Assembly (NCBI RefSeq): GCF_902713615.1
Contig: NC_052163.1
Location: 23,012,248 to 23,076,247, forward strand
Length of the DNA: 64,000 nucleotides
Reading direction: 5' to 3'
From: Scyliorhinus canicula
Lineage: Eukaryota
A program made the position numbers and the translations under genes. Under the pieces are notes generated by a model. That model was not told the origin of the DNA. It worked only from the letters and a program-made list of their open reading frames with translations, and did not search any database. Shown piece after piece: positions 1 through 64,000 of this stretch (positions are counted from its first letter, which is position 1; every line of letters begins with the position of its first letter).

Positions 1-657
1 CTTAATCCCCTGGTCACAAGGAGTTACAAATTACTGGGAGGGGTTAACGCTGTCGAACAGCAAGCTAGTCCTCCTCTGTGAAGCAGGAGGCAATGAGGGT
101 ATCTCTAGCCCTCCTGCCCATGCGCACCCTCGCCCCCACCTGGCAATCATCTTGGGCTCCTCAGCAGGCTCTTCTTCTCCATCAGGCACGTCCTCCTCGT
201 TCAGGGACACATGCAGCTCCTCCCAGGTCGTCCTCGGGAAGCTCCTCACCCTACTGCAGAGCCAGGTTGTGGAGGGAACAGCGGGCCACGACAATGCGGG
301 ACACTCTCTTGGGGCTATATTGTAGGGCCCCACCGGACCTCCAAAGCAGCAGAACCACATCTTCAACAGGGCAATGCACCACTTGATGATAGCTCAGATT
401 GCACTGTGCACCTGGTCTCCACAGCAGTCTGTGGCATCCACACTGGCATCATCAGCCCCCTGCACCTGTGACAGACTAGCTATGGGCCCAATCACCCCTT
501 CCTTCCCCCCCCCCCCCCCTCCAGCACCACCTGCCCCCCCAACCGCTTCCCCACACAGCACTCCCACACTCCCATCCTGCCAGAGCCCATGCATACACTG
601 CATCCATAACCTCACAGATATGGGTGGCTGCCTGGTAAATACCTTCCTCCTACTACC

Positions 658-691
<34 letters not shown>

Positions 692-2146
692 ACCGCTTCC
701 CCACACAGCACTCTCATCCTGTCAGGCCTGGCCCAGAGCCTATGCATACACTGCATCCGTAACCTCAGATATGGGTAGCTGCCTGTGAAATACCACAGTG
801 GTCCCCCGTGGAGCCCTGCAAGGACCCTGTGGCATAAAAAATGAGGGCTGCTGTGACCTTGACGGCCACACGGAGCGAGTGTCCTCCGCTGCCACATGGC
901 ACCAGTCCACAGGGACATGGCACAGGTGCCGCATTGTCACCTTTTCGGTGCGGACTCTTCGATGGCAGATGGTGTCGGAAAGCTCCCTGAAGGAAACCCT
1001 AACCTGGTAGGCCCTTAGTCTTCTTTGGCGCCTTCGAGTCCCCTGCATGGCTGGTGCGGCCTCCGGACCCTGATCCTGCACTGCAGCCCCCTGGTCCTGT
1101 CCTGCAGGATTTTCCATCGGAGCTGCTGCGCATTGCTGCTGGTGTCTGTGCTCCTCCAGTGCAATGATTATTAAGATAACCAGTTCCACTGCCTCCATCC
1201 AGATATCACTTGGAATCCTGCAAGGATGAGGGAGAAGGCCAGAGAGAGGGTCAGGTTGCTGTTGCAGCTTCTGACCATCATTATCTCCTCTCACCCATTG
1301 GCCTTCCTGACCTGGAAGCAGACGTTCCCAGAAGCTTGACAGCAGCCATTGCACAGTGACAGCTCAGGTGTCCTCCCATTGCCAGTCCATAACTGGCCAC
1401 GGCCTATGCCTTTGCCCACTTAGACTCGCCTGTAGCCCCCCATCTGGGTTTCCCCTCCCTTCAGCTCACTACCACTGGGGGTTCTCACAGGAGGGTCCTC
1501 ACAGGAGGGTGATGTTTTCCTTCATCCCAATAGTCCACTGTCAACTGGACAGTTATGCTCACCTTGCAGGGGGGGGGGGGGGAGGTGCTGCTAGATGCTG
1601 ACTGGCAGACATTGCGATCCCAGCAGAGAAGCAATGCCATTGCCTCTTGATCTGAAGGAAACCCTAATCTGGGTTTCTGGTAATCTGGGATCAAACCACC
1701 TACCTTACCGGCGGGACCAGGCAGCGCAGGCGGGCTCCGGGGGGGGGCCACTGATCGGCGGGCGGGCCCCACTGATCGGCAGGCGGGCCTGTGCCGTGGG
1801 GGCACTCTTTTCCTTCCACCTTCGCCATAGTCTTCATGATGGCGGAGGCGGAAGTGACCCCCTCCCCTGCACATGTGCGGGGATGACGTCAGCAGCCGCT
1901 GACGCTCCGGCGCATGCGTGGTCTTCTGCCGGCTGGCGAAGTCCATTCGGCCCCGGCTGGCGTGGCGCCAAAGGCCTTTCCCGCTGGCCGGCGGGGCGCC
2001 AACCACTCTGGCGCGGGCCTAGCCCCTCAATGTTAGGGCTTGGCCCTAGACTTCCGCACCTTTGGGGCGGCCCGACGGCGGGGTGGTTCACGCCACTCCA
2101 TCCTGCCGGTACCCCCCGCCCCGCTGGGTAGGGGAGAATCCCGCCC
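1..2146 (-). mobile_element. PIF/Harbinger DNA transposon relic (degenerate DDE transposase plus right terminus)
   Basis: Minus-strand frames give RAYQVRVSFRELSDTICHRRVR (HARBI1-like N-terminus, ~900-1030) and CIALLKMWFCC..LQYSPKRVSRIVVARCSLHNLA (C-terminus, ~255-385). Ends in ggagaatcccgccc, the TIR shared with MITEs elsewhere in the window. Confidence 0.75.
533..795. repeat. Imperfect tandem duplication (~110-115 bp x2) separated by a poly-C run
   Basis: aaccgcttccccacacagcact...atgcatacactgcatcc...cagatatgggt.gctgcctg...aaatacc occurs at ~541-643 and ~691-795. Confidence 0.85.
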
Positions 2147-2156
2147 AGTGTTTCTC

Positions 2157-2469
2157 AATAATAATAATCTTTATTACTGTCACAAGTAGCCTTACATTAA
2201 CACTGCAATGAAGTTACTGTGAAAATAGCCTAGTCGCCAAATTCTGGTGCCTGTTCGGGTACATTGAGGTAGAATTCAGAATGTCCATTTCACCTATCAA
2301 GCACATCTTTTGGGACTTGTGGGTGGAAACCGGAGCACCCAGAGCAAACCTACGCAGACATGGGGAGAACGTGCAGACTCCGCACAGACAGTGACCCAAG
2401 CCGGGAATCGAACCTGTGACCTGGCGCTGTGAAGCCAACAGTGCTAACCACTGTGCTATCATGCCGCCC
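2157..2469 (-). mobile_element. HE1-like V-SINE, tail type C (ends ...ctacttgtgaca..aataaagattattatt)
   Basis: tRNA-like head, V-domain (ctccccatgtctgcgt...tgctccggtttcc) and (ATT)n tail on the minus strand. Confidence 0.88.
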
Positions 2470-3421
2470 TTCAGGCCTCCTTTCAAATCAAACAACTGCG
2501 AAAATGTTTCACCTCAAATTTCACCCTCCATTCTTTCTCACTTTGAAAGTCCTTGCCTACCCGTTCAGATATTATTCTGCGAAAATAAACTCCAAACAAT
2601 CTGAACCCTAACAAAGAGGGGACCGGAAATTCAAAAACCAAAAAGAGTTTTTTATTATTTCTTTCTACCATCCACCTTTGAAAGGAAGTTGAATGAACGT
2701 AGATAATGAGAAAGTAGGTTTGTACTCTACTGGGAGATGAGGTGGTGCTGCAGGGCATTCTGAAGGAGGAGGGTGAACAACCAGAAGTCGTGGTCCATGT
2801 TGGGACCAATGACATAGGAAGAAAGAGAAATGAAGTCCTGTAAGCAGACTTTAGGGAGTCGGCAGGAAATTGAAAAGCAGGACTTCACAGGCAGTAATCT
2901 CCAGATCACTCCCCATAGCACACAATAGTGTGTATAGGAACAGAAGAATAGAGCAGATGACTGAGTGGCTGGAGAGATGGGTGCAGGAGGGAGGGCTTTA
3001 GATTTTTGGGGCTTCGTGGCTATTTCTGGAGGAGGTGGGACCTGATGACTTACATCAGAACAGGAACAGGACCAACATCCTCGCAGGGTGGTTTGCCAGT
3101 GCTGTTGGGGTGGACATAAATTAAATTGGCAGGGGGATGCGATCCTGACAAGTAGTTCAGACGGGAGAGAAGCTGAAATGGAATTAGAAGTGAAAACGCC
3201 AGTAAGTGAGTCCGAAAAGCAGAGGAACGTAGTATAGATAAGAAAGAAGTGAGTCTGGCAAGGCTAAATGGACTATATTTTAATGAAAGGAACCTGAGTT
3301 ATAAGACCGATGAGCTGATGGCACAGAATGGGCACATGAGAGCATGATATAGTTATGACTGAGACTTGACTGAAAGATGGGCAGGATTGGTAGCTCAACA
3401 TTCTTGATTAGCAAGGTCTCA

Positions 3422-3740
3422 GGGCAGCACGGTAGCACAAGTGGATAGCACAGTGGCTTCACAGCTCCGGTGTCCCATGTTCGATTCCCCGCTGGAGTCA
3501 CTGTCTGTGCGGAGCCTGCACGTTCTCCCCGTGTCTGCGTGGGTTTTCTCCGGGTGCTCCGGTTTCCTCCCACAGTCCAAAGACGTGCTGGTTAGGTGGA
3601 TTGGCCATGATAAATTGCCCTTAGTTTCCAAAAAGGTTAGGATGGGTCACTGGATTACAGGGATAGGGTGGAAGTGAGGGCTTAAGTGGGTCGGTGCAGA
3701 CTCGATGGGCCGAATGGCCTCCTTCTGTACTGTATGTTAT
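3422..3740 (+). mobile_element. HE1-like V-SINE, tail type A (CR1-like tail ...gatgggccgaatggcctccttctg)
   Basis: Full tRNA-like head gggcagcacggtagc...gttcgattccc, V-domain and LINE-derived tail. Confidence 0.92.
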
Positions 3741-3967
3741 AAGGTATTCAGACGAGATAGTAAGGGGGATAGAAGAGGAGAGGGTTGCAATATTTATCAA
3801 GGAATTAATTATAGCAGTGAGGAAGATATCCTGTAAGATCATCAAATGAGGCCATATGGATAGAGGTTTGGAACACAAAAGGGGCAAACACGCTGTTGGA
3901 TGTGTACTATAGGCCACCAAACAGTCAGGGAAAGATAGAGAATTAAATATGTAAACACATTTCACAA

Positions 3968-4267
3968 ATGGTTAGCACTGCTGCCTCACAGCGCCAGGGA
4001 CCCGGGTTCAATTCTGGCCTTGGGTGACTGTGGAGTTTTCCCTTTCTCCCCCTGTCTGTGTGGGTTTCCTCCGGGTGCTCCAGTTTCCTCCCACTGTCCA
4101 AAGATGTGTAGGTTAGGAGGATTGACCATGCTAAATTGCCCCTTAATATCCAGAGATGTACAGGTTAGGTGGGGTTAGGAATGGGCCTGGGTAGGGTGCT
4201 CTTTCAGAGGGTCGGTGCAGACTTGATGGGCTGAATGGCCTCCTTTCGCACTGTAGAAATTCTATGA
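3968..4267 (+). mobile_element. HE1-like V-SINE, tail type A, slightly 5'-truncated
   Basis: V-domain plus ggtcggtgcagacttgatgggctgaatggcc tail. Confidence 0.88.
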
Positions 4268-5989
4268 AATGTGTAGGAACAATAAGGCAGTAATTGGGGA
4301 TTTTAACTACCCAAATATTAACTGGGATAGTTTACTGTACAAGGTAGGGACGGAGCAAAAAAGCACCCAGGAGAACTTTTTAGCCAGGAGGTAGAAAGCA
4401 GAGGGGTCATTTCTGGACCTAATGTTCGGAAATGAGTCCGGGCAGGTGGAAGGCGTATCAGTAGGCAGGCGTTTTGGAGATGGTGACCATAATTCAGTTA
4501 GATTTAGGACGGAAAAGGATAAAGATGGTGTGGGAATTAAAATTCTTGACTGGGGAAAGGCAAATTTTACTAAGATAAGATCTGATTTGGCCCAAGTGAA
4601 CTAGGAGTAGCTACTTGCAGATAAAGCTGTCAGATAAAACGCTGAAAAACGGGATTAGTGTAATCAGATTTTTGTTGACCAGCGTGGAGATGATAAGGCA
4701 AATGGCTTCCTTCTCTGCTGTAAACATCTATGGATCTACGAGCTGATTTCTTGCTACAGCTGTTCCGTACAGTAGCCAAATCAATTTAGAGATTTTTCTC
4801 CCCCCCCCCAAATACCTCATTCAGTGCACCTAATGGAAACTGATGTGCATTTTAGAGTTTCCCTGTATATAAAGCTGCTCTTTGGACTTCTTAAAGCAAA
4901 CTGGAATATCTTTATTGTTTTTATCTACAACTGATAAACAAATAGACAGCTGTGCGAATAGGAACATTACAATTTCTCTCTCATCATGTTGCTACTGCTG
5001 GACTTCAAATATGGGTATTAGGAATGTCAATTACAGCATCTTTGCTTGCTCTGAGGCTTTCCTCAAGCAAGAGTCCCAATTAAGGAAACCTTGGCATTAA
5101 ATGTGCATTCAGTTGGCATAATGCTCAGAACTTCCCACTAATCTTGAATTTCCGAAACGGAAGCACTTTTATCAGTCACATTGGCCTGGAACTGCTGCTC
5201 GGCTTAACCTGCTCCACCCCCAAATTCTGCTCCGCGTTTCTCACCGGGTTTTTGGACCCTGACTTCTCCAGAAATGCGGTGCACTGCGTCACTCGGAAAA
5301 CTCCATCACAGTGCTGGAGCTTGGGGGGGGGGGGGGCACGGTTGGAGCACTAGCTGCCATATGGTAAGCTTAAATGTCCAGTGTGAATTTGTGAATGAGT
5401 TAATGCATAGGGTGGGTATGGTAGCACATGAATGAGGTGGTAAGTGAATCGGAGGGTAGTCAGGTCAGCTTGGTGGTGGGGGTGTTAGTCAGTGTGTGTG
5501 ATTGGGGGGTAAGTTCTGTTGTTACTCGGGACTTCGACTTTTCTGTTTGACGTTTACTGGGGAGCTATTCAGGGAAGTTCCATGGAAATGCCAGAGAGTC
5601 TCAGACATATGCAGAGGCTCGTGGGAAGCAGGGGAATTTCCCATTGGATGTTCAGGCTTCCGAGGCAATTCCCATGGCAGTCAGCGGGTCAGGACTTCCT
5701 CCGGGTCCTGGCATGCATTTTGGGCCAGACATCCGTGCTCACAATAATCCAGTGACCAGAAAATCTGGACTATTATCCTCCTCCAGAAGACAGAGTAATG
5801 TGTCTACCCTTCTGCAAAATAGTTATGTGCAACTGCACCGAGCCCAAGAAACCCCTGCCATTAAGTGATGCTCACGCTGTTTTAACAGGACATGTTTTTT
5901 TTCTTTATTCTTTCAAGGGATGCAGGCATAGCTGGCAAGGTCAGCATTTGCTGTCCAACCCTAATTGCCCTAAATGGCTTGCTAGGTCA

Positions 5990-7070
5990 TTTTTTGAAAA
6001 AGTATTTTTATTCCAAATTTTCAACATTTTTACAAGTTACAACAGTAACAAACCCACCCAACACATTAAAACCCCCACCCATACCACCCCTTCCCTCAAC
6101 AGTCAATGGTAACCAACTCCCCAAAATGCAAAATTCACAAACCCCAAACTTTTGTAAAACCCATCACTTGCCCCCTTAGAGCAAATTTCACCTTCTCCAG
6201 GACTGAAAACCCCAGCAGGTCACCCCCGTCACAGGATGGAGAAGCTGACCTCCACCCCAACAAGTTCCGCCTGCGAGCAATCAGGAGTCGAAGGCTAAGA
6301 CATTTGCACCCGTCTGCAACTCTGGCTGGTCAGACACCCCGAATATGGCTTCCAGGGGACCGGGCTCCAATCAACATGCAAACTCCTGAAATGTTGCTGA
6401 AAACCACCCTCCAAAACCTTTCCAGCTTCGGGCAGGACCAAAATATATGTACATGTTTCGCAGGGGCCCTCTCAGCGCTCACAGGCATCCTCCACCCCCT
6501 CAAACAGCTGGCTCATCCGTGACTTTGTCAGGTTCATCCTGTACACCACCTTCAGCTGTATCAGCCCCAGCCTGGCACACAAAATCGAGGCATTCACTCT
6601 CCACAGCATCTCGCATCGCAATCCCTCCTCCAGCGCCGCCCCCAGCTCTTCCTCAACCCCCTCCATAGACACCTTATCCTCCTACAAAACCTTCCCATAA
6701 ATTGCTGAGATGACCCCCCCCTCCAACCTCCCCCATCCCCCACCACTGACAGCACCGCCTCGAGCAACACGGAGGCAAGCACTATCGGGAAGGTTAGGAA
6801 GACCTTCCTTGTAAAGTCCCACACCTGCACACACCAGAAACTCTCCTCTGCGCCAACCCAAACTTCTCATTCAGCTCCTCCAAGCCCGCAAACTGCTCTC
6901 CCAGAAACTGATCCTTCATCTCCCCAATCCCCTTCTCTGCCCACCCCCGGAACCTTGCATCCATCCTACCCCGGCTCAAACCCGTGATTTCCTCTGATCG
7001 ACAGCTCCCCCCCCCCCCCCCCCCCCCCCCCGACCTCGCTCCCAATCAAAAATGCTGCCGAAACTGCATT
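5990..7070 (-). mobile_element. L1-like LINE, 3' fragment of ORF2
   Basis: Minus-strand peptides RVNASILCARLGLIQLKVVYR and FRYVQVWDF-like; H.FWSCPKL at ~6425-6450. Confidence 0.85.
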
Positions 7071-7302
7071 AAAAATGTGAAATTTTGTGGCATAGTTCTA
7101 TTAGCTATATACTGGGTGTTCTGATTTCTCTTTAAATGTTAATAGTCCCCAACAGCGTCGTAACAACTTGAATAGGGAACAGTTCTTAAACCTACTAAGT
7201 TTGTTAATATTATACTGTACATTGAAACTAAGTTTCACAATGGTATTCTTAATTAAATTTCTATTGGTTATTTTATTAATGAATGTTTCTTTTCTAAAAC
7301 AG

Positions 7303-7431
7303 GAGTAGGTTTCTCTCTCAGCTTCCTTCCCACAGTCACAATCCTCTCCCAGTACTTTGATAAATATCGCTCTCTTGTCATTGCTGTGGCATCCACAGGA
7401 GAATGTTTTGCTACCTTCGTTTTTGCACCCG
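7303..7431 (+). CDS. SLC16A6: Monocarboxylate transporter 7 (MCT7), internal coding exon (129 bp, phase 1-1)
   Basis: Acceptor ttttctaaaacag|GA and donor CCCG|gtaagt. Translates (G)[42 protein letters not shown](A), matching the SLC16A6-type segment [13 protein letters not shown]...[10 protein letters not shown]. Not in the ORF track. Confidence 0.95.
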
Positions 7432-8099
7432 GTAAGTGCTATAAATTGACATTATAGCCTTTAAATTGAAAATTCTGAGAATTGTTGGCTGATAAGTGCA
7501 CTTCTTGCCAAGTATTTATTGTCCTTCACTGCATTGCTGTAACTTGCAAAGATGAAGACTTATTTTATTTTAACTTCAATCATAATTGTTTTTAGGCCAG
7601 ATGAATTACTACTGGTAGTACCACCACCACCACTTCTAAAAATTTACTTAACCAAGCAACGTTTCAAACACCTTTGCATGGATTTACAATTGGATTAGTT
7701 TTACATTCATCTAAAACTGCATTATTCACTGATACGTGTTGATCACCTGTGACTTTGAGCAGGAGTCAATACCAAGTGTATACTATAACTGGTACAATAA
7801 AGATGACAAACTCACCTCACAGAATAATAAAAAAGTCATTTAAAAATGTTGGTTAATTAACTGCAGATATTTTAATCTTGATCTTCCAAAACATATACAA
7901 TTTAGGAACTGTCCTCTTGGATTGAGGTAGGGTGGGAGAGAGAGGTACGGAATTTGTAGGCGTAAATAATCTATTATTAGGAACAGGACAATTAAGTATT
8001 TACCAGAGGGCCACCACTGATTTGCAACAGGCAAGTAATGTTCATCAAGCCGAGTTGATTTTTTGGCAGAGATCACTAATGTAGTTGACCATTGATGTT

Positions 8100-8705
8100 A
8101 TTCATTTTTGAAAATTAGTTCACAGGGTGTGAGCTTTGCTGGCAAAGTCAGCAATGGTTGCCCATCCCTAGTTGCCCTTGAACTGAGTGGCTAGCTAGGC
8201 TATTTGAAAGGACGGCTAAGAGACAACCACGTTGCTGTGGGTTTGAAGTTAGACCAGGTAAGATGGTGGCGTAGTGGTATTGGCACTGGACTAGTAAACC
8301 AGAGACTCAGAGTAATGCTCTGGAGATCCAGGTTCAAATCCTACCACTGCAGAGGGTGAAATTTGAATTAATTAAAAGTCTGATGATGACCAGGAAACCA
8401 TTGTTTCAGGAACCTATTTGGTTCACTAATGCCCTTTAGGGAAGGAAATCTGCCGTCCTTACCTTGTCTGGCCAACATGTGACTTCAGACTTACAGTAAT
8501 GTGGTTGACTCTTAACTGCCCCCTTCAGGGCAATTAGGGATGGGCAATAAATGCTGGCCCAGCCTGCGACGCTCACATCCCATGAACAAAAAAAGATAGC
8601 AGATTTCCTTCCCTCATTAATGAACCAGAAGTTCTGATTGCTGAGACTGGGTTTATATTCCAGATTTATTAATTACATTTAAGTTCCACCAGCTGCCGTG
8701 TAGGT
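8100..8705. mobile_element. Second tRNA-derived SINE family (family E): + copy at ~8264-8594 nested inside a - copy
   Basis: Head ggtggcgtagtggtattggcactggactagtaa..ggttcaaatcc and tail gggcaattagggatgggcaataaatgctggcc..cacatcccatgaa. The flanks are the reverse complement of the same family. Confidence 0.8.
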
Positions 8706-9105
8706 CAGAGTATTTGTTAAATATTGCAAAGTTGGGATATTCCAGAAGTCAATTAAGAATGTTCCACTGAAGAAACTTACTAAAATTAGAAGCACATGGA
8801 ACTGAAGGCAACTTATCATGAATAGGGAATTAGTTCTGAAGCTGGAGACAGAGAACCGGGATAATATCTTAATTAGCAGGATGTGAATAGTAGTGCACCC
8901 AGAGATTTGGAACCTCAGCTTTTCTCTAATATTTATCAATGATTTAGATGAAGGAATAGAGCGACATTATCAGTTTGCTGACTTAACACTTGGATAGTGC
9001 ATCAAGTCATGTTGATTCAAGCAGAAAGTTGCAATGGAACATTGATTGAGTGGGTAAATCTGTGGTAGATGGAGTTCACTGTAGGAAAATGGGAGGTCAT
9101 CTACA

Positions 9106-10678
9106 TTTTAAAATTCATTTATGAGATAGCGACATCGCTGGCTAGATCAGCATTTGTTGCCCATCCTTAGTTGCCCTTGAGAAGTTGGTGGTGAGCTGCC
9201 TTCTTGAACCTCTGCAGTCCCTGAAGTGTAGGTAGACCCAGAGTGCTGTTAGGGAGGGAGTGCCAGGATGTTGACCCAGCGACAGTGAAGGAACGGTGAT
9301 ATATTTCCAACTTGGGAGGGGCGCCTCCAGGTGGTGGTGTTCCCATGTATCTGCTGGTCTTATCCTACTAGATGGAGTAGTCTTGGGTTTGATGTCCCAG
9401 GTGTTGCCTAAGGAACCTTGGTGAGTCCCTGCAGTGCATCTTATAAATGGTACACATGGCTGCCAAGGTTAAAAAGTGGTGGAGGGATTGAATGTTTGTG
9501 GAAGAGGTGGCAATCAAGTGGGCTGCTTTGTCCTGGATGGTGTCAAACTTCTTGAGTGTAGTTGAGTTGCACTCATCGAGGCAATTATACTCCTGACTTG
9601 TGCCTTGTAGATGGTGGACAGGCTTTGGGGAGTCAGACGTTGAGTTATTTGCACAGGATTCCTAGCCTCTGACTTGCTCTGGTAGCCAGAGTATTTATGT
9701 GGATAGTCCAGTTCAGTTTCACGTCACTGGTAACCCAGGATTTTGATAGTGGAGTATTCAGCGATGGTAATGCCACTGAATATCAAGGTTAGATTCGCTC
9801 TTGTTGGAGATGATCATTGCCTGCCATTTCTGTGGCGTGATTGTTACTTGCCACTTGTCAGCCCAAGCCTGGATATTGTCCAGGTCTTGCTGCATTTAGA
9901 CATGGACTGCTTCATTATCTGAGGAGTCGTGAATTATACTGAACATTGTGCAGGGATCAGTGAACATTCCAACTTCTGACCTTATGAGAAAGGAAGGTAA
10001 TTGATGAAGCAGCTGAAAATGGTTGTGCCTAGGGCACTACCCTGAGGAACTCCGAAAGCTGAGATGATTGACCTCCAGCCACCACAACCATTTTTCTTTG
10101 TGTCAAGTCTGACCCCAACCAGCAGAGAGTTTCCCCCGATTCCCATGGACTCCAGTTTTACTGGTGCTCCTCGATTCCATACCGAGTCAAATGCTGCCTT
10201 GATGTCAAGGGCAGTCATTTTCACCTCGCCTCTGGCATTCAGCTCTTTTGTCCATGTTTGAACCAAGGCTGTCGTGAGGTCAGGAGCTGAGTGATCCTGC
10301 TGGAACCCAAACTCAGCATCTGTGAGCAGATTATTGCTGAGTTAAGTGCCACTAGATAGCGCTGTTGATTGCCCCTTCCATCGCCTTACTGACGATCGAG
10401 AGAATGCTTCAGCCTTATATTTTGCACATACTTGCTGGGCTCTTCCATCATTGAGGATGGGGATACTTGTGGAGCCTCATCCTCCAGTGAGTTGTTTAAT
10501 TGTCCACCACCATTCGCGGCTGGATGTCGCAGGACTGCAGAGCTTAAATCTGATCCGTTGTTTGTGGGAGCGCTTGGCTCTATTACTTGCTGCTTATGCT
10601 GTTTGGCACACAAGTATTTCTGTGTTGCAGCTTCACCAGGTTGACCCCTCATTTTTAACTATGCCTGGTGTTGGACCA
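9106..10678 (-). mobile_element. LINE 3' half (RT domain) whose tail is shared with SINE family E
   Basis: ORF 9982..10266 gives TALDIKAAFDSVW...GVPQGSALG..IFSCFINYLP (RT motifs). The tail at 9110-9215 is the reverse complement of gggcaa.tagggatgggcaa.aaatgctg. Confidence 0.85.
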
Positions 10679-10874
10679 TAGGAGAACAGAGTAGTTGTTA
10701 AATGTTTAAATTTTAAAAAAACTAGTAGATAGACACAAAAAAAAAGCCAATGGAATGTTTGTCTTCAACTCAAGTGGGATGGAAATCTGGTTAGATTGGA
10801 TCTGGAGCAGTATGTTTAGTTCTTCACGAGCACTTCAGCAAGGACATATTGGCATCCAAAGGGTTAAAGTACAG

Positions 10875-11764
10875 GGGCGGGATTCTCCCATCGCGTGGCT
10901 AAGTGTTGACGCCGGGGTAAAAACGGGAATGTTTTACCCCGGCGTCAACAGGCTTTTTGGTGCCCGATTCTCCGGGCAACAGGGGGCTAGCATGGGGCTG
11001 GAGCTGCCCACGCGTCAACTGGGCGCAACGGGGTCCACGCATGCGCACTGGCACCAACGCGCGCATGCGCAGTGGCTCCCTTCTCCGCGCCAGACCCGAC
11101 GCCAAATGGCGTAGGGCTACAGGGGCCGTTGCGGAAGAAAGGAGGCCCCCAGCCCAAGAGGCCGGCCTGCCGATCGGTGGGCCCCGATCGCGGGCCAGGC
11201 CACAACAGAGGGGCCCCCCCCCCCCACGGGGTCGGACCCACCTCCACCCCCACAGGCCGCCCCCGGACCCTTCGATGCCGAAGTCCCGCCGGCTCAGAGC
11301 ACGTTTCATAGAATTTAGAGTGCAGAAGGAGGCCATTCGGCCCATCTAGTCTGCACCGGCTCTTGGAAAGAGCACCCGACCCAAGGTCAACACCTCGACC
11401 CTATCCCCATAACCCAGTAACCCCACCCAACACGAAGGGCAATTTATAATGGCCAATCCACCTAACCTGCACATCTTTGGACTGTGGGAGGAAACCGGAG
11501 CACCCGGAGGAAACCCACACACACACACTGGGAGGATGTGCAGACTCAGCACAGACAGTGACCCAAGCCGAAATTGAACCTGGGACCCTGGAGCTGTGAA
11601 GCAATTATGCTATCCACAATGCTACCGGGACTCGGGTTTTTTTATCACGGCCGCTCGGCCCATCCGGGCCAGAGAATCGTGGGGTGGCCGCGTAGACCAG
11701 CGCCGCACCGACTATGCCAGCACCAATGGCGCCGATTCTCCACTCTGCAGAGAAAATCCCGCCC
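10875..11764. mobile_element. Harbinger-type MITE (with nested V-SINE at 11308-11627, -)
   Basis: TIRs gggcgggattctcc / gaaaatcccgccc, 3-bp TSD cag at 10872-10874 and 11765-11767, and CpG-rich interior. Confidence 0.85.
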
Positions 11765-12423
11765 CAGATACGCCAGAATGAAGAAGTTACCGAAAAGGTT
11801 TAAATTATGCCGTACGGTTATAAGTTTGTATTAAGGGATGATCTCATTGAAATGTTTAAGATTATTAAAGGATTTGATCAAGTAGATGGACAGAGTCCAG
11901 AAAGGGGATGCAAAACCTTGGAAGTACAGATAGGCTGTTTCGGAGTCACGTCAGGAAGCACTTCTTCACAAATAATTACTGCAGCTCCCGGGATTTCCCG
12001 GGTTTTCGGAGCTGGAGTGGCAGCTGGGGACATTGTGGACCATCCGCGGGTGTCGTAGCATGCACGTATAGAGAAGTGGTCACACCACAGGCTCAGACTC
12101 CACAGGCAGGAAGGGAATAGGTGATCACCAAGCAGAGCGAGAGAGCTGGGCAGGCAGTACAGAAATATCCTGTAGCCATTCTCCTGCAAAAAAGATATAC
12201 CGCTTTAGATACTATTGAGGGGAATGACCTCTCGGGGTAAGCAGCAACAGCCAAATTTGTTGCACCACAGTTTGTTCTGATGCAGAGCATTTCTATGGCC
12301 ACAAAGGAGACTCCAGGATGGTATGTTGCCTCCCTAGTGCTAGGGTCAAGGGTGTTGCAGAGCAGTTACAGGACATTCTGGAGGGGGAGGTTGAACAGTC
12401 GGTGGTCGTGGTACACATCAGTA

Positions 12424-13369
12424 CAGTAGTCCCCCGTTATACCGCGCTCCGCAATACCGCGGTTCGCGATATACCGTGGGGGGGATTATGGACCCCAACT
12501 GTCAGTTGTGTCAATTTCAGCGGCCGGCTCACTTTGATCCGGAGAGGGAAGCTGCTCTCTCACTGAAACAATCAGCCGGCCGCTGAAATTGACACTGCCG
12601 GCTGCTCTCTCCCTCCAATCCAACTTTTAAGTTTTAATGTTTCTGATTGGAGGGAGAGAGCAGCCGGCAGTGTTAATTTCAGCGGCCAGCTCACTTTGAT
12701 CCGGAGAGGGAAGCTGAACCCCAGGAGCCACAGCCTGTACCTCAGCAGCCACAGCCTGAACCCCAGCAGCCACAGTACCCCAGCAGCCACAGCCTGAAGC
12801 CCAGCAGCCACAGCCTGAACCCCAGCAGCCACAGCCTGTACCTCAGCAGCCACAGCCTGTACCTCAGCAGCCACAGCCTGAACCCCAGCAGCCACAGCCT
12901 GTACCCCAGGAGCCACAGCCTGTACCCCAGCAGCCACAGCCTGAACCCCAGCTACAGAGGGGAGGGGCGATGTGAGACCATGCTGGTCTTGCAGAGGCCC
13001 GTATGACCTCCTCCTGTGTTCTCTGCTCTCTCCCTCCAATCAGCCGGCAGTGTCAATTTCAGCGGCCGGCTCACTTTGATCCGGAGAGGGAAGCTGCTCT
13101 CTCACTGAAACAATCAGCCGGCCGCTGAAATTGACACTGTTTTAATTAGATCCACGATGGGGGTTTTAAATTTATTTTAAAATCTATGCTAGCGCTTCCC
13201 ATTGTGAGTCTACGGGGGTCTGACCTCGCCCCCCGTAGACTCTCAATGGGAAGCGCTAGCATAGATTTTTAAATAAATTTAAAACCCCCATCGTGGATAT
13301 CCGCGGCTCGGATGCAACGCGGGTGGCTGTCTTGGACCCCAACACCCGCGTTATAAAGGGGGACTACTG
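12424..13369. mobile_element. Tc1/mariner (pogo/Tigger-like) non-autonomous element, 946 bp
   Basis: 23-bp TIRs cagtagtcccccgttataccgcg / cgcgttataaagggggactactg (2 mismatches) and TA TSD at 12422-12423 and 13370-13371. Removing it restores the CR1 ORF1 motif. Confidence 0.93.
12719..12952. repeat. 21-bp minisatellite (~11 units, c[c/t]cagcagccacagcctg[t/a]ac) inside the MITE
   Basis: Directly visible tandem array; produces the spurious AVAAGVQ ORF. Confidence 0.95.
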
Positions 13370-15994
13370 TACCAACAACATAGGTAAACAGCGACGAGGT
13401 GCGAAAAGCAGAATATAGGGAATTGGGAAAAAATTTGAGAAGTCGGACCTCAAAGATAGCGATCTCAGGATTACTACAAGTGCCATGTGCTAGTCAGAGT
13501 AGAAATAGCAGGATATGTCGGATGAATATGTGGCTGAAGAGATGGTTTTCAGATTCCTGGGGCATTGGGACCGGTTCTGGGGGAAGTGGGACATGTAGAA
13601 ACTGGACGGGTTACACACTGGCAGGACCAGGACTGACTGATGTTTGGGGGGGGGGGGGGGGGGGGGGGGGGCTTGCTAGACCGGTTGGGGAGGGTTTAAA
13701 ATAATACAATAGGGATGGGGAACCTACGTAAAGATTCAGAGCAGGGGGAATCAAGAACAAGAGAAAAATACAGCAAGGAGAATAAGAAAAGTGATAGGCA
13801 GAGAAATCAAGGACCTGTAACGACACTGTATAAAAATAGTAGGGACATGACAAGGAACGTCGAAAGGACTAGCCTTAAGGTTTTGTACCTGAATGTGTGG
13901 AGCATTCAAACTAAAATGGCTGAATTAGTTGTGCAGATAAATGTAAAGCGGTATGATGGATGACAGAGACATGGCTCCAAGGTGACCAAGGATGGGAACT
14001 AAACATTGAGGGCTATTAGCTTTTAGGGAGGACAGACAGAAAGGAAAAAATGGTGTAGTTGCATTGTTGATTAAAGAAGATATTGATACAATATGGAGGA
14101 AATATGTGGAATCATCTGTATGGGTCGAATTAAGAAACACTAAGGGGCAAAAAAAAACATTCGTAGATATGGTGCACAGACCACCAAACTACAGTGGCAA
14201 TGTTGGGAATAATATTAGACAGGAAATCAGAGATATATGTGATAAAGGATCATTTGTGATTATTTTATTTTTGAATGTATTCATTTGTGGGATGTGGGTG
14301 GCGCTGGTTAGCCCAGCATTTATTGCTCTTCCCTAAGGGTGACTTTAATCGGCATATAGATTGGGTGAGTCAAATTAATCATGATACAATAGCGAAAACA
14401 TTTCTGGAGTGTATATGGGATGGTTTTCTGGACCAATATTTTGAGGAACTAACAAGGGAACAGGCCATCTTGGACTGGGTGTTGTGCAATGAGAAAGAAT
14501 TAGTTATCAATCTAGTTGTGAGTGAATCCTTGGTGATGAGTGACCATAAAATGATAGAATTCTTTATCATGGTGGACAGTGAGGTAGTCGATTCTGAGAC
14601 CAGGGTCTTGAACATCAATAACGGTAACGATGATGGTATGAAGCATGAGCTGGCTATGATGGACTGGGGAACATTACTGAAAGGAAGGGCAGCGGACAGG
14701 CAATGGCAGGCATTCAAGGAATGAAGAGATGAACTCCAAAAATTCTTTTTTCCTGTTTGGCGCAAGAGTAGAAAGGGAACTGTGACCAAACCATGGCTTA
14801 AATGGGAAATTAGAGATAGTATTAGATTCAAAGAAGAAGGATACAAGTTAGCAAGAAAAAGCAATAGACCTGAGGATTGGGAACAATTTAAAATTCAGCA
14901 AAGGGATTGATTAAGAAGGGGAAAATACAATATGAAAGTAAGTTAGCGGGGAACACAAAAACTGACTGTAAAAGTTGCTACAGGTATGTAAAGAGAAAAA
15001 GATTGATAAAAAATAATGTAGGCCTCTTACAGTCTGAAGCGAGGGAATTCACAACGGGTAACAAAGAAATGGCTGAGGAACTAAATTAGTACTTTGCTTC
15101 TGTCTTCATAGAGGAAGACATGAATAATATAATGGAGATTCTAAGAAACACAAGTTTCAGTGAGTATCTGAAGGAAATTAGTGTTAGTAGCAAAATGGTT
15201 TGGGGAAATTAATAGGAACGAAGACGGATACATCTCCAGGGCCAGATAATGTTCATTCCAGAGTACTTGAGGAAGAGGCCTGAGAAATAGTAGATCCATT
15301 GGTGGCCATTTTCCAAAATTCCATGGACTCTGGAATGGTTCCTACAGATTGGAGGATAGCTAATATAACCCTGCTGTTCAAAAAGGGAGACAGAAAGAAA
15401 ACAGGGAACTACAGACCAATGAGCCTAACATTGGTAGTAGGGAAGTTGCTAGAGTCCATTACCAAGGATGTTATAGCACAGCATTTTGAAAGCAGTGGTG
15501 TAATCAAATAAATTCAGCATGGATTTATGAAAGGGAATCATGCTTGACAAATCTACTAGAATTCTTTGAAGGTGTAACTAGCAGAGTTCACCAGGGTGAA
15601 CCGGTGGATGTGGTTTATTTAGACTTTCAGATGGCTTTCAGCAAGGTCTCACATAGCAGATTGCTATGAAAGTTAAAGTGCATGGGATTGCAGGTAGTGT
15701 CTTGAGATGGATAGAAAGCTGGTTAGCAGACAGGAAGCAAAAAATTGGAATAAATGGGTCTTTTTCCACTTGGTAGGCAGTGACTAGTGGGGCTCTGTGC
15801 TAGGGCCCCTACTGTTCACATTATATATTAATGATTTGGACGAGGGAACTACATGTATTATCTCCAAATTTACAGATGACTCAAAGTTGGGTAGGAGGGT
15901 GAGCTGTGAGAAGGATGCAGAGATGCTTCAGTGGGATTGGACAGACTGAGTGAGTGGGCATATGCATAACAGATGCAGTACAATGTGGATAAAT

Positions 15995-16205
15995 GGGGCA
16001 GCATGGTGGCGCAGTAATTAGCACTGCTGCCTCATTGCGCTGAAGACCCAGATCGATCCCAGCCCCGGGTCACTGTCCTTGTGGAATTTGCACTACCTCC
16101 CTGTGTCTGCAAGACAAAAAGATGGGCAGGGTAGGTAGATTGGCCACGCTAAATTGCCCCTTATTTGGAAAAAAATAATTGGATGCTCTAAATGTATTTT
16201 TAAAA
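15995..16205 (+). mobile_element. V-SINE tail type D (A-rich), nested in CR1
   Basis: Head gggcagcatggtggcgcag and tail aaattgccccttatttggaaaaaaataattggatgctctaaat. Confidence 0.8.
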
Positions 16206-16621
16206 ATAATGTGGACTTTGGTAGCAAAAATAGGAAGGCAGATTATTATTTGAATGGTTGTAAATTGAGTGGTGGATACTCAGCGAGACCTTGGTGTCCT
16301 TGTGCATCAGTCGCTGAAAGTAAGCACGCAGGTTCAGCAGGCAGTAAAGAAGGCAAACAAATGGTATGTTGGCCTTCATAGCGAGAGGATTTAAGTACAG
16401 AAATAGGGATGTTTTACTTCAATTATCTCGGGCAATGGTAAAGCCACACCTGGAGTATTGTGTGCAGTTTTGGTGTACTTTTCTCAGGAAGGATGTGGGG
16501 GGAGAAGGCAGGATCAGGGTGTTGAACTTGAAGATCAGCTATGATCATAATGAATGGTGGAGCAGGCTTGAAGGGCCGAATGGCCTACTCCAGCTTCTAT
16601 TTTCTACATATGTTTCTGTGT

Positions 16622-17235
16622 AAAGCCCATCTGCTGCTGAACCCTTCATTCATGAAAATGAAAACCGCTTATTGTCACAAGTAGACTTCAAATGAAGTTA
16701 CTGTGAAAAGCCCCTAGTCGCCACATTCCGGCGCCTGTTTGGGGAGGCTGGTATGGGAATAGCATGTATTTGCTATTTCCAGACTTGATTGTACCAAAGC
16801 TCTCATGGCCATTGTCTGTAAACCTCAGCTCATCCAAAGCTCTCTGCCCATATTCTGATTCACATCAAGTCCCATCCATACATCACATGTGTTTCTGACC
16901 AACATCCTCCCGGTCCAATATTACCTCAAAGGTAAAACATTCATCCCGGTGTTCAAATCCTTTCATAGCTTTGCCCCACCATAGCTCATGTATCTCAACC
17001 ATCCCTACAAATCTCCACAAACTCTGTTCCTCTAATTCTGTTCTCTTGTCCATCCCCAATTTCCTTCACTCCCCTATTGGCGGTTGTGCATTGTGTGAAA
17101 TCCCTCCAGAAACTGCCCTTCCTTTCCTCCTACCCTTTGTCATCTGCCCTTAAGTGGCTTGGTGTCAAATTCTGGCTGATAATTCTCATGCACTATAATA
17201 TTTTATGGTAAAGGCACTATTTAAATGCAAGTTTT
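16622..17235 (+). mobile_element. L2-like LINE 3' fragment with a small nested SINE tail (16652-16760, -)
   Basis: Degenerate AEPFIH..SRLD..N.L and HIT..L..L.WLP..I.FK-like segments typical of the L2 C-terminus. Confidence 0.6.
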
Positions 17236-17456
17236 GTCTTTTCAAAATTTGGAGTACTGCCTGGGTCAATTTCAAAGCTAAGATTGGTGGATTTTTGTAC
17301 GGTAGGGGTACTTAGTCCCATTTCTCGAAGATGGGAAAATAATGTTAAGATGCATATCAGCCATGATATTACTGATTGGCTCTCCGTTTCTATGATCAGG
17401 TGCACACAGAGAATAAGAAATGTAATCCAGTAATGCAATGTTTTGCTCTCTTTTAG

Positions 17457-18269
17457 CTTTTACATTACTGAAGAATCATCTTGGATGGAAAAATTGTCTC
17501 CTAGTCATAGGTGCACTGCAGCTAAACATTGTTGTGTGTGGCGCATTACTTCGGCCACTTATCATCAGAAAAACGGAGAAAAAAACAGTGGAACCAGTGA
17601 GTGTGCCAATGGAAACCAAGTATATGCTGGAGAATGAGGAAACATGCATCTCTGTAGAGTCTGTGGACTCAGGAGTGGAATCTTTATCTACCTCACGTGA
17701 TCACTTAAATAATAAAAAGTGTACAACAAATAATGTTCACAAAGAAAAGTTTCAAATGCTTCTAGATAAGAAGCCAGAACCACAGGATCAACCAAAGTTG
17801 CTTGACTTTTCAATTCTAAAGGACAAAAGCTTCATTTTTTATTCACTTTTTGGACTATTTGCCACTTTCGGTTTCTTCGCACCTCACCTTTATGTGATTC
17901 CTCTCAGCATTAGCCTTGGTGTTGACGAGTGGGCAGCATACATGCTATCTGCTATGGCAATTATGGAGGTGTTTGGTAGGTTGGCAAGTGGCTGTGTCCT
18001 AAACAAGCAGCCTATACGGAAGATTTACATTGAACTGATCTGTACAAGCCTACTGAGTATAGTGTTGTTGTGCTTTCCATTCACAAGAGGATTCTGGAGC
18101 CTTGTTACATGCAGCATGCTGTATGGATTCATGTTTGGCACTGTGGCCAGTATTCATATTCCAATGTTGGCAGAAGATGATGTTGTTGGAATTGAGAAGA
18201 TGTCATCTGCTGTCGGAATTTACATCTTTATACAGAGCTTTTCAGGACTTGCTGGGCCGCCTATTGGAG
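17457..18269 (+). CDS. SLC16A6: MCT7 large internal coding exon (813 bp, phase 1-1; GW..L...G.LQLNI...GALLRP, central loop, C-terminal TM helices)
   Basis: Acceptor ctcttttag|CT and donor GGAG|gtattt. Lies within ORF 17438..18394, with motifs LQLNIVVCGALLRP, KLLDFSILKDKSF, GLFATFGFFAP, HIPMLAEDDVVGIEKMSSAVG and GLAGPPIG. Phases join both neighbouring exons. Confidence 0.96.
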
Positions 18270-19774
18270 GTATTTTTGTTTTTGATTTCATTATCATGGA
18301 GTCAAGTTTCAAATTTACGTACGTATTTGCATTTCATTTCAGTGAAAGTGAAATGAGGTTGCACTTAAATGCAGTTAATTTGATCCAAGAATAACCATCT
18401 GGCTTTACAGTAGCTAATTCTCCATCATATGATACTTTTGCAAAAAAAAAAAGGTGTGCATTTAGCCTTAAACAATGCTCCAAAAGAGCAAAATGGTTAA
18501 AAATTCAGAATATACGCTGTTCAAAAATGCTAACGTATTCTGCAAGAAAATCAACAAAATTTGTAAGCCCACATTGGACAAGTAGGTAAGTTTACAGTAC
18601 CAGTGTCATCAAATTAATGTTGTACATTTGGTTTTGAAAAGTTTTAACTATCATTAGGAGATAATAATTTTTTTTATTTTAGCTTCTACTATTTTACTTA
18701 GGATTTTCACAGTGCTGGTGACCTTTTTTTCATCTCCTCATGTCAGTCACCCACTCTTCCAATCCTGCTGCTTTTAAGTCTCTCTTGCCAGCATATCTTT
18801 CCATCTGATAGACCTTCCCCTTCTTCCTGCAAATCTCCAACTTGCCTCAACACATATCCTTTCCGCAACAGATGACCATGCCATTTCAATTTCTTCTCGG
18901 CGACATTCTTCAAATATTCCCATTATCTTCACTGATCCCCGATGTACTAATTCCTGTTATTGCCCTTTCTTGTCACTCCAAATATCCACCTCAGCAATCC
19001 TCATCTAATTAGCATCAAGTTGTCTCTTCTCTTGATGTTGTCCAAGTTTTTACATTATACAGCCAGGCTGATCTCAAAACTGTCCTGTCGATTCTTCCTT
19101 TCAGTCTCAAAGATACTTTCTCACATTACACTATGCTGCTCTATTTACAATTACTCCAACGAGAGCTAATCTTCTAATACTTCAATCTTCTACCACCACT
19201 AACCCCCAGGTACTTAAAACTACTCACTTTCTCCAGATCTTCCCCCATACACTAATATTCTTCCTTAGTCTCAAACTGACAGATCATATATTGGGTCTGC
19301 ACTGACCTTCACACACCTGTCTTCCAGTACTGTTCTTCAGATACTCAGACATGATCTCATCATTCCCACTACATCTGCAAACATCATTGACCACGGCGCT
19401 TCCTGTCTCACTTGCTTAGTTAGAATATCACTGACAATCATCTGCATGATGGGAATTATGTAAAACTATCCGACTTGCAAATTCTTAGGCCTTTTACAAT
19501 ACACGTTCTGCAAACTGTATAGTGTGGCTCAGTTATTAAGCTTCCAGAATTAAATTTATGTAACCTGTGTGAAACCATTATTTCAGTTGCAAATAATTGC
19601 AATTGGTGCAAATAAAAGTCCATGTTGATCCAGTAGGAATTTTTCAGTACTTAAATCTTAAAGCTTTACAATGTTAACCAAGCTAACTACCCCACTGGTT
19701 CCTTGGGAAGAAAGCTCAACAGCATGAAAAAGTGTAATTTAGTAACAATTGGAGCCTTAAATTCCAGCATGTGT

Positions 19775-20000
19775 GGGCGGCACAGTATCCCAGTGGTTTG
19801 CACTGCTGCCTCATGGCACCAAGGATTTGGGTTCGATCCTGGCCCTGGGTCACTGTCCGTGTGGCATTTGCACATTCTTCCTGTGTCTGTGTGGGTCTCA
19901 CCCCCACAACCCAAAGATGTGCAGTGTAGGTGGATTGGCCACGCTAAATTGCCCCTAAATTGAGAAAAAAAAAAATTGGGTACTCTGAATTTATATTTTT
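19775..20000 (+). mobile_element. V-SINE tail type D with 17-bp TSD
   Basis: taaattccagcatgtgt (19758-19774) and taaattccagcttgtgt (20001-20017) flank the element. Confidence 0.92.
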
Positions 20001-20698
20001 TAAATTCCAGCTTGTGTCCCAGTAGGCAAGGGTTGCAACGCAAAGGTTTCCTAAGTCAGACATTTTTTTGGGAGTGGTTATGCTTGTAATGAAATTGACC
20101 ACAAACATTTTAGCAAATGGATAAATGCTAATAACTTGAAAAATGTGCTTCTATTTCCAATGCACTAATTTCCCAGTAAATCTATGAACGTTTACACTTA
20201 CCACTGTAGCACTGATACGCACACTAATGTTTATTTGCATAATATACTTCACTTTATAACTTCACCCCTGTACCATCTATAGAAACCGAATTCAAATAAC
20301 ATTACTAGTAGTTCCTTGCATATAGTGCCTTCCAGACCCCCAGTGTATGAAACATTTCAACTGCTTGCATGACAATTTAATGAGTATGCTGAAATCTGTA
20401 AATAGTCCATCTTTATCTGATGCCTAAATTGATCTAATTTTATCAAAACTGCACCAGAATAGATCTTTGTGGCAGAAAGTCCTGCACTTCAAGCCAGAGT
20501 TACAGTTTAATGCACTTGAGGAAGCTTTGCATGATTCAAAGGGTCTTTCCAAAACCAAAGGAGTTTAAATATCAAGCTTCTGACTTTAACTGCTGGTGTG
20601 ACATGATGTTTCGGCTACCACTTTTTCCTCCAGACTACTGAAAAAGTATTATGGATGTAAAAAGATGAGAATTAGATTGACTTTTTTTTTGTTTTCAG

Positions 20699-21114
20699 GT
20701 TGGCTCGTGGATATTACAGGTCAGAATTATGGATCTGCCTTCTTCTTTTGTGGTATTGGCATGTGTTTGGGTTCATTTTTTCTGGCATTGGTCCAACCAT
20801 CTAAAAAAGGGTTCTGTCAGAGAAAACAACCTCTGGAGATTGATCGGCAACAGGCATTACAGGAGGATCTCAAAATTGTTCAGGATGTGCCTGGTCAGAG
20901 AAAACAACCCCTGGAGATTGATCGGCAACAGGCATTACAGGAGGATCTCAAAATTGTTCAGGATGTGCCTGGTCAGAGAAAACAACCTCTGGAGATTGAT
21001 CGGCAACAGGCATTACAAGAGGACCTAAAAATTGTTCAGGATGTGCCTGAAGACTTCGTAGAAACAGACTTGAAACCAGAAAGTTTACAGAATCAGTTTC
21101 AAAGTAACGCTTGA
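20699..21114 (+). CDS. SLC16A6: MCT7 terminal coding exon (last TM helix plus cytoplasmic tail with 3x26-aa repeat), stop TGA at 21112-21114
   Basis: Acceptor ttttttttgttttcag|GT. Translates (G)WLVDITGQNYGSAFFFCGIGMCLGSFFLALVQPSKKGFC...QDVPEDFVETDL..., corresponding to the GLLVD...QDIPEDFLEMDL tail recalled for vertebrate MCT7. Confidence 0.94.
20816..21049 (+). repeat. Coding tandem repeat, 3 x 78 bp (QRKQPLEIDRQQALQEDLKIVQDVP[G/E])
   Basis: In-frame units begin at codons 20818, 20896 and 20974, with only four variable internal sites among the copies. Confidence 0.98.
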
Positions 21115-21435
21115 AGAAACAGTCATACACAACCAGAATAGTGTGCATTTTCACTTTTTAAAAGTATCCTTTATTTATCCTGTCAACTTCCTCAACTTAG
21201 CCATTTTAACCTCAAACTTTCTCTGTTCTCGATGACAAAACTGGCTACCTGCTTTGTAAAGAAATACTGCAAGGAGCAAATTTTTCATATTTACTATTTA
21301 ATGAAAAGGCTGTAGTTGTGCTGAATTTTTTTTAAAACAATATTTTCATTGAAAATGTTTCTTTTAACAATATAACCATATAAAAACAGATTTCATAGGT
21401 CACACTATAAAATAAACACAACCATTGGTATAGAT

Positions 21436-22312
21436 CAGCTCTTCTCAAACTTTTTTGCCCCGGACCCATTTTTACCAACCAGCTATCCTTCGAGACCGAC
21501 GCGACCGACCTTTGTGATCCACCATTTTCACTTACCTTTAATGTGATAAGTGAGCCTGCTTGGTCCTCACGATCTAACTTGCTCTGTTGTTCAATGTTAC
21601 ATTTCTGATAATGACTTCAGCTGATGATTTAAGATCTCACTGCATCCATTGGAAACAATAAAGAGGTTTTGTCCTCAAACTCGCCATGCTAAGTCCTAAA
21701 ATGTCTTTGAAAGTTTGAGGGTTTTAAACTTTCATTTGCCAGTGCTTTCCTGCATATAACACACATTAACTTTAAATCCGGATTTACAATGGCACAATTA
21801 ATAATCCATACCTCAAGTAATCGTCTTTATGCCACTTTGTTCCTGTTTACAGCTTCTTCATCATAGGTTGTACAACAGAGGCACTCAGGAGCTTACACCA
21901 GCACTGTTGGCAGCAGCAAAATGGAGGAATCCTCTCGCGCTAGAGCGCGTGACATCAGTGTTCAGGGCACGTGACCTGCTCTCTTCCACCACTCCAGGCA
22001 GTAAGACTCCAGTGTTTTAAAAAACAAAACAAATCTGCTCCTAGGTCAGCACGCTCTCGTCAGGAAGAGGCGCTCTGCTCTGCTGGGCTCCGGGCCTGCA
22101 CACTGCTAAGGGAGCATGCATACGCGAACAGCTGGGATTCTGAAAGCAGGTCATGGCCGGCATTTTTAAAAGCCCGTCACGCCACTGAGCACTTCTTCCT
22201 ATGATTGGGAATGTCGACGCATGGCCCCACGATCAGGAACGCCACGACGCATGGCCCTGTGACCCTCCCGACACTCGCCTGCGGGTCGTAGCCTCGGGTT
22301 TGAAAATGACTG
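21436..22312 (-). mobile_element. hAT (Charlie/Buster-type) internally deleted DNA transposon
   Basis: Termini cagctcttctcaaac / ggtttgaaaatgactg and 8-bp TSD gtatagat / gtagagat. The minus strand encodes a BED-finger remnant CVICRKALANESLKPSNFQRHF (~21700-21765). Confidence 0.88.
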
Positions 22313-22320
22313 GTAGAGAT

Positions 22321-22600
22321 CACATACAAAAACCCACCCTCCCGACGGTAAACTGAACCACCCCACCTAACAACTGACGGGAACTCTTTAAAAAAGGACA
22401 TGAATGGCTGCAATCTCGGGTAGAACCACTCAACTGACCTCCTCCCTCCTGAAAATAAACCACATCCTAGTCTTGGTCAGATGTGCCCCATGCACCACCT
22501 TAAAGTGGATCAGGCTCAGCTGCACACAGGAGGACATGGAATTTACCCCGCAAAGGGCCTCACTCCACACCTCCTCGCCCAAAATAGGTATAGCTCCTCT
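22321..22600 (-). mobile_element. L1-like 3' fragment (continues at ~21330-21427 left of the hAT insertion)
   Basis: ORF 22430..22627 gives VNSMSSCVQLSLIHFKVVHGAHL, the same motif as the other L1-like copies. Confidence 0.7.
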
Positions 22601-22889
22601 TAATTCTCCTCTTAAAACTACAAACATTAAATCCAGAACACAATGAAATGTCTAGAAAGTGTTCAAACTAGTTCAGATTGCTCCTATTGATTTTGATAAC
22701 ACGTTCTGGGTGCAAACTCATAGCAACAACTTTCATTTCACTTGTGTTTTTCCCTTTTTAGGTAAATTAGTGCATAATATGCCTTGATATTCTATCTTTA
22801 TCACCTTAAATAGGATGATCATCAAAAATATTTAACACAATGGCCTGCAAACCAAGCCACTGACTGAAATTTGTGTTCCAGAAGATGGT

Positions 22890-23660
22890 GGGTGCGATTT
22901 ACTGACTGCTTCCTGCCAGAATCAAGATGGGTCACGGCCAGTATATCTAATCAGTACTCGCGAGACGTCAGAATTTGGATTCAGCTGATAATGGGCCGGG
23001 CCCAGTCACGTATGGTTAAGTGAGCTTAAAAACCCACTTGGCCGTGGTGATGCTAGATCAAACAGCCACCTGGCATCTATCAGCCTCGCCAAGGAGACAC
23101 TAGCCGAATGCAGATTAGTGCTGGTCTCCACAAACTGGGACCAAGCAGAATGGCACTTGGGATGGGGGGGGGGGGGGGGGGGGGAATCTTCCAGGTAGTC
23201 GGAAGGCCCAGGTGGTTGGTTTCTGGCCAGACTGGCACTGCTGCTGCCACCCAGGCATCTTGGCACTGCCAGCCTGGCAATGCCACCCAGGCACTTCCAG
23301 TGTCCAGGTGGCACTGCAGGCTGGAAGGGGCACTGCCAGGGAGCAGGGAGCCAGGATGGCATTTTGCCCACACCTGGGATCAGGCCCAGTGGTGCCCTAC
23401 TGGGCATAGTATGGGGCGGGGCTCAAGAAACTCCCCCGAACAGTTGCTCTAGGGCGTGTGAAGGTCCAGGGTTCATGACGGGGTGTTGAGAGCGTGGAGG
23501 TGCAGGATATTTAGCCAAGTACGGCCTCGGCAGGGAGGGGTCCGGAAAATAAACCGGAGTGCTATTAGATAGTGGGATCATTCCCAGTGCAAAAGAGCCG
23601 GGAACAATCCCTCGATTTCTGCCCAGAATAGGCTCTTTTTTCTTTTACTTATATCGTGGC
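22890..23660. mobile_element. Degenerate Harbinger-type MITE
   Basis: gggtgcgattta start and atatcgtggcc end; GC-rich interior with ggcac/gtgcc reiterations. Confidence 0.5.
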
Positions 23661-24601
23661 CAGAGTCTCGAGTTGAAGGATACCGATTATTCCAACATCC
23701 CTGTATCTACTCCAATATGAAACACAATAAAATTACGCATTTTATTTCAGGGAGGGGAAGATAGTTAACTCAATTTAACAGAGGCAGTCATTTATGAAAA
23801 AAGCATTGCTAATTGTGGAAAAATAATCAGTGACTCAGAATCCTGGAGGATGTGTGGGGATGAACAACAGATGTTAGAGGATGTATACTTGTGTGTCATT
23901 GTGGAGTTGACATGTGGAAGTTTCATTTTATCATCCTAGATTTTACAAAACATATTCTAAGTGCCTGAGTTTTACGGAGATTTAAAATGACTACTCAAAA
24001 GTAAAATGCCAGATGTGGGCCTTTCAATCTTCAAATAGGTTCCCCTTGCACCCTACCAACACTTAGCTCACTTTTCCTAAAAAAAGCATTATATCAAAAC
24101 TTGAATACTACCATCATATCTAAAACACTTTTGCATCACTCCTCCCACACTCCTGGTTTGGATACAATGAAGTCCTTGACACTTGAAAAAGAGACAGTTC
24201 TCAAAACTTCTTCCTGACAATCCAAGTTTACAGTCTTTTTGATTATTAATACCAAATGCTCCTCTGAAATTTACAAAATGTATTTTAAGCTTTAAATATT
24301 GGACCCTACAAGCTCTATATCTTCCTTCTGTCCCCACTCAAAAATGTCATATCTCATTGCACAATTCAAACTCATTCTTTCTCAAAATTAAAAAGTGAAA
24401 TGCTGTAGCTTCCTTAGTTCTTTGCTCACTTAGTTTTCATGCTTTTAAAGTTTGGCATCACCTGATCCCTGCTTCCTTTCACTTTTTTCAACATTGTGGT
24501 GGTTGCTCTATTAGGTGCTGGTTTCTCCATTTAAAAAAGCTCACCTTTCATATCATTAGGATAAGCCAAGTAATAGGTTTGAAGAATGAGAATTACCCTA
24601 T

Positions 24602-24716
24602 GGGCTGGATTCATCCACCGCACTCACCGCAAGAACGCCACGGGCGTGACTCAGGCAATGGAAAAGTTCATTGACCTCGGGCTGGATTCTCCAGGTGCAG
24701 TCGGAGAATCCCGTCC
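24602..24716. mobile_element. Miniature Harbinger-type MITE (~115 bp)
   Basis: Termini gggctggattcatcc and ggagaatcccgtcc. Confidence 0.55.
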
Positions 24717-27080
24717 GATGTTTGAAATCTAATTGTCAGGCAAACTGTAGTACATGTAGGGCCTTTGGTATTGTCAGTTGTAAGCAGAAGTTAAAATGTA
24801 AACAATACTAATGATTCCATTTTTTCTGTTCACTTTGTGCTAATGCATTTTCTGAAAGGGACAATTGTGTCTGCATTGGAAATACTTCCATTTAAAGAAT
24901 AAGAGACAATTTCATATTCAATTCATCATCTACTTATTATTGAGATTTAAAATGCAATTGTTTCCTTGCAAGAGATTTCTTCTTGCTCATATCTTATTGG
25001 TAGGATGCAACCAAAAAGCAAAGTAATGGAAATAATGACCTACCCTTCCCATTCATAAGTATGAAACGAAAAAGCCAAATTTGGTCTCCCACAGTTCTTT
25101 CCCTTAAATCACTTCTGAGGTAGGTTGCTCAGTCAGTCTAATCATAAATGAGTGTTTCACATCAGTGCTAAGCTACTACAAAGTTCCCCCTCTCTCATTT
25201 GAGAATGGTGTGCGGTATTGTAAATATTTAGCACTTGCAGGAAGAATTCTGGCTCACACCAGTGTGCTACAATACTGAGGCTGCAGAATTGTGAGCTAGA
25301 GTGGGGAGAAATCGACCACAACGCTGCACATTTTACTTGAATACTAGTAAGCAAAAAAGGTTGAAACCTTCGCCATCATAAAGTCAGTATCAGTTTGTTC
25401 AATGTTTAGCACTGAAACAACAAAATAAGCATAGCTGTAAATATGTTCACACTTATAATATGTCCACACTCAAACTATATTAAGTGAACCCCATTTATAC
25501 ATGCGGAGAGGCCAGTCAAGATATTGCCTGACCACGAAGGGGGCAATATATTCAGCAATGGGGCAATTTCATGGGAACCAAAAATGTCAAGCTGACACAG
25601 ATGGGACTGGCGACGGTACAACCCGGTCTGTGGATTTCCTGGCGGCATGGGGTGGCTTCAATGGGAATTCTAATTGACAGTGGCGGGAAGAGAGAATCCT
25701 GCCACTAGCGAATGGCACGCGCCACCTGCTGCCGCCAAGAAACGTGAGACGGGGGGGGGGGGGGGGGGGGATGCAGAGAATCCCACCCAACATGTTCTGA
25801 CAGAAAGCAGCAATGACCACAATGGGCAACTGAAACAGATTTTTAACCTTTAATATCAAATGCAAAAATATTAAACTCAAACTCAATGTCATATGAACTC
25901 TTTCTGAATAACTGATATCTGCAGAATAGAAAGTACTCGCCTGATAGACAATGTATAAGATTGCAAGAATCATGTTTGATCTTTTTCAAAATAAAATTGA
26001 ATCACTCATTTTCTTTATACATACAGGCCGAGAGTGGGTTCTCACTTTTTGCTCAGTCACATTGTGATGTCATTGAATGAGCCTAATCCCATGCACCCAA
26101 AGGTTGCTCCATGAAAATATTGGGGGCTTTGATTTCTTACTTAACTTTTGTTCCAGATCAAGACCCAAGGAAGCCATGGTCAAGTGTAATATCTAATCTC
26201 GGATTCTTTGGTATCATTTCTGGTGAAGCAGCTTTAAAGTTGTGGTCCTTGCTGCTCCAGACTACATGAGAATGTTCCCCAATAGGTGGTGACACAATAG
26301 TAGAGATAACAAATAACTGGAGGTTCCTGTTTCCACAGTCACTAAAAGCACATAATTTTTCTTAAGTTGAAGCTGTATTCTGGGTAAAATAATGACAGCA
26401 GACTTCCTTCTGTTGAACGAGATTTGAATTCTTTAAACCTTATTGGTTTACTCCCATCAAAGACGCTTGCACTGATTATTAAGAAATTTGTGGCAGAAGC
26501 TTTTTTATTGACATAAAAGAGGAGAAACGACATGCCAAAACTAAAGACCTATTCAAATTCCCAATAAATGGCATTCACAGCCATATAAGTGGCTGCTGGT
26601 CTCCATTTGAGGATTAGCAGGTTCATCACTTGAGAGAGAGAATCAGACTGAATGTGTGGTGTTAAATCTTACTTATTGTTCAACACCTCTTACACTCTAC
26701 TTTTGATAAAGCTTGTTTATAATCTGAATTGTATACTTACAGTACAAGATATTTCATATGACTTGTCTAAATATCGAAGTATTCAGGTGATATAATGTTA
26801 AGATTCGTGATGCAAGTCATTAGGATTGTACAAATACTACTAAGCAAGGATCTGAAGGATGTAACTAGTTTAGCTAAAGATACATCTTTGAACAAAACTG
26901 CAATTAACTTTTTAAGACTACAAATTGAAGAATCTACACTTTTTGAAATGAGAGTAGGTTCAAGCAAAATTTTGTTAAGCCAAAGCTTTGCTCACTAACT
27001 CGTATTTGTGCTTTCTAACGTTCAATTTGTCCAACCAGTAACAAAGTTGTTTAAAATTTGCTTCGTAACTATAATTTTTC

Positions 27081-27086
27081 AATAAA
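27081..27086 (+). promoter_or_regulatory. Candidate distal polyadenylation signal of SLC16A6
   Basis: AATAAA at the end of a long, mostly unique AT-rich tract, followed by GT/T-rich tgtgtatttttc. Other hexamers exist (e.g. 21411). Confidence 0.3.
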
Positions 27087-27293
27087 ACATATTTTAAAAG
27101 CCTGTGTATTTTTCAACTTTCAAGAGTTCAATGGTTCAATTAATTTTCTAAAGAAATAACGCATGTGACTGACTGCCTTCTGAGAAAAAGCAGTGTAATG
27201 TAAATGAAGCAGGTAAGTGATTTGTTGGGGAGTATTTTTCTCCTATTAGTAGTAGCAAGGTTTACTGGGTGTAACAACGTTTATTAGTACTCA

Positions 27294-27487
27294 TAGAACA
27301 TAGAACAGCACAGAACAGGCCCTTCGGCCCTCAATGTTGTGCCGAGCCATGATCACCCTACTCAAACCCACGTATCCACCCTATACCCGTAACCCAACAA
27401 CCCCCCCCCCCAACCTTACTTTTTCTAGGACACTACGGGCAATTTAGCATGGCCAATCCACCTAACCCGCACATCTTTTGACTGTGG
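27294..27487 (-). mobile_element. V-SINE tail type B, 5'-truncated
   Basis: catagaacatagaacagcacagaacaggcccttcggccctcaatgttgtgccgagc..cctaacccgcacatc. Confidence 0.85.
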
Positions 27488-27529
27488 AATATATAAAAAA
27501 AAATTTAAAAATCAACTCAAGGATGGCAG

Positions 27530-29365
27530 TACAAGTAATGTGTTGTGATTACAGACTGTGGGAGTTCGTGCACACCAGTGTGATCCACTGCAAACATTTC
27601 TGCAACTAAGTGCAGCTTGATGAACTTCGGCTCAGCGTTAATGAGTTGGAAGTCTGGGCTTCGAACACTGCAATGCATCAGGAAGTGGGAAAGTTACCTT
27701 GACACTTAGATTCAGATTGACAGTCACACCCCTTGAGCGAAGATCTGATTTGGTCAGGAACAGGAGGGTGAATGCAAATGAGGCAAGTAAAAGGGATCAA
27801 GAAGGTAGAGGTGGAGGAGCATCAACACTTACAAATGTACAACAGGTTTTGAGGTTCTTATAGCTTGTATGGATGAGACAGGAGGGCTGCTAGGTGGATG
27901 AGTGAACTGGCCGTAGCACTGTGCTACAGGAATCCATTCAAATGGGGAGAGTAAATAAGAATGTTGAGGTAGTAGAGGACAGTATAGTCAGTGGGATTGC
28001 CACAGTTCTCTGTAGTCGAGAGTGAGAGTATTGCATTCCTGGTGTGAGGATTTTGGACATCTGTTCAGGGCTGGAAAGTAATTTGCAGTCAGAGTGGAAG
28101 GATCCAGTTGCCATGGCCCATACATGATGTGGAGGTACTGATGTTGGACTGGGGTGGGCACAGTAAGAAGTCTTACAACACCTGGTGTTACCAGTGTGGG
28201 CAGGAAGGGATAGAACAAAGAACAATACAGCACAGGAACAGGCCCTTCGGCTCTTCAAGCCTATACCGGCCATGATATCACCTTTGCCAAAACCCTCAGC
28301 ATATCCTTGTGCCATATCCCTCTGTACCCATCCTATCCATGTGTTTCTCAAGATGCCTTTTGAATGCCGTTAATATATCTGCATCCATTACCTCCCCTGG
28401 CAAAGCGTTCCAGGCACTCACCACCCTCTGCGTAAAAAACCTGCATCTTATATATCCTCTAAACTTTCCCCACGGACCTTAAACCTATGCCCCCTGGTGT
28501 CTGACCCCTCCACCCTGGGCAAGAGTGCCTGCCCATCCACTCTATCCATGCCCCATATAATCTTGTAGAACTCGATCAGGTCATCCCTCAACCTCCGTTT
28601 TTCGAATGAAAACAGTCCGAGTCTATTCAGCCTCTCCACATCCTGGAACTTCCTCCCTAACAACAGTGAGTGTACCTACACCTCAAGGACTGCAGTGGTT
28701 CAAGAAGGCAACTCACCACCACCTTCTGAAGGGCAACTAGGGATGGGCAATAAATTCTGGCCTAACCAGCGAAGCCCACATTCCGTAAATGAATATAAAA
28801 TATAAGTGGTTGGTCATTTAGGAATGAGGCGAAAATAAATTTCTTCACTCGATGGGTTGGGTCTTTGGAATTGTCTACCAGAGTTGTGGATGGCCAATCA
28901 TTGAGTTTATTTAGTCAGAGGTTGATAGATTGTTGTATGCAAATGGAATCAAGGGATTTGAGGGAAGTGTAGAAAGATGTAATTGACTTAGACAATCAAC
29001 CATCAATGTAGAGCTCAAGAAGCCCAATGGCCTAATCCTATTTCTTATGTTCTTAGGGAAGCTCATCTCAGGGACGATTAGGATGGTAAGATTGAAAACA
29101 ATCTGCCACTTGAGACATTGTGTGGAGATGCCGGCGCTGGACTGGGGTGAGCACAGTAACAAGTCTTACAACCTCATCCTCAGATTCACCTAAGGAAGGA
29201 GCAGTGCTCCTTAAGCTAGTGTTTGAAACAAACCTGGTGTTGAAAGACTTCTTACTTGAGACATTGGCTAGGAGAGGGATAGTCAATTGGAAGGGTGCTC
29301 TATCCAAGGGCCGGAGCAGGCTCGATGGGCTGAATGGCCTCTTTCTGCACTATAGGGATTTTATG
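27530..29365. mobile_element. Cluster of CR1 fragments (ORF1 on +, 3' end on - at 28210-28640, 3' pieces on +) and a family-E LINE tail (28640-28800)
   Basis: ORF 28448..28663 (RLNRLGLFSFEKRRLRDDLIEFYKI..TRGHRFKV) is the CR1 C-terminus; ORF1-like VVEDSIV/LHSWC-type segments at ~27965-28130. Confidence 0.75.
29121..29256 (+). mobile_element. Short Penelope-related element with inverted ends and a decayed hammerhead motif
   Basis: agtaacaagtcttacaac...gttgaaagacttcttact inverted repeat and flanking direct repeat tgagacattg (29111-29120 / 29257-29266). A second partial copy lies at ~28128-28190. Confidence 0.6.
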
Positions 29366-32300
29366 AAAAAGGCTACAGAATTTGTGGCAGGATCCAAAGA
29401 AGGTGGCCGGAATTCTCCGACCACTGCAATTCACTTTTTGCGTTGGCAGCACAAACCCTGCCCGCGGAATTCCCAGCGGCGTGGGGTGGCTTCAATGGGA
29501 ACGTGACTGTTGGCGGACTTTCATCACATGGACTGTGGAATCTCGAGAATGTGGTTCATCACCACTGTCTCAAGGGTGACTATTGAGGTGAATCGGTGCT
29601 GGTTTTGCCAGAAATGCCCACATCAGGAGACTGAATTTAAAAAGAAATCCACAATAATATTGTAAAATGCATTAGCAACAGGAAATCAGGAAAATGCATA
29701 CATCTTCTAACTTATCAGTGTTAAAGGTATATTTTCTATGCCATTTTGAATAGAACACAGAATCTAAAACTCCATTTGGTGGAACAGTGTTTAAGTGAAA
29801 AGGAATGCGTGAGGTTAAACTATTTTTCACAAAACTGCCAGTTAAATTTTACATTAACATATACAACATTACTGTGTTCTCCATATAAATAAGACCTTTC
29901 AAACTACAAGTAACCTGGTCCAATAATATGTCCTACAAACTATTTTAAGCATTTACTTTTTAAACGTCTGCAAAAAAAAAGTACTTACTTGGAAAACAAA
30001 CATCTGCGCAGCTTAAATACACACAGCAAGAACAAGAAGTGTGATTGGCCAAATTTTAAATCTCATGTGATTGGGCAGTAGCTTGTCAAAGCTGTATATA
30101 ATTCTTTCAATTAAAAAGGTCATGTAATAAATAAAACTGGTAATTTAAATAAAATGTGGATTTTGTGTCAAACTTTTTGGTCAACTTGATCGTCACTTGA
30201 AGAACCTCACTGCTGCGTTCTGTCACATTCACTGCAGTGCCAATTAACTAAAATGACTTAAGTTACTAAATTCTGCTGCTCCAAAAACATATATTTGCCC
30301 AACTGTAAACTTTACCCCACCCGTTTAATTCTTGAGAGTTAGTGGTGCATAATTACTGAACTTTAAAGGTAATGAGGCAGAATTTAGAATATTCTTAGAT
30401 GTTGTGTGTTATAAAGCAGGGGGTTATGCTGGAACTGGTTAAAATGTTGTTTCGGCCACAGCTAGAGCATTGTGCGCAGCTCTGGAATCCACATTATAGG
30501 AGGGGTCTGATAGCACTTGAAACGGTGCAGATGAGATTTACCAGGATGTTGCCTGGGCTGGAGTCTTTCAGCTATGATGAGGGATTGGATAGACTGGGGT
30601 TGTTTTCCTTGGTGCAGAGGAGACTAATATATAACACACAGTATGCAAACAGGCCGTTTTGTCCAAGCCTGGCCTTTTTTGTTCCACTTGTGTCTTCCTT
30701 CACTCTTTATGTAACTTATCAGCATAGCACTCTATTCCCCCTCCCTCCTAATAAATAAGCCCTTATGCTTTTTTTACTTTTTAAATGGCAGTATTAACCT
30801 GCATTGCTACTTTTAATGACTGATATATTTGTATTCCCAAGATCCCCTTGTTCCTCTACCCCATTTGGATTCAAATTTTCCAAGTAATGTGACCTTATTA
30901 CTTCTCTTACCAAACTGTAATACCTCAGACCTATCCACATTGAAATTAATTTGCCAAATATATGCGCATTCTGCAAGTTTATTCATGCCTTATTGTAATC
31001 AGTTGCAGCCCATCTCAGTATTATCTATGCTCAATTTGGTGTAATCCTAAAAGTTTGAAATTGTGCTTTTGATGTCAAAGTCTACATAAGATGCATTGAG
31101 AACGATAGTGGTCCTGGCATGGTTCCTTGTGGAACCCCACCTCATCTTGTTTCTCTGAGTAACTACCCTTTACTCATTCTCCACTTTCTGCTTTCCAGAG
31201 TCAATAAGTCATACAGCACGTGAACAGGCCCTTTGGCCCACCATGTCTATGCAGACCATCAAATACCAATCTATACTAACCCCATGTACCAGCACTTGAT
31301 CCATTACCTACGATGCCTTGACGATTTAAGTGCTTGTCCAGATGCTTCTTAAATGCTGTGAGGGTTCCTGCCTCCACCATCCCCTCAGGCAGCACGTTCC
31401 ACATTTCCACCACACTCTGAGTGAAAAAATCTTTCCTCAGGTCCCCTCTAAGTAACATACTCCTCACCTTAAACCTGTGCCCTCTGGTCTTAGACACCTT
31501 TGCCATGGGGAAATTATTCTTATAATCTCCCCGATCTATGCCTCTCACAATCTGGTATATCTCAGATTCCTCTGCTGTAGGGAATACAAAGGCAGCCTGT
31601 CCAGTATTTCTTTATATAATTAATTTAATTTTTTTTAAAATCAGTTTCACAAGTAGGCTTACATTAACACTGCAATGAAGTTAATGTGAAAATTCCCTAG
31701 TCACCACAATATGACGCCTGTGCGGGTACACGGAGGGACAATTCAGAACGCCCAATTCACCTAACAAGCACGTCTTTGGGACCTGTGGGAGGAAACCCGA
31801 GGACCCGGAGGATAGCTGAAATTTTCCATCCCAAGCAACTTCCTGGTGAATCTCTTCTGCAATCATGTTCTTCTGATGGTGTGGTAACCAGAACTGCACA
31901 CAATATTCCATCTGTGGCCGAACCAATGTTTTACAAAGTTGTACCAAGACTTTCCTGCTCCTATATTCTTTCTCCGGGCTAATGAAGAAAAGCATTCCGT
32001 CTCTTCTTCTGTATAAGTACCCCGCGCTAACCAATTGTGCCACTGGAGCCACAGTACTGTATGCCTTCTTCACCACCTTATTTACCTGTACTGCCACCTT
32101 CAGGGATCTATGGACTTGTACACTAAAGCCCCTTTGTTCCTCAATTCTCCATCGGGACCTGCTGTTCATTGTGTATATTCTACCAGCATTAGACCTTCCA
32201 GAATGCATTACCTCACACTCATCAGAATTGAATTCAATTTGCCACTGCTGTGCCTAATTTACCAGTTGATCAATATCAGTCTGTATCCTCAGACTATCAT

Positions 32301-32985
32301 CCTCACCATCAACACCACCACCAATTTTCGTGTCATCTGCAAATTTACTAACTATGCCTTCTACATTCAAATTATTAATGTGCGTAAGAAACAGCAAGGG
32401 TCCCAGCACCAATCCATGTGGTACACCGCTGGTCACAGGCTTCCAGTCACAAAAGCAATCTTCCACCATCACCTTTTCCCTCCTATTAACAAGCCAATTT
32501 TTGATCCAATTTGCCTTCGATCCCATGGGCTCTGAACCTTTGAATCAGCCTTCCATGTGGAACCTCGTCACAGGCCTTACTGAAGTTCACGTAAACCAGA
32601 TCAACTGCGGTACCCGCATCAATATATTTAGCCAGCTCTTCAAAAAACTCAATTAAATCAGTTAGACGGGATCACTCACCAACAAATCCGTGCTGACTGT
32701 CCCTGATTAATCTATGTCTTTCCAAGTGTTGATTAATCCTGTCCCTCAGATTTTTTCCAATAATTTCCCTACCACTGACGTTAAGACTACCTGTAATTAC
32801 CTGGCTTATCCCTGCTGCCCTTCTTGAATAAAGGTACCACATTAGCTATCCTCCAATCATCTGGCACTTCATCTGTGACCAGAAAAGATTTTAATATCTC
32901 CGCCAGAGCTCCAGCAATCTCCCCCTTTGATCCCATAGCAGTCTGGGATATGTCATCGGGCCCTCGGGATTTATGCACCTTTATG

Positions 32986-33322
32986 CAGCACGGTAGCATG
33001 GTGGTTAGCATAAATGCTTCACAGCTCCAGGGTCCCAGGTTCGATTCCCAGCTGGGTCACTGTCTGTGTGGAGTCTGCACGTCCTCCCCGTGTGTGCGTG
33101 GGTTTCCTCCGGGTGCTCCGGTTTCCTCCCACAGTCCAAAGATGTGCTGGTTAGGTGGATTGGCCATGCTAAATTGCCCGTAGTGTCCTTAAAAGTAAGG
33201 TTGGGGGGGGGGGGGGTTGTTGGGTTACGGGTATAGGGTGGATACGTGGGTTTGAGTAGGGTGATCATTGCTCGGCACAACATCGAGGGCCGAAGGGCCT
33301 GTTCTGTGCTGTACTGTTTCTA
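32986..33322 (+). mobile_element. V-SINE tail type B (left arm of inverted pair)
   Basis: Head cagcacggtagcatggtggttagc, V-domain and tail gagggccgaagggcctgttctgtgctgtactg. Confidence 0.93.
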
Positions 33323-33325
33323 TAG

Positions 33326-33650
33326 ATAGAACAGTACAGCACAGAACAGGCCCTTCGGCCCTCAATGTTGTGCCGAGCAATGATCACCATACTTAAACCC
33401 ACGTAACCCGTATACCCGTAACCCAACAATCCCCCCATTAACCTTACACTACGGGCAATTTTAGCATGGCCAATCCACCTAACCCGCACATCTTTGGACT
33501 GTGGGAGGAAACCGGAGCACCCGGAGGAAACCCACGCACACGCGGGGAGGACGTGCAGACTCCACACAGACAGTGACCCAGCCGGGAATCGAACCTGGGA
33601 CCCTGGAGCTGTCAAGCATTGATGCTAACCACCATGCTACCGTGAGGCCC
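33326..33650 (-). mobile_element. V-SINE tail type B (right arm of inverted pair)
   Basis: Reverse complement of the same subfamily, abutting the left copy at the tail. Confidence 0.93.
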
Positions 33651-35382
33651 TATGTGAGGTTCTATGTTCATGCCAGCTAAAATACCTAATAACTCATTCT
33701 TATTAATCTTAACGTATTCTTGAACTTTACCCACCCAACTGAAATCTCCAGCTGCCATGTCTTTCCCCTTAGTGAATACAGATGAAAAATATTGATTTAA
33801 GACCTTTCCCACGCCCTTGGCTCCACATGCAGATTGTCCCTTTGGTCTCGAATGGGCCCGACTTTTTTCCTGGTCATCCTCCTGCTCTTAATATACTTAT
33901 AAAATGCCTATATTTTTTTACTTTTCCATTGGTTCTGCATGCTCTAATCTTATTTGTTAGTCTATTATGTGGTATAAAATAAAAGGCTTTTGGAAATCTA
34001 GATATATTACCTTCTCTTTTTATCAACTGCATTAACCTTATCTACTTTCTTTGTAACCTCTTCAAAGAATTCAATGAGGATGGTCAAGTAAGACTTTCCC
34101 TTTGGAAATCCATGCTGACTATTCACTGTTATATATTTGGTTCTTTTATTTTTTATTTTATTCCATTATTTTCCCTACCATCCACGTTAAGCCTGCTGGT
34201 CTATAATTGCTTGGACAGGTTTTATTTCCTTCTTTAAAAGACACAAAGAAAGCTGTTCAAAAGACTTTTAATGCAGTAGCAAATGCAGTGGAGTGACTTG
34301 CAAGGCCATCTCAATGCAAATACATTCTAACAGATGCGTTCAGGATTTCATTGCTGCTTAAATAATGTTCCAGGCTAAAAAAAAAACTACCAACCGAAAT
34401 AAAATTGCACTATTCACTTATTCTTGTCAGTTTCCCAAGTGGAAAGTAATGCAATTGCTGAACTGATGAACAATGTATTTGCAACATGTGTGAACACGAA
34501 TTTGACTAATATCTCTTAAATCCCCTGGGGCAGTTTGGAATGTGCCAGGCACACAAATGTTCAGGGCTATGGTGACCTTGGCAGTGCCTCCCTAGTGAAG
34601 TGGAGCAAACAAAGGTGGTTCTCCTCCAAAATTCTGAAGTGTGTTTCCAGCTAGATGTAGTTTCATTTGGGCAATATCTTTATCATGGAATGTATATTGA
34701 AAATACCAAGTGAATTGAGGCACCTCTAAATGCCATATACTGTAATGTGAAGTAAATTACTTGGTAATGTCCTATTTGAACAGTTATGGAATGCAACTTT
34801 ACATTTTTTTTAAAAACAAAGCATATTTGTGGGAGTAAAGTCTGGACATAATTTTGTGGGCCAGGATGGCTCTAGTATTCTGACCCTATCTTGTATCTCT
34901 CCATTCATTCTCTTCATTTCCCAAATAATAAAGAAGTAATCACCATCACAGTGCCAATTATCAAAATTTTAATTGTAGCAGCATAAAATGTTGCAAGCAA
35001 AGTGCGTAAAGAAACCTTGAAAAATATAAACAAAGATCAACTGTGAAAATACCAAGATAAATTTCACATTCAGATATATACTTTCAAAAACACACAAAAT
35101 TCCGGATCGCCTAATTGGCCATGAGTGAGCAGGCCAGAAACAACTGTGATCAGAGGAGGATGGTCGATTGCGAGTCGGGAGGAATACCCCCCTGCTCTTG
35201 CTGGCTCCACATTTAGAAGTAATTTACTTCACATTTGTTTGTGGACATTCTGTAGTGTTGGTTTTCCTGAATGCAGCGATGACACTGTCTTGGGGAAAAC
35301 CAACCTTGCAGCAAGAGCTGCAGTCATGCAAGAACAAAAAGTGCATCATTTTTGTTCATTTCATAGCTGATGAACATATATA

Positions 35383-36125
35383 TGTTAGGATCCCAACTGA
35401 GAATGCAACTATTTGCAATTTGTGAACCTGTGAGGAAATGTTGCTGCACCACAGGAATGATAACACTGACCGCAGGTATCTTTTATGTTAAAGTAAACAA
35501 ATTTAAACACAGAATTAACTACATCAGCAACAAAGAAATAGTTTACAGTAACAGCTACAACAATTCTCAAGTAAAAGAGAAAACCTTAACCTCCTAAACC
35601 TGCCACTATATTCCAATTAAGCAAACCAATATATTTCAAATACATCTCGTAAATAAAGTTAACAACCAAGCTTCTACTTGCTTTTCTCTGTGCAGAATAT
35701 TTGAAGATAGAACCTTTCAGGACCAAACTGAAACACAGCTGTTCAGACCAACTGACTTCTCAGACAGACTTGGATCCTCCCATTAACTACATGATTTATA
35801 TCCAAAGCATAAGACATTCTTTTGTCTCATCTTATAAGATGTCAGTTGACTTGTTTAGACAGGACCAAACACAATACCCCTCATAAATGTTCTAAATCCA
35901 GGGGTCCTTCAAACATCAACATTATTCCATTATCTAGCTATCTTTAAACAAGTAAATGGTTCTCAAAATCTATGAACAGAGCCCTTCATTTGCAAATCAA
36001 TGATTATCTCACTTTTACAACACCTTAATCACAGCTCCAGTTCTCACACTGTCTGTATGCATCTTAACCCAGGTTTTACTAACATTAAAAATAGAAAATA
36101 TGACAATTTCTTACATTCATTACAC
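35383..36125 (-). mobile_element. Possible solo LTR
   Basis: tgttagg... start and ...ttaca end, ~740 bp, LTR-like composition. No convincing TSD found. Confidence 0.35.
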
Positions 36126-36142
36126 ACACAACCAAAGAAAAA

Positions 36143-36850
36143 TTACAGCACAGGAGGCCATTCTGCCCATCCCGAGGACACCCAAGTGCCCTTTCTAATC
36201 CCATCTTCCAGCAGCTGGCCCATAGCCCTGCAGCTTGCATCATTTAAGCTGCAGATCCAGGTACTTATAAAAAGAGTTTAGGGTCTCTGCCTCCACCACC
36301 AATTCAGGCAGCAAATTCCAGACACCCACCACCCTCTGCGTATAAAGGTTCTTCCTCGTGTCCCTTCCCCTTCTGCCACTTGTCTTGAATCTATGTCCTG
36401 TGGTTCGAGAATTGTCCACCAAGGTAAATAATTTAATCCTGTTCACTCTATCTCTTCTCAATTTTGTATACGTCAATAAAGTCGCCCCTTAGCCACCTTT
36501 GTTCCAAGGAAAATAATCCGAACCTATCACATTATGCTTCTTAGCTACACGTTTCTTGCCCTGGCAACATTATTGTAAACCTCCTCTGCATTCTCTCCAG
36601 AGTAATTATATCCTTCCTGTAATGTGGTGACCAGAACTGCACACAATACTCCATTCACGTCCTCACGAGTGGTTTATAAAATTCCAACATTATATGCTTA
36701 CTTTTATATTCTATCTCTGCCAATGAAGAACATTCCAGATGCCTTCTTTACAACCGTGTCTACATGAACTGCTGCCTTTAGGGACCTGTGTACTTGTACA
36801 CCAGGACCTCTCACTTCATTTACCCCTCTTAATATATTCCCCTTTATTGT
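36143..36850 (-). mobile_element. CR1 3' fragment
   Basis: ORF 36240..36476 gives SRTTGHRFK..NLYTQRVVGVWNLLP; EYCVQFWSPH at ~36620-36650. Confidence 0.85.
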
Positions 36851-37510
36851 GGTCTCCATATATTTTATATACATATGGAAAGAGAAATGTTAATTCAGTG
36901 TCACTGCAACATTATGATGCAATGCATTGAATATATTTAAGCAGGAGGTTGTGAAATTTTTATCTTGATTTCCAATATCTGAATATGTAATTGTATTAAT
37001 ATTACACAACTTTGTAAATTCAAGAATTTCACAGTGGCTGAAACCAATAAAAGCATCTCTATTGCTGCTTTAACTGAGTTCCATTATGCAGCTCAAATTG
37101 AGGACAGAAGATATGAGCTTCCTGCTTAGGTTACCGCACAAGTTGCATTTACTGAATAAAGCCATTGACAGTTGGTACTGGGAACTTCGAAGCATGTTAT
37201 TTAATATATTTATTGGCTTTAATACATGTAGGGGAAGTATCTCCAGCTACCTTGCGCCCAACGCAATTCCCGCTATATTGAGAGAATTGCGGGTGAGCCC
37301 CGAAATGGGATTTGTGGCAAGCGTAAATTGGTTTCCCATTTTCCCTGCCCATTCCAGCTGATGTGATCAGGGTCAACAGGGTCTGACCCAGAAAGGGCGA
37401 GAACTTAATCACAATTGATTAGCGAGATTAAAGTTGAATGTAGCAGCCTCCCAGTATTTACCACCCCACCCCCCCTCCCCCAAATGGGAAGTACCCCAGG
37501 AATGAATTTG

Positions 37511-37822
37511 TGCGGCACGGTAACACAAGTGATTAGCACTGTGGCTTCACAGCCCCAGGGTCAATTCTCTGCTGGGTCACTGTCTGTACGGAATCTTCAC
37601 GTTCTCCCCGTGTCTGTGTGAGTTTCCTCCTGGTGCTCCGGTTTCCTCCTACAGTCCAAAGACTTGCTGGTTAGGTGGATTAGCCATGATAAATAGCCCT
37701 GCGTGACCAAAAAAGGTTAGATGGGGTAATTGTGTTGTGGGGATAAGATGGAAGTGAGGGCTTAAGTAGGTCGGAGCAGACTCGATGGGCCAAATGGCCT
37801 CCTTCTGCACTATATGTTCTAC
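37511..37822 (+). mobile_element. V-SINE tail type A
   Basis: Head, V-domain and tail match the copy at 3422-3740. Confidence 0.88.
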
Positions 37823-38625
37823 AAGGTCCTGAAGCAGACATTTGGATCGTTATTTGCATGTGCAAAAAACCTAAAGCTTGCTGAAGGTGTGGGTAACAGA
37901 TATTTTTTTGTCCTTACTGAACAGTGTGTGTATACTACTTGTGCATTATTTTGGAGACTTAGGAGACCACATAGCACATTAAAAAAACAGACGCTACTAA
38001 GACCCAATTTCTAGGCAATAGATCCATAAATGCAATTGATCTGAACGTACTTGCCCCCACGTCAAGACTGATGCAAATAAATGCAGCAAATTAATGGACA
38101 AATCCAAATAATCTTTCTAAGTTAACAGGTCTTTAAGGACGCATACTCCGAAACCCAGAAAGTGAAGTTGTAAATGCTTTTAACTTGCCAACATAATTTC
38201 AGCCTTAAATTGAGTCCATGTTCTGCTACCACTGAGAACTTTGGCAACAACCCAGCCCTACTGTAATAACCCAGTTTGGGAAGTCAATGCATTAAGGAAA
38301 TACGAGGCCTACTCTGAAATTTTTCAACCCCTCAACACTAGCTGTGAATATGAACGATCAGTGCACACCACCACAAAACTTCCCTTAGAGAAGTAAGACT
38401 CTGTTATTCTTAAGAGAAACATGACTTACTTTTCAAGCTCCAATATGATCATCCACAGCATATTTTCAACAATGTTGCGTTAAACATGTCTTCACCTGCA
38501 CTTTGAGTGGCACAAATGCAAGGGGAAGACATGCACAAGGTAGATCCCGTCAGCATCCCGGCTTGCAAAAGGCAATTTGGTTGCTATGCCATGACAGACA
38601 TGACCCGGAGAGGGACAGAAACCAG

Positions 38626-39339
38626 GGCCGGGATTCTCCGAAATCCCGGCCAAGTGTTGATTCTGGGGTAGACACCGGAGTGGTGTACGCCGGCGTCAAC
38701 GGGCCTCATGGCCCAGCAATTCACCGCTGTTCAGGGGCGCCGAAGAGCTGCGCACTGCTCCTGCGCCAAAAGGCGGCCCTGCATGGCCAGCGCGGGTCGC
38801 CTCATGCGCGCGACAGCCGGCGCAGGTCCCCACATGCGCGTGATGGCCGTCTCAATGCCGGACATGCGCGTGGTTGCCATCTCGGCACCGGCGCATGTGC
38901 GTGGTTGCCATCTCCGCACCGGCGCATGCACGGGGGTGCCGTCTCCGCACCGGCACGGAGCAACATGTCGGAGACTTTACAGCGGGCCGTGCGGAAGGAG
39001 GTAGTCCCCCTCCAGATCGCGGGCCTGGACTCCGTGTGGAGGCCCGGAGTCAGATCACCCCCCCCCCACCAGCCGCAGGTCCGAGCTCCCGCTGGGTGGT
39101 ACCAGGTTAGAACCACGCCGGCGGGGCTCGGCGGGAGTTCGGCCCGTCACCCACGGAGAATCGCCACGGGGGCCTAATTCAGTGGCCCCCGTATGGCACC
39201 ACGGCGACCACGCAGGTGTGATTACCACCGATTCTCTGGTCAGCAGAGAATCGGAAGCCCAGCTTCGGAGCAGCATATTGAGAATTTCCTGCCCGCCCGA
39301 CGGTTCTCCAACCCGGCACGGGCTCGGAGAATCCCGCCC
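38626..39339. mobile_element. Harbinger-type MITE, CpG-rich
   Basis: TIRs ggccgggattctccg / cggagaatcccgccc, TSD cag at 38623-38625 and 39340-39342, and internal reiterated catgcgcg units. Confidence 0.87.
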
Positions 39340-39342
39340 CAG

Positions 39343-39800
39343 GTCCCTTCCACCCCCTTCAGCACATCTCCATGGTCTCTCACGGTCTCCGAGGTCTTTC
39401 CCAACTTCTCCCTTATCGAGCCAAGTGCCTCTTCAATACTTTTTTGTGCATCTCCATCATCTCCCTTCCTTGCTTTTCAAAATATTTCTCAAAATTGCTT
39501 TTCAAATTTAATATTCCAGTCAATGTTTCCACTGTGACAGAGACAGCCACATGCGCCATCGACTCCGCCATCTTTCCTCCAGGTGAACTTCGCACACTCT
39601 CTGGCTCTGTCCACTTGTACCTTTCTTCCCAACAGTCTTTTTATACTTTGACATCCTTTCGTCAACCCCTGCCTTATACAATCAAATGGATTGGGTTGGT
39701 CCACCAAATTTCCTCAGGAACTGGGCAAGAAAGACCAAACGACAAGGACCATGGCCAGAATTACCTTATGTGTGACCTTCTCCGACATGCCGCCTCCAGA
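39343..39800 (-). mobile_element. L1-like 5' fragment (5'UTR plus ORF1 N-terminus)
   Basis: Minus strand gives GKMAE...VETLTGIL and KSIEEALGSIREKL, homologous in position to the ORF1 of the adjacent + copy. Confidence 0.6.
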
Positions 39801-39809
39801 GGTCGGTGT

Positions 39810-42800
39810 CGGATGATCTTAAAAGATCAATTGAAGAGGCCTTGGCCCCCATTCATGTGGTTCTGGAAAACTCTAATAAGACCATCAAAGTCCATGGAGT
39901 CACAATTAAGAGCATAGAGACATCATTATCGGATCATAGTGATCGGATTGTCACTCTGAAGGCTGATCTGACTTCAGTGGTTTAAACCAATAAATCATTA
40001 ACCAAGCTGAATGACCTGGAAAACAGGTCCAGGAGGCAGAACACCCGGATTGTGGGGTTCCCGGAGGGCCATACCGTCACAGAATATTTGTCAGGCATGT
40101 TCCTCAAAATGATTGGTGAGGGTAGATCGCATCACTGCCTGAATTAGGCCCATCGCTCACTTTGACCGAAGCCTCATTCTGAAGATCCACCACGTGCTGT
40201 AAGATTCCACAGTTTTAAAGAAAAAGAGAGTGTTCTTCGATGGGCAAGAGAGAACCGCGATGTCAAGCGGGAAGGCCACTAAGATGTGTCAGGATGAGAG
40301 TGCGGAGTTAACGAAAAAAAGAGCCGTATTTAATGGAGTGAAGGTCGCCCCGTACAAGAGGGAAGTCAGGTTTCGGATGGTCTACCCAGCTCGCCTTAAG
40401 AGTCAAGTTTGAAGAAAGAGACTATTTTTTTGACATGCCAGGAGATGCTGACTCTTTTCTTAAAAGGACGTCTTTCAAGACTTGTGGGAAGAAACCGGAG
40501 CACCCGGAGAAATCCCACGCATAGTTAGAACGTGCAGACTCTGCAGAGAGAGTGACCCAAGCGGGAATCGAATCCGGGACCCCCTTGCACTGTGAAGCAA
40601 CACTGCTAACCACTGTGCTACCCAGCAGGGCGGTACATCAGCTTCAGCGCTCCAGGGGAAACTTTTCAAAGAGTACAGGGAGAAAGCCACTTATCTCCTG
40701 GCTCACCAACTTGAACGTCAAGCGGTCTCCCGTGAGATCCCTCAGATACTTAATCCAGGTGGTAACCTGGTTTCCGCCCCTCTCCAGGTCAATGCAGCTT
40801 TTAAATCTTTTTACCGCAACCGTTACAGGTTCGGAGCCCTCCACAGATAAATCGACCATGTCTTACTTTCTGGACAGTCTATCAATCCTAACTGTCAAGG
40901 TGCATCAGGGCAGTGAGTTGGACTCCCTGTCACACTCCGACGAAATTTAAAAACGTATTATTGGGTTGATTCAGCCTTGCAAGACCCCAGGTCCGGATGG
41001 CTTTCCGACTGAATTTTCCAAGAAGTTCTTGTACCTTTATTATTAGATGTTTAATGATTCCCTAGCCTGGGGGTCACTGCCTCCAACCCTCATTCAAGCC
41101 TCTATTTCCTTGCTGTTGAAGAGGGACAATGACATGACCACACAAGAGTGTGGTTCATACGGTCCTATCTCACTTTTGAATCCGGACGTTAAGGTGCTTG
41201 ATAAGGGTCTGCTGATCCAGTTGGAGCCTAGTCTCCCTAATATAATTTTGGAGGATCAAACAGGCTTCGTGAATATATGCCGCCTGCTGAATGTCCCCAG
41301 TACCTGGGTGCAGAAAAGGCATTTGACGGCGTGGAATGGGAGTATTTATTTGAGGCTCTCGGCATATTTGGATTTGGTCATAAATTTGTTTCTTGGATTT
41401 GCCTGTATTCATACAAACATTTTATACTCTGATTATTTTTTCTTGAATGGGGCACTAGACAGGGCTGTTCACTTTCTCCACTCTTGTTTGCCCTGGCGAT
41501 AGAGCCGCCCTCTATAGCGTTGAGGTCCTCAAGTTAATAGAGGGTAAGTAGTTGAGATGGGGTGGAGCTTTGTATGTCTCTAAGTGGATGACCTACCTCT
41601 ATAGATTAGAGACCCAATCCCTCCACTGTCGGCATAATGAAGTTGCTTAACACTCTTTCTCTGCATATAAATTGAATTTAGGCAAGACTGAATGTTTCCA
41701 TTAACCCCCCATGGAGGCAAGCTTAATTAGGGACGTTACATTTCCACCTCTCTAATGCAAGATTTTGTTATCTGCAGATCAAGGTGGTCCACAACAGGCC
41801 TCACCACATAAGCCTGGTTAATAGTGTCAAAATGATTTACAGAGGTGGAACGACCTTCCACTATCTTTGGCAGGTAGGATTCAAACAATCAAAATGAACG
41901 TGCTCCCGAGGTGTTTTATTTTTCTTTCAATGTCTTCCCATTTTTCTGCCCAAATCCTTTCCATTTTTAATCAGGGTTAAAAAATTGATATCGACTTTTA
42001 TTTGAGCAGGTAAGAATCCCAGAATTCATAACATTCTACTCCAACGGGATAGACAGACGGGGGAGGTCTTGGTCCTCCCCAATTTATTGTTTAATTACTG
42101 GGCTGCTATCATCCAAAAATGTCTGTTGGGTATTAGTGACCCCAATTCTATTTGGGGACAAATGAAGGCGAGCTCCTGCACCACTTCCACTCTTCTTACA
42201 ATAATAATATAGTAATCGCTTATTGTCACAAGTAGGCTTCAATTAAGTTACTCTGAAAAGCCCCTAGTCGCCACATTCCAGTGCCTGTTTGGGGAGGCCG
42301 GTATGGGAACTGAACCCGTGCTGCTGGTCTTGTTCTGCATTATAAGCCAGCTGTCTTAGCCCACTGTGCTAAACACGCTAGGCAGGGTGAGGGCGAAATG
42401 GGAAAGTCAAAGTGGGCCCTATACGTACTAGTGAGGTTTGGAGGGAGGCCCTTCACAGGGTCAACGCCGCATCCTCATGTGCCTGGTTGAGCCTAATTCA
42501 GTTTAATGTGTAACACAGGATGCGCTTGACCAGGATAAGGATGAGTGGGTTTTTCCCAAATGTTGAGGATAGATGTGATCGCTGTGCTCTTGAAACGGTG
42601 AGCCACATGCATACATTCTGGTCCTGTCCCAAACTCGTAGCCTTCTGGGCTTCCTGCTTTAGCACCTTGTCAGAGATACTTCATTTAGATTTGGGCCCAT
42701 ATCCACTGGTGGCCATACTTGGGGTATCGGATTCGCCAGTGCTTCAGTCTGGGGCAGAGGCAGATGTTGCCGCCATTGTCTCACTGGTAGCCTGGAGACG

Positions 42801-43130
42801 AATATTGCTTGGTTGGAGGTTTCCCACTCCGCCTAGTGACTCTACTTGGTTGGGTGACTTAATTAAATTTCTTTTAATTTGGAGAAAACCAAATTCACCA
42901 TCAGGGGATTGGTCGAGAGGTTGTATCTAAGATGGCAACCATTTATTTCCTAAGGATCTAGTCATTGTTAGCTGTTAGGGGGTTTGGGTTTAGTTTAGTT
43001 TTTTAGTATTTAAGTTATTTCGGTGTTGGGTTTTTAAAAAAGAAATTACATTTGCTTGTTTTTTTTGCATTCCTTTTTTCTCATTTGTGTTGATTATTAT
43101 GTAAAAACTCTAATAAACATAAATATTTTT
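39810..43130 (+). mobile_element. L1-like LINE, degenerate (ORF1, internal deletion, ORF2 RT to 3' end) with nested SINEs at 40465-40625 and 42200-42375
   Basis: KLNDLENRSRRQNTRIVGFPEG (ORF1, ~40005-40070), KTPGPDGF, YGPISLLNPDVK, LSLAGRIQTIKMNVLPR and CDRC..HMHTFWSCPKL; ends ...aataaacataaa. Confidence 0.9.
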
Positions 43131-43346
43131 TAATGTCATCACCTCATTATTTAAAAAGTATCCTGAAAATTCCACTGACAAACTGTAAACATCACAGATT
43201 TGTATCATGCACCACCTAGTCAAGATTTTGTACTTATTCAGTTTATAATTGTATTTTAAGGATTTTGTGGAGCTTGCGCAATAGTATGAATCATTTTTAA
43301 TAGTTTGAAAGATTCTCACCCCTGACCATACCTTTAGAGATTCACA

Positions 43347-43352
43347 TTTATT
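43347..43352 (-). promoter_or_regulatory. Candidate polyadenylation signal AATAAA of AMZ2
   Basis: Minus strand reads TGA-agttt-AATAAA-tgtg; the hexamer lies 5 nt after the stop. Usage is unproven. Confidence 0.35.
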
Positions 43353-43357
43353 AAACT

Positions 43358-43495
43358 TCATTCTTCCAAAAAATGCAGGCACTGCAACAACCATTCTTTC
43401 CATTCTTTGAATGCTTCCATGGGTTTGAGAGATATCAGCATCTTTCTAGCCAAAAATTCAGGATCAGAATCTTCCTCAATCCACCTCAATAAGGC
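43358..43495 (-). CDS. AMZ2: Archaemetzincin-2 terminal coding exon (45 aa + TGA)
   Basis: Acceptor catatttcag|GCC (phase 0). Translates ALLRWIEEDSDPEFLARKMLISLKPMEAFKEWKEWLLQCLHFLEE*, matching the recalled AMZ2 C-terminus AL.RWI...KP.EAFKEWKEW...CL. Not in the ORF track. Confidence 0.93.
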   Translation of the reverse strand, partial: ALLRWIEEDSDPEFLARKMLISLKPMEAFKEWKEWLLQCLHFLEE

Positions 43496-45835
43496 CTGAA
43501 ATATGAAATAGCAACGGAGACTAAGTCCGAAGAGGTGTACTTTTGAACAGTTTGATCCAAACTAATCGCTAATATCAATTACAGGCCCGACCACAACTTA
43601 AGATGTTCAAACAACGTGTATTATTCTAATCTCTGCAGCTCTCAGAAGGAACGACAATTCTCAAATTGCAAGCACACAATCAGTGTTTTTCTATCCACTC
43701 ATTTTCGCAAGAAGTAGTTCCTGTAAAGGTTACAGGAAGCCCTGGATCATGGAATAAATCCTAAACATGAATTTTGCATGTCATTTGTTGCATAATCTAT
43801 TATTTATATGTTAAACAGTAAAGCATAGCTGGATGAGTTTTAAGGAAATCATGTGCCAGCATGCACCCAAAAATTCGATTTTGCAGATAACCAGTTCTTA
43901 ATAAAACCACAGAACCTACACCATTGTATGTGTTGGTTTCAACGTCTGAGAAATTTAAAAATGATCAATTATTAATATTGGAACCTTGCAACCAAAGAGA
44001 ATAAAAAGGAGAAATTGCATATGATGGTTGCAAAACATTTGCGGCAGGTGCATGTGGTTTCATGATTCTTAGCATGGAGGCAGAGAACACACAAACTTTG
44101 TGCTGTCTCCTTATATAAATGATTGTAGTGTGCAGCCCAGTGCAACCTGGGCTGCTAGCTACCTGTATACTCAAAAGCTGCCTAAGAGTGTTTGAGACAA
44201 GCATATGTTGCAGCTAGTGTACAATTGTTAAAGGCACTCGGCCCCTCTGAAAAGGAAGCTGCACTGGATCACAGAAGGCTACTACTGAATGATATTCCCT
44301 CTGAATGAGAGAAATGAAAGACCAGTCCAGAAGAGGGCTCCCTGGTTCACAGATACAGCAATAGCAACTGAAGTGGATAGGAGAACCGAGGCCTTCATGG
44401 CAGATTCTTCAAAGGGAACGGGAGCAGGTAGCAAGGGATGACAATGCCTCAAGCAGTGTTTCCCAAGCAATTTTCCAATGTAACCCTAGTTTGACACTAG
44501 AAAATTAACGTGACCCCAAACCTCAGCAAAAGCAATTCAGCACTGATAGTGTATTACAGTATTTAGTATGTAATTAAAGTTTACATATTTTAGATCAACA
44601 AATTATATAAATATGAAAATCTATGTTTTTGGAGTACTTTGTAAAAATTACAATTTTATGTACTCATGTAGGCTTCAGCCAAGTGTTTCATATTCCCCAG
44701 TAAAGCCCCTCTCCCCATCTGCATCACCAACACACCTGCAATTAGTAGCTGTAATCCATCACCACCACTCCCACACACACACACAAACACCATCAAAGCA
44801 TGCACAAACTGTTACAATAGGTTTTAATGTCTCGAGTTTCAGAATATGCTGGTGTGCAATTTATTCACATCAAAATAAATATGCAGTGTATCCAACTTTT
44901 AATCTCAGTTTACATCACCAATACTTCTTTTTAAAAACAAATTTTGTCTCTGACACTTTGGAGTTACGCTGTTACATTGGCTATCTTATACAATCGAACA
45001 CAAACAGCTGAAATTATGATACTGCCTTGCCTCAAGGTTATCAATGCAAATTGTTTCTTCACATTCGCTGTATGTATACTGACTTTATTTGATTCCCCAT
45101 ATTGTTTCAGCTTCACAAATTGCAATAAATACTGCCCGGCAGGCAGAATAGCCTTTGACTCTCATAGTTACAGTAGCTAAGGCTATTCAGTATATACAGC
45201 CTGTGTTGATATTACATTGGATCTAGTTACTCTAATACAATTCCCCAGCTCCCCAATCATTCCATTGCCACTGCATTATTTTCCTGTCCCCTTCAACGTT
45301 TATCAGATCTTCATCTAAATTCTTCTTAAATATCAATAGCTTCTTGCAATAATGCATTTTATATTCTGATCAACCTATGCCGTACAGGCAGGCAGGAGCA
45401 GAAACACAGTAATGGCAGTCACTCACTTTCCTGGCTCAGCCACATGACCTCCTGTTCTTCCTGCAGTCAGTGACTGAGTTACACTTGCTTGTCCCAATCG
45501 GTATGCAAAATCCTGGGCCTCCTCAGCACTCAAAGTGCTTTCGAAGGTTAAAGGGAGCTTTGGCTTCACGTCTGCCCTTTGTTGGGTGGCAGGAAGCAGT
45601 GCGCACCTACCAGAGCCAATTCCACAGTCGCCAATGCTGCCTTGGAAGAGGGAGCGCATCTCTGTGGGGTCACAACCCACAGATTTGGAAACCCTAGCAG
45701 AGCCACCTCATGGCTATGTCACAGACTAAGTGACGCTGCAACCAGACCCCCCATACTTTGGTCAGCAAGTCCTCTATCCTTCCTGATTATAAGCAGTCAA
45801 AACACACCTGCACAAACGTGCCCAGTACTTCCCTC

Positions 45836-47495
45836 TTTTTTTTTAATAAACAATTTTATTGAGGTAGTTTTTGGCTTTATAAACAGTTACAGACATCAGA
45901 AAGAAAGCAAAAAAAGGCAAAAATGTGCAAACATCCATGTACTTTCAATACTTCAATCATAACATACTGCACAAGCCCGCTCCTCTCCCACCGGTACTAC
46001 CCGCCACATTTTACCTCCTACTCTACTCTACCCCCCCTCCCCCCCAACCCCCTGCTGACGCTCACTCTCCCACAAAGAAGTCAATAAATGGTTGCCACCT
46101 CCGGGCGAACCCCTACACAGATCCCCTCAAGGCGAACTTAATTTTCTCCATACCCAGGAAACTCGACATGTCCGCAAGCCACAACTCCGTCTTCGGGGGC
46201 TTTGAGTCCCTCCACGCCAATAGTATTCGTCGCCGGGCTATCAGGGAAGCAAAGGCCAAAACATCGGCCTCTTTCTCCCCCTGGACCCCCGAAACCCCAA
46301 AGATTGCCACCCCTGGACTCATCACCACCCTTGTTTTTAGTACCCGGGACATGACCCCTGCAAATCCCTCCCAGTATCCCCTCAGCTTAGGGCATGCCCA
46401 TAACATGTGCACGTGGTTCGCTGGTCCTAGCGCATTTGTCCTCTATCCCAAAGAATTTGCTCATCCGAGCCACCGTCATATGGGCCCGGTGAACGACCTT
46501 AAATTGAATCAGCCCGAGCCTAGCACATGTCGCGGTCGAATTTACCCTACTCAGGGCATCTGCCCATAGCCCATCCTCCATTTCCCCGCCTAGTTCCTCC
46601 TCCCATTTAAGTTTCAGTTCCTCTGTCTGGGACCCTTCCTCCCTCATGAGCACCTTATATATACCCGAGACTCTACCCTCCCCTTCTTCCCTCCTAGAGA
46701 CTATTCTGTCGAGGATCCCCATTGGCGGGAGGCGTTGGAAAGATGGGACCTGTCTACGAACAAAGTCCCGCAACTGTAGGTATCTAAAATTATTTCCCCT
46801 TACCAACCCAAATTTCTCCTCCAAGCTCCTCAGACTCGCGAAGCTCCCTTCCAGGAACATATCACCCACCCTTCCCGCCCCCGCCCGCCGCCATACTCGG
46901 AACCCCCATCCATACTCCCGGGGGCAAACCGATGGTTGTCGCAGATTGGCGCCCAGACAGACGCCCCCATCTCCCCCACATGCCTCCTCCACTGGCCCCA
47001 TATCCGCAGGGTCGCCACCACTACCGGGCTGGTGGTGTACTTGGCCGGCGGCAGCGCTAGAGGAGCCGTGACCAGGGCTGCCAAGCTGGAGCCCCTGCAC
47101 GAAGCCGCCTCTACCCGCTCCCAAATAGACCCCGTACCCACCATCCACTTCCTGATCATAGAGATGTTGGCCGCCCAGTAATAATTGATCAGACTCGGCA
47201 AAGCCAGCCCTCCCTCGCTGCAGTTCCTCTCCAACATCGCCTTCTTCACCCGGGGGGATTTTCCCGCCCAGACAAAGCTCATGATCAGCCCGTTAACTCT
47301 TTTGAAGAAGGACTGTGGGATAAAGATCGGGAGGCACTGAAAAATAAACAAAAATCGAGGGAGGATTGTCATCTTTACAGTCTGCACCCTCCCTGCCAGC
47401 GACAGCGGGAGTGCATCCCATCTCCGAAACTCTCCCTTCATTTGCTCCACCACCCTGGCCAAATTTAACTTATGCAGCCTGCCCCAGTCTCGTGC
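45836..47495 (-). mobile_element. Young L1-like LINE 3' portion with poly-A and TSD
   Basis: ORFs 46830..47462, 46387..47148 and 46113..46412 (LSLAGRVQTVKMTILPRF; LIQFKVVHRAH; HMLWACPKL). Poly-T at ~45836 and tacttccctc on both sides. Confidence 0.93.
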
Positions 47496-47505
47496 TACTT
47501 CCCTC

Positions 47506-47720
47506 TTTTTTAAATAAATTTAGAGCACCCAATTAATTTTTCCAATAAAGGGGCAATTTTCCAATCCACCCACCCTGCACATCTTTTGGGTTGTGGGGGT
47601 GAATCCCACGCAAACATGGGGAGAATGTGCAAACTCCACACGGACAGTGACCTGGGATCGAACCTTGGTCCTCAGTGCCGTGATGCAGCAGTGCTAACCA
47701 CTGCGCCACCGTGCTGCCCA
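47506..47720 (-). mobile_element. V-SINE tail type D
   Basis: Tail rc tttaaataaatttagagcacccaatt; 16-bp TSD tgcccagtacttccct at 45819-45834 and 47721-47736. Confidence 0.9.
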
Positions 47721-48189
47721 TGCCCAGTACTTCCCTAAACTCACTCTACGGCGAAGCAAATCGAAAGAACTGCACCTCAAATCACCCAATGTGGGTTATG
47801 TATGCTCTTTGGTGAATGACAAACAAATAGTTAATAAGCCCAAGTGGTCCAGGTTCACCAATTGAGCATCAAATGAGCAGGTGGTTCTGAGTTTCATCAT
47901 CATAGTACCAGTTTTGGCACAAACACAAGCCACCTGTTCATGCCCTTTCTAGTAGACAGTGCAGTGCATATGCTGCAGTAAGCCACTGGAGGCTATCAAC
48001 AGCAATTAACAATAACCTTGTGGTTAGCTCAGGTTGCATTTTGCCAGGAACATTCATCTCCTAACCTCATTCGGCCTTAGTCAAACATGGTGAATGGAGC
48101 TAAATTTTAAAAGGTGAGATGAGAGTAACTGCCCTTCACATTGAGGCAGAGCGTGGCATCATGGAACCCCCGCAAAAACATCAAGGGAA

Positions 48190-48930
48190 AATTCACCATC
48201 GCTGGCATCAAGAAAGATGTTTCTGGTTGTTGAACTGCAATTATCTCAGGTCAAGGATTTTACTGCAGGAGTTACTTAGGGCAATGCGCTAGTCCAACCG
48301 TCTTCAGTTGCTTCATCAGTAACCTTTTTTGGTCAAATGTGGGAATGTATGCAGATGATAGGATAGTGTTCAATTCCATGTTCAACTCTTCCTATAACAA
48401 AGCAGTCCACGCCCCATGCAACATGGTCTGGGAAATTTTAGGTTTGGGCAGTAACAAATAAAATGTGTGCCAAATGCAATGGGCAATGACAATTTCCAGC
48501 ATTAGAGAGTCTAACTTCCTCCCCTGACATTCAATGGAATTACCATTGTTGATCCCCCTCTTTCAACCTCCTCAGTGGGGAAGAGGGCTGGAGCATTCGA
48601 TCACTGTTGCCTAGAAATTATCTGGCCGTAAACACTGCTGCTACAAGAGATGGTCAGAGGCTGTATATTCTGCAGCTTTACCACTATCTACAAGTCAGGA
48701 ATGGGCTGGAATGTTCTCTATTTGCTTAAATGACTTCTATTCCAACAGCACTTAAGAAACAAGACACCATCCAGGACAAAGCAGCCTACTTGATTGGCAT
48801 CCTATCTACCATCTTAAACATTCGCTTCCTCCAGCACCAGTATACAATGGCTGCAGTGTGCACCCGCTATAAAAAGCACTGCAGTAACTCACCAAGACTT
48901 TTTCAACAGCTCTTCCCAAACATGTAGAAT
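48190..48930 (+). mobile_element. LINE RT/3' fragment of the family at 9106-10678
   Basis: Homologous to the reverse complement of 9300-10100 (caggagtt...agggca..g.gctag.ccaacc.tcttcag.tgcttcatca; gacaccatccaggacaaagcagcc). Confidence 0.75.
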
Positions 48931-48984
48931 CATGGCATTTACAGTGCAGGAGGCCATTCTATGTTTCTTATCTCCACTATTTTT

Positions 48985-50375
48985 CAGGGTAGAGGCTAGC
49001 TTGGTTAGCTAACATGAAACAGAGATTAGGCATAAATGGGACATTTTCTGGTTGGCAAGATGTAACGAGTGGTGAGGAATCAGTGCTGAGGCTCCAACCT
49101 TTCACAATTTATTTGACTGACTTGGACGAAGAGAACAAAGGTATGGTTACTCAATTTGCTAATGACTCAAAGATAGGTAGGTAAGTAAATTGTGAAGAGG
49201 ACTTAAGGAGGCTAAAAAAAGATATAAACAGGTTAAGTGAGTGGGCACAGATCTGGAAAATGGAGTACAATGTGGGAAAATGTGAAATTTTCCATTTTGG
49301 CAGGAAGAAAAAAAAGTATATTATCTAAATTGAGAGAGCTTGGAGAACTTTGAGATGCAGAGGGATCTGGGTGTCCTAGTGCATACATTGCAAAAGGTTA
49401 GTATGTAGATACAGCAGTAATTAGGAAATAGAATATTATTGTTTATTATGAGGGGAATTAAATACAAAAGTAGAGAGGTTATGCTTAATCTGGGGTACTG
49501 TGTACAACAATATTGGTTTCCTTATTTAAGGAAAGATGTAAATGTGTTGGAAACATTTCAGAGAAGGTTTACTAGACATGTAATAAACAAGTTGCCTTGT
49601 GAGGAAAGGTTGGACAGGCTAGGTTTGTATCCGCTGGAGTTTTAGAAAAGTAAGAGCTAACTTGATTGCAACAGATAAGATCCTGAGGAGCCTTGACATG
49701 GTGGATGTGGAAAGAATATTTCCTCTTGTGAGAGAATCTAGATGTCGGGGTTAGTGTTTAAAAATAAAATGGTCACCCAGTTAAGGCAGAGAATAGGAGA
49801 ATTTATTTCTCTGAGATGGTCGTGAGTTTTTGGAACTTTTTTCCTCAAAAGGTGGTGGAAGCAGAATCTTTTGACCACTTTTAAGGCAGAGATAGTTAGA
49901 TACTTGATAAGCAAGAGAGTGAAAGGTTATCCAGGTGTAGGCGGAAATGTGGAGTTGAAGTTCTTAATAGAACATAGAACAGTAGAGCACAGAACAGGCC
50001 CTTCGGCCCTCGATGTTGTGCTGAGCCATGATTACCCTACTCAAACCCACGTATCCACCCTATACCCGTAACCCAACAACCCCCCCACCCCTTAACATTA
50101 CTTTTTAGGACACTACGGGCAATTTAGCATGGCCAATCCACCTAACCCGCACATCTTTGGACTGTGGGAGGAAACCGGAGCACCCGGAGGAAACCCACGC
50201 ACACACGGGGAGGATGTGCAGACTCCACACAAGACAGTGACCCAGCCGGGAACCGAACCTGGGACCCTGGAGCTGTGAAGCATTTATGCTAACCATCATG
50301 CTACCGTGCTGCTAATGAATAGTGTAGCAGGTTCAAGGGGCCAAATGGCCTACTCCTGCTCCTAATTTGTATGTG
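48985..50375 (+). mobile_element. CR1 3' part with nested type-B V-SINE (49968-50312, -)
   Basis: FANDSKIG, YLRKDVNVLETFQRRFTR..RLDRLGLYPLEF and tail gggccaaatggcctactcctg. Confidence 0.87.
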
Positions 50376-51004
50376 CAGAAAGTTTATTCCACATGTTGAA
50401 AATGATGGGTCCTTTTCCAACTGCATATCAAATGAAAAATATTGTATTATTTAGGGCTCTTTTTGAGTAGTCAGCATTTACTAGTTTTCCAAGTTGACAT
50501 ATCTTAATATAAACTAGGCTCATTTTATTTCATCATTTCTCACTAAACAAAACTAAGGTTCTCAGAAACATACCTTCCTGATCTCTTAGAAGCACTGCAG
50601 TAAATTACCTGACAAAACAAAACTGTTTCACTTCCTCAGTCGCCTCACAAGACTTGACATAAAAATGATCTATTCATTTGCCATTTTTATTGGGAAATCC
50701 AAGATTCTTTTTCAACAGGAAGTTAAAAAGTATTTAAGAAGGTTGATTTTGGCGGATTTTTCCCGCCAATGAGTAGATGATGGGAGGGGAAGAAAACAAA
50801 AAAATAGAACCCAGCCATCTGTTTTGTCATCCTTTGCCCAAAGGGCTGGTAATTCAAGGACTACCACATTCTACATTGCTCACCTTACACATATGATATT
50901 CTATTAACAATCTGATGACAGGCAATAAACTAATATTTATTATAAGCCCATTGACCCCCACAGCTACCTCGGCCATACTTACTTACACCCTACACTCTGT
51001 AAGG

Positions 51005-51590
51005 ACCGTATTCATTGAGAAGACCAAACGCAGATCGAGTAACTGCTTTGCAAAACAGTTCTGACCAGTCCCCAAGCAAGACCCCATGCTTCTTGTGGCC
51101 TGACACTTTAATTCTCCAACCGACTCTCACAATGACATCTCCGTCATTGGCCTGCTGCATTGTTCCAGTGAAGCTCAGCTCAAGCTCAAGGGACAGCATC
51201 TCATCTTTTGATGAGACACTTTACAGCCTTCTGGACTCAGCAGTGAGTTTAACAATTTCAGATTGCAAACTCTGTCCCCTCATTTTGGTTCCTTTTCTTT
51301 GCATGTTTTGGTTTTTCCTCTTATTTTTGCTGTCAGCACCCCTGCACTAAGTACATCTTTTGTTTCTCTTCCTACCCCTTCACCATTCCCTTCGGCCCCT
51401 TCTGTCAATCAAACTGTCCTGTCGTCCAACCTATCACAGGCCTTCTTTTAGTCCCTATCCCACTTGCTTAAAGCCTATTTCTAACCTTTTCCAGTTTAGA
51501 TGAAAGGTCATGGAGCTGAAACGTTAACTGTTTCTCTACAGATGCTTCCTGGCCTGCCGAGCCTCTCCAGTGTTTTCTGTTTTTATTGCT
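51005..51590 (+). mobile_element. Penelope-like element 3' portion (GIY-YIG C-terminus plus pLTR tail)
   Basis: FIEKTKRRSSNCFAKQ...HFNSP..SHNDISVIGLLHCSSEAQLKL..QHLIF resembles the Penelope YIGETKR.L..RF.EH...HFN..EQHLIF segment; tail gatgaaaggtca..ctgaaacgttaac. Confidence 0.8.
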
Positions 51591-52146
51591 GTACTATTTG
51601 CCTTTGTTTGGACCAGTTGATTTTAAAAGCTGATCTATTAAAATTAGTCTTCATTGTAAGCATTAAAATTACTAAACTTGCTGGTAGAATACAATATCTG
51701 AGGAGACGTCATTCATGTTCAGACATATGTTAATAGCGAATTCTACTGCAAAACGATGAATATTGATTCATTCTTGACAGTTTCAGTTCAAAATAACTTA
51801 ATTGCCTTGAACCTCTACTCTCAGAATTTCTAAATTGTGATTGCAGCCGCCAGCAGGATCGGCAGATAAGATTTTGAGGTAGTGAATATTAAGGCAATGA
51901 CAGCTGTGAAGATTGGACACATTTCTACGAGTGGGGTAAAGGGGAGAGGTGAAGGAGTGGGAGCTGGGACACACTCAATTCCTCCCCTCTCCCCTTCAAC
52001 AACTCTCATTCCTCCCCCTCCCAAAAATTTCATCCTAGAATCACACGCTGCCGGAGGCATTAGAATGGGGTCACACCAGGAGAGTGTTTGGGAAGCACTG
52101 CGCTACCCATTGGGAAATATTCTGAAGAAAACCACTGCAAAGTACT

Positions 52147-52657
52147 TTTTTTTTTTTTAAATTATAGATTTAGAGCACCCACTTCTTTTTTTTCCCAATT
52201 AAGGGGCAATTTATCATGCCCAATCCACCTAACCTGTACATCTTTGGGTTGTGGAGGTGAAACCCACGCAGACACGGGGAGAATCCACACAGAGTGACCC
52301 GGGGCCGGAATCGAACCAGGGTCCTCAGCGCCATGGGCAACAGTGCTAACCACTGTGCCAGCCATGGTAGCACAGTGGTTGACACTGTTGCTTCACAGAG
52401 TCAGGGTCCCAGGTTTGATTCCTACTTGGGTCACAGTCTGTGCAGCGTCTGCACAGACTCCCCGCATGTGTGGGTTTCCTCCGGGTATTCCGGTTTCCTC
52501 CCACAAGTCCCGGAACAAGTGCTTGTTGGGGAAATTGGAAATTCTGAATTCTCACTCAGTGTACGCGAACAGGTGTTGGAATGTGGCGACAAGGGGATTT
52601 TCACAGTAATTTCATTGCAGTGTTAATGTAAACCTACTTGTGACAATAATAATATTA
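52147..52657. mobile_element. Head-to-head V-SINE pair: type D (-, 52147-52365) and type C (+, 52360-52657)
   Basis: Poly-T plus D tail on the left, heads meeting at cactgtgccagccatggtagcacagtg, and C tail ...ctacttgtgacaataataa on the right. Confidence 0.87.
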
Positions 52658-52782
52658 AAGTACCAATCAATCATACTAATAATGTAATTTTCACAATAAA
52701 ACAATATATTTTTCATTTTTATTTCAAATCTTTCATAACACTTCATAGAGAAAAATGAAAAAGTTAATAACTGTTACTCTAC

Positions 52783-52959
52783 CTTGTATCTCTCCTTAAT
52801 GTCAAAGTTAATGGCACACTGCAGCTTTCTTAGGCAAATAGGGCAAAGATCAATTGGTCGTCGGTCAGACTCCTCTAAATGGTTGGAACCTTGCATTACA
52901 CATTGCAACCACTGGCAGTGATGCATGCCGAAAATGTGTCCAATTTCATGAGTTAAAGT
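52783..52959 (-). CDS. AMZ2: Archaemetzincin-2 catalytic exon (177 bp, phase 0-0) with zinc-binding motif
   Basis: Acceptor tattttcag|ACT and donor AAG|gtagag. Translates TLTHEIGHIFGMHHCQWLQCVMQGSNHLEESDRRPIDLCPICLRKLQCAINFDIKERYK: HEXXHXXGXXH followed by C-X4-C-X-M-X16-C-X2-C, the archaemetzincin signature. Confidence 0.97.
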
Positions 52960-53770
52960 CTGAAAATACAGCAAATTTTATTTTACTGGAAGTGACACAA
53001 CAACCTGAAATTGAAATGAAATGAAATGAATGAAATAAAATTGTTTTTAAAGAATCAAATTTTTAAAAAAAATTAATAGAGCAATGCTATGTTCAGCTAT
53101 CCATTCTGAAATATGAAAACAATAACTATTTTCAGACCTTTTTAAAGCTCTATCTCTCCACTTTAGCAGTCTCAATCCAGCATACATTTGTATTCTCTAA
53201 AAATGTAATGCAGAATATACTTCTGGTGCAATGGTATCACTCAGAGATTGCATTTGTTTAAATCTCATCTGCTTCTGAACTCATGGATGTAAGGGTTTAT
53301 TTATCTATTTTTGGTGGCATTAGTCACAAGGTAAATTTGACCAGGATATCAGGAGAACTTCCATGTTCTTTGAATACTGCCACAGAATATTTTAAATCCA
53401 TCTAAAAAGAAGCCTCAATTTATTGTTATCCCTATCCAAAGATGTGCAGGTTAGGTGGATTGGCCATGCTAAATTACCCCTAAGTGTCCAAAGGTTAGAT
53501 GGGGTTACAGGGATAGGGTGGGGATTGGATCTGTGTCAAATGATCGGAGCAGACTCGATGGGCCGAATGGCCTCCTTCTGCACCGTAGGATTATATGATA
53601 AACATTCATAAAGAAATGCGAACAGCATGGTCAAGATAACTAGAAACAGCTAATAAACTTCCCTCAATACAAACGTTTACAGGCATTTTCACGTAATTAA
53701 CTCAAAATTCTAAAACTATGAGGAGGAATTTCTTCAGCCAGACGTGAATCTGTCAAATCAATTGCCGCAG

Positions 53771-53924
53771 CACTGTCCATGTGGAGTTTGCACATTCTCC
53801 CCGTGTTTGCGTGGGTTTCGCCCCCACAACCCAAAGATGTGCAGCGTAGGTGGATTGGCCACGCTAAGTTTCCCCTTAATTGGAAAAAATTAATTGGGCA
53901 CTCTAATTTTATTTTTAAAAACTG
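53771..53924 (+). mobile_element. 5'-truncated V-SINE type D with 11-bp TSD
   Basis: aattgccgcag (53760-53770) and aattgctgcag (53925-53935). Confidence 0.82.
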
Positions 53925-53989
53925 AATTGCTGCAGGAGACTGTGGAGGCCAAGTCACTGAGTGACTTTAAGACAGAGATAGATAAGTTC

Positions 53990-54098
53990 GTTTTTTAAAA
54001 ATAAATTTAGAGGACCCAATTTTTTCCAATTAAGGGATTGAACCTGGGACCTCGGCGTCATGAGGCAGCAGTGCTAACTACTGTGCATCGTGATGCCC
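53990..54098 (-). mobile_element. Internally deleted V-SINE type D with 13-bp TSD
   Basis: gatagataagttc at 53977-53989 and 54099-54111. Confidence 0.85.
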
Positions 54099-54140
54099 GA
54101 TAGATAAGTTCTTGATTAATAAGGGGATCAGGGGTACAGG

Positions 54141-55055
54141 CTATTTTGGAAGAGAAGGAAGAGTTGGGAGAGGTATGGAGGAGGGGTTCTGGTGTGAGGT
54201 GCTCTGGAGAGTGAACGCCTCCACCTCGTGCACGAGGTTGGAGCTGATACAGCTGAAGGTGGTATTTAGAGCACACCTCAAGGGCGAGTATGAGCCGGCT
54301 CTTTGTTGGTGTAGAAGAAGTGTGTGAAAACAGGTGCCGGCCTTTCCGCTGCTGCCGCCACAGGGGATACAGGATAGAGTAGTCTCCAGCACCTGGGTGG
54401 GAGAGGCGAAGGTATCGGATATTTACCTGAGCTTTCAGAGGCGGAGGAAATGGAGGAGCTTAAGGGCAAGTGGGAGGACGAGCTAGGAGGAGAGTAGAGG
54501 CGGGTCTATGGGCGAATGCCCTAAGCAGGGTTAATACCTCCTCATCGTGTGCCAGGCTTAGCCTGATACAATTTAAGGTAGTCCACCGGGCACACATGAC
54601 AGTGGCTAGAATGAGCAAGTTTTTCGGGGTAGAGTATAGGTGTGGAGGTGCACGGGAAGCCCAGCAAATCATGTCCACATGTTTTGGGCATGCCCGAAGC
54701 TTAGAGGGTTTTGGCAAGGTTTTGCTAAGGCAATGCCCACAGTGCTAAAAACGGGCGGTGCCGAGTCCGGAGGTAGTGATGTTTGGAGTGTCAGAAGATC
54801 CGGGATTTCAGGGGGCGAAAGAGGCCGACGACCAGCCTTTGCCTCCCTGGTAGCCAAGATACAGATCTTATTAATGTGGAGGGACTCGAAGCCCCCGAGT
54901 GTAGAGACCTGGGTTAGTGACATGGCTGCGTTTCTCAGTCTTGAGAAAATAAAGTTTGCCTTAAGAGGGTCAATGTTAGGGTTCACCCGGAGGTGGCAGC
55001 CGTTCGTCGGCTTTCTCGGGGGAAATTAAAAATGTCAGCAGATGCAGTATTCCAA

Positions 55056-55087
<32 letters not shown>

Positions 55088-55950
55088 GGGGGGGATTGTT
55101 GTTGTATGGTTGAGGTGTGAAGATTGGGCTGGGCTACTTATTTACCATGTTGATGTCATTGTTTTTGTTACTGTTACAAAAATTTTCAAATACCTTAATA
55201 AAATATCAGTAAAAAAAAATGTATGTGCTCCCCGTGTGGGGAGGGGCCCCGCGAGTCACATTCATATGTTTTGGTCCTGTCCAAAGCTGGAGGATTACTG
55301 GAAGGAGGTTTTTAGGGTAATCTCTAAAGTGGAGCACGTAAGACAGCACGGTGGCGCAGTGGTTAGCACTGGGACTACGGCGCTGAGGACCTGGGTTTGA
55401 ATCTCGGCCCTGGGTCACTGTCCGTGTGGAGTTTGCACATTCTCCCCGTGTCTGCGTGGGTTTCACCCCCACAACCCAAAGATGTGCAGGTTAGGTGTAT
55501 TGGCCATTCTAAATTGCCCCTTAATTGCAAAAAAAACAATTGGGTACTCGCAATTTAAAATAAATTTTAAAAAATAAGGCGGTGCACGTAAAATTGGACC
55601 CGGGCCCTCGGGAGGCCATATCCGGGGTGTCAGACCAGTCGGAGTTGGAAATGGGTGCAGAGGCGGATGTTGTAGCCTTCGCCTCGTTGATCACCCAAAG
55701 GCGGATCCTGTTGGGATGGAGATCAACCTCTCCACCCTGTGCCCTGGTGTGGTGGGGGATGGGTGATCCTGATTCTGTTTTGTTATGTGTTTATATTAAC
55801 ATGCGGGCAGTTGTTTGGGGGTTGGTGGGAGGATGGGATTGTTGTTGATATAGGAATTGACATTGTATTCGTTACTGCTGATTGTTTATTGTTGGTGGGT
55901 GTAAATTTGGGAGAAAATGAGAGAGGAGAATAAAAATATTTATTTAAAAA
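54141..55950 (+). mobile_element. L1-like 3' fragment inserted in a CR1 tail; contains a second L1-like fragment (~54330-55220) and a type-D SINE (~55341-55575)
   Basis: TSD aataaggggatcaggggt(t)acagg at 54118-54140 and 55951-55974; two successive LIQ.KVV.RAH / HMFW.CPKL sets. Confidence 0.88.
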
Positions 55951-56599
55951 AATAAGGGGATCAGGGGTTACAGGGAGTAGATAGAATAGGAATGAGAAAC
56001 ATATCAACCATGATCGAATGGCGGAGCAGACATGATGGGCCGAATGGCTTAATTCTGCTCTTATATATTGGTCTTATTCCTCCCATGAGTGAGAATTCAC
56101 CCAGTAAACTGCTAAACCATACAGACTATCTCAGCCACGATCCTGTTAGAAACTTAACAATTTCTAACAAAAATGAATAAATTTCCAAAGTTCCTGATCT
56201 TGGTTACTGAAAAATGCATATCACTTTCTGAAAAGTTATCGGTCTCGATGAAGTTTGTAACAAGGGGTTAGACACAGGTCCATGGAGGAGGTGATGTCCT
56301 CAGTACAGAATCTATCGGCCAAGGACTCAGCTTCCTCTACCTCTTTCAACAGCAGTGTTTCAGAAGACTCACGCACACGTGACAGCCTCTTCTGGAAATC
56401 TCCACCCAAGAGGAACAGGTGGTCAGCTATTGCCCGTGGCTGTTAAGTTGACCACAGTCCTGTGTAGAATCTCGCAATCTTCAGTCCACTGCATTGGCCA
56501 GGTCACTGATGCTTTGTTGTGAGGGTTTCCAACTACATCAACTTTGAGATGGATGAAGGCTTTGCTTCTCTCCCAGGATTTCCACAGGTCCAAGGGGTC

Positions 56600-57245
56600 A
56601 TTGACTGGCCCTAGGTGGCAATGCTGATGCCAGAATTGTCAGGCGTATTTGTAAATTGGAAGGTCTTTCACTCCCTGAATGCACAGCTTATATCGGACCA
56701 ATTCCAAGAGGATAATGCAGATGTGCGCAAAATATTCAGGGAGCTGCCAGTACTCATTCATCTTTCAACAGTCTCAGCTTACACAATTCTCTCCACCAGA
56801 CAGCCTCAGAAGCTGCCACATGGGGACAAGTGATACCCACTCCTGACCTGGCCCTTCACTCAGTGAGGAAACTCATCACAGAGGCACAGGAGAGGTACAA
56901 CAGGAGCCATATTACCACAAAGCAATAATAGATCAGATCACTGGCTTGCTCAAAATTAGGTTTTGCTACTTTGATCGAGCTACAAGACTGATTGGTGCTC
57001 TAACAGCCACCTCTCCGTATGGGGCCCCCTATTGGCCAGTGCCCTCTGCTGCAGCACTGTGTGTTTCACTGCAAGTCCGCCTCTGCCTGCAGAGAAGACT
57101 GGATTTGGCACCAGCGGAATGTGGAGAGTGGCCAGAATCCTCGGAGGAGGAGGAGGAGCATCATGATATGCTGTTGGCGTCTCCAGCTGCAGAACTGACT
57201 TTCAGAGAAGCCTGTGACAGACTCATCCAGCAGTGCTTCACTTTA
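56600..57245 (+). mobile_element. Harbinger DDE transposase remnant
   Basis: GDK*YPLLTW...EAQERYNRSHITT...ITGLLKIRFCYFDR and terminal REACDRLIQQCF, matching the HARBI1-family pattern GD.GYPL..W...YN..H..TR..IE...GLLK.RF. Confidence 0.72.
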
Positions 57246-57756
57246 AAAGTATGCTTGCAGCATACTTCAATGAGTAGTTAATTTAAACTAATTATTTCAT
57301 TCAAATAAAGAGCATCAATGGTACAGGAACAATGTAATAAGCACCCAAATAATTCCCTTTGTGCAACAGAGTTATTTCCCTCATATGCTTTCTACCACTT
57401 GTGTGTGGTTTTACACCTATGGTTTCAGCAGAGCTAGCAGAAATCTGCTCGTTCTCCTGCTTTGACATGAAACACCCATGACAGACTCCTCTGGCATCTG
57501 GAACTTGTACGGTCTCGCCAAAGACTCCTCCTCCGGCATCTGTGCAGGGGCAGAGTTGGACATCGGGACAGGCCACAGCTTGTATGGCTTTAAGAGGGAT
57601 GGAGAGCAAGGACTGGAAAAGGACACAATTTTAGAAGAACTTCATATTTTCTCTCAGGTTCCACCTGCATTTCCTTGCTGACCAAAAGATGATCACCTAG
57701 CTGCATGTGATTGCCGCATTCAGTCACAGCTTTGATAGATGCCATTTAAATTGACA

Positions 57757-58800
57757 GGCACTGGTGCTTCACAGCACCAGAGACCCTGGTTCGATTCCCG
57801 GCTTGGGTCACTGTCTGGGTGGAGTCTGTATGTTCTCCCCATGTCTACATGGGTTTCCTCCGCGTGCTCTGGTTTCCTCCCACACATCCCGAAAGAAGTG
57901 CTTGTTAGGTGAATTGGACATTCTGAATTCTCCATCTGTAAACCCGAACAGGCGCCACAAGTAAGCCTACTTGTGACACTAATAAAGATTATTATTATAT
58001 GGTGTGCAGGCAACTGGGTAACCTGCTACATCAGATTTCCCATGAGGTGCCCACTCTTTCATTGTAGGTGACCACCAATGACAATTCCAGGGACATCATG
58101 GCGATCATGCTGGAGATGGATTGATTCCAGAGATGAGGGGTTTGTCGTAAGAAGAGAGATTGAACAGTTTAGGCCTATACTCTCTAGAGTATGAGGCGAA
58201 TTCAAATTGTCGTATACAACATGATAAAAAATATTAATAAAAGGTCGGCACGTTAAAGCAGTGGTTAGCACTGTTGCCTCACGGCGCCAAGGATCCGGGT
58301 TCGGCCCCGGGTCACTGTCCGTGTGGAGTTTGCACATTCTCTCCGTCTCACAACCCAAAAAGGTTTGCAGGGTAGATGGATTGGCTGTGCTAAATTTCCC
58401 CTTAATTGGGAAAAAACAAAATTGGATCCTCTAAACTTATTTAAAAAAAGATTTGGATAAAGTAGACGTGGAGTGGATGCTTCCTCTTGTGGGGCATTCT
58501 AGAACAACAGGCCATAGTCTTAGGATAAGAGGTAGCAAATTTTAAAAGGAGTTGAGGAGAAACTACATCTCTCAAAGGGTTATGAATCTGTGGAATTCGC
58601 AATCTCTGACTGCGGTGGATGCAGGGAGAGTGAGTAAATTTAAGGAATTAGACAGATTTTTAATTGGTGATGGGTTGAAGGGTATGGAGAATGGGCAGGA
58701 TGGTGAAGTTATGGCCAGGATGAGATCAGCCATAATCGAATGCGGAACAGACTGATGGCCAAAAGGCATAATTCTGCACATATATCTTATGAACTTATAG
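57757..58800 (+). mobile_element. V-SINE type C (57757-57998) and CR1 3' fragment (58000-58800) with nested type-D SINE (58242-58450)
   Basis: Diagnostic heads and tails; RRNYISQRVMNLWNS CR1 C-terminus. Confidence 0.8.
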
Positions 58801-59499
58801 GCTTCTCCATTTTCTATGCAAAGTTGTGCACTACCTCTGGTAATTCTGACAGATGCATACATATTGCTTGTTCCTGTTCCACAAGAATGGTGTGAACCCA
58901 GAGGCTCTCAATCTGTGTTCAGCTGAGCAGAGCTTAATGTTCTGCACCCTCTGACGTTAACTCTCCATTTCTGTCCCTGTATCCAGCACCTGCTTCATGT
59001 GATGTGCTCCTAACCCGCTATCACCCTATCTGTTTGAGAAGCTAGGCCCAATGGGATATGTGTATCTGTATTGGTGGAGGGTGCACAGGAGGCACGTGAC
59101 TGGATGAGTACTTGGCAAGCCATAAAATTCAAGGCAATGGGTCAAGTGCTGGCAAGTGGGACTAGGTGGGCAGGTCAGGGCCTTTCATGCGTGGGTGCAG
59201 TCTCCATGGGCCGATGGGCCTCTTCTGCACTACAGTATTCTGTGATTCTGTGACAGTGTCTCCTCAAAGAATCATCAGCCTCATCCCTCATCTCTTCTGC
59301 CAGCATCGAAAACACACCTGTAGCAGATGAAAGCCGTGCGTTGGTGTTTAACCTAGGTGAAACAGGTTCCAAGTTGGCAGATCGTGGCATTTAATGTTGT
59401 TGTCAACTGATTTAACATGACTGCGTTAAGTGCCAAGTGGCAGCTATATCTAATGTTGTCACCAAGTCCCTGGGCCCTCACACTGGGAACGACCTGTAT

Positions 59500-60030
59500 A
59501 GCTGCCACCCTGCTGATCTCCAGTTTCCTCCTACTTCACAATCTGGGTGACAATGGCGACAGGCTCACTCTCGGTTCTCTTCATCTCCCTGGAATTGTGA
59601 GCTCTCTTTGCTGCATTGAAAAAAGGTTAAGAGTGTGAGCAGTTAACTGCTAAGGATAGAAGGTAAACATTTGAGGAGGGCCACTGTGGGAATGATGCAA
59701 GAGTGCAAAATGTTGCAAGTGAGTTGAGACAGAGATTTGGTAAGGAGGTTGACAACAAAATATATTGATTAAAGGAGTGTTGCGCAGAGGAATTCCGGGG
59801 AGGTAAGAGAGTGCTGGCTGCCAATGGAGAGTTCCAGGACACTCACGTTGCTAAGCCTCATGAGGTCATCAAATCTTTTCCAGCACTGGATCTAGAACCT
59901 TGGGACCACACGTTGGATACTAACAGCCTCAGAAAAAAAACGGTCTACTTACTACGAATAAGTGGCCTCCTCCTGTCATTCTCAAAGAAGAGAGACAAAC
60001 CTTTCCACATCTTCTATCCATCCTGCAGAT
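59500..60030 (-). mobile_element. Harbinger Myb/SANT-like accessory gene remnant with intron
   Basis: Minus strand VVPRF*IQCWKRFDDLMRLS|gtgagt ... ttttttcaatgcag|QKRAHN-like segment. Confidence 0.55.
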
Positions 60031-60086
60031 TTTTGCTCCCTTATACTAGATTGTTTCCTGCAAGAAAATGGTGGAAAATGGGGAGA

Positions 60087-61870
60087 TGGTGGGGTAGTGG
60101 TAATGTCACTTGACTAGCAATCCAGAGGCCCAAACTAATGCTCTGAGGACACGGGTTCAAATCCCACCACAGCAGCCTTCCACAGGTCTGGCTGGGAACC
60201 CTTTAAATCACCTGGGAGACAGAGAAAGTTGAGAGAGAACCTCCTGGTGGGAGAACCTGCTCGCAGCCTTTCAAACCTAAAAATGAGACTTCTATGTTCA
60301 GTCTGTCTTTTCCGCTTGTTTGATCTGTGTGCAGAGATTTTGGCTGTATCATGAACAAAGTCCTCAGCCAGGTCTGTTCCTAGCCATTCAGACAAGACGA
60401 TTAAACCATTACAGACCTGGTGGGTCAATCTGCTCGCAGCCTTTCAAACCAGTAGGTTTTCAAATCGGAGTGCCCTCCACAGGTCTGGCTGGGACCCCAT
60501 TAAAGCCTGGGAGGCAGAGAAAACTGAGAGAAAGTGGTGGAATTTAAATTCAATGAATAAAATCTGAAATTAAAAACTAGTCTCAGTAATCGTGACCATG
60601 AAATCACATTATCATAGGAACCCATCTGATTCATGATTGCCCTTTAGGGAAGAAAGACTGCAATCCTTACCCGGTCTGGCCTACACATGACGTGCAGGTT
60701 AGGTGGATTAGCCACTGTAGCTTCCCTGGGGTGGCCACGTCCCGATTCCAAAATGGACATTCGCAAAGAGTACAGGGAAAATTGGACAGTACTAGGAAAA
60801 CAAGCAGGTGCAAGGTTTGCCTGTGGACTGGAACTTGCAGATCCCAGACAGAACTGATACTACAAGCCATTAGCATAGTAATGAGATATCTCTGGGGACA
60901 AAAGAGAAATATTTAAGCAATCGGTACCAGGGCAGACTCCCCGGCACCAGTGGAGACTAAAACAAAGGCAGGCCAACGATCACCTAGGGCCCAGCGATTG
61001 AGGAACGACCCCTTTATTGGAGAGAATCAATACAACTGATTGGGACATGGTCCAATTAATTGGGACCAAGTTCAGGAACCGCCCAGAAGGGTGCGAAACC
61101 CTTTGGGGTATAAAGAAAAGTCCCCAAGGTCAGAGCGCTCTCTTCCTCTTCTTCTTCGCCTTCACCTTGGCTTTTGGCTCTCAGCGACGAGAGGCCCGCC
61201 AAGCACCAGCCAAGTAAGTCTAAGGTCAACGCACGCTACGAGCTACTATTCTATATCAGTTCGAAGCCAGCAGTATCAGAACCAGACAACGGCCATTGTT
61301 CCTCTGACAGAGTGGGCGCCCGAAGCTAAGTATAGGCTTTTAGTAGTAGTTGTAGTTTAGTGAGTAGAGTTTGTGCATGAGTAACAATTGACTGTGTGTG
61401 TAAATAAATGTGCATTGATTTCAACCCTAACCCTAACTGGTGTATCGAGTCATTGAGCAGTATTCGGTTTTGAACGTTATGGTGGTATCAGAAAGATATC
61501 TGGCGACTCTTATGCAAAGGTAATTAAAACAGAGCAAATTAAACAAAGCATAACGAGCAACACCATGATAAATTGTCCTTTAGTGTCCAAAGATGTGCAG
61601 GTTAGGTGGGTTGGCCATGACCAATGCACGGTGTTACAGGAATAGGGTGGGGGAGTGGGCCTAGCTAGTGTTCTTTTGGAGGGTCGGTGCAGACTCAATA
61701 GGCTGAATGGCCTCCTTCTGCACAGTGGGGTTCTATGGATATGACTCCACACCCATAGCAATGTCGTTGACTCCTAACTGCCCTCTGAAATGGCCTAGGA
61801 AGCCACTCAGTTCAAGAGCAATTAGGGATGGGCATCTGGCAGTGATACACACATTCCATGAAAGAATACA
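60087..61870 (+). mobile_element. Family-E SINE split by three nested insertions
   Basis: Head 60087-60176, middle 60535-60690 and tail 61741-61870 (actcctaactgccctctgaaatggcctag..gcaattagggatgggca). Confidence 0.8.
60716..61562 (+). mobile_element. Solo LTR (847 bp) inserted in a V-SINE fragment
   Basis: TGTAGCTT...GAGCAACA termini, 4-bp TSD ccac/ccat (1 mismatch), TATAAA at 61109-61114 and AATAAA at 61403-61408. The flanks rejoin as ggattagccatgataaattg. Confidence 0.85.
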
Positions 61871-62302
61871 TTTTTTTTTTTTTAAATCACTGCTGCCATA
61901 ATAATTGCAGAGAATATTGACATACAAGACTTGCCCAGGCTTTCCATCCAAAAGACGGTTGGATGCTGATTTAATTTGCAGTAGCCAAGAATGCACAGAC
62001 AACAATCAAAAAAGGTTGAGGTACATATGCATGCCATATGTAAATATGACCTTTGAGATCAATGGCCATTGACAAATTGTATTACTCATTTTAATTTACT
62101 AAGCAGAAATGCAATTAGCCACATATGGTTGATATATTGGACTACACTGGACTATATTAAAGCTTCAACCCACAACTATTTAGAGAGATACAGGTCAGCC
62201 CAACTGGGCCAAGCTGACATGACGTCCAAAAAGCACGACACTACTGCAATTTAAAGCAACTGTTTCCAAATGCAACGCCTTCAGTTCTGCAAAAACACCC
62301 AC

Positions 62303-62466
62303 CTTGCATGATCTCAGCAGCAGCTTGCTTGTAATGGGTGGTGTGTAGTATCCATCAAAGACTGAATAATCGTCAGGAGCCAGATGTTTCCCTTTCGTCA
62401 GCTTTCCTTTATAGTTCATGGTGTAAAAATCATCATCATATCTAGCAAAACTAAAAACGCCCATCC
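62303..62466 (-). CDS. AMZ2: Archaemetzincin-2 internal coding exon (164 bp, phase 1-0)
   Basis: Minus-strand acceptor ttttacag|GG and donor AAG|gtgggt. Translates (G)MGVFSFARYDDDFYTMNYKGKLTKGKHLAPDDYSVFDGYYTPPITSKLLLRSCK, the AMZ-family G.FSFARY...LLLRSCK segment. Confidence 0.95.
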
Positions 62467-63038
62467 CTGTAAAAGATACGTACAAGCTTACACCAACCAT
62501 CATGTTTCAATAGTTTTTTACGCTCTGTACAAGTAAATCAAAATAATATCTACAACCAACTAATTCAAATTGAATATCTGTTCAAGTATATCTTAAGATT
62601 TCAAGGCAGCACAATTTAGGTGTCAAAATATTGAAAAATACTCAGATGATCAAATAAAATATACTCGCTTTCCACATAGTGGCAAAAATGTCACAATTCC
62701 CAGCTGTAGTGAATAGAACTAATGTTGAAATTGATTACAATTATATTCAACTGTGGCCTGAATTTGGTTCACTTTCCAATTTCATTCAAATTAGTGGAAA
62801 GTACCTCACTTAAAAAAGATGCTCCACCTCTTACCTTCGCCACCTAATCAACAGAGAGCCACATTTCACTGAGGTAGACTACATTAATAACGACCAGGCA
62901 TTTGTGGAAATTCATTGATTTGGTGGCATTATTCATGGAAATAAAACAGGCAGCACTGCCAGCCCTCAGCAAGAAAACGGTAGGTGGATATCAATCTCAG
63001 ATTTTCAGCAGAGCTCTTCTTCTCTCTAATTTAAACCT

Positions 63039-64000
63039 GATGGGGACTCTTCTTCCGAGGTAGTATGGGCTGAGGTTAGAAACAGGAAAGAAGAGGTCAC
63101 CCTGTTGGGAGTTTTCTATAGGCCACCTAATAGTTCTAGGGATATAGAGGAAAGGATGGCGAAGATGATTCTGGAAAAGAGCGAAAGTAACAGGGTAGTT
63201 GTTATGGGCGACTTTAACTTTCCAAATATTGACTGGAAAATATATAGTTCGAGTACATTAGATGGGTCATTCTTTGTACAATGTGTGCAGGAGGGTTTCC
63301 TGACACAATATGTTGACAGGCCAACAAGAGGCGAGGCCACATTGGATTTGGTTTTGGGTAATGAACCAGGCCAGGTGTTAGATCTGGAGGTAGGTGAGCA
63401 CTTTGGAGACAGTGACCACAATTCGGTGACCTTTACGTTAGTGATGGAAAGGGATAAGTATACCCCGCAGGGCAAGAGTTATAGCTGGGGGAAGGGCAAT
63501 TATGATGCCATTAGACATGACTTAGGATGTGTAGGTTGGAGAAGTAGGCTGCAAGGGTTGGGCACACTGGATATGTGGAGCTTGTTCAAGGAACAGCTAT
63601 TGCGTGTTCTTGATAAGTACGTACCAGTCAGGCAGGGAGGAAGGGTTCGAGCGAGGGAACCGTGGTTTACCAAAGAAGTGGAATCTCTTAAGAGGAAGAA
63701 GGAGGCCTATGTGAAGATGAGGCGTGAAGTTTCAGTTGGGGCGCTTGATAGTTACAAAGAAGCGAGGAAGGATCTAAAGAGAGAGCTAAGACGAGCAAGG
63801 AGGGGACATGAGAAGTCTTTGGCAGGTAGGATCAAGGAAAACCCAAAAGCTTTCTATAGGTATGTCAGGAATAAAAGAATGACTAGGGTAAGTGTAGGGC
63901 CAGTCAAGGACAGTGGTGGGAAGTTGTGTGTGGAGGCTGAGGAGATAAGCGAGATACTAAATGAATACTTTTCGTCAGTATTCACTCAGGAAAAAGATAA
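63039..64000 (+). mobile_element. Young 5'-truncated CR1 ORF2, frame open to window end
   Basis: ~320 uninterrupted codons: VWAEVRN..FYRPPNS..VVMGDFNFPNIDW..LDLVLGNE..GDSDHNSV..KENPKAFYRYV..LNEYFSSVFT. Confidence 0.93.

What the first reader, a model, noticed from the sequence alone, without database searches (positions are those of the whole stretch)
20816..21049. Triplicated 26-aa module in the MCT7 cytoplasmic tail, diverging only at silent sites
Seen: three in-frame 78-bp units encode identical QRKQPLEIDRQQALQEDLKIVQDVP, adding 52 aa ahead of the conserved EDF.E.DL motif. The four internal differences are all synonymous (CCT/CCC in unit 2; CAG/CAA, GAT/GAC and CTC/CTA in unit 3). Known: MCT7 is a ketone-body exporter in zebrafish liver, elasmobranchs rely heavily on ketone bodies, and MCT C-tails carry regulatory and sorting interactions. 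As I recall it, mammalian MCT7 has no such repeat. Inference: a lineage-specific coding VNTR under purifying selection that may multiply a binding or regulatory site. Four sites is a small sample, and three cluster within 10 nt.
Basis: partly seen in the sequence, partly recalled or inferred. Interest (0 to 1): 0.75.

Follow-up and report, generated by a model that had tools for sequence, protein, structure and literature searches.

The report
Catshark MCT7 tail-linker triplication
The small-spotted catshark's MCT7 (SLC16A6) transporter gene carries a real, transcribed, in-frame triplication of a 26-residue stretch in its cytoplasmic tail; it is confined to the genus Scyliorhinus and copies a fast-evolving spacer, so it is a tidy but probably low-impact coding repeat.

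Summary
Window 20816-21049 is a perfect 3.0-copy, 78-bp, indel-free tandem array in the last coding exon of SLC16A6/MCT7. Its four differences are all third-position and synonymous.

The window is Scyliorhinus canicula. RefSeq XP_038633289.1 (576 aa) matches the window's two main exons.

- **Lineage:** S. torazame has two units in two independent assemblies. The 15 other shark, ray and skate species listed have one, and the chimaera, coelacanth, ray-finned fish and tetrapods show no repeat.
- **Not an artefact:** spliced transcript contigs from independent studies carry unit-specific words. In two runs their depths fit the U1-U2-U3 order.
- **Polymorphism:** two other runs lack the unit-2 variant and hold a junction haplotype absent from the reference. 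S. canicula therefore has at least two alleles; one DNA run looks like two copies.
- **What is copied:** the whole linker between TM12 and the near-invariant P[ED]DF[LI]ExD[LI] motif. This is the least conserved part of the tail across vertebrates, and the motif itself is not copied.
- **Selection:** 4/4 synonymous gives P about 0.002-0.009 under neutrality, or 0.04-0.09 if the three clustered changes were one event.

The most likely reading is a genus-specific coding VNTR that lengthens a helix-prone spacer from 25 to 77 residues. A multiplied binding site is unsupported. Interest is modest.

The parts
7303..7431 (+). Internal coding exon of slc16a6/MCT7 (aa ~126-168 of XP_038633289.1). The acceptor AG is at 7301-7302 and the donor GT at 7432-7433.
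   Evidence: tblastn of P0122 against the window; sequence read. The exons for aa 1-123 lie upstream of the window.
17457..18269 (+). Large coding exon of MCT7. It encodes part of the MFS transmembrane core and the long cytoplasmic loop between its two halves (aa ~169-439).
   Evidence: Pfam MFS_1 E=7.7e-17. 96% identity to S. torazame MCT7-like, with more than 500 vertebrate MCT7 hits. Splice sites read. The exon-exon junction 18269>20699 is seen in transcript contigs (table 7).
17666..17683 (+). DSGVES in the cytoplasmic loop. It matches the beta-TrCP phospho-degron consensus DSGx(2-4)[ST] shown to act in human SLC16A6 (DSGVELT, residues 239-245).
   Evidence: Sequence; human data in bioRxiv 10.1101/2024.09.30.615192. 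Not part of the repeat.
20699..21114 (+). Last coding exon up to and including the stop codon (TGA 21112-21114). It encodes TM12, the triplicated linker, the conserved acidic motif and the C-terminus.
   Evidence: Translation; 100% tblastn match to P0122 aa 439-576; spliced contigs in X1, X9 and X12.
20816..20893 (+). Repeat unit 1 (T at column 17; G, T, C at columns 47, 53, 56).
   Evidence: The contig joining the left flank to a T17 unit is present in all four runs laid (records 2, 9, 13, 17).
20894..20971 (+). Repeat unit 2 (C at column 17, position 20910). It differs from unit 1 by one synonymous change.
   Evidence: The unit-2-specific contig (junction plus C17, 20880-20939) is present in X1 and X9. 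It is absent from X4 and X12.
20972..21049 (+). Repeat unit 3 (A, C, A at columns 47, 53, 56). It is the copy that aligns with the single linker of other species.
   Evidence: Contigs running from unit 3 into the 3' flank are present in all four runs (records 8, 12, 16, 24).
21049..21072 (+). EDFVETDL, the conserved acidic motif P[ED]DF[LI]ExD[LI]. It is not duplicated.
   Evidence: In the 41-sequence vertebrate alignment P555, D557, F558 and D562 are at least 90% conserved.

Best explanation
This is a genus-specific, in-frame tandem duplication (a coding minisatellite or VNTR) in the last coding exon of catshark slc16a6/MCT7.

A 78-bp segment encodes the whole juxtamembrane linker, from the Gln after the Cys that follows TM12 to the Pro before the conserved EDF motif. 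It was duplicated once in an ancestor of Scyliorhinus, giving the more diverged unit 3 and the two copies seen in S. torazame. It was duplicated again on the S. canicula line, giving units 1 and 2, which differ at one site. The likely mechanism is unequal exchange or replication slippage; that step is inferred.

The array is spliced into mRNA and translated in frame. It lengthens the linker between the transporter core and the conserved acidic P[ED]DF[LI]ExD[LI] motif from 25 to 77 residues. Each extra unit is polar, weakly helix-prone and carries net charge -1.

Its most likely effect is that of a tolerated spacer extension, which places the conserved tail motif and the C-terminus further from the membrane. 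Selection keeps the frame and disfavours residue changes, but no new binding site is created. Copy number or sequence still varies among S. canicula individuals.

Shown: the structure, uniqueness, expression, phylogenetic distribution and allelic variation. Inferred: the order of duplications, the mechanism, and the spacer-only function.
For: - **Array anatomy and reading frame:**
- **Gene identity:** MFS_1 domain and best hits to vertebrate MCT7. S. canicula XP_038633289.1 (P0122) matches the last exon at 100% and the large exon end to end. An AMZ-type Peptidase_M54 exon lies nearby at 52819-52965 on the minus strand, and the S. torazame locus overlaps a Peptidase_M54 gene.
- **Distribution:** two units in S. 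torazame in both GCA_047496885.1 and GCA_003427355.1. One unit in Mustelus, Cetorhinus, Carcharodon, Heterodontus, Rhincodon, Heptranchias, Pristis, Pristiophorus, Chiloscyllium, Leucoraja, Rhinoraja, Amblyraja, Mobula, Hemitrygon and Narcine. None in bony vertebrates.
- **Uniqueness:** one locus in the genome.
- **Expression and reality:** 20 rows from 10 studies hold the stretch. In X1, X9 and X12 the contigs continue upstream into the end of exon 17457-18269, so they are spliced (table 7).
- **Copy order:** X1 and X9 hold all unit-specific pieces. Depths relative to the left flank are about 2x for the T17 piece, 1x for the C17 piece, 2x for the G47 piece and 1x for the junction-plus-T17 piece, as U1-U2-U3 predicts (table 8).
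- **Variation:** X4 and X12 have zero depth over 20864-20907 and hold a 92-nt contig with T17, G47, the junction and T17 again. That haplotype does not exist in the reference. X4 depths (4.8 / 7.8 / 4.6 / 4.75) fit two copies. X12 depths (34.6 / 133 / 74 / 32) fit three copies with T17 in unit 2.
- **Linker variability:** the linker is 44-84% identical among other elasmobranch genera and 8-28% beyond them, while the adjacent motif is nearly invariant.
- **Structure:** helices at 483-500 and 510-524 with block-mean pLDDT of roughly 50-75; the rest of the tail is below 50. Hydrophobic moment is 0.21, no higher than shuffles.
- **Constraint:** 4/4 synonymous, P=0.002-0.009.
Against: - No nucleotide sequence of S. 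torazame or any other catshark could be obtained. Orthology of units, the order of duplications and a real dN/dS are therefore untested.
- The copy-number inference within S. canicula rests on depths of k=31 Logan contigs, which the tool itself calls a rough figure. No read spans the array.
- All five units in the two species have identical residues, and all four differences are silent. That is equally what a functional module would show, so 'spacer only' is a judgement and not a result.
- AlphaFold2 confidence in the tail is low, so the structural description is weak.
Confidence: 0.68

Rival explanations
1. Functional multiplication: each 26-residue unit is a binding or regulatory module. Having two or three copies raises avidity or adds regulatory input to MCT7 in catsharks, and purifying selection maintains it.
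For: All four differences are synonymous (P 0.002-0.009). The five units of S. canicula and S. torazame are identical in residues, while the flanks within the same exon differ at three residues plus one indel. The linker keeps a recognisable pattern (QRKQPLExDxQxxLQxDLxIxQDVP) among sharks and rays. Units 1 and 2 are predicted helical.
Against: The copied segment is the least conserved part of the tail across vertebrates, and the truly conserved motif is left single. No Pfam family reaches its cut-off on the tail. The unit is not amphipathic. Copy number differs between sister species and probably within S. canicula, which argues against a tuned number. The sample is four sites, three of them within 10 nt. 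No partner is known for the MCT7 tail in the papers read.
Confidence: 0.2
2. Fully neutral young duplication: the extra units are under no constraint of their own. The silent-only pattern would then come from chance plus one clustered multi-nucleotide event.
For: If the three changes within 10 nt of unit 3 are one event, only two independent events remain, and 2/2 synonymous has P=0.04-0.09. The linker evolves fast between genera. There is allelic variation within the species.
Against: Treated as independent, 4/4 synonymous is unlikely (P<0.01). The duplication is shared with S. torazame and so is not very young, yet no residue has changed in any of the five units.
Confidence: 0.09
3. Assembly artefact: the true gene has one unit (or fewer than three), and the reference array was inflated by mis-assembly.
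For: No single read or contig spanning all 234 bp was seen, because the contigs break inside the repeat. One low-coverage DNA run looks like two copies.
Against: Three distinct unit contexts are present in contigs of independent studies at the depth ratios expected for three units: flank plus T17, junction plus C17, and junction plus T17 followed by A47/C53/A56 (X1 and X9). Every run laid holds at least one unit-to-unit junction. S. torazame shows two units in two separate assemblies.
Confidence: 0.03

Closest known systems
Vertebrate MCT7 / SLC16A6 (human SLC16A6, zebrafish slc16a6a)
   Same: MFS/SLC16 core. 56-61% identity to the tetrapod and bony-fish MCT7 hits over the large exon. A DSGxxS degron-like site in the loop, as in human DSGVELT. 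A conserved C-tail motif P[ED]DF[LI]ExD[LI]. An AMZ-type neighbour gene.
   Different: All other MCT7 proteins examined have one linker of 17-35 residues between TM12 and the motif. S. canicula has three identical copies (77 residues) and S. torazame two. The substrate in sharks is untested. The literature gives beta-hydroxybutyrate (zebrafish), taurine (mammals, PMC8980330) and tyrosine (preprint PMC13370447).
In-frame coding minisatellites (VNTRs) in cytoplasmic segments of membrane proteins, such as the 48-bp repeat in the third cytoplasmic loop of human DRD4 (from general knowledge, not tested here)
   Same: Head-to-tail units whose length is a multiple of three, inside a cytoplasmic and poorly conserved segment. 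The frame is kept, and copy number varies between close relatives and apparently between individuals.
   Different: There are only one to three copies here. The units are identical at the protein level and nearly identical in DNA. No phenotype or binding function is known.
Regulatory and sorting C-tails of MCT1 and MCT4 (basolateral sorting signals, acidic clusters; from general knowledge)
   Same: A cytosolic C-terminal tail of an SLC16 transporter. Mammalian MCT7 is also basolateral and works with basigin/embigin (PMC8980330).
   Different: I did not compare the unit with MCT1 or MCT4 tail sequences. No function has been mapped to any MCT7 tail in the papers read.

Membership tests
SLC16A6 / MCT7 orthologue | Major-facilitator (MFS_1) transmembrane core | tested here: met
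   Pfam PF07690 E=7.7e-17 on the exon 17438-18331 translation. AlphaFold2 models the transmembrane helices of the core at pLDDT 70-92.
SLC16A6 / MCT7 orthologue | Closest relatives are MCT7 of other vertebrates, not other SLC16 members | tested here: met
   Every one of the top 120 hits that carries a functional name is MCT7, MOT7 or slc16a6(b). The protein clusters at 90% identity with S. canicula and S. torazame 'monocarboxylate transporter 7-like'.
SLC16A6 / MCT7 orthologue | Conserved C-tail motif P[ED]DF[LI]ExD[LI] | tested here: met
   PEDFVETDL is encoded at 21046-21072. P555, D557, F558 and D562 are at least 90% conserved in 41 sequences.
SLC16A6 / MCT7 orthologue | Conserved gene neighbourhood (AMZ2-type metalloprotease beside SLC16A6; the human arrangement is recalled from memory) | tested here: inconclusive
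   A Peptidase_M54 exon lies at 52819-52965 on the minus strand, and a Peptidase_M54 gene overlaps the S. torazame locus. The human arrangement was not checked with a tool.
SLC16A6 / MCT7 orthologue | Transport of beta-hydroxybutyrate, taurine or tyrosine | not testable with these tools
   Needs expression and flux assays.
Coding VNTR / in-frame minisatellite | Head-to-tail copies of a unit of at least 10 bp whose length is a multiple of three, with an open frame | tested here: met
   78 bp x 3.0 copies, no indels, frame open.
Coding VNTR / in-frame minisatellite | Copy number differs between close relatives | tested here: met
   3 in S. canicula, 2 in S. torazame (two assemblies), 1 in the 15 other shark, ray and skate species listed.
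Coding VNTR / in-frame minisatellite | Copy number differs between individuals of one species | tested here: inconclusive
   X4 and X12 carry a T17-junction-T17 haplotype absent from the reference and lack the C17 unit. X4 depths fit two copies and X12 depths fit three. No read spans the array.
Coding VNTR / in-frame minisatellite | Present in mature mRNA | tested here: met
   Contigs of X1, X9 and X12 join exon end 18269 to 20699 and run into the repeat (tables 7 and 8).
Multiplied short linear motif or binding module | The unit contains a motif conserved across orthologues | tested here: not met
   Linker identity to S. canicula is 8-28% outside elasmobranchs and 44-84% among other elasmobranch genera. 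That is lower than the transmembrane core and similar to the variable loop.
Multiplied short linear motif or binding module | The unit matches a described domain or motif family | tested here: inconclusive
   No Pfam hit reaches its cut-off: there is only a 17.6-bit coiled-coil hit against a cut-off of 27. No motif library such as ELM was available. My own reading found no [DE]xxxL[LI] site.

The most novel reading that the evidence does not exclude
The linker copy number (1, 2 or 3) is a segregating, selected length polymorphism that tunes how far the conserved acidic tail motif sits from the membrane. Through that it would tune surface residence, polarity or partner binding of MCT7 in catshark tissues that export ketone bodies or the osmolyte taurine.
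Probability: 0.08. Interest if true: 0.55.

Novelty: new variant of a known kind. Interest (0 to 1): 0.3.

Why it matters
If the extra units matter, the genus offers a natural allelic series (1x, 2x and 3x linker) for asking what the conserved MCT7 tail motif does and how its distance from the membrane affects it. No paper read here addresses that question for any MCT7. If they do not matter, this is a clean example of how a disordered or helix-prone linker of a transporter tolerates a tripling in length. It is also a ready-made PCR marker that separates S. canicula from S. torazame and possibly distinguishes S. canicula alleles. Either way it does not change what is known about ketone-body physiology in sharks.

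Tried and rejected
- **S. torazame DNA:** I tried to fetch it for both assemblies, to align units across species and compute dN/dS. Both requests returned no DNA because the files are too large.
- **Tail fragments of 76-241 aa:** the word-index search found none at E<=0.001. That says nothing about longer proteins.
- **Exhaustive representative search with the last-exon protein:** it returned only TM12-level matches plus a few unrelated repeat proteins. The best, P0130, has 24-residue KKKSPLELAREQA-type repeats at 40% identity. I read this as a short chance resemblance multiplied by repeat-on-repeat scoring. P0130 has no Pfam family.
- **Amphipathic helix idea:** rejected. The hydrophobic moment is 0.21 against a shuffle mean of 0.24.
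- **Transposon or dispersed-repeat origin:** rejected, since there is one locus in the genome.
- **Divergence time for the two Scyliorhinus species:** looked for in a paper and not found, so no date is given.
- **The search of earlier findings:** returned nothing for this place or for these words.
- **VAPA, VAPB or FFAT in the SLC interactome paper:** none found in the text.

Full report
**Observation.**
- Window 20816-21049 is a perfect three-copy tandem array of a 78-bp unit, with no indels and 96% matches.
- Aligning the units shows four variable columns. Column 17 is T in units 1 and 3 and C in unit 2 (position 20910). Columns 47, 53 and 56 are G, T, C in units 1 and 2 and A, C, A in unit 3 (positions 21018, 21024, 21027).
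- The reading frame starts at 20818, so all four are third codon positions and silent. The three units encode the same QRKQPLEIDRQQALQEDLKIVQDVP.
- The Gly between units is made by the joint itself (CCT G|GT CAG).
- The array has no partial fourth copy, and the 311-bp stretch around it (20780-21090) matches only this one place in the 4.22-Gb genome.

**The gene.**
- The array lies in the last coding exon (20699-21114, stop at 21112-21114) of a plus-strand gene.
- Two further exons are in the window, at 17457-18269 and 7303-7431. The first 123 residues are encoded upstream of the window.
- The large exon carries an MFS_1 domain. Every one of its best 120 database matches that carries a functional name is vertebrate MCT7/SLC16A6.
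- The 90% identity cluster contains Scyliorhinus canicula XP_038633289.1 (576 aa). It matches the window's last exon at 100% and its large exon end to end, and it has the three units. The window is therefore S. canicula, and the repeat is already in the public annotation.
- A Peptidase_M54 (AMZ-type) exon lies at 52819-52965 on the minus strand. The S. torazame locus is overlapped by such a gene.

**Is it real and expressed?**
- Twenty rows from ten studies of one organism hold the stretch. All are stored as k=31 contigs, which must break inside a 78-bp repeat, and they do.
- In X1, X9 and X12 the contig entering the exon continues upstream into the last bases of exon 17457-18269. These are spliced transcripts.
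- X1 and X9 contain every context the reference predicts: left flank plus T17, junction plus C17 (unit 2 only), junction plus T17 (the start of unit 3), and the A47/C53/A56 piece running into the 3' flank.
- Relative to the flank, depths are about 2x for the pieces shared by two units and about 1x for the unique ones. In X1 the values are 261, 600, 208, 523, 281 and 184. That is what U1-U2-U3 predicts.
- A one-unit artefact is excluded. A full spanning read is still missing.

**Variation within the species.**
- X4 (a DNA run that includes intron) and X12 (spliced RNA) have zero depth over 20864-20907.
- Each holds a 92-nt contig that starts with T17, runs through G47 and the junction, and reaches another T17. 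No such haplotype exists in the reference.
- S. canicula therefore carries at least two alleles.
- X4 depths (flank 4.8, shared piece 7.8, junction piece 4.6, right 4.75) fit a two-copy allele. X12 depths (34.6, 133, 74, 32) fit three copies with T in unit 2.
- In the exon-only search, thirteen of nineteen holders show the same word share (0.82) as X12. That is compatible with the non-reference form being common, but it proves nothing.
- These depth readings are suggestive only. The tool warns that contig depth is a rough figure.

**Distribution.**
- S. torazame has two units in two independent assemblies (XP_072339603.1 and GCB73142.1).
- Mustelus, Cetorhinus, Carcharodon, Heterodontus, Rhincodon, Heptranchias, Pristis, Pristiophorus, Chiloscyllium, Leucoraja, Rhinoraja, Amblyraja, Mobula, Hemitrygon and Narcine each have one.
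- Chimaera, coelacanth, ray-finned fishes, amphibians, reptiles and mammals have no repeat.
- The duplication therefore arose after the catshark line left the other carcharhiniforms, and before or at the split of the two Scyliorhinus species.
- Unit 3 differs from units 1 and 2 at 3-4 of about 16 synonymous sites, and units 1 and 2 differ at one. This fits an older first duplication and a younger second one on the S. canicula line. A loss in S. torazame is not excluded, because no S. torazame DNA could be fetched.

**What was copied.**
- In a 41-species alignment the tail has three parts.
  - After TM12 comes a conserved LVRPxKxGLC.
  - Next is a linker of 17-35 residues that cannot be aligned outside elasmobranchs.
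  - Last is a nearly invariant P[ED]DF[LI]ExD[LI].
- The 78-bp unit is exactly the linker. The conserved motif stays single.
- Linker identity to S. canicula is 44-84% among the other elasmobranch genera and 8-28% beyond them. That is similar to the variable cytoplasmic loop and lower than the transmembrane core.
- AlphaFold2 on that alignment (mean pLDDT 62) models the core well but the tail poorly. It places helices at 483-500 and 510-524 (units 1 and 2, block-mean pLDDT roughly 50-75) and leaves unit 3 and the motif as low-confidence coil.
- The helix-prone stretch is not amphipathic: the hydrophobic moment is 0.21 against a shuffle mean of 0.24.
- Each unit has net charge -1.
- No Pfam family reaches its cut-off on the tail.

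**Selection.**
- Only 21-30% of random single-base changes in the unit would be silent.
- Four of four silent has P=0.002-0.009, or 0.006 given three transitions and one transversion.
- If the three changes within 10 nt of unit 3 were one event, the test falls to 2/2 with P=0.04-0.09.
- All five units of the two species are identical in residues, while the rest of the same exon differs at three residues and one indel. With so few sites that difference is not significant.
- Some constraint on the residues is likely. Its strength is unknown.

**Most likely reading.** This is a genus-specific coding VNTR that triples a fast-evolving, helix-prone spacer and moves the conserved acidic motif and C-terminus 52 residues further from the membrane. 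I judge a tolerated spacer extension more likely (about two in three) than a multiplied binding module (about one in five). My reasons are that the copied part is the least conserved part of the tail, that the conserved motif is not copied, and that copy number differs between sister species and probably within one. Nothing here tests function.

**Literature.**
- No paper found deals with the MCT7 tail or with shark MCT7.
- Human SLC16A6 is destabilised through a beta-TrCP phospho-degron, DSGVELT, in the loop (bioRxiv 10.1101/2024.09.30.615192).
- Mammalian MCT7 is a basolateral facilitative taurine transporter helped by basigin and embigin. The authors judged ketone bodies unlikely to be specific substrates, while noting the zebrafish beta-hydroxybutyrate work (PMC8980330).
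- A 2026 preprint proposes tyrosine import into melanosomes (PMC13370447).
- Elasmobranch tissues use ketone bodies heavily (PMC4810751). The link from that to this repeat is speculation.

**Verdict.** The finding is a new variant of a known kind, of modest interest.

Noticed in passing
window 17666-17683 (+): The MCT7 cytoplasmic loop encodes DSGVES. This matches the beta-TrCP degron consensus DSGx(2-4)[ST] shown to control human SLC16A6 stability (DSGVELT 239-245). D238, S239 and G240 are invariant or nearly so in the 41-species alignment, so the degron may be ancient.
   Followed up: partly
window 52819-52965 (-): An exon encoding the C-terminal part of a Peptidase_M54 (archaemetzincin, AMZ-type) domain (E=7.6e-14). 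In S. torazame a gene of this family is annotated on the opposite strand across the whole MCT7 locus.
   Followed up: partly
window 21049-21082 (+): S. canicula differs from every other elasmobranch examined just after the repeat. It has EDFVETDL where the others have L (or another residue) at the V position, and a single K in DLKPESLQ where all the others have DLKK followed by P, S or L.
   Followed up: no
window 21049-21072 (+): The near-invariant D-F-[LI]-E-x-D-[LI] core, preceded by acidic residues, resembles an FFAT-like (VAP-binding) motif as I recall that consensus. This is a lead from memory only. VAPA, VAPB and FFAT do not appear in the text of the SLC interactome paper.
   Followed up: partly
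window 7303-7431 (+): This 129-bp exon (43 aa, GVGFSLSF...FVFAP) is the one missing from several annotated 'isoforms' in other species, such as Cetorhinus X3, Heterodontus X2 and Amblyraja X2. Skipping it would remove part of the transmembrane core. I did not check whether such transcripts are real.
   Followed up: no
window 14275-15511 (+), intron: ORF fragments with weak matches, below the curated cut-offs, to endonuclease-reverse transcriptase (PF14529, E=0.0013) and RVT_1 (E=0.0048). This looks like a decayed LINE-type retroelement inside the MCT7 intron.
   Followed up: partly
window 20802-20845, run X9 record 18: A low-depth (2) contig over the left flank and the start of unit 1 carries one letter different from the reference. 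It could be a further allele, for example C at column 17 of the first unit, or an error.
   Followed up: no
protein P0130 (795 aa, unnamed, from the representative library): An unrelated protein with about seven tandem 24-residue repeats (KKKSPLELAREQA...DAPA) aligns to the catshark units at 40% identity with nearly the same period. It has no Pfam family, and the resemblance is probably chance amplified by repeats.
   Followed up: partly
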